Source of the DNA: Escherichia phage ESSI2_ev015
Reading direction: 5' to 3' (one strand)
DNA: 30,584 nucleotides
Sequence record: NC_049395.1
Of the stretch, positions 1 through 30,584 are shown piece by piece. Every line of letters begins with the position of its first letter. Positions within the stretch are counted from its first letter, which is position 1. The position numbers and the translations under genes were made by a program. The notes beneath the pieces are model-generated. The model was not told the origin of the DNA. It saw only the letters and a list, made by a program, of their open reading frames with translations, and made no database searches.

Positions 1-15
1 TAGACACGCGTAAGA

Positions 16-48
16 TCGTCGGCAGCGTCAGATGTGTATAAGAGACAG
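16..48 (+). other. Illumina Nextera/Tn5 read-1 adapter with 19-bp mosaic end (library artefact at contig start)
   Basis: Exact string TCGTCGGCAGCGTCAGATGTGTATAAGAGACAG read directly at 16-48; known synthetic adapter sequence. Bases 1-48 should not be treated as biological. Confidence 0.85.
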
Positions 49-200
49 GTAGCGCCGTTTTTGTCTGCGAAAGATTTATTTTGTCGGTGCATCGCTGCGC
101 CAGCGCAGCGCCATGCGCACGATCTTTTATGTGTGTTGCGTTGGGTTAATTTGTTGCCTGAAGTGCTGAGGGCGCGTTCTGCTGCGTATGAGGATGGGTA

Positions 201-224
201 TAAAAAAGCCCGCATTATGCGGGC
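201..224 (-). terminator. Rho-independent terminator ending the late (tail) operon
   Basis: Perfect 7-bp stem GCCCGCA/TGCGGGC with 3-nt loop at 208-224, followed on the - strand by a U-run (plus AAAAAA 202-207); lies just downstream of the stop of the 567-aa gene. Confidence 0.6.
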
Positions 225-236
225 GTATGGTCATGG

Positions 237-1940
237 TCAGGCAATTATATTCTGGTACTTGCTCCGGGTCTGCCCGGCTTTCGTCGCCGTCTGTGTAAAC
301 TCGGCGGCATTGGTTGGAGTCCCAACGGTGGGGTGTGAATGGTTCGCGCATTGCTGCGCCAGTTCTGCCAGTAAATCAATAGTGTCCAGCATCATGGTCA
401 GGGCGTTGATACTCTCGCTGCCAATATGGACAGTTGCCCCCATGACCTGCTGACCGCCAGCGGCCACTGATTTACGCAGTGCGGCAATCTTCTCTGTCAG
501 GCTTTCGCCAACCTCCACGGCTACAGCACCGCCCACTTTAGTGGACTGCTGTCCTGCTATGTCCGTTTCTTCGTTTCCTTCAATACTGGCCAGCCTGTTT
601 CCTTTCACCGCCTGGCTATAATCACCGGCGCTTACCTGCTGGATGGCTCCGGCCAGCAGTGTGGCGGTTCCCAGTACCGTGGTTTTATCCGTGGCTTTCA
701 CCGTGGTTTCACGGCTGACCAGTTCGCGCTGTTCCGTATCGGCTTTTACGGTTCGCGCCATCGATGTTTCGCTGATGGTCTGATCGGTCTGCCTTACCCA
801 GTCGCCCGCCTGAGTCACCCTCTGGGATACTTCTTCCCGCTGCTGCTGCAACTGTTCACCGGGTTTAACGTCCGGCAGACTGGTGCCATCCGGTAGCGTC
901 TGCCTGATAAAAGGTTTATCCGGTCTGCCTCCCGTGAATGCAACCTCAACCAGCGTCCCTTCTGGCGGAAACTGAAACATACCTGAATCATTCCCGGCCA
1001 TTGGTACCGGCAGCGGCACCGCTGAATAAACAGGCGTCTGATTGTCCGGGTTTCCGTCTGCGTCAAGCAGCTGCACGTCCACGGCGTAACGTGGCCGAAA
1101 GGGATCGGCAAAGTTACCGCTTTTTACCGGCTCTGAATGCGCCACGACTCTGGCCATCTTTGGCAAATGAAGCCCGGATGCCAGTTCCGGGTAATGGCTT
1201 TCAATCTGCCGTTGCGCCGGTGTTTTCTGCAAAGGTTTACCCGTTGCGCGGTTTCTCGGCGTCCATGTGATCGCCATCGTGTCATTAGTCAGGTGAACTT
1301 TAGTCACGCGTTCACCGTTCATCTCCACCCCTGGCCGCATAGTCTGGATCACTGGTAATGTCACAGAGTTACCGCCAGCAGCCCCCTGGCTGAACTCTGA
1401 CGGGATTTCTACGTGACGACCGGCAAACAATGACTTTTCTGCGCCGCCGACGTAAAGCGAACCATCAGGCAACTGGTACCAGATGTAATCCAGGATACTG
1501 AACGCCCTGCCCAGATTGTTCAGCAACTGATAACCAGTACCGTTATGGGTAAAATGTGGGATGGGGGTATCGCTGTACTGTGCATCAGGCACACTGACCG
1601 TGATCCCGCTGTTTTCTTCCAACCAGCCCGCAATTTCACGCAAAGTCGGGTGTTGAAACGAACATGGCCACATCCTTTCAAACACACCTACCAGCTCACG
1701 AATGAACAGACGCTGAAAACCGTTTTCTGCGGGCTGCGATCGCTCCACATACCCCGTAAACCAGCGCAAAAGCAGATCGGTATACCCCACATCCAGCCGC
1801 ACCAGTTTTCCGGTGTAATCGGTTGTTGTCTCTGCGGTGATGAAGCCCCGGCCGCAGCTGTTCAGCTCCAGTACCAGGCTGGCATCCACCAGGTGAACTT
1901 CATCCGTTGAAAGGTAAAGGCGTTTTACTGGTTTCATCAT
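237..1940 (-). CDS. Putative baseplate hub/central spike fusion (gpD+gpV-like, VgrG-like)
   Basis: 567 aa, last gene of late operon. Residues ~310-345 (MFQFPPEGTLVEVAFTGGRPDKPFI) resemble the gpV/gp5 OB-fold spike motif; helical C-terminal region ends in HSHPTVGTPTN (His-containing tip). Start ATG overlaps stop of upstream gene by 1 nt. Assignment by motif and position, not by search. Confidence 0.45.
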   Translation of the reverse strand: MMKPVKRLYLSTDEVHLVDASLVLELNSCGRGFITAETTTDYTGKLVRLDVGYTDLLLRWFTGYVERSQPAENGFQRLFIRELVGVFERMWPCSFQHPTLREIAGWLEENSGITVSVPDAQYSDTPIPHFTHNGTGYQLLNNLGRAFSILDYIWYQLPDGSLYVGGAEKSLFAGRHVEIPSEFSQGAAGGNSVTLPVIQTMRPGVEMNGERVTKVHLTNDTMAITWTPRNRATGKPLQKTPAQRQIESHYPELASGLHLPKMARVVAHSEPVKSGNFADPFRPRYAVDVQLLDADGNPDNQTPVYSAVPLPVPMAGNDSGMFQFPPEGTLVEVAFTGGRPDKPFIRQTLPDGTSLPDVKPGEQLQQQREEVSQRVTQAGDWVRQTDQTISETSMARTVKADTEQRELVSRETTVKATDKTTVLGTATLLAGAIQQVSAGDYSQAVKGNRLASIEGNEETDIAGQQSTKVGGAVAVEVGESLTEKIAALRKSVAAGGQQVMGATVHIGSESINALTMMLDTIDLLAELAQQCANHSHPTVGTPTNAAEFTQTATKAGQTRSKYQNIIA

Positions 1941-2485
1941 TAACCCAAAGCATCATTGACGGGCTTCAGCACTTTGCGTTCAAACCACGTCAGTTTTTCT
2001 TCATCTTCTCCGGCAGACTGGCCACCGGACTGTCCCACACTACCGGCAGTCTGTTTTTTTGCGGTCGTCTTACCTGTTGCCCTGGCCTCTCGCTTTTCCT
2101 GCACGCTGATATGTTCCGCCAGTGTGAATGTCACCAGCCAGGCCATTTTCCCGTCCTGCTGGGGTGCATCCAGCATTCCGCTGAACGTTGCTTCACGAAA
2201 ATTAACAGCACGGGCAACTTCATGCGCCACTCGGTACTTCTGACGATTACCACTGGCATCGGTAGCACTGGCCAGTTCAAAAATACGCTTCAGTATTTCA
2301 GGCTGTTTAAAAGGTATTTCACCGCTGATCCGCAGTTCCTTTCCCTTTGCTCCCTGCTCTGATTTTGTTGTGGCACTGGTCTGGCCGGACTGATCTTTAT
2401 CCTGAAATTGCTGTGAAACAGTCACCCGCATGTTTTTCAGCTGGATGGCTTCGCCATTAAGCGCCAGTGTCGGGATCGAAGTCAT
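1940..2485 (-). CDS. Uncharacterized late-operon protein (181 aa)
   Basis: ATG with AAGGGA Shine-Dalgarno upstream; overlaps upstream ORF by 29 nt and downstream gene by 1 nt (translationally coupled). No motif I can assign. Confidence 0.5.
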   Translation of the reverse strand: MTSIPTLALNGEAIQLKNMRVTVSQQFQDKDQSGQTSATTKSEQGAKGKELRISGEIPFKQPEILKRIFELASATDASGNRQKYRVAHEVARAVNFREATFSGMLDAPQQDGKMAWLVTFTLAEHISVQEKREARATGKTTAKKQTAGSVGQSGGQSAGEDEEKLTWFERKVLKPVNDALG

Positions 2486-3182
2486 GAATCATTCCCTTTA
2501 TTCCATCAAGATTATCGCCAACCAGCATCATGGCAGCTGTGTAAACGGCAGACTGCTGCGGAATGTCCTTCACCAGTTCCAGTAACGTGGTACCGGTGTC
2601 TCCGCTGGCAGTAAAAACCCACGCTCTGGCACTCTTCCCCTGTAAATCATTCAGGCCGCTGGCCACATCACTGATAAGCTGGTCACGCAGCTGCGTGAAC
2701 TCGCCCAGCTGTTTTTTCAGCCCTTCGATATCAAACCCGGCACCCGCCGCCTTTTGTGCCTGGCTGATTGCCGCAGCAGATAAAGCTGCCCTGCTGGTTG
2801 GTACAGACAGCGGAATGGACGCAGGTAACGCAGCGGCGGTTTTCGCAGGGATCTGCATCTTTTCAATAGCCAGCGCTGCGGCGGATTGCGCCAGCCGTTT
2901 GACCTGCATGAATGCCGGGGCGGGGAAAATCCCGACCAGGTTATTCAGGCTGGCCATAAAGTTTTCCTGCGTCTGTCCGGTGACCATCATAATCACCACA
3001 TCCGCATTCCCCCCTGTTCCGGCCAGGCGTTCAGCAAGATAGCGAACGGCATTAACCGGGCTGAGATATGCCCCGTTCGCTGTCTGCTGTCCCAGCCCAT
3101 AAATCCACGGATGCGCAGGGACGATCGAACAGTTCAGCGCAGCAACAGAATCCGTGAAGGCCAGACGTGCTTCACGCCACAT
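2457..3182 (-). CDS. Uncharacterized late-operon protein (~241 aa)
   Basis: Track ORF 2457-3218; internal ATG at 3182 (MWREARL...) preferred because it has a GGAGG Shine-Dalgarno and overlaps the tail-fibre-assembly stop by only ~11 nt. No recognisable motif. Confidence 0.45.
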   Translation of the reverse strand: MWREARLAFTDSVAALNCSIVPAHPWIYGLGQQTANGAYLSPVNAVRYLAERLAGTGGNADVVIMMVTGQTQENFMASLNNLVGIFPAPAFMQVKRLAQSAAALAIEKMQIPAKTAAALPASIPLSVPTSRAALSAAAISQAQKAAGAGFDIEGLKKQLGEFTQLRDQLISDVASGLNDLQGKSARAWVFTASGDTGTTLLELVKDIPQQSAVYTAAMMLVGDNLDGIKGMIHDFDPDTGA

Positions 3183-3759
3183 TTCCGGGCACCTCCGGCC
3201 ACACAATTTCCGGCGCATCTTCCGGTTGAATACGGTTCAGTAAAACGCGGTATTTTTTCCATGCGGTAAGCAGCAGTGCTTCTTCTTCGGTCGCCATGTC
3301 TAAATCAACGGCATCCTGCAATGTGGCAATAGCGTCATTGGCCTGTTTAAGCAGTCTTTTCTTTTCGGCGTCTGCCTCGCTGACTAATGCAATTCGCATG
3401 GCCTCCGCATCATCCACCCACGCCTTACCATTCCATTTTTGCCAGGCATTAGCCGGTGCTAACGTGGTTGTCCCTTCCGGGTAAGCGCCTGGCTCGGTGA
3501 TCACCAGTTCATTACCGTTTTCTGTATCAAACACCACCTCACCACGATGATCCTCACGGGAAATCCATCTTTGCTTCTCTGAATCAAAAATTGCCACAAA
3601 CCCCGCTTTGTTTACCGGTGGTTTTATTGTGGTGCAGTTGGCTGGCAGTCCGGTATGCGCAGGTATAAAAGCGTCACCCGAACCAATAAATTCATTCGTG
3701 TCTGAACGCAGGTTATAAACAGTAACTGTTTGATCGGTTTCACTCATTTTAAAAGTCAT
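3172..3759 (-). CDS. Tail fibre assembly chaperone (Tfa/gpG-like)
   Basis: 195 aa directly after the tail fibre gene with TAATG stop/start overlap; size, position and C-terminal region typical of tail fibre assembly proteins. Confidence 0.65.
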   Translation of the reverse strand: MTFKMSETDQTVTVYNLRSDTNEFIGSGDAFIPAHTGLPANCTTIKPPVNKAGFVAIFDSEKQRWISREDHRGEVVFDTENGNELVITEPGAYPEGTTTLAPANAWQKWNGKAWVDDAEAMRIALVSEADAEKKRLLKQANDAIATLQDAVDLDMATEEEALLLTAWKKYRVLLNRIQPEDAPEIVWPEVPGNVA

Positions 3760-5333
3760 TATGCGAGTCTCACTATGTAGTTAAATGCAATGTTCTTAAC
3801 GGTCGTTTCTGCGTTGCCCGACGCGGCAATGGTTATTACATGACTGTGTTCACCTATTGCTACAGTATGAGAATGAGCACCAATACCTACGGTATGATTG
3901 TGTGCGCCAATACCTACTGTATGAGCATGGTTGCCAGCCGACCCCGTATTACCAGTTGTTACGTTATCGCCGCCCTGACCTCTATTGATATCCCCGTTTT
4001 GAGTGGCCTGCCCCTTAACATATGTATGTGTATGCGCACCAGTCGTATTCGTTGTTTTGGTTCCGTAGTCAAATGTACTGGTGGTTTTAGTACCGTAATC
4101 AAATGATGATGTTGCTTTTGTCCCCAAATCCGTACTGGATGCACTGGCGGTGTGGGCATGGGATTTATTGCCATCATCTTCATAGGAGAGAACTGCGCGG
4201 CCGTCTGGTTTCCCTTTGATTGTCTGGCGGCGCATGTCAGTAATAACACCCGATGGATACGCAGCAGCTAGCAAAGGATATGCCGCCGTATTAAAAGACT
4301 GCCCCTGCATAATTGCCCATCCAGTAGGTGGGATATCTGTTGGCCATGGAAGCGGCACACCAACCGGCAGAACGTCACTGCGACTTAAAACGGCCAGTTC
4401 ACCCAGATCCAGACTTTTTCTTGCTTTTACCTTATCGTTAACATCAGCAAGGTTTGCATCCTTACGCAAAAAATCGCTGCTGGCCTGCTGTTCTCCCAGG
4501 CTACCTTTTGGCCGTAAATCCGTGATGTTGCCATCCACATCAATGCTGGCCACAGCAAACACATAATGCTGAACTCCGTTCTGAACGTAATCAGCAAGGT
4601 TTGCAGCCACCGTGATTTTGCTCTGCACATTCCAGACACTGATCAGCGTCCCTGTCCAGCACACATCCAGCCAGACTTTTACCGGCTTTGTCGTCACCGT
4701 AATATTCTGATTCGCAGCCAGTGACGCACGAAGTCCAGCCACATACCCCGTGCCTTTCGTGACAAAAAACTGATTGCCGGTTTTGGCTACCAGATACCCG
4801 TTACCAAAAAACGCCGCCGCGCCATAAATATCTATATTTTCCAGGCGCTGGCGCTCATCCATTCCGGCCATACGCGCAGTAAAATCAATCTGCCAGGTTT
4901 CAGCGGGTGTATTAATCCCGGTTTCCGTTTGTGCGCCGTTGTACTCCATCAGAAACGAGCGGGTCAGCACGTTCCCCTGTTGCCCTTCTTTTGTTTTCAG
5001 TTTCTGCTGTGATGGTGCATGGACAATCATTGCCAGCGTACCGCTGGCCTTATTTAGCAGACCGATCCAGTTAAAGCTGAAATCACCCACATCTGCGCCC
5101 AGTACTACGGAATAGACCACCCCGTTTTCATTCACCACACCCGTGCGGGTAACAGACTGCCGGTGAACAATCTGTGCTGTCGGGGGCAACGCTTCATTGC
5201 GGTCAACAGGTGTATCCGGGTTTAAATTCGGCACACTGGCAAAAACAAATTCGTCCAGTAGTACCGGTTCACCCGTTGCACCCTGCTGTGCTTTCCAGTT
5301 TTCAAACGCCAGTGTGATGGCTGTCTGTGACAT
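3759..5333 (-). CDS. Tail fibre protein
   Basis: 524 aa; C-terminal tandem peptide repeats ([15 protein letters not shown] x3; [14 protein letters not shown] x3) rich in His/Gly/Thr, typical of phage tail fibre distal regions; follows baseplate genes. Confidence 0.75.
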
Positions 5334-5343
5334 AAAAACCTCC

Positions 5344-5931
5344 TTACAAACTCGCGCTGAATGTTGCGCTGCGGGCTTCCGTCCCTGCTAACGTCGCCGG
5401 GTAAACCACATATTCCCCCTGATCCCACCCAGCCCTGATAACCAGGCTTTCAGACGTGATCACCTCAAACTGATAACGGCGGCATGTTCGCCCGTACTGG
5501 CGGATTATCTGGATCAGCAACTGCGTGTTGTCTGCAATCTGGCTGTCTGTAACCCGAACCAGAATCACATCCCAGTCGATACCCGGTTGCCGTTCTAACA
5601 GCTCCACATAACCAATCCCCAGCCGTTCAAAGATATTGATAAACCCCTCTACTGAACCGGCATCCCGCGCATTCACAAAGGCAAAAGCCACGCGTTTGCG
5701 GAACAGGGTCAACGGTTCACCATCAAAGCGGGTGATATCCCGGTCATAAGCCAGCAGGTTCAGTAATGCCGGTGTACACGTCAGCGGATCAAACTGATTC
5801 ATTGGCCAGGTAACCCAGCCGTAAACCTCAGCCCAGAACCGCCGCGCCGTTTTCAGCAATTTCCCCGGTTCGCCTTTATTCATCCAGGAAGGCAAGACCA
5901 TCCCGGCCAGCTTTTTCATGAACTCATTCAT
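5344..5931 (-). CDS. Baseplate/tail protein (gpI / Mu gp48-like)
   Basis: Track ORF begins with TTG at 5937; nearest ATG at 5931 (MNEFMKK...) chosen; sits between the J-like gene and the tail fibre. Family assignment by position only. Confidence 0.45.
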
Positions 5932-7108
5932 TCTCAATATTCACCGTCAGTGATTTCAGACGCGGCACGCTCAGTTCGCTGGTAATGTCTCCCAACGAAA
6001 ATGTCAGTGATTCCGTCTGCGCAAAGGTTTTATGAATTTCCCGCCCCAGTTGCGAAAAGGAAAACCGCGAATATGGCCATGTCTTTCTGACGTCATAATC
6101 AGCATTTTCACGAAAGGCACAGCGGATCATGTTTTCAATGCCGCCCTTCAGCGTTTTCACTTCTTCATCACTGAAGTTGTTCAGATTTTTGACATAAACC
6201 GTGACGACCAGATCGTGAAGCGTTTCCGGCATGGGATAGCACTGCATATCATCACCATGCCCGTGGTGTCCCTGCGTGTTGATATAGTCATTCACCGCAT
6301 CCACGAACGGCGCTGATGCCACACCACTGTCCAGTAATAAAAAGGCGTTGGCTGTTCCTGGCCCCCTCGGTGCTTCATGCTCAAAGAAAATCCGATCGAT
6401 ACTCAACCCGGCAACACTGGCGATCATTGAGCGATAAACCGCATCAGTGTGGTAATTCCCCACCAGATTGAACTGATTGCGGCAACGCTCGCGCAGTTCA
6501 TCATCACTTTCCTCGTCAGCCCCCGGCACGGTCAGCCAGTTTTCCTCACTGGCTACATGGCTGATACCGCTGACCGCCACCGGCAGAATGCGGTAATATC
6601 CGGGCGCAAGGTTATACGCGCCCCCGGTGCCGGTGGCTTTCACTGGCAGTAATGCGCTGGCCGCACCGGAAGCGATCACCACATCCTCAGTGGTGGCCAG
6701 CTCATACACTCGCCCGTTAATGCGTTCTGTCTGGATAATCGTCCCGGCTTTGACCGTCACAACGGCCTTTGCATCTTCTTTGAAGAAGCGGATCATCCCC
6801 TGTGCAGCGCTCGCCGGTTTTGCCGTGACGTTCACCGCCCAGGCCAGCAGACGCAACATGCTCCCGCTGGCTGTGGCCACAAACATATTGGCCAGCACGG
6901 TTAACACCAGAACGTCTTTAAGCCACATCACCGGGGCGGTCACAATGGCGGTGATTAATCGCCAGAACGGTGACATTCGGGATGTATTGGTGATAATTCC
7001 CTCATCTGCTGCAATCGCATTGAAGCGTTCCCGCACTTCGGCTTCCGTTACCGGCATACCGCTATCTTTCACCACTTCTTCAAAATCAACCTGCGGTTTT
7101 TCCGTCAT
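5924..7108 (-). CDS. Baseplate J-like protein (gpJ / Mu gp47-like)
   Basis: Track start is GTG; ATG at 7108 (MTEKPQVDFEEV...) has AGGTGGA Shine-Dalgarno and an ATGA overlap with the upstream stop. ~394 aa, position and size fit baseplate wedge J. Confidence 0.55.
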   Translation of the reverse strand: MTEKPQVDFEEVVKDSGMPVTEAEVRERFNAIAADEGIITNTSRMSPFWRLITAIVTAPVMWLKDVLVLTVLANMFVATASGSMLRLLAWAVNVTAKPASAAQGMIRFFKEDAKAVVTVKAGTIIQTERINGRVYELATTEDVVIASGAASALLPVKATGTGGAYNLAPGYYRILPVAVSGISHVASEENWLTVPGADEESDDELRERCRNQFNLVGNYHTDAVYRSMIASVAGLSIDRIFFEHEAPRGPGTANAFLLLDSGVASAPFVDAVNDYINTQGHHGHGDDMQCYPMPETLHDLVVTVYVKNLNNFSDEEVKTLKGGIENMIRCAFRENADYDVRKTWPYSRFSFSQLGREIHKTFAQTESLTFSLGDITSELSVPRLKSLTVNIENE

Positions 7109-7434
7109 AAATCCACCTGCGCAGAGATCCCGCCAAAATCGTATGTACTCGCGGTTACCCACAGCCGCTTCTGACTTTCTTCACTGATTTCCACCGTACC
7201 CGGCACAATGCGTTCATCATCTTCAATCAGTAATTCCATGCGGGTAAAAATATCCGCTCTCATTGTCGGGCTACGTTCGGCAATTAATTCCGTCGCTAAC
7301 CCACTTTCAATAATGGAATGAATAATGTCCTGCCCGATACTTTTTCGGTTATTACATAATTCAGGTTCATTACCGGTATTCAGAACAAAGTCACCGCCCT
7401 GAATCAGCAAATCGATATAAAGAACATCACTCAT
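7105..7434 (-). CDS. Small baseplate protein (gpW / gp25 / Mu gp46-like)
   Basis: ~109 aa; ATG at 7434 overlaps tape-measure stop (ATGA) with AGGAG upstream; immediately precedes the J-like gene as in P2 W-J. Confidence 0.45.
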   Translation of the reverse strand: MSDVLYIDLLIQGGDFVLNTGNEPELCNNRKSIGQDIIHSIIESGLATELIAERSPTMRADIFTRMELLIEDDERIVPGTVEISEESQKRLWVTASTYDFGGISAQVDL

Positions 7435-9398
7435 GCGCCAAGCTCCTGCCATTCCATAAGCTGGGATGGAGAAAGTGCTTCTTTGGTATGGAAATGCACT
7501 TCACCAATTTTCCGGCTGTTATCGGTTACGGATTTACTGTTGCTGCTGATTGTTTTGCTGATACCACCTTTATCCACACCTTTTAAATCACCACCCGTTG
7601 ACAGTGTATTTCCGGTTAATGGCTGCGTGGTTTCACTGGCCAGTGAAATATCCACGCCGGGAATTTTATTCAGTTTCTGAACAATCCAGTTCCACGACTT
7701 AAGAAATCCCCCTTTGATTGACTTCCAGACATTATCAAACAGCGACATAATGCCGGTGGCCATTCCCTTTAGCGCCTCAGACGGTGAAAATCCTGTCAGC
7801 AAAGAAATAAAGCTGTTCCATCCTTCACTGATATATTGCCAGGCTGAAGCAAAGATCCCCGCCAGCCATTTCACCACGGCGGCACATGTCTGGAAGGCTT
7901 CGGTATTCACCACCGCTGTTTTTATCGTGTCCCAGTGCTTAACCAGCAGATAACAACCGGCAACCAGCAGTGCAATGGCACCAATCACAAGCAGGATCGG
8001 CCAGCTCATCAGGTTGATACCAATTCCGGCCATTATTGCGGCCATGCGTACCGCCAGTAACGCACCGCGCAAGAACTTCAGCGTGGTATTCCAGGCGATT
8101 ACCGCTATTTGTGCCAGCCAGACAGTGGCCGTGTAGATTTTAGTAACCGCCGTTAACGCCACCCAGACCCCGCGCAATCCCATCATGATGAATCTGGATA
8201 CCCCCATCACGATATTGGCCACCGCACCCACGGCGGCAAAGCTCAGTAATGCCATCGACGCATAACCAATCACACGGGCAATGTTAGGAAATAACTGCAT
8301 CCAGCGGGCAAAGGTCTGCCCCATATCAGCCAGGCGATTCAGAACCGGATACAGCACCGGGATCAACGTCAGTCCGATCACGGTTTGAATGGCTTTCAGA
8401 ATTTGCACAAAGCGATCCCACGGCTTAACCATTTTTTGTGCCATTTCCTGGGTACGCTTCAGGCCGTCCGCGCCGCCCAGTTCGGTGATGTTCCGCTGAA
8501 GTAACGCGACATTGCCGTAAAGATGTTTAACCACTGCCGAACTGTCACCAAAGGCTGCATCCAGCTCCGCCTGGGCTTTCAGGTTCCCTTCAAGGCTTTT
8601 GCCATATTTGCCCTGCAACTTGATCAGCATTTCAGGCATGGACAGCATTTTGCCGGTAGAGTCAGTAAAGGACAGCCCCAGCTTTTTAGCGCCATCAATC
8701 GCACCGGTCATAAACCCTTCATAGGCGCTGCTGGCTTCCGTTCCCAGCGTCCGCTGAAGTTGCCCCAGCACGGCCAGCTGTTCATCCAGCCCCACGCCGT
8801 AGTTAGTCCCGACACCGCGCGCACCTTCCATCAAATCCTTGATAGTGGCCATTTCTGTGCCAAAGGTTTTGCGCATATAAACCATCTTGCCCGCCAGCTG
8901 TTCGGCAAATTCAACCTTACCCAGTCTGGCCGCATCGGCGGAAAAGTTACCGAACATCTGCCCCATAAATTCCGCCGTGTCCGCCGCAGTGGACTTGAGC
9001 GCAAACGCCAGGGTATTGGCGACTTTCGTCACCTTCGGCAGCTCATTACCCGTCAGTCCGGCAATGGAAGCGTTAATATTTTCCGTGGATCTAACGAACT
9101 CCACCGCGCTTGCGCCATAGGTTGTACTGAAACGCAGGGCATCACGCTGAACTGTCTTAAGCGCGGAATCATCGATCCCTTTTGCGGCGGCATCATTCAG
9201 CGCGTCATACATTTCAATTGCCGGTGATAACGCGCCTTTGATCGCCATCCCGACACCGGCCAGCGCCACCGCGCCGCCGCCAATCTGCATAAAGGCCGCT
9301 TTTGATTTTTCCGCAAAGCCGGTGACGTTACCCTGCGCCTGTTTTAACGGGCGGGATAATTTATCAATCAGGCTTAATGTAAAATCTAATTGTTTCAT
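7431..9398 (-). CDS. Tail tape measure protein
   Basis: 655 aa, Ala/Gly-rich helical N-terminal half plus hydrophobic segments (e.g. LLSFAAVGAVANIVMGV); lies directly downstream of the frameshifting chaperone pair. Confidence 0.8.
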   Translation of the reverse strand: MKQLDFTLSLIDKLSRPLKQAQGNVTGFAEKSKAAFMQIGGGAVALAGVGMAIKGALSPAIEMYDALNDAAAKGIDDSALKTVQRDALRFSTTYGASAVEFVRSTENINASIAGLTGNELPKVTKVANTLAFALKSTAADTAEFMGQMFGNFSADAARLGKVEFAEQLAGKMVYMRKTFGTEMATIKDLMEGARGVGTNYGVGLDEQLAVLGQLQRTLGTEASSAYEGFMTGAIDGAKKLGLSFTDSTGKMLSMPEMLIKLQGKYGKSLEGNLKAQAELDAAFGDSSAVVKHLYGNVALLQRNITELGGADGLKRTQEMAQKMVKPWDRFVQILKAIQTVIGLTLIPVLYPVLNRLADMGQTFARWMQLFPNIARVIGYASMALLSFAAVGAVANIVMGVSRFIMMGLRGVWVALTAVTKIYTATVWLAQIAVIAWNTTLKFLRGALLAVRMAAIMAGIGINLMSWPILLVIGAIALLVAGCYLLVKHWDTIKTAVVNTEAFQTCAAVVKWLAGIFASAWQYISEGWNSFISLLTGFSPSEALKGMATGIMSLFDNVWKSIKGGFLKSWNWIVQKLNKIPGVDISLASETTQPLTGNTLSTGGDLKGVDKGGISKTISSNSKSVTDNSRKIGEVHFHTKEALSPSQLMEWQELGA

Positions 9399-9843
9399 TC
9401 AGTGCCTTTAAATGCTTTTGCCACACCATTGGCCACGGCGATCCCCGTATATTCCCAGTGCCGATTATCCAGCCATATAGCGGCTGCAATATCGTCAACA
9501 GAGTCCTGACCATGCGGTAAATAATGACGGCGTAGAATTAAATATTGTTCGAGTCCATTTCTTTCAATTTCATGGACTCGCTTTGTCAGTTTTTTACTTC
9601 AATTTCCAGTTCTGGCGCATAAATATCATTTACTTTGCCAACCAGTTGAAGTGCAGCACCCGGACGCTTTAATACTTCGGCCAGTGCTTCTTTACTTTCC
9701 GTTGCCACAATTCGCGTCAGATAGTTATGTGCAGGGGCAACTTTATTATCCATTGCCATTTCATTAATAAATTTGTTGTAGGCGGTCTGATTTGGCTCAA
9801 AAACAATATCAACACCACAAACACACAGTTTAATTTGTTCCAT
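9395..9843 (-). CDS. Tail assembly chaperone, -1 frameshift extended form (P2 gpE+E'-like)
   Basis: Slippery A_AAA_AAC at 9589-9595 (- strand) at the end of the short ORF; the -1 frame is open for 64 further codons (LTKRVHEIERNGLEQYLILRRHYLPHGQDS...KAFKGTE) and stops at a TGA overlapping the tape-measure ATG. Read codon by codon. Confidence 0.6.
9586..9843 (-). CDS. Tail assembly chaperone, short form (P2 gpE-like)
   Basis: 85 aa (track start is GTG at 9846; ATG at 9843); ends at a slippery heptamer immediately upstream of the tape measure gene. Confidence 0.65.
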   Translation of the reverse strand: MEQIKLCVCGVDIVFEPNQTAYNKFINEMAMDNKVAPAHNYLTRIVATESKEALAEVLKRPGAALQLVGKVNDIYAPELEIEVKN

Positions 9844-10129
9844 CACTCATACTCTCTCTTAAATTAATTTCGTCCACTAACTGATTATGACGCGCAGCAC
9901 ACTGGCCATAAATTTCAAGATAAATCGTCATTAATTCTGCTGCGTCTTTACCCGTGGCACCATTCAGGCGCGGCAGCTGCGTGGCGCATTTAGTTTTCAG
10001 GTTTTCCTGATAACGCACGTTCGGTACCGGCTGCGGCGCTGTTGTACATGCTGACAAACTCATCAGACAGGCAACGATTAGTAAAAACGGGCTTAAGTAT
10101 TTCCGTGCGTATCTCACGCGGTGCCACAT
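9830..10129 (-). CDS. Outer-membrane spanin lipoprotein (Rz1/LysC-like)
   Basis: 99 aa in a different frame, starting inside the Rz-like gene and running past its end; N-terminal signal peptide with lipobox LSAC (…FLLIVACLMSLSAC). Confidence 0.55.
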   Translation of the reverse strand: MWHRVRYARKYLSPFLLIVACLMSLSACTTAPQPVPNVRYQENLKTKCATQLPRLNGATGKDAAELMTIYLEIYGQCAARHNQLVDEINLRESMSDGTN

Positions 10130-10328
10130 TTTTTAACGCCTCCAGTTTATCTTCCAGCGCTCTGGCCGAATCACTGGCAATGCCCTGCATTACTTTTCGC
10201 GATTCATTACCGGCCACCTGCGCCGCTGTATTGATTGCCAGCTCTAAGCTGTCACGCCGCCAGTCAGCGGTCAGCCAGCCCCAGACAAACGCCAGCGCCA
10301 CCACAACCAACCACTGCCCGCTGCTCAT
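9990..10328 (-). CDS. Inner-membrane spanin (Rz/LysB-like)
   Basis: 112 aa, N-terminal transmembrane helix (WLVVVALAFVWGWL) then charged helical region; ATGA overlap with endolysin stop. Confidence 0.6.
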   Translation of the reverse strand: MSSGQWLVVVALAFVWGWLTADWRRDSLELAINTAAQVAGNESRKVMQGIASDSARALEDKLEALKNVAPREIRTEILKPVFTNRCLSDEFVSMYNSAAAGTERALSGKPEN

Positions 10329-10669
10329 CAGCGCACCCCGTTATGTTCCAGACTGAAATGATTGCCATCCGGTCTGGATTTGAAGCGCCCGCCCCAGGAA
10401 CCACCCAGTGATTCCCAGTATTCCCCCAGTGGCAGATAATCTTCTGTGCGGGTTTTATATTCGCCCTTCACGAACAGATTAAAATCCACAGCCAGACGCA
10501 GAGTGTGCAGACTGTTAGAAATACCGCTGCCTTTCTTCGCATTCAGCGCAGCCTGTTCTGGTGTGCGGTACGCTTCACCAAACGTCAGCCACATGCCATT
10601 TGCATTGGCATACTGAATTAACAACGCAATCATTGATGTAAACCGTTGCTGTTTTTCACTCAGGGTCAT
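10328..10669 (-). CDS. Endolysin, M15/VanY-like zinc peptidase
   Basis: ATG at 10669 (MTLSEKQQ...) with GGGAG Shine-Dalgarno; H...D...H arrangement (SLHTLRLAVDF ... DGNHFSLE) typical of small M15 peptidase endolysins. Track ORF upstream extension has no start signal. Confidence 0.65.
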   Translation of the reverse strand: MTLSEKQQRFTSMIALLIQYANANGMWLTFGEAYRTPEQAALNAKKGSGISNSLHTLRLAVDFNLFVKGEYKTRTEDYLPLGEYWESLGGSWGGRFKSRPDGNHFSLEHNGVR

Positions 10670-10958
10670 TTGTTTTGCTCCCGTTCTGTTTTCCCGCTGC
10701 GCGTCTGCGCAGCCACACTTCCACCGCCTGATAACCGGCAATCCCCAGCGCCGCCCCCAGCCCCTGAATGGCCAGCGGGCTGGCATCCGGGATCTGAATC
10801 AGCACCGCCCCTGCCACCACTGAAACCAGACTGCCCAGGATCACGCGACCGGCAAACAGGCGCGGCGTGATGGGGTCATTACTGGTCAGCACATTGCCGA
10901 TGGCAATCAGTGCGCCAATGATCAGCAGTGAATAAAGGCTCTTTTCATGCTCCTGCAT
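10656..10958 (-). CDS. Holin
   Basis: 100 aa with two to three predicted transmembrane segments and a charged C-terminus; immediately upstream of and overlapping the endolysin. Confidence 0.6.
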   Translation of the reverse strand: MQEHEKSLYSLLIIGALIAIGNVLTSNDPITPRLFAGRVILGSLVSVVAGAVLIQIPDASPLAIQGLGAALGIAGYQAVEVWLRRRAAGKQNGSKTNDPE

Positions 10959-10967
10959 CCCTGCCCC

Positions 10968-11423
10968 TTATCCGATCAGGTTTTCTGTGGCTTCCGCTTC
11001 CAGATACGGCACACCGTTGATGTTGACGAATTTCGGACTGGTCACGAAATATTTGATTTTGTGCGTGGTCACACCGCCACCTTTCGGATCAATATCCAGC
11101 AGGTTGCTGACCTGCAATTTATTGCCGAACGTCTCCACCTTCATTTCTTCACTACTGGCTTTGGCATAGAAAAGAAAATCAAGTGGGGGAAGTCCGCGCC
11201 ATGAACCCGCTGCGCGGGCTTTGGCTGTCAGCACCTGAAGTGTTTTTGAACTGACTTCAATTTCCCCTTCGGCGGCAACATCGCCGTCCACATACCCGTC
11301 AGGGACACCACGCGTCTGGGCGGCAGCGCTGTTATCCGTAATATCGAGCGTGATTTTCTCGATATGGATTAGATCGCCGTCCATATAGGTGTCAAACGAC
11401 ATACCCGAAATACGTTTGGTCAT
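10968..11423 (-). CDS. Tail tube protein (putative)
   Basis: 151 aa directly downstream of the sheath-like gene with ATGA overlap; size and position fit the tube of a contractile tail. Family not verified. Confidence 0.5.
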   Translation of the reverse strand: MTKRISGMSFDTYMDGDLIHIEKITLDITDNSAAAQTRGVPDGYVDGDVAAEGEIEVSSKTLQVLTAKARAAGSWRGLPPLDFLFYAKASSEEMKVETFGNKLQVSNLLDIDPKGGGVTTHKIKYFVTSPKFVNINGVPYLEAEATENLIG

Positions 11424-12547
11424 GCTGTGGCCTCCAGACTCGCATCCAGTAACAGACTGATGGTGATTTGCAGCGGCACTTCCCAGGTGCGCACCACAAT
11501 GTAAATATCCACCGCCTTTTTGTTTTTCCAGACAATGGTCACATCACCATCCTGCGGCGGCTTCACCTCTCCCGGAAATGACACACCGTTAATGCTGGCC
11601 GCAGTGGACATTTCACGCAGTGGACGGGCAAACAGTGTCTGATGTGCGGCGATACTTCCCGGCGTGCTGTTCAGCGAGCGATCCGCGATTTTGCTGATAG
11701 CCAGCAGACGAACACGGCGGGCAGCTTTATCCGCAACGCGCAGTGTTTCAATCGACTGGTAATCACCGCCCTCAACATCCAGCGTGCGGCCATCAGCCCA
11801 GTAAAAACCGTCATAATCCGGGTACCACATCGGCACACTGAAACGCTGTGCTTCAAGCGCCTGAAGTGTGGCCAGTTCCAGCACTTCTCCGGTACCATCA
11901 ACCGGCATTTCATCACTGCCCAGATTCATCAGAGCACCGGTTTTAACCCGCGCCGGACTGTCAGCAATGGTTACAGCGCGGCTACACAGGCGACCAGCCA
12001 GCACGCCCGGTTCATTTCCCCACAGGCGGGGAACCAGCTGCACCGCCTTTTCTGCAATACCATCCTGAAGGGTGGCCATGCGTACCAGATAATCCGCCTG
12101 TGCTTCTTCATCCTGCATTCCCTGTGCGGCCAGGATGAACCACACCCAGCGGCCATACTTTGAAATCAGGGTGGATCGTAACGTCACGGCCTGATTTACC
12201 TGCGCTTTAGCGGTCACATCGTCAGACAGCACCACGCCTTCCACAGAGCACACCACCTGCGCGGCCAGAACCGCTTTCACCCAGGCATCTGCCTCCGCAT
12301 CAGCTGGCAGGACGTGAATGAACCCCCACCAGTTCTGGCCAGCGTTCGCCAGCGCAGCCAGAACATCATTTTTCAGCGGGCTGGCTTCCTCGCCCAGCAG
12401 TGAATCAAAATCACTCTGGACATTCACCGCCAGCGTTTTCCCAACATTTTTGGTACCCGTACCGATAAACAGCAGTGTGCGTTCCACCTCATTGGTTTCA
12501 CCCAACAGCTGATTTACCTGGTTTACGGTCACAATTGGCCAGGTCAT
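11420..12547 (-). CDS. Tail sheath protein (putative)
   Basis: 375 aa, sheath-like size, between tail completion genes and tube; ATGA coupling at both ends. Confidence 0.5.
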   Translation of the reverse strand: MTWPIVTVNQVNQLLGETNEVERTLLFIGTGTKNVGKTLAVNVQSDFDSLLGEEASPLKNDVLAALANAGQNWWGFIHVLPADAEADAWVKAVLAAQVVCSVEGVVLSDDVTAKAQVNQAVTLRSTLISKYGRWVWFILAAQGMQDEEAQADYLVRMATLQDGIAEKAVQLVPRLWGNEPGVLAGRLCSRAVTIADSPARVKTGALMNLGSDEMPVDGTGEVLELATLQALEAQRFSVPMWYPDYDGFYWADGRTLDVEGGDYQSIETLRVADKAARRVRLLAISKIADRSLNSTPGSIAAHQTLFARPLREMSTAASINGVSFPGEVKPPQDGDVTIVWKNKKAVDIYIVVRTWEVPLQITISLLLDASLEATA

Positions 12548-13251
12548 GCTTTCCCCTTAATATCCTGCGCTTTAACGTCCCAGCCAAAGCCGATGGCCTG
12601 AAGCTGACGCGCCAGCGCCTTGTCAAATTCATCATCATTCATGCCCAGAAACACACGGGCAGGAAGATCCACTGTCCAGCTGGTTTTCACGGCTTTACCG
12701 CTGAGTTTTCGAATCAGCAGCCCCGCCTGGCTGTATGGCATCGTTTTGGTGATTTCGCCCAGTGTGGGCTTTTTCCATCGCTTACCGGTTTTCACCCGGT
12801 ACCCCAGCGCCCGTAATTTTTTGGCCTGGGCAGGTGTCGCCATTTTCCCGGCCTCCGCCTTCCGTGGCTGATTACTGCGGCTGACTTTCACGCGCATTCC
12901 GTTTTGTTGCGTGTAACCCACTGTTCCGGCTGGTACCGGCGTTTCCCCGTTCCGGTATCCGCCGCCCTGCAAATAGATCCGCACAGCCTGAATTTCTGGC
13001 ATTTCACGGATATGCAGCAGCTTTGGCAGGTTGCGCAGCATCTTCCCTTTGCGTTTTGTCTTACGTCCCGGCCACTTCTGGCCATCCGGGGATTCCTGAT
13101 TGCGCACATGCCGTTTTGCCGCAGCAATCACGCCATATTTGGCCAGACGCCAGATCAGACGCTGCCGTTTTCTCGGCGGCAGCTCCATGCTGGCCAGAGC
13201 CTTGCGCAATTCGGCCAGCTGTTTTTTATTCAGCTCGCCACCGGCAATCAT
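12544..13251 (-). CDS. Virion morphogenesis / tail completion protein (gpS-like) with basic C-terminal extension
   Basis: 235 aa, strongly basic Lys/Arg-rich C-terminal half; position between head completion and sheath. Confidence 0.45.
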   Translation of the reverse strand: MIAGGELNKKQLAELRKALASMELPPRKRQRLIWRLAKYGVIAAAKRHVRNQESPDGQKWPGRKTKRKGKMLRNLPKLLHIREMPEIQAVRIYLQGGGYRNGETPVPAGTVGYTQQNGMRVKVSRSNQPRKAEAGKMATPAQAKKLRALGYRVKTGKRWKKPTLGEITKTMPYSQAGLLIRKLSGKAVKTSWTVDLPARVFLGMNDDEFDKALARQLQAIGFGWDVKAQDIKGKA

Positions 13252-13754
13252 TCGCCATCCCCCACCGGCGCACCGGCCTCATCCACGCTGTAAATACTGG
13301 CGGTCAGTGCCGTCCAGATTTCAGGCTCAACCAGTGACCAGCGCTCACCCCGCCACGGAATAGCCCCGTTTTCGTCCTGCCTGATCACCAGTTCTTCCAC
13401 CATCGGAACAGTCAGCACCACTGTGGCCACTTCCTCATCCTCCACCGACACATCCCAGTCCGGTTCGGATTCACTCAGCCCCACTTCATCCAGTAGTTCC
13501 CTGTCAGCATCATCCAGCCACGCCGCCAGTAAGGACATAAGCAACTGCGGCGGGCACAGGCGATACGGGAAACGCTCCCAGCTCAGAACCGCGTCATATC
13601 GGATCACCGCCTGGCGATATTGTCCCAGCCCGTAATCTTTCGCCGCAGGAATGAACTTCATCTCATCCAGTACACTGTCAAATGACTGCATCGCGCGGGG
13701 CGGGACGTTCTCTTTAAAAAATGCGGTCAGGCTCTGGATCTGTGTCTGGCTCAT
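13248..13754 (-). CDS. Putative tail completion / head-tail joining protein (gpR-like)
   Basis: 168 aa, acidic; ATGA overlap with L stop; position between L and the S-like gene. Confidence 0.35.
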   Translation of the reverse strand: MSQTQIQSLTAFFKENVPPRAMQSFDSVLDEMKFIPAAKDYGLGQYRQAVIRYDAVLSWERFPYRLCPPQLLMSLLAAWLDDADRELLDEVGLSESEPDWDVSVEDEEVATVVLTVPMVEELVIRQDENGAIPWRGERWSLVEPEIWTALTASIYSVDEAGAPVGDGE

Positions 13755-14254
13755 ACTTTTTTCACCGTTGCCCGTTTCAGCCCTTTCATACGGCGGATCA
13801 CCACCGATGCTTCAGCCAGTAACCCCGCACGGGTTTCCATGCTTTCCTGTCCCGGATGGGTATCGCGCCGCCCGATGGTGGCGAACTCCCCCAGCAGATC
13901 CGCTTTCGCCCTGGCAAAAACGGCCTTCATGTACTGGGCGCACAGGCTGTTCAGTCCGCCCATTTTTACGCCCGGTACCTCTGCCGCCAGCGTGTGGCCT
14001 TTCGCTATCCAACTGGCCTCCACGTTTTCCAGCTCCGCATTCACCTCCGCCACCGCTGCAAGCAACGCCTGGCTGATGGTGTCAGCGTCAATATCTGGCG
14101 GTAGTGACCGCTGTGCCTGAAAATCCTTCAGATTCAGGTCTGGCCAGAATCCGTTATTGGTCAGCGGTTCATCCTGATAATCCAGCGGCTTTCCGCTAAA
14201 CATAAATCCCCCGAAAAAGGCGGACTGGCCGGTTTCCACGGCGCAGTTACACAC
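13751..14254 (-). CDS. L: Head completion/stabilization protein (gpL-like)
   Basis: Follows M as in P2. Track start is GTG (14254); an ATG with GGGGGA Shine-Dalgarno lies at ~14203 (MFSGKPL...), so the start is uncertain. Confidence 0.5.
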   Translation of the reverse strand: MCNCAVETGQSAFFGGFMFSGKPLDYQDEPLTNNGFWPDLNLKDFQAQRSLPPDIDADTISQALLAAVAEVNAELENVEASWIAKGHTLAAEVPGVKMGGLNSLCAQYMKAVFARAKADLLGEFATIGRRDTHPGQESMETRAGLLAEASVVIRRMKGLKRATVKKV

Positions 14255-14299
14255 AATGTGTTCTGCCCTCCACCGCGTCCGCCTGGCTTGCGGTAGTCT

Positions 14300-14497
14300 T
14301 TAAAGCTGAACTGGGGTCAGTTCACCCTCATCAAACCAGGCATCTACAGCCCGGCCATCAGCAGCCAGATAGTGGATCAGGTATTGATTGGTGCAGTTGG
14401 TATACTCTGCACGGGCTTTCACATGCCCTTCTTCACCACTGATAGTAACTGCCACTACCTGCCCCAATTCATGTTTGAATTTGATACGTGTTGCCAT
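14300..14497 (-). CDS. Small hypothetical protein (65 aa) inserted between M and L
   Basis: ATG 2 nt after the M stop, GGAG Shine-Dalgarno inside the end of M; sequence MATRIKFKHELGQVVAVTISGEEGHVKARAEY...AWFDEGELTPVQL. No P2 counterpart at this position as I recall the P2 map. Confidence 0.5.
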   Translation of the reverse strand: MATRIKFKHELGQVVAVTISGEEGHVKARAEYTNCTNQYLIHYLAADGRAVDAWFDEGELTPVQL

Positions 14498-14499
14498 TT

Positions 14500-15204
14500 T
14501 TAAACTCCGTTTTCGAGGCGTCGAATACGGGCGGCAATCGTCTGCCGTGTAGTCTTTACGCCAATTTTTAAGTAGTGCTTTTCTGCGATGGCCAGCAGTT
14601 GATCGGCCTTTTTCAGTGTTTCAATATCATCCACGCCCGCCGCCGTTTTCTGACCATCGTCATTGCGTAGTAACTCCAGACCGGCAAACTTGAACCATTT
14701 GGCCGTCACTTGCTCATGCAGTCGCCAGGTGTTTGCCACCCGCTCAAACGTGCGGGTGAAATAAGGCTCCACACTTTCCCCGCGCCCTGCGGTTTCCTGC
14801 GCCCATGCCAGCATCGTATCCGCCACGAAAGTGGGAAAATTGCTGCGTAACCGATCCGGGGTTGCCTGCTGCTGGCTGATAGCAATGTCAGCCCAGTCCA
14901 GCGCCTTATCCAGATCGCCCACGTCAAACAGCCAGATAACACACCAGGCGAAAACCGGATTTGCATACACCAGGCCACTCTCCAGATAGGCTTCCACAGT
15001 GGGAACCCAGCGCGGCAACAGCACATCGCGTTTATACTCGACGCGATCGGCGATGGTAGGCAGACTTCGAACGTGTTCCACATCCGTTTCCAGCGCCCTG
15101 ATCAGCAGGTGCATACTTTCCGTGGTTTCCAGTGCCTGGCTGCGCTTCAGCTTTTGTTCCATTGCAATACGCTGGCTGTGACGCTGCGCGGGGGAAAGTG
15201 CCAT
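14500..15204 (-). CDS. M: Terminase small (endonuclease) subunit, gpM-like
   Basis: 234 aa directly downstream of the capsid gene in the P2 order O-N-M-L; ATG confirmed. Confidence 0.7.
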   Translation of the reverse strand: MALSPAQRHSQRIAMEQKLKRSQALETTESMHLLIRALETDVEHVRSLPTIADRVEYKRDVLLPRWVPTVEAYLESGLVYANPVFAWCVIWLFDVGDLDKALDWADIAISQQQATPDRLRSNFPTFVADTMLAWAQETAGRGESVEPYFTRTFERVANTWRLHEQVTAKWFKFAGLELLRNDDGQKTAAGVDDIETLKKADQLLAIAEKHYLKIGVKTTRQTIAARIRRLENGV

Positions 15205-15207
15205 TTA

Positions 15208-16230
15208 TCAGCCCTCCACCGGTTCGGAGACTTTGCCGATTGTCACAGCGGATTCATCAATGGCCGCATACAGCTCCGGCACTTCCACCGCGTAACCTTC
15301 ATTGCGCAGGTATTTGTTTTCGAACTGCTTACGATCTTCAACAAACTCCGCCTTACGCATACGGGTATTGCGCTGGGTGTAGATGTGCAGATTAGAAAGC
15401 GGCGTCACTACCATGCGTTTACCCGGCATAAACGGCGGGATAATGGCCTGACGGCCAGCAATGGTGCTTCCCAGCATTTGCGCAGCAATTTTTTCAGTCG
15501 GACGGTCTGCTGCCTGATACAGTCGATACTGTTCAGCAGCGACCAGATCGGCACCGACCAGGACAACCAGACGCGGGTCATTGCGGAACTGCGCCGGGAT
15601 TTTGGCGTTAATCAGATCGGACGCCATTGCATCCAGTGACTTGTAATCCCCGGCCTCATCGAGCACCACGGGATCGGTCATAATCTGATTGCCACCCAGC
15701 AGCGTTTTCATTCGCTCATGCCAGCCGACGTTCACATCTTCGCCGTTCGGGTTAGCTTCGGGATCAGTGGTTTTTGCGCGGCTTTTACCGTTAAAACCAA
15801 TACGCAGCATATCCAGTGCAAAAGCCTGCGTGGTGAATGCCTGGACAAGGTTGAAAAACTCGTTTTCATCCTTACCCGCATTTGCCCAGACAGAAAGCAG
15901 ATCCCAGCGCAACGCGGCGCAGCTGTCTGTCTCAACCAGCGAATAGTCATTACCGTCAACACCCACACGACGAATAAAACGGCCATTTTCGCTGCGGCCG
16001 GTATGCAGCACGGAGGAACCGACAGAGATCACCTGGCCACTCAACTGGTCAACATCCAGACAGGTGATCATGTTCAGGAACTCGACGGACTCCAGCAACG
16101 CAAGACGCAGCGCATTTTCCTGCGGGTCATTCAGGGAAAAATAACGACTGGTATCACGTGCGCCAAAATGCTGCGCCATTCCCGCCGAATATTTATCCAG
16201 TAAATCCCGCGCACGATTATTAAGGTGCAT
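15208..16230 (-). CDS. N: Major capsid protein, gpN-like
   Basis: Track start is TTG; ATG at 16230 (MHLNNRARDLL...) with GAGGGAG Shine-Dalgarno; ~340 aa P2-type capsid between scaffold and small terminase. Confidence 0.8.
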   Translation of the reverse strand: MHLNNRARDLLDKYSAGMAQHFGARDTSRYFSLNDPQENALRLALLESVEFLNMITCLDVDQLSGQVISVGSSVLHTGRSENGRFIRRVGVDGNDYSLVETDSCAALRWDLLSVWANAGKDENEFFNLVQAFTTQAFALDMLRIGFNGKSRAKTTDPEANPNGEDVNVGWHERMKTLLGGNQIMTDPVVLDEAGDYKSLDAMASDLINAKIPAQFRNDPRLVVLVGADLVAAEQYRLYQAADRPTEKIAAQMLGSTIAGRQAIIPPFMPGKRMVVTPLSNLHIYTQRNTRMRKAEFVEDRKQFENKYLRNEGYAVEVPELYAAIDESAVTIGKVSEPVEG

Positions 16231-16293
16231 AAAACTCCCTCGCAATTAAGCGATATATAAAATTTATTCTGGGCTAATCAGCGTTAAAGCGAA

Positions 16294-17094
16294 TTACAGA
16301 AAATTATATTTCCCTGCTTTTTCTGAAATTTTACGCCCCGGTGAACGGGTATTCTTATTACCCAGATCGTTAAAGCGGGTTACGATTTCTTTCGCATTAT
16401 CACGAATGGTCGCAAACTCTTCCGTGTCCACAACTTCAACAATAGTATCCACATCTTCCTGAACAGTGCTCAGTTGTGTTTCAATTGCCCCCACTCGCGC
16501 TTCCAGATCGTTAACAGCATTCGCAAGCGCCTGCAATTTATCATCACCCTGCTGCGTATCATCCTGCTGACCTTCGCTTTCAAACTTTGGCTTAATGCCA
16601 AATAAATGGTGCCAGGTTTTTTTCATCAGTTCTTCCTGCTTAATTTTTCCGTCACGGGAAATTACGCAACTGTAATATCCCTGTTTTGATAGTCTGCGCC
16701 GACTAAAGCGCAACCGTGTAGTGCCCACACTGGCGGGATTGTCCGTTACGGCCAGTCCGCCCAGATACGTTCGCTCACCTCCGCGCCAGTTAAGTTCTGG
16801 CTCAACAGAGAAATAAAGCAACTGCCCTTCATCATTGGCATACAACAGGCGCTTGTTAGGACACAGGCTCACATATAATCGTGCCAGCCCATCTTCCCCG
16901 TCCTGCCACATCGCCTTTAGCACTTCGCCAAAATTACCGGCATATCGTTCATGTTCAGGCCAGATTAGTGCGGCGTAATGGGTGACATCATAGGTTTCCC
17001 CCATGTCAATAATCCATTGCCGTTCCATGACCCTGCCATCAACCGTATCGCCTTCTGTGGCAACACACAGCCAGTCAGTTTTTAAATGCGACAT
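16294..17094 (-). CDS. O: Capsid scaffolding protein, gpO-like
   Basis: 266 aa, first gene of the - strand late operon, divergent from P/Q; AGGGGGG Shine-Dalgarno before ATG. Confidence 0.7.
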   Translation of the reverse strand: MSHLKTDWLCVATEGDTVDGRVMERQWIIDMGETYDVTHYAALIWPEHERYAGNFGEVLKAMWQDGEDGLARLYVSLCPNKRLLYANDEGQLLYFSVEPELNWRGGERTYLGGLAVTDNPASVGTTRLRFSRRRLSKQGYYSCVISRDGKIKQEELMKKTWHHLFGIKPKFESEGQQDDTQQGDDKLQALANAVNDLEARVGAIETQLSTVQEDVDTIVEVVDTEEFATIRDNAKEIVTRFNDLGNKNTRSPGRKISEKAGKYNFL

Positions 17095-17256
17095 ATCCCC
17101 CCTGATTTATTCACTGACCCTGCGAACTCAATTATTGCCAAATAAAACTGCCGCTGCATTACGCTTTATTCTGAACAGTTCGGTTATAACGCTTTACCGA
17201 ACAGAGACGAATTAACACCACCGTTTTTTCATTACAGCCACGGCATAATTATCCGC
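17095..17256. promoter_or_regulatory. Divergent late promoter region (P-Q rightward, O-N-M-L leftward) with dyad element
   Basis: 162-bp intergenic region between divergent operons; imperfect dyad cagTTCGG-N13-CCGAAcag at 17176-17204, roughly 50-60 bp upstream of the P start. Confidence 0.4.
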
Positions 17257-19032
17257 ATGGCTAAATACTCTGAAGAATTAAAAGGCGTTGTTCGCGCACT
17301 TTATCTGCGCCGCTATACGCCAAAGGAAATCGCATCTGAATTAAATCTGCCGAATGCGCGGATCGTTTACTACTGGGCGGAGAAATACAGCTGGGCGGAT
17401 TTGCTCAGTTTTGAAAGCACAGAGGAAGCAATTGAACGCCGTTACCAGCTGCTGGCCAGCCGCGATAACAAAACCGATCTCGACCTGAAAGAAATGGACA
17501 TGCTCATTGCTCATGCCACGAAACTGCGTGCGCAGAGTAATAAACACAAAGAGAAAATGGCCAGCGGTCAGAATTCAGGGCAAGCAGCTGTGCGGGACAA
17601 GAATGACGACGAACCGCGCAGCAAACGGAAATACAAGAAAAACGATATTTCCTCGCTGACGCAGGAGGACTTTGACGCATGGGCTGAGGAACATCTTTTT
17701 GAATATCAGAAACACCTGCGCAATAACATTGGCCAGCTTGTCAGGAATATCCTGAAAAGCCGCCAGATCGGTGCAACCTGGTATTTTGCGTTTGAAGCGT
17801 TTGAAAACGCGGTGATGACCGGCGATCCGCAAATCTTTCTGTCAGCATCAAAGGCTCAGGCTGAAGTGTTCCGGTCTTACATCGTGAATATTGCAGAGCA
17901 GTATTTCGGTATTACGCTGACCGGCAACCCGATCCGCTTAAGCAACGGCGCAGAACTGCGTTTTCTCTCCACCAACAAAAACACCGCCCAGTCCTACAGT
18001 GGCCACCTGTACTGTGACGAATATTTCTGGGTGCCAAACTTTGCAAAACTTAACGAAGTGGCCAGCGCAATGGCCACACATGACAAGTGGCGCACCACCT
18101 ATTTTTCAACGCCATCGGCAAAAACGCACCAGGCGTACCCGTTCTGGACGGGCGATGAGTGGAAACAGGGCAGTAAAAAACGTGCGGCCATTAAATTTCC
18201 GTCCTTTAACGAAATGCGTGACGGCGGGCGACTCTGCCCGGATGGGCAATGGCGCTACGTCATTACGATGGAAGATGCCATTGCAGGCGGTTTCAACCTG
18301 GCAAACATCGAAAAGCTTCGCAACCGCTACAACGACGCCACTTTTAACATGCTCTATATGTGCGTGTTCGTTGACAGCAAAGATTCCGTTTTCAGCTTTT
18401 CCGACCTGGAAGCCTGCGGCGTTGAAGTCGACACCTGGCAGGATCACAACCCTGATGCAGCCCGTCCATTCGGTGACAGGGCAGTGTGGGGCGGCTTTGA
18501 CCCGGCTCGCAGCGGGGATTTGTCCTGTTTTGTCATCATCGCCCCGCCGATGCTCGCCGTGGAGAAGTTCCGCGTTCTGAAGGTGATTTACTGGAAAGGC
18601 ATGAACTTCCGGTACCAGGCAAAACAGATCGAGCAGTTGTTCAAAAAATATAACTTCACTTATCTGGGGGTGGACGTTACCGGCATTGGCCAGGGTGTTT
18701 TTGACAACATTCAGCATTTTGCCATGCGTGTGGCCGTCCCTATTCGTTACGACCTGAACACCAAAAATAAGCTGGTACTGAAAGCGGTGGATGTGGTGGA
18801 AAGCCAGCGTATTGAGTGGGATAAAAACCTGAAAGAGATCGCGGCCAGCTTTATGTCTGTGCGCCGAACCACCACACAAAGCGGCAACGCCATGACGTTT
18901 GTCGCTGACCGCAGCCAGGATACCGGCCACGCAGAGGCATTCTGGGCGATTACCCACGGTCTGCATAACGAACCCCTTAACTATGAAAACAAACCGAAAT
19001 CCCGCTGGGGTGTAAGGAAAGAGGCAGCATGA
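17257..19032 (+). CDS. P: Terminase large (ATPase) subunit, gpP-like
   Basis: 591 aa (P2 gpP is about this size), followed by portal with ATGA overlap; divergent from O as in P2. Confidence 0.85.
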   Translation: MAKYSEELKGVVRALYLRRYTPKEIASELNLPNARIVYYWAEKYSWADLLSFESTEEAIERRYQLLASRDNKTDLDLKEMDMLIAHATKLRAQSNKHKEKMASGQNSGQAAVRDKNDDEPRSKRKYKKNDISSLTQEDFDAWAEEHLFEYQKHLRNNIGQLVRNILKSRQIGATWYFAFEAFENAVMTGDPQIFLSASKAQAEVFRSYIVNIAEQYFGITLTGNPIRLSNGAELRFLSTNKNTAQSYSGHLYCDEYFWVPNFAKLNEVASAMATHDKWRTTYFSTPSAKTHQAYPFWTGDEWKQGSKKRAAIKFPSFNEMRDGGRLCPDGQWRYVITMEDAIAGGFNLANIEKLRNRYNDATFNMLYMCVFVDSKDSVFSFSDLEACGVEVDTWQDHNPDAARPFGDRAVWGGFDPARSGDLSCFVIIAPPMLAVEKFRVLKVIYWKGMNFRYQAKQIEQLFKKYNFTYLGVDVTGIGQGVFDNIQHFAMRVAVPIRYDLNTKNKLVLKAVDVVESQRIEWDKNLKEIAASFMSVRRTTTQSGNAMTFVADRSQDTGHAEAFWAITHGLHNEPLNYENKPKSRWGVRKEAA

Positions 19033-20090
19033 GTAAAAAGAAACGCTTTGTTAAGCGCGACCAGCGCGGCGACAAATCAAAAAAGATGAGCATTATCACA
19101 TTCGGCAAACCTGAACCGGTTCTGACTACCGGCACAGATTACCGTGATATCTGGTACGACAATGCCGCCGATCACTTCACCCAGCCGATTGACCGGCTGG
19201 CACTCGCACAACTGATTAATCTTAACGGTCAGCACGGCGGCATCATTCACGCCCGTAAAAACATGATTGTTTCAGACTACCAGGGGGGCGGGCTTATTCA
19301 CGACCAGCTGGAAGCGGCAGCGTTTGACTATATAACCTTTGGGGATATTGCGATTGCCAAAATTCGTAACGGCTGGGGCGATGTGATCGCACTTGAACCC
19401 TTGCCCGGTCTGTATATTCGCCGCCGCAAAGTCAGAGATAACGCGCTGGATAAGCCCGGCGACTACGTGGTGTTACAGGAAGGGGAACCACAGGTATGGC
19501 CAGAAGAAGATATTATCTTCATCAAAATGTATGACCCGCAACAGCATATCTACGGACTGCCGGACTACATCGGCGGTGTGCATTCCGCGTTACTTAACAG
19601 TGAAGCGGTCATTTTCCGACGCCGCTATTACCACAACGGTGCGCACACTGGCGGTATTCTTTATACCCGCGATCCCAGCATGACGGACGAAATGGAGGAA
19701 GAAATTGAACAGCAGCTGCGTGACAGCAAAGGGATCGGTAACTTCTCCACCATCCTTGTAAACATTCCTGGTGGAGACGGTGACGCCATCAAATTCATTG
19801 AAATGGGGGATATTTCCGCGAAGGATGAATTTGCCAACATCAAAAACATCAGCGCCCAGGACATTCTGAACGCGCACCGTTTCCCTGCTGGCCTCGCCGG
19901 TATTGTTCCGCAGAACACTGCCGGACTGGGGGATGTTGAAAAGGCTGAACGCATTTACAAGAAAAGCGAAATAGCCCCCATCCAGCGCCGTTTCATGCTG
20001 GCCGTTAACAACGATCCCGAAATACCGGAAAGGCTACACCTTAACTTTGATTTAAGTTACACAGAATCAACGGATAAGGGTGCGGCATGA
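19029..20090 (+). CDS. Q: Portal protein, gpQ-like
   Basis: 353 aa immediately after P with AAGGAAAGAGG Shine-Dalgarno; size and position match the P2 portal. Confidence 0.8.
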   Translation: MSKKKRFVKRDQRGDKSKKMSIITFGKPEPVLTTGTDYRDIWYDNAADHFTQPIDRLALAQLINLNGQHGGIIHARKNMIVSDYQGGGLIHDQLEAAAFDYITFGDIAIAKIRNGWGDVIALEPLPGLYIRRRKVRDNALDKPGDYVVLQEGEPQVWPEEDIIFIKMYDPQQHIYGLPDYIGGVHSALLNSEAVIFRRRYYHNGAHTGGILYTRDPSMTDEMEEEIEQQLRDSKGIGNFSTILVNIPGGDGDAIKFIEMGDISAKDEFANIKNISAQDILNAHRFPAGLAGIVPQNTAGLGDVEKAERIYKKSEIAPIQRRFMLAVNNDPEIPERLHLNFDLSYTESTDKGAA

Positions 20091-20140
20091 GGCGAAACAG
20101 GCTAAAATCCAGGCATCATTTAACAGCTGGAGCATGGAAT

Positions 20141-20410
20141 ATGCGAGTTCTGAAAATCGAATGCCCGGAATGCGGCTCAAAGGCTGTTATTCGTAAAACG
20201 AACAGGAAGCACCGGCAGATTGCGGATATTTACTGCGCCTGTTCAGATGTTGAGTGTGGCCATACGTTTGTTATGAATCTGACGTTCTCCCACACTCTCA
20301 GCCCCAGCGCTAAAACGGGTGATGCGATGGTGCAAAAAATACTGAATGCACTTTCACCCGATCAGCGCCAGATGGCATTAGACCTATTGAAAGCGACTCC
20401 CGCCGCCTGA
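20141..20410 (+). CDS. ogr: Ogr/Delta-family zinc-finger late transcription activator
   Basis: C-P-E-C ... 22 residues ... C-A-C-S-D-V-E-C-G-H-T-F matches the Ogr/Delta C2C2 arrangement. Start placed at ATG 20141 (MRVLKIECPECG, GGAG Shine-Dalgarno); an upstream in-frame ATG at 20087 overlapping the Q stop is an alternative. Confidence 0.6.
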   Translation: MRVLKIECPECGSKAVIRKTNRKHRQIADIYCACSDVECGHTFVMNLTFSHTLSPSAKTGDAMVQKILNALSPDQRQMALDLLKATPAA

Positions 20411-20414
20411 AATG

Positions 20415-20439
20415 CCCCCATTACTGGGGGTTTTGTTTT
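20415..20439 (+). terminator. Rho-independent terminator after the P-Q-ogr transcript
   Basis: Hairpin CCCCCA-ttac-TGGGGG (6-bp stem) followed by TTTTGTTTT, 5 nt after the ogr stop. Confidence 0.6.
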
Positions 20440-20717
20440 CATACTCATCAAGCTTACTTTCCAGATCTGAAGTCAGTTCGCTCAGCCAGGCAAGTGCTAT
20501 GTCTTTCTCACAGCCGGTGCAATTACTTTTAGCTATAAGCCTTGTAAACAACGCAATCCGCTGCAATGCGATAGTTTCCAAAAACAAATCCTGCACAAGC
20601 ATCCTCCCAAAAACAGAATAACTGTATATAAACACAGTATACATTTAAGCACAAAATGTGAAAGTGCTTTTTCCTGCCATCTACTGACAAATGAATGCCT
20701 TTCACATACTTACACCA

Positions 20718-22739
20718 CTACAACCACCCCGGCCACAGCTCCTGTAATGGCTCGTTTTGAGTCTCTTTAAGCCGCCCGTTGCGGTATATCAGTGCGCCCT
20801 GACCAAATATCAAACCACTACCCCGCAGGAGAATGGCTATTTCTTCATCAGAACCATCAAAACCCCGACTGCGTAATTCCAGTTTTAACCGTCTGCGGGT
20901 TCCCCCCTCCGTACAGTTATTGACAGAACTCCAAGGGGCGGCGTTGCCGCCAGAAAACCCCGCCTCCGCTGGCGCTTCGGCCAACTTCGCAACCTTTTGC
21001 CACTTAACCAGACGGGTGCAAACTTCTGAATCAGGAACCAAAGGAGAATAAACACCCTGTACGCGCTGCACGTCCTCCGCGTATTCGTTGCCTTGTTCCG
21101 TAATTTCATAGGCCAGACGAACAACCAGATCTCGGCGGGCAACCAGTGCACCTCCCTGCGCCTGGGTATATGCAGCCCAGTCCCCGACATCAGCAGCGGC
21201 CAGAACCGCATCCATTCTGCGATCTGTCAGTACCTGATCCCGCAAACGACGCAGCTCACGCCAGACGGTTACCGGCGCACCACCAATCTGCTGAAACTGG
21301 CGAATACGCCAGCGTGAAGCCCACGCGGAAACGGACTTAGCCATATCACGCAGGTTTTCGCCGGTTTCTTCGTCCTGCTCACCATCCAGCGCAAAACCAT
21401 CAATATTTTTTGAAATGTATTTCGCGATGTAGCCCGTGGCCGAACCTTTGGCGGGATCGATAGCTTCAACATGAAAACGCGCCTTCAGCGCCTTTTCAGA
21501 TTGCAGTTCTTCAGAATCGGTAATTCTGGCGTGATAGCAAAGAATATCGCGTACCGTGTCCACGTCCTGCGGACGCATAAAAAGCAACATATGCCAGTGC
21601 GGTGTCCCGTCATGGTGAGGCTCAACAACCCGAAACCCAAAGACATGAATACCCGCACGCGAGATCGCTGCGCGTGCTTTTGCCCATACGCCGCATAAAT
21701 AGCGCTGGGTATCCTGCGGCGTACATCCATCCCATTGCGATACAAAGCCACCTTTGCTGTGTACTGCGTGGAAACGTGATGGCGCAGTGATGGTGTAAAA
21801 CTCACCGGCCAGCCCTTCTTCATTGGCCATATCTTCAAACCCCCGCATTCTTACCATTAGTTCACATCGACGGATCGCCGGATTTGCAACGCTGCGGTGC
21901 ACCATGCTGTCCAGTGCAATGCGCAGCCCCTCATCATTCAGCAGATCAAACTTTTTAAAGAACTCCAGATTCCGCTTTTTCTGGTCTATCCATTCGCCCA
22001 GTGTTTTGCGGGATACATAAGCGCTGGCCGCTTTTTGTACCTGTCCCACCGCGATGGCCATATGTTCGCGCTGTGTATCACGCGCACGTTTAAGACGCAG
22101 GTACCACCATTCTGGCGCCATCATGCGCAGTATCCCTGATTCCGCCTTACGCATTTCCAGTTGGCCTTCATTGGCTTCGTGTTCAGCCCAGTACGGCGGC
22201 TGGTTATTCAGCATCAGGCAACACGCACAAAGATGGCGGTATGATTCCAGGGTGCGGCGGTGCAGCTCTCTGGCGTCGTCAGTGCCGGAATCAAACTGTT
22301 CGGTGAAGTCATAAAGTGACTGGGAAATCCAGCCAGATACCTGGCCAGCCAGTTTTTTAAGATCAGGACGGTCCAGTGACGGCAAGCGCTCCAGCGACTT
22401 ACCAAAAGGAAGATCAGCAGCGTCAGCGGCCAGCGAGTAACGCGCAGCCACTTTGCGCAGACGTGGCAATACACTCCCGCCGATAGTCTGGCGCAGGAAT
22501 GTATTGGCACGGCGACGCCCGTCACGACCAGCAAACAGCTTTTCGTAACGACGGCCAAAATACCCGGCTAACCAGTCGGGTATCTCATGAAGGTACTGTG
22601 AGCGCCATTCGTAATCCTGCGGGTTAACCGCCCACAGGCGGCGCTCGGTGATCGTGGCGTCTGTAGGCGTACCCGGTGCGAACGTTTCACGCCGCCAGGT
22701 ATCGACGGCGTGATGTTGGCCATTGGCGACAGGAGTCAT
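20718..22739 (-). CDS. A: Replication initiation endonuclease, gpA-like (rolling-circle, HUH-type)
   Basis: 673 aa; contains H-W-H-M-L-L-F (histidine-hydrophobic-histidine) motif; last large gene of the early operon as in P2/186. Confidence 0.8.
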   Translation of the reverse strand: MTPVANGQHHAVDTWRRETFAPGTPTDATITERRLWAVNPQDYEWRSQYLHEIPDWLAGYFGRRYEKLFAGRDGRRRANTFLRQTIGGSVLPRLRKVAARYSLAADAADLPFGKSLERLPSLDRPDLKKLAGQVSGWISQSLYDFTEQFDSGTDDARELHRRTLESYRHLCACCLMLNNQPPYWAEHEANEGQLEMRKAESGILRMMAPEWWYLRLKRARDTQREHMAIAVGQVQKAASAYVSRKTLGEWIDQKKRNLEFFKKFDLLNDEGLRIALDSMVHRSVANPAIRRCELMVRMRGFEDMANEEGLAGEFYTITAPSRFHAVHSKGGFVSQWDGCTPQDTQRYLCGVWAKARAAISRAGIHVFGFRVVEPHHDGTPHWHMLLFMRPQDVDTVRDILCYHARITDSEELQSEKALKARFHVEAIDPAKGSATGYIAKYISKNIDGFALDGEQDEETGENLRDMAKSVSAWASRWRIRQFQQIGGAPVTVWRELRRLRDQVLTDRRMDAVLAAADVGDWAAYTQAQGGALVARRDLVVRLAYEITEQGNEYAEDVQRVQGVYSPLVPDSEVCTRLVKWQKVAKLAEAPAEAGFSGGNAAPWSSVNNCTEGGTRRRLKLELRSRGFDGSDEEIAILLRGSGLIFGQGALIYRNGRLKETQNEPLQELWPGWL

Positions 22740-23596
22740 GCGCAGGCCATCGCTATAGAATCAATCGGCGACTTCAGAATTAACTCTGCGGCAACTTTCT
22801 GGCTTGCAGCTGCGGCACCAACACTACGCGGGGCATTAATGCGAACGGCTTCAAATCCGGCGTACAGGTAATGCACCATTTCCAGATCGGCATTAGAGGC
22901 CACAACCGGCACACCTTTTCTGGCCAGACGGCGCAACTTACGCGCCAGCCTCCCCTGATCCATGTGCGAAAAACCGCGCTCATGGTAAGCGGTGAAATTG
23001 TCGCTTTCAGTCAGATAAGGCGGATCACAGTAAACAACGTCATTCCCGTCCCGAACCAAATCGAGCGTTTCTGAATAGTGGGCAGTAATGAACGTTGCGC
23101 GTTTTGCTTTTTCAGCAAAGGCGCGGATTTCATCAGCGGGGAAATAAGGCTTTTTGTACTTACCGAACGGGACGTTGAACTGGCCTCGACGGTTATACCG
23201 GCACAGACCATTGAAGCAGTGCCGGTTCAGGTACAGGAAACGCGCAGCAGCTTCTACAGATTCCGAACCAAAGGATTTACCTGACTGGTTGAAAGCATCC
23301 CGCACAGCATAATAGAAAACTGCGCGGCTTTCTTCATCACCTAACGAACCGGCAGTAAACAGACTTTCCAGCTCATTGAGCAGCGCATCAGTGTGATACG
23401 CCATCGCCTTATAAAGATTAACCAGATCAGGATTCACATCTGCGATCAGATACTCGTCATAATCCGTATTCATCATGACGGCGCAGGAACCTGCGAACGG
23501 CTCAACCAGGCGTTTACCTTCTGGAAGGTGCGGACGCAGCTTAGGCATAAGGCGGGCTTTGCTACCCACCCATTTAAGCGGAGTTTTAACGGCCAT
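22736..23596 (-). CDS. dam: DNA adenine methyltransferase (Dam-like, GATC-type)
   Basis: Track start is TTG; ATG at 23596 with GGAGGT Shine-Dalgarno. DPPY catalytic motif and a long block ([33 protein letters not shown]) closely matching my recollection of E. coli Dam. Confidence 0.8.
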
Positions 23597-23915
23597 AATG
23601 ACCTCCGCCAACTAACGACTCTGTTACACCGTTTGAAATGATGTATTCCAGCACTTCAAGCGGTGACAGCGAACGGATAGATAAAACCACCCAATTTTCG
23701 GTATCAGCGATGATTTCATTCACCGGCAACACATGGGTGATAACTGCCGCCCACTCTCGCCCGGTGTATTTCCCGTGCTTCCACTCGCACAATGAAAGAA
23801 CATCACCGGTTTTATACCCGCGATCATTTTTACGCAGTTCGGCCTTTTTCTGGCCAGCCACCACAGCATCAAGGTATTTCGGCGCAATTTTTACCGCATG
23901 GATTTTGATTATCAT
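23586..23915 (-). CDS. ASCH/DUF3850-like small protein
   Basis: ~109 aa from ATG 23915 ([32 protein letters not shown]...), ATGA overlap with exonuclease stop; resembles ASCH/PUA-like fold proteins. Family from memory. Confidence 0.45.
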
Positions 23916-24508
23916 TTTGCACCGCCTTGCGCTAAAGCTTTGATGACACCTAATGTCATTTTGCAATCAGCTAAAGCACGGTGTGCCTTCCCCTCGATCA
24001 CAACTCCTTCATGCGCGGCGGCATCAACTAACTTATGCCATTTATAACCGTGATATTTCCCCGGCTCGCCACGATATTCTGCATATAGTTTCATTGCGCA
24101 AACAGAATGAGCAGCAAGCATCCATGGCGCACCTTCAGAAGGTCTTCCATTCAATGCGTAGGTCTGACGAATTAACCGGAGATCATAATCGGCGTTATAG
24201 ATAACAAAGCCAAAACGTCTAATAAGTTCTTCCACTGCGCCGCATATATCTGTCCACGCAGGAGCATAGGCAACCATTTCATTTGTGATCCCATGAATGG
24301 CAATTGCTTCATCAGGAATAGGCTTAGTAGGTTTAACAAGCGTGTTAAGCAGAATAAATCCATGGCTATCAATGATGCATATTTCTACTATTTCTGCATC
24401 ATCACCCAGCCCCGTGGTTTCGGTATCAATAAATAGGCGATTATCGTCAAGCCACTGTTGTGCTAACAGGCTGATAGAATACTTCAATTGCTTAGTATTC
24501 AATTCCAT
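23912..24508 (-). CDS. 3'-5' exonuclease, DEDD/DnaQ-like
   Basis: Track start is TTG; ATG at 24508 with AAGGAGGT Shine-Dalgarno; Exo I motif FIDTETTGL near the N-terminus. Confidence 0.7.
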
Positions 24509-24732
24509 GCTGCACCTCCTTTGCTGCAAATCGCCGCTGCTTCTTCGCGGATCAACTCAACGATTTCCGTTGCGCTTAAACCTTCATTGGCCGCATGAGT
24601 GGCCAACTTATCCAGACGGGTGGAACACAGATCAGCAGCTGCGGCTTTACCTTCCTGCGTGGCTTTGGTGAGCATGGCCAGCAGGTCGGTGCCTGATTTT
24701 GTTGCGGGTAAATCCTGACGTGTCATGTGCAT
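24499..24732 (-). CDS. Hypothetical early protein (77 aa)
   Basis: ATG with AAGGAAA Shine-Dalgarno; Ala-rich helical; overlaps the exonuclease start by ~10 nt. Confidence 0.45.
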   Translation of the reverse strand: MHMTRQDLPATKSGTDLLAMLTKATQEGKAAAADLCSTRLDKLATHAANEGLSATEIVELIREEAAAICSKGGAAWN

Positions 24733-24799
24733 TTTGGTTTCCTTAAGGCAAAAGAATCCCCGGCCACTTGAACCGTGGCCAAAAAATTCAGGCTGTTAA

Positions 24800-25201
24800 T
24801 TAGTGAAAAGTGGGTTGTACTGTGGCGGCTGAGTAGTTCGGTGCCGGAATCAGGTGAAGCTCATAGGTTGTCCGCCACCACTCCTGGATCAGCGCTTTTA
24901 TCTCGCCAACACCCAGCGCCCCGGCTGTATAGAAAATTGCACGAATCCCCGCCAGCGCTTCTATCTGGGCTTCTTTGCTTTCCGCTTCGCGATACACGCA
25001 GCACCAGAAAGCGGCATTGATCGCCAGCCAGTGACGCGGATTTGTCATGTGTTCAGTGTCATTGAAGAAGAACGGATGCAAAGCGATGCGGCCATTTTTA
25101 CTGGTACTTTTCGCTGCAAACGCTACAGCGTAGTTATGCGGGACACCCCACACAGCCAGTTCAGCCCCCAACGATTTACCCTCAACGGAAATAATGGTCA
25201 T
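24800..25201 (-). CDS. Hypothetical early protein (133 aa)
   Basis: ATG with AGGGGAA Shine-Dalgarno; start overlaps the stop of the upstream ORF by 1 nt. Confidence 0.45.
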   Translation of the reverse strand: MTIISVEGKSLGAELAVWGVPHNYAVAFAAKSTSKNGRIALHPFFFNDTEHMTNPRHWLAINAAFWCCVYREAESKEAQIEALAGIRAIFYTAGALGVGEIKALIQEWWRTTYELHLIPAPNYSAATVQPTFH

Positions 25202-25629
25202 TAGTGATTCCCCTGTTGCTGGAACTTATGGACGATATGAGGCGCGATCACCATCTGCACCCCGCTACTGCTATAAATTGGATGTGCCTTTTTGATCGGG
25301 CGGTTCGCGGTGCGCTTTGAAAAATCGCTGTCACGTAAACTGCCGAAACCTTCAAACGTTAACCGCGCCCGTGAAATGCCCTGGCGCAGTTGAATCATGT
25401 CCCGATAGCCCAGGCGTTCATAAAGCTCCCGCCAGCAGCACTTGCTTAAGTGGGCTTTAAATGCCCCGGTACCAGATGTAACCGCAGCAGCATGAAGCAC
25501 TACACCCCGCCACTCTGGTGTTAAGTTGTCCCACCATTCAGCGGCCTCACTGCTTTCGCTGAAGTATTTGCGGCGGATCTGTTTTAAATGCTCCAGCCCG
25601 CGCTTTTGCTGTTCCTGGCTAATCGCCAT
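25201..25629 (-). CDS. Hypothetical early protein (~142 aa; track shows a 207-aa GTG-initiated version)
   Basis: First ATG of the track ORF is at 25629 (MAISQEQQKRG...) with AGGGGG Shine-Dalgarno; the 65-codon N-terminal extension starts at GTG and overlaps a better-supported small ORF in another frame. Confidence 0.4.
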   Translation of the reverse strand: MAISQEQQKRGLEHLKQIRRKYFSESSEAAEWWDNLTPEWRGVVLHAAAVTSGTGAFKAHLSKCCWRELYERLGYRDMIQLRQGISRARLTFEGFGSLRDSDFSKRTANRPIKKAHPIYSSSGVQMVIAPHIVHKFQQQGNH

Positions 25630-25637
25630 AACGCCCC

Positions 25638-25811
25638 CTATAACCCCATCAGACGACGCCACCACGGGCGGCGCGGCTGCTGGCCATTGAATTTGTACAT
25701 GTGGCCAGGGTTCCAGCGCTGACCGTTCGGCAGTTCTATCCAGCCCGTTGAACCACTCGGCAACTGCATGGCTGGTGATTCTTTTTTCAGGTAAGTCACA
25801 AACGCTTTCAT
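25638..25811 (-). CDS. Small ORF (57 aa) immediately downstream of cII, absent from the ORF track
   Basis: ATG ~10 nt after the cII stop with GAGGGAA Shine-Dalgarno; MKAFVTYLKKESPAMQLPSGSTGWIELPNGQRWNPGHMYKFNGQQPRRPWWRRLMGL; its TAG stop is 9 nt before the next ATG. Below the track's 60-aa cutoff. Confidence 0.4.
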   Translation of the reverse strand: MKAFVTYLKKESPAMQLPSGSTGWIELPNGQRWNPGHMYKFNGQQPRRPWWRRLMGL

Positions 25812-25820
25812 GGTGTTCCC

Positions 25821-26324
25821 TCACATCAGGCCGGTGGCATTGGTTGTGACCAAATCCACCGCAGCGGCCAGAACCGGCGCAGAGTGAATACGGCTTTCAA
25901 CGGTATAAGCCAGAACGGATAAGCTACGGATTGCATCGCGGGCGCGATCCAGAATTTGAGTACGGCGGGCGGCGGTCATATGGCCAGTTGATACGGCTTC
26001 CCCAGCAATCGCGCCTACACACGCAGTGGCGCTAAGCGCACACAACTGCATGTTGGCTTCAGTGGCATTGTTCACCGGCACGGATGGAAGGCAGTTAATC
26101 TGACCTAACATCCCATCAAGTAAACGCGCATCCTCGGTGTAATCCGTGATAGCCAAAAGCTCATCACAGGTTAAGCGGTGCGGTTGTGCTGGGTTCAGTT
26201 TGTTGCGCAGGATCTGCGACTTCATACCAACGGCTGCGGCCACATCTTCAAGATTGTGCTCAGTTGCAAATGCTCGGCAAGCCGCATCAAAGTGCGCATG
26301 TTTAGAGGTCTGGTAATCAAACAT
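25821..26324 (-). CDS. cII: CII-like lysogeny establishment regulator (186 CII-like)
   Basis: 167 aa (186 CII is about this size as I recall), second gene of the early lytic operon after the Apl/Cox-like gene; AGGGAGAGG Shine-Dalgarno. Confidence 0.55.
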   Translation of the reverse strand: MFDYQTSKHAHFDAACRAFATEHNLEDVAAAVGMKSQILRNKLNPAQPHRLTCDELLAITDYTEDARLLDGMLGQINCLPSVPVNNATEANMQLCALSATACVGAIAGEAVSTGHMTAARRTQILDRARDAIRSLSVLAYTVESRIHSAPVLAAAVDLVTTNATGLM

Positions 26325-26354
26325 TGTTTGCCTCTCCCTAATCCGTAGGATGGA

Positions 26355-26576
26355 TTACGCGTTAAGCGAAATATTGCATTCGCTTAACGCTTCAACGGTC
26401 AGAGCGGCCATGTTTATTTCCACACGGCCTTTAGGCATTTCTCCTTTGCCACGAATAGGCAGACGGCCATCCCGGATCATGTCACGGGCTGTGCTTTCAG
26501 CTGTATTCGTTAATTTGCACCACTCTTTAAGTGGTAGATAAGGGGCTGGGATGGTGATTGTAATGTTAGGACGCAT
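26355..26576 (-). CDS. Apl/Cox-like small HTH protein (excision/switch regulator)
   Basis: 73 aa, first gene of the early operon, divergent from the repressor; helix-turn-helix-like segment KEWCKLTNTAESTARDMIRDGRLP. Confidence 0.5.
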   Translation of the reverse strand: MRPNITITIPAPYLPLKEWCKLTNTAESTARDMIRDGRLPIRGKGEMPKGRVEINMAALTVEALSECNISLNA

Positions 26577-26710
26577 AAGGCAAACTCCCGTATTCGGTTG
26601 AATGCAGCAACATTCAACAACATTCGATTTAAACTACAACACGGAGAGACTCTACTTCGACTTAATCGAGAAATCAACAGTATTTCGATTTAATCGAGAG
26701 AGCTAGCGAT
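26577..26710. promoter_or_regulatory. Immunity switch region (divergent early/lysogenic promoters and operators)
   Basis: 134-bp intergenic region between divergent apl-like and cI-like genes; three copies of TTCGAYTTAA (26623, 26656, 26684), two extended to 16-bp repeats TTCGA(C/T)TTAATCGAGA with near-palindromic core; tandem 10-bp repeat CAACATTC(A/G)A at 26608-26627. Confidence 0.5.
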
Positions 26711-27298
26711 ATGAGCAAATTCCCTTTTGAGCAGATAGGGCACAGCAGCGACGTGCTTGATCGAGTAGTAGAGGCTTACGGCTTCACTTCAAAGCTACAG
26801 CTTGCGGAACATTTCGATATGGCCTCAAGTAGCCTTTCCGCAAGGTTTAAACGAGGAATATTCCCGGCTGATATGGTGGTTCGCTGCGTAGCAGAAACCG
26901 GGGCGTCTCTTGAGTGGCTATCTACTGGCCAGGGGAAGAAATTCGATGATGATCAGTTAGACATCATGAAATTTCCCCGTAAAAAATTAGTTGATGGCCA
27001 GCTCTATGACTCTGGTTACGCAATGTTCGATAAAGTTTTTTTCAGGGCAGGAGCGCCACTCCCCGCAGCACCTTTCTGCGTACTAGATGAAAAAGCGCAG
27101 TACATCCTAGACCAGAAATTTTCCGAGGTTTTTGATGGCGAATGGCTGGTAAATATCGAAGGAAAAACCAGTATCAGAACGCTGACACGCATCCCGGTAA
27201 AAAAGGTACGCGTCAGTGGTGTTGGCATGGCTTTTGACTGTGGGCTGGAAGATATCGAAATTATCGGCCGCGTGGTCATGACGATAACAAACGCATAA
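26711..27298 (+). CDS. cI: CI-like immunity repressor
   Basis: 195 aa (186 CI is ~192 aa as I recall), immediately upstream of and overlapping int (TAATG); divergent from the early operon. Confidence 0.6.
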   Translation: MSKFPFEQIGHSSDVLDRVVEAYGFTSKLQLAEHFDMASSSLSARFKRGIFPADMVVRCVAETGASLEWLSTGQGKKFDDDQLDIMKFPRKKLVDGQLYDSGYAMFDKVFFRAGAPLPAAPFCVLDEKAQYILDQKFSEVFDGEWLVNIEGKTSIRTLTRIPVKKVRVSGVGMAFDCGLEDIEIIGRVVMTITNA

Positions 27299-28359
27299 TG
27301 GGCATCAGAAAACAGCCGGACGGGAAATGGTTGCTGGACTTTTACCCGGAAGGAAAACCCCAGGGAAAAGCCAGCAAGCGCATCCGCAAGACGTTCTCCA
27401 CCAAAGGCGAGGCGCTAGCCTACCAAAATCACATTATGGAAAACGTCCATGTAAAGCCCTGGCTTGACGGTAAAGAGGATCGGAGAAAGCTACGCGACTT
27501 AGTAAACCAATGGTTCGATGAACATGGTGTGACGCTTGACGATGGCGAAAAACGTAAAGGCGCAATGGAATTTGCGTGTCAAAGCATGGGTGATCCGCTG
27601 GCGCATGAATTTGACGCCACGATGTTTTCGCTTTATCGCAAAAAACGTTTATCCGGTGAAATATCCAGAACAGCGCGTGTAAAACAAGTCGCTCCCAGAA
27701 CCATGAATTTAGAACTGGCCTATTTTCGTGCCGTGTTTAATGAGCTTAAGCGCTTAGGACATTGGAAATCTGAAAACCCCCTGTCTAACGTTCGCCCCTT
27801 TAAATCTGAGGAAGCTGAACTGGCTTATTTGGAACATGATGAAATCGAACGATTGTTATCCGAATGTTCGAAAAGTCGAAACGCCAGCACTTACTGGGTT
27901 GCATGTTTATGCCTGATAACCGGCGCTCGCTGGGATGAAGCGGAATCATTAACGACTAAGCAAATCAGAAACCTAAAAGTCAGCTTTTTTAAAACTAAAG
28001 GGAACAGGAACAGAACTGTTCCAATCAGCCAGGACTTTTATGACGCATTGCCGAAACCAGAAAAACCAGGGCGTTTTTTTACACCCTGCTATTCGGCCTT
28101 TCGCAAAGCCGTAGAGCGTGCGGAACTCGACTTACCTGATGGCCAATTGTCACATGTGCTACGACACACTTTCGCCAGTCACTTTATGATGAACGGCGGG
28201 AACATTCTGGTTTTAAAAGAGATACTGGGACACACTGACATTAAAATGACCATGCGTTACGCGCATTTCGCTCCAAGCCATTTGCAGGAAGCCATAACGC
28301 TAAACCCTTTGGGACAAAATGCCCCTTTTCTGTCCCCTCAGGACTCAAACATCCAATAA
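27298..28359 (+). CDS. int: Tyrosine-type integrase
   Basis: 353 aa; C-terminal catalytic region HVLRHTFASHFMMNGGNILVLKEILGHTDIKMTMRYAHF (R...H-x-x-R...Y signature); adjacent to the att core. Confidence 0.9.
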   Translation: MGIRKQPDGKWLLDFYPEGKPQGKASKRIRKTFSTKGEALAYQNHIMENVHVKPWLDGKEDRRKLRDLVNQWFDEHGVTLDDGEKRKGAMEFACQSMGDPLAHEFDATMFSLYRKKRLSGEISRTARVKQVAPRTMNLELAYFRAVFNELKRLGHWKSENPLSNVRPFKSEEAELAYLEHDEIERLLSECSKSRNASTYWVACLCLITGARWDEAESLTTKQIRNLKVSFFKTKGNRNRTVPISQDFYDALPKPEKPGRFFTPCYSAFRKAVERAELDLPDGQLSHVLRHTFASHFMMNGGNILVLKEILGHTDIKMTMRYAHFAPSHLQEAITLNPLGQNAPFLSPQDSNIQ

Positions 28360-28432
28360 CATTCAATAATATTCGTTGTGTAACTTTCTGATTTATCTGT
28401 AAGTTATTGTTTTTAAATGATGGTGCATCGTT

Positions 28433-28477
28433 CTCATAATCGCTTGGTCGCTGGTTCAAGTCCAGCAGGGGCCACCA
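28433..28477 (+). tRNA. 3' 45-nt fragment of a tRNA-Ile (CAU anticodon, ileX/ileY-like) = prophage att core copy
   Basis: CTCATAATCGCTTGGTCGCTGGTTCAAGTCCAGCAGGGGCCACCA: anticodon loop, T-arm (GGTTCAAGTCC) and acceptor 3' strand with CCA, but no 5' half upstream; matches my recollection of E. coli tRNA-Ile2. 74 bp downstream of the int stop. Confidence 0.6.
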
Positions 28478-28506
28478 AATTTTAGCTTTAAAATCATATA
28501 ATTAAA

Positions 28507-28531
28507 CCACTTCTAACGGAGTGGTTTTTTT
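28507..28531 (+). terminator. Rho-independent terminator downstream of the tRNA fragment
   Basis: Hairpin CCACTTC-taac-GGAGTGG followed by TTTTTTT. Confidence 0.55.
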
Positions 28532-28695
28532 GTTTATAGTGGTCAGTGTCCCCTTTTTGTCCCCTCACTTTCACCCACACTCATCTATACCTCAGTTGTT
28601 AGCACTTCACCGAACCATGACGATTGAACGCTTTGCGCTTTTTTTACATACTGTTTCAATCTCATTTGCCAATAATTTTTAGTCAGGATGACAAT

Positions 28696-29322
28696 ATGAC
28701 TTCGTACAATGAACTGAAAGAATGTATCCGCCTTGAAGTCATTGGCCATGACAAATCCTTTTCATGGCGTAAAGCGTTACTTCGTACCCGACGCAACCAG
28801 AAGAAGCACTTCCTGTTCTGGTGGCGTATTGCTTCATGGCTCTATGCCCAGAATAGTAAGTTCAAAAAGCGCATTGCCCGCAGGATTGAAAACCGCCTCA
28901 AGTACCGGCACAGCGTTGATATTTCGCTGTCATGCAAAATCGGCAAGGGTTTAAACATTGCTCATCTAAACGGCATTGTGATTACTGACAATTGCGTGAT
29001 TGGTGATTTCGCCGACCTGAAGCAAGGCATCACCATAGGGTTACGCACCGACAGTGCCGACGCGATGATAGTCATTGGTGATCGTGTTGATATTGGCTGT
29101 AACTCGTCCATTCTGGGCGGCAAGGTTACGATCGGAAACAATGTCACCATTGGTGCGCATTCGCTAGTGCTTCAGAACATCCCCAGCGACACCGTTTATA
29201 AAAACAAGATCACGCCAGTGTATACATCCAAACTACCGCAGACGGAATATCAGGAAAAGCAGCCTTTTGTCACTGGCAATGCGACAAAAGAAGCGTCCCG
29301 TTCCGCAGAAGCAGTGCTGTAA
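28696..29322 (+). CDS. Hexapeptide-repeat acetyltransferase, serine acetyltransferase (CysE/WcaB)-like
   Basis: Track start is TTG; ATG at 28696 with AGGATGA upstream. Left-handed beta-helix hexapeptide repeats (IGKGLNIAHLNGIVITDNCVIGDFADLKQGITIG...) preceded by a WRIASWLY-type helix as in the CysE family; low-GC region. Confidence 0.65.
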   Translation: MTSYNELKECIRLEVIGHDKSFSWRKALLRTRRNQKKHFLFWWRIASWLYAQNSKFKKRIARRIENRLKYRHSVDISLSCKIGKGLNIAHLNGIVITDNCVIGDFADLKQGITIGLRTDSADAMIVIGDRVDIGCNSSILGGKVTIGNNVTIGAHSLVLQNIPSDTVYKNKITPVYTSKLPQTEYQEKQPFVTGNATKEASRSAEAVL

Positions 29323-29531
29323 TTTCGCTGAACAAATTTCAGTTGTGAAGATTTCATAAATTTACGTGCAGCCCGCGCCAGTTCTTACAAGCGGGCTTAT
29401 CTCTATAATCTCTGGCTTACCACGATCCACACCGCCTAAAATCTAAAGTTGATATGCAGCCTATGAGGATAGATAATCAGTTTGTGGCTTGTTTTACGTT
29501 ATAACTAAATCTTATTAAAAGAGGTATTTAA

Positions 29532-29846
29532 ATGAACTTAAACAATAACCCTACAGTAAGCCAACTCTCACAACTAATCTCTGTTTGCGACGATAACGCA
29601 GGTCATCATATTCTTTGGGTATCTAAATCTGGCGATGTAGCAGTTACACAAATAAATGATTTGTCTCCAATTGGCTTTGAAGAAAACACCCCATCAATGG
29701 CAATGCGTTATGAAACTTTCCAACGTGGAAATGACTATGTTGGAAAAAATGCAGCAGAAGATGCAACTCACATGGAAAGACTACTTAGAGATTTGCTAAA
29801 CGAATGGCCATTATATAACGGCAATCGTGTACGGTACATTGGCTAA
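29532..29846 (+). CDS. Hypothetical protein (104 aa), first gene of an AT-rich two-gene cassette
   Basis: ATG with AAGAGG Shine-Dalgarno; AT-rich codon usage distinct from the prophage; no recognisable motif. Confidence 0.5.
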   Translation: MNLNNNPTVSQLSQLISVCDDNAGHHILWVSKSGDVAVTQINDLSPIGFEENTPSMAMRYETFQRGNDYVGKNAAEDATHMERLLRDLLNEWPLYNGNRVRYIG

Positions 29847-29861
29847 TAAAAAAGGTGGGGT

Positions 29862-30230
29862 ATGGCAACCAATTGTTATGTAAGAGTTTTAGATAATAAC
29901 ACTAAACGTGTCTATGATGTTGGGCCATTTATTAATAGCGGTAATGAGGCCTTCTCTGGAGCAGATAGCGCCATAAATTGGATTTACAAACAAATTGGCT
30001 TAGTCAAAATACAATATCCAGAATCAACTTTAATAAAGCATAAATGGGATTATGTTAAAGATGATTTTTATGGCCCTACTGCTGATGTAAAAGTTGAAAT
30101 ATCAAACTTTATTTTTGAGATTTTTAAACTGCTACCTGCTGACACTCAAAATGTAATTAATGAACAAATTACAGATAATTTGCCCACATGGTACAAAGAT
30201 GAAAAAGAAAGTCATATTGATGAAAATTGA
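29862..30230 (+). CDS. Hypothetical protein (122 aa), second gene of the AT-rich cassette
   Basis: ATG 15 nt after the upstream stop with AAGGTGG Shine-Dalgarno; no recognisable motif. Confidence 0.5.
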   Translation: MATNCYVRVLDNNTKRVYDVGPFINSGNEAFSGADSAINWIYKQIGLVKIQYPESTLIKHKWDYVKDDFYGPTADVKVEISNFIFEIFKLLPADTQNVINEQITDNLPTWYKDEKESHIDEN

Positions 30231-30300
30231 TTACCTATTGGCGCACTTAAAGTGTAGGTATGCTAATTTCACTTTCTGAATTTAATCTAATCCCCCTAAA

Positions 30301-30331
30301 ACCCGCACCACAACTGGCATTGCGGGTTTTT
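30301..30331 (+). terminator. Possible terminator after the two-gene cassette
   Basis: Stem ACCCGCA/TGCGGGT with a long 13-nt loop followed by TTTTT, ~70 nt after the stop at 30230; loop length is atypical. Confidence 0.3.
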
Positions 30332-30584
30332 CCTCCTACACATTGCCTTCGACATTTGATCTTCTCCACTCCACAAAAAATACAATTTATTATTGTATTT
30401 CAATTGCTTGCCTTTCCACTTAGATCCTTTACAGATCCTCTAAACTGAAAAATGCTGAAATTCTTTTCAATCTTTTCAGTTCCTGTTCTTTGGCAAGCAG
30501 CCAACCGTGGCGCGGTCTGGCGGTGCTGTTTGTAGAAAAATAAAACTGAAAAAATTTCCAGATCCAGAAACCGCAGGCGGGTGC

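Follow-up and report, generated by a model that had tools for sequence, protein, structure and literature searches.

Morons are accessory transcription units in temperate phages, defined for lambdoid phages of the HK97/HK022 type. The two-gene cassette described here, ORF104 and ORF122 of Escherichia phage ESSI2_ev015 (record NC_049395.1), resembles a moron in several ways: genes that lie side by side in close relatives are separated here by an additional unit of foreign base composition, which has a promoter-like site before it and a terminator-like hairpin after it and which the phage can do without, as sister phages lack it. It differs from described morons in that its products fall in no known moron-encoded family; its expression from the prophage is presumptive.

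P2-like prophages carry defense hotspots, the tin/old and Z/fun loci (Rousset et al. 2022 PMC9122126; Vassallo et al. 2022 PMC9519451; PMC13586616). Surveys of such prophages report hotspots with many defense systems, among them minor hotspots near att and int (PMC13586616; PMC9519451). When eight unidentified loci from the equivalent hotspots of P4-like satellites were tested, six were protective (PMC13586616; PMC9519451). The cassette shares with such hotspots a variable slot at a fixed position of a P2-type prophage, one in which sister elements carry an AbiJ-like gene or an OLD/HEC-04-like ATPase gene. However, the slot here runs from attP to the tail/baseplate genes, whereas the classical P2 hotspots are the gpA-gpQ and tail-fiber ones, and neither cassette protein matches a described system.

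Two other kinds of system invite comparison. The ORF104 domain occurs as an accessory, noncatalytic part of two proteins (P0109 and P0083) whose effector portions are of the PD-T4-6 kinase type and the HEPN (RiboL-PSP) type, respectively. The cassette, in contrast, has the domain in free form, with no kinase or HEPN gene, and is not a member of either group. With type II toxin-antitoxin modules it shares two small adjacent genes, probably cotranscribed and inherited together, but its products are both acidic, have no known toxin or antitoxin fold or DNA-binding domain, and belong to families that each occur without the other. The genomic logic, a moron in a prophage defense hotspot, is familiar; the components are unfamiliar.

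The cassette is phage cargo next to attP

The window, by which we mean the whole stretch of 30,584 nucleotides that was analyzed, is a complete, circularly permuted genome of a Quadragintavirus, a P2-type temperate phage. Its positions 1-25000 are 98.7% identical to Escherichia phage ESSI2_ev040 (30,597 bp) and 95.9% identical to ESSI2_ev129, both of them Peduoviridae of the genus Quadragintavirus, and the products of ORF104 and ORF122 are 100% identical to gp41 and gp42 of ESSI2_ev015. In the literature library that was searched, no paper dealt with this phage or with gp41/gp42; both sequences are already public, labeled "hypothetical proteins." Read along the + strand, the order is repressor, integrase, att core and terminator, acetyltransferase, the pair, noncoding DNA, and the window end:

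26711-27298, + strand: repressor, the first of these genes in the order toward the window end
27298-28359, + strand: integrase, after the repressor and before the att core
28434-28477 (feature 28434-28535), + strand: attP core, the same 44 nt as at the 3' end of a tRNA (anticodon CAT)
28504-28527, + strand: tRNA-type terminator beside the att core, from a terminator scan
28696-29322, + strand: CysE/EpsC-like hexapeptide acetyltransferase, a separate cargo gene outside the pair
29449-29477, + strand: sigma-70-like promoter candidate (TTGATA, 17-nt spacer, GATAAT), a consensus match only
29532-29846, + strand: ORF104, 104 aa, acidic and soluble, with the motifs MNL..., HH(I/V)LWV, and GN(D/G)YVG
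29862-30230, + strand: ORF122, 122 aa, acidic and soluble, with the motifs YDVGPF, AINWIYKQIG, and LIKHKWxY
30298-30335, + strand: terminator-like hairpin and U-rich tract at the 3' end of the cassette
30413-30584 (about 170 bp), no strand: conserved noncoding stretch, continuing over the window end into 1-236
237-1940, minus strand: tail/baseplate gene, 567 aa, reached after the noncoding stretch 1-236

The original prediction had placed the cassette just outside the prophage att site, beyond a tRNA-derived att core and a CysE-like acetyltransferase. Both of these landmarks are indeed present; the placement itself was wrong. The att core occurs in a single copy in the window and matches the 3' part of the tRNA(CAT) genes found at attL in Salmonella and Pantoea lysogens, and a search of the window with ARAGORN found no complete tRNA gene. 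For a junction test, the final 1,500 bases of the window were joined to its initial 1,500, and the product was aligned to integrated prophages. Positions 1339-3000 of this junction correspond to positions 4903-6540 of an E. coli prophage (L001) at 93% and without a break, and the junction also aligns to positions 5983-7300 of a Salmonella prophage (L005). The noncoding stretch at 30413-30584 matches ESSI2_ev040 and E. coli prophages as well. The single att core, and the fact that the two ends of the window are continuous in integrated prophages, place the cassette within the phage genome, where it is cargo with attP on one side and the tail/baseplate genes on the other. Its position in a lysogen is just inside attL, immediately following the tRNA(CAT) gene or, in relatives, ssrA. 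A host islet beside a tRNA gene was considered and rejected on the junction test and the single att core.

Two genes of foreign composition

The two reading frames are as first described, lying 15 nt apart on the same strand, each with a Shine-Dalgarno sequence. Direct reading of the sequence gives AAGAGG about 8 nt 5' of the ATG for ORF104 and AAGGTGG about 5 nt 5' of the ATG for ORF122. The remark that they sit in lower-GC DNA also holds: the base composition of the cassette differs from that of the surrounding phage genome, with a GC content of 0.387 for ORF104 and 0.312 for ORF122 versus 0.509 for the window and a GC3 of 0.29 and 0.21 versus 0.48 for the integrase gene.

ORF104 and ORF122 are real genes, both under purifying selection. 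This rests on the MNL... start of ORF104, kept in 31/31 aligned homologues; on 19 invariant columns in an alignment of 30 ORF122 homologues; and on low dN/dS values against orthologues (0.07-0.12 for ORF104 and 0.10-0.25 for ORF122, at near-saturated dS). The second gene evolves faster than the first.

The candidate promoter, 55 nt 5' of the ORF104 ATG, matches the consensus at 10/12 positions and is the best promoter-like site in 28300-30584, an interval in which such sites are no more numerous than expected from shuffled sequence. At the other end of the cassette, a perfect 10-nt inverted repeat (30298-30307 and 30321-30330) forms a hairpin with a folding energy of -15.7 kcal/mol (z of -4.4 versus shuffles), followed by UUUUUCC. 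A simple terminator scan missed this hairpin (30298-30330) because of its long loop, and the only hit in a scan of the region for RNA elements, a sub-threshold match to Leu_leader, is the same terminator hairpin. An inverted-repeat scan found no operator palindrome 5' of ORF104. The promoter-like site, the terminal hairpin, and the foreign composition together give the cassette the anatomy of a moron. With a promoter and a terminator of its own, both of them predicted, it would be expressed from the prophage independently of the early and late operons.

A variable slot in related phages

The original prediction suggested a comparison with relatives lacking the cassette, and this proved informative, in that sister phages hold other genes in the same slot. 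The occupants found were as follows:

ESSI2_ev040: AbiJ-like protein (PADLOC, 3e-16) and the acetyltransferase
ESSI2_ev129: the acetyltransferase and a small reverse-strand ORF
E. coli prophages adjoining mntR: the acetyltransferase, alone or with a 524-aa ATPase
Salmonella prophages: the ORF104-ORF122 pair, with the acetyltransferase absent

The 524-aa ATPase matches HEC-04/ATPase-Toprim/OLD-type models at 3e-33. The cassette is thus located where related elements carry defense-type genes, AbiJ-like in one case and HEC-04/ATPase-Toprim-like in the other. The acetyltransferase has matches to Hexapep, EpsC, and CysE that are below the curated cutoffs and a match to phrog_2154 at 1e-56. It is found without the pair in ESSI2_ev040, ESSI2_ev129, and the E. 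coli prophages. Because closely related phages carry the acetyltransferase without the pair, or the pair without the acetyltransferase, the two are separate insertions.

The pair is absent from ESSI2_ev040 and ESSI2_ev129, which are 96-99% identical over the backbone, and from 5,426/5,426 complete E. coli genomes, even at blastn sensitivity. It is not a core chromosomal operon, and neither protein has homology to housekeeping proteins, so neither of the outcomes that the original prediction named as refuting it was seen. The same genome position is occupied by the pair in prophages of Salmonella, Klebsiella, Serratia, and Yersinia.

Distribution of the pair

Throughout the Enterobacterales examined, the two genes are always together, in the same order and 13-15 nt apart. 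The Salmonella prophages that carry them have their att at tRNA-CAT beside mug, and those of K. aerogenes, Serratia, and Yersinia have it at ssrA. One degraded Pantoea prophage retains little but the repressor, the integrase, and the pair. Clusters of the two families were found as pairs on the same longest contig in 12 cases, and ORF122 is present on each of the four IMG/VR contigs that have a close homologue of ORF104. The IMG/VR contig L044 has an unrelated phage backbone, in which the pair sits between terS and terL; the order there is Mom homologue, small terminase subunit, the pair, putative large terminase subunit, and Phage_portal_3 portal. The ORF122 copy in this contig is frameshifted.

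Since it recurs in the prophages of several genera and once in an unrelated backbone, the ORF104-ORF122 pair moves as a unit, and its passage from one phage backbone to an unrelated one speaks for a functional module of two genes. The two components are not always together, however; each family is also found alone in other lineages. With distant homologues of both genes found singly, the pairing is lineage specific and could partly reflect coinheritance. The cassette is what the original prediction took it for, a candidate uncharacterized system, in the form of a horizontally acquired, compositionally foreign two-gene unit.

Two uncatalogued protein families

Both proteins are acidic (pI 4.95 for ORF104 and 4.68 for ORF122, with family medians of about 4.7-4.9). 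Neither had a match at E<=1 in Pfam, NCBIfam, PADLOC, or PHROGs, the defense models being those of PADLOC-DB 2.0.0, which covers systems described up to 2023. This bears out the initial impression that neither protein contains a recognizable motif. Profile searches of PDB sequences with either protein returned nothing meaningful. By these searches, the cassette is outside every described defense, counter-defense, immunity, and toxin-antitoxin family that could be tested. No effector domain is recognizable in either protein, which would count against a role in conflict.

Sensitive homology searching and structure prediction, both proposed at the outset, were each successful in part. The former yielded no library match and did uncover a large ORF104 family; the latter yielded a confident model of ORF104, an alpha/beta domain with a pLDDT of 95.6, and no significant fold match to it among solved structures or the BFVD viral models. 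In an exhaustive profile search, the ORF104 family comprised at least 639 clusters at 50% identity with E<=1e-3, and 280 clusters with E<=1e-10. Near-invariant residues include N2, D21, H26, W29, G34, V36, R59, T62, N67, Y69, G71, and W92. When 149 family members were scanned singly, none had a Pfam match over the ORF104 domain itself. ORF104 is a member of an uncatalogued pan-bacterial domain family.

Some members of the family are fused to other domains. In P0083, the ORF104 domain is joined to a HEPN_RiboL-PSP RNase, and the gene adjoins one for a TIR protein that matches the PADLOC candidate PDC-S35 at 9e-78; this arrangement is found on two contigs with different flanks. In P0109, the domain is joined to a Ser/Thr kinase matching the PD-T4-6/mad6 models. 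Other fusions are to a glyoxalase/VOC-type domain and to a cysteine-containing N-terminal region that has the look of a zinc ribbon by inspection and no Pfam match, and there is one tandem duplication. The effector fusions are a handful among the 150 ORF104-family representatives listed.

Most ORF104-family genes are solitary, and no constant neighbor was found for them. They stand alone in Chlorobium and in 14 genomes ranging from Burkholderiales to Planctomycetes, Bacteroidota, and Bacillota. Some adjoin housekeeping genes, such as fusA-tuf and serS; a solitary one in Ectopseudomonas has AbiTii and AbiH as neighbors and is part of a row of small genes on one strand, Imm-NTF2-2 among them. 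Distant relatives on other viral contigs are located between C5 and N6/N4 DNA methylases or beside PAPS reductase, and further homologues are found in a small-ORF array on an Acidovorax plasmid and in a jumbo cyanophage. ORF104-like genes have a conserved partner of another kind in three genomes, a protein of about 145 aa with no Pfam match. The possibility that this partner, seen in Planctomycetes and Alcaligenaceae, is a relative of ORF122 was rejected on comparison.

ORF122 belongs to a second uncatalogued family, rarer than that of ORF104, and scanning 30 of its members singly gave no family-level match. Single ORF122-like genes were seen in Methylophilus and between prfA and prmC. No hidden partner turned up for the single homologues when all retrieved loci were scanned with profiles. 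The idea that ORF104 and ORF122 are distant paralogues was rejected (hhalign probability of 0.1).

Possible roles of the cassette

We tentatively propose that the cassette is a conflict-related accessory operon, or moron, that protects the lysogen against competing phages; this is a real possibility, which we would stop short of calling probable. The pair would be a self-contained, horizontally mobile accessory operon in the att-proximal slot of an ESSI-2/Quadragintavirus-type (P2-like) phage, probably transcribed from its own promoter (29449-29477) to its own terminator (30298-30335) and, we imagine, expressed in the lysogen. Two acidic, soluble proteins with no catalytic signature would be expected to act by binding rather than by catalysis. 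Since other bacteria join the same widespread domain, which ORF104 has in free form, to defense effectors, ORF104 is most plausibly a module for recognition or regulation, and ORF122 would be a partner specific to this lineage, possibly in physical contact with it. The outcome would be protection of the lysogen from competing phages, of the superinfection-exclusion or abortive-infection type. The original prediction listed immunity or anti-phage functions among its options, and these are indirectly favored by the genes found in this slot in sister phages and by the fusions of the ORF104 domain. Against the proposal stand the lack of any library match, the solitary ORF104-family and ORF122-like genes, some of them next to housekeeping genes, and the small number of effector fusions. 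Our best guess is that the function is defense rather than counter-defense.

A bolder version of this proposal seems to us rather unlikely. In it, ORF104 would be a new, widespread recognition domain of bacterial immunity, sensing a phage product or an immune signaling molecule, that bacteria fuse to HEPN RNase or kinase effectors and phages carry in free form. The pair would then be a new minimal two-protein system that works by binding only, either anti-phage or counter-defense, and is homologous to none of the described systems.

It is unlikely that the cassette is counter-defense cargo, with one or both proteins inhibiting host immunity, for instance as a sponge for a signaling molecule or as a stoichiometric inhibitor, and with the same domain serving as a sensor when fused to effectors in bacteria. 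The HEPN fusion beside a TIR gene of the CAP12/PycTIR type would fit a ligand-sensing domain whose free form is a sponge, and ORF104 and ORF122 are both suitably small, soluble, and acidic. The neighborhoods of some homologues are of the anti-restriction type (the methylases, PAPS reductase, and the Mom homologue near the pair in L044), and the plasmid and jumbo-cyanophage homologues also fit. However, the family has many solitary members on chromosomes, next to housekeeping genes, which would be unusual for counter-defense, and the slot in sister phages holds genes of the defense type, not of the counter-defense type. Moreover, the cassette resembles an independently transcribed unit at a prophage end, and neither its sequences nor its fold shows similarity to known sponges, DNA mimics, or anti-CRISPRs.

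A role outside conflict appears less likely again, whether regulatory, chaperone-like, or otherwise physiological, as in lysogenic conversion, or the lack of any role, with the two genes as neutral passengers. It would accord with the lack of a match to any defense, toxin, or counter-defense model, with the homologues that adjoin the translation genes fusA-tuf, serS, and prfA-prmC, and with the neighboring cargo gene, since an acetyltransferase is a typical lysogenic-conversion function. Yet the strong purifying selection argues against a neutral passenger. The transfer of the pair as a unit between unrelated phages and the defense-type genes in the slot of sister phages also tell against such a role, and the effector fusions and Abi neighbors point to conflict.

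Slightly less likely still is that each gene provides orphan immunity, independently neutralizing an incoming polymorphic toxin (contact-dependent inhibition, type VI, Rhs, or bacteriocin) and so protecting the lysogen against competing bacteria. Small, acidic, cytoplasmic proteins that each occur alone, patchily across phyla, are consistent with this, as are the Ectopseudomonas homologue in an array with an Imm-NTF2-2 family member and the retention of the pair in the degraded Pantoea remnant. However, in none of about 35 loci does either gene lie directly 3' of a large toxin gene, no Pfam Imm/SUKH match was found for the window proteins or for 149 and 30 members of their families, and fusions to a HEPN RNase or a defense-type kinase are atypical of immunity proteins.

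A type II toxin-antitoxin or addiction module, an option that the original prediction had raised, with ORF104 as antitoxin and ORF122 as a toxin that stabilizes the prophage or aborts infection, is very improbable: a pair of small genes on one strand with a 15-nt gap, an order and spacing that are conserved, movement as a unit, and faster evolution of ORF122 than of ORF104, would suit it, but both proteins are acidic (atypical, though not decisive), no toxin, antitoxin, or DNA-binding domain was found in Pfam, NCBIfam, PADLOC, PHROGs, or PDB sequence and fold searches, the inverted-repeat scan showed no palindrome 5' of ORF104, most ORF104-family members are solitary, and ORF122 homologues occur with no ORF104 nearby, a state in which a free toxin gene would not persist.

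Returning to the conflict-related operon that we favor, a phenotype for the cassette would mean a system whose two proteins belong to families that are in no library yet. It would also be the first lead to the function of a domain family that spans many bacterial phyla and has at least 639 clusters. Many hotspot cargos share the same status, and there is nothing mechanistically surprising yet. More broadly, the att-proximal slot of ESSI-2/Quadragintavirus-type prophages is a cargo hotspot that could be mined for more such genes; its repertoire so far consists of an AbiJ-like gene, an OLD/HEC-04-like ATPase gene, the acetyltransferase gene, or the ORF104-ORF122 pair.

The att site and occupants of the cargo slot

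Comparison of the insertion sites used by the sister elements shows that a single phage lineage has exchanged its integrase/att module.

Window 28434-28535: att region
L005 (Salmonella prophage) 5613-5688 and L018 (a sister element) 4439-4801: att-site comparison loci

In the window, att corresponds to the 3′-terminal part of a tRNA(CAT) gene; the E. coli sister prophages adjoin mntR, and those of Klebsiella, Serratia, and Yersinia are found at ssrA. Even at tRNA(CAT), both sides of the T-stem differ, with arms of CCCCG and GGGGA in the Salmonella attL tRNA, compared to GCTGG and CCAGC in the window att core. One can envision from these sequences that the 3′ half of the tRNA could be supplied by the phage.

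Several genes share the cargo region with, or replace, the ORF104-ORF122 pair.

Window 28696-29322: CysE/EpsC-like hexapeptide acetyltransferase (phrog_2154)
L003 (sister phage ev040) 28468-29286: AbiJ-like gene in the same slot, defense-model match at 3e-16
L001 (E. coli prophage) 2334-3908: HEC-04/ATPase-Toprim/OLD-like ATPase in the same slot in E. coli prophages, defense-model match at 3e-33

The acetyltransferase gene is a cargo insertion separate from the pair. It is found in ev040, ev129, and the E. coli prophages, all of which are missing the pair, and pair-carrying Salmonella prophages have no acetyltransferase gene. ORF calling places its start at a TTG at 28624; the annotation in relatives uses the ATG at 28696.

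A non-coding stretch across the end-to-start junction of the window is conserved in ev040 and in both E. coli and Salmonella prophages.

Window 30413-30584 and 1-236: conserved non-coding stretch

Relatives have a small reverse-strand ORF at this position: gp42 in ev129, and an ORF of 65 aa in Salmonella.

The pair and the ORF104 domain in other settings

L009 and L010, both 6001-10528: Pantoea degraded prophage
L044 (phage contig, non-P2) 4331-4700: ORF122 homologue, frameshifted

The degraded Pantoea prophage retains only the repressor, integrase, DUF1493, DUF8209, and the pair; at L009, it is adjoined by a second island encoding adenosine deaminase, Ham1, and SIR2. In L044, a one-base frameshift after YDVGP breaks the ORF122 homologue, leaving the ORF104 homologue intact; either the second gene is decaying or the frameshift is a sequencing error.

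The ORF104 domain also occurs in fusion proteins and in distant homologues.

L053 739-2779 and L054 588-2628: TIR gene and P0083 (ORF104 domain-HEPN RNase fusion)
L026 4393-4824, L029 4364-4801, and L030 4351-4752: gene for a ~145-aa protein after an ORF104-like gene
L032 and L033, about 300-4310: ORF104-like genes after fusA-tuf

The P0083 gene lies directly 3′ of the TIR gene, whose product matches the PADLOC candidate PDC-S35 (9e-78). Because this order is kept in two contigs with different flanks, the genes appear to form a two-gene defense islet. The N-terminal region shared by two further fusions, P0133 and P0163, is uncatalogued and has no Pfam match; it contains motifs with cysteines (C..CGE...W.EW...VHHRPASP) and, by eye, looks like a zinc ribbon.

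The ~145-aa protein (ITVTFDI...FERLGWEHLGNTAYRY), encoded 3′ of the ORF104-like gene in two Planctomycetes genomes and one Alcaligenaceae genome, is strongly conserved; it matches no Pfam family, and no relationship to ORF122 could be detected. In both the Lachnospiraceae and Muribaculum assemblies, fusA-tuf is directly 5′ of the ORF104-like genes; given that the EF-G and EF-Tu proteins of these contigs are 87-89% identical, there is a hint of mis-binning or recent transfer.
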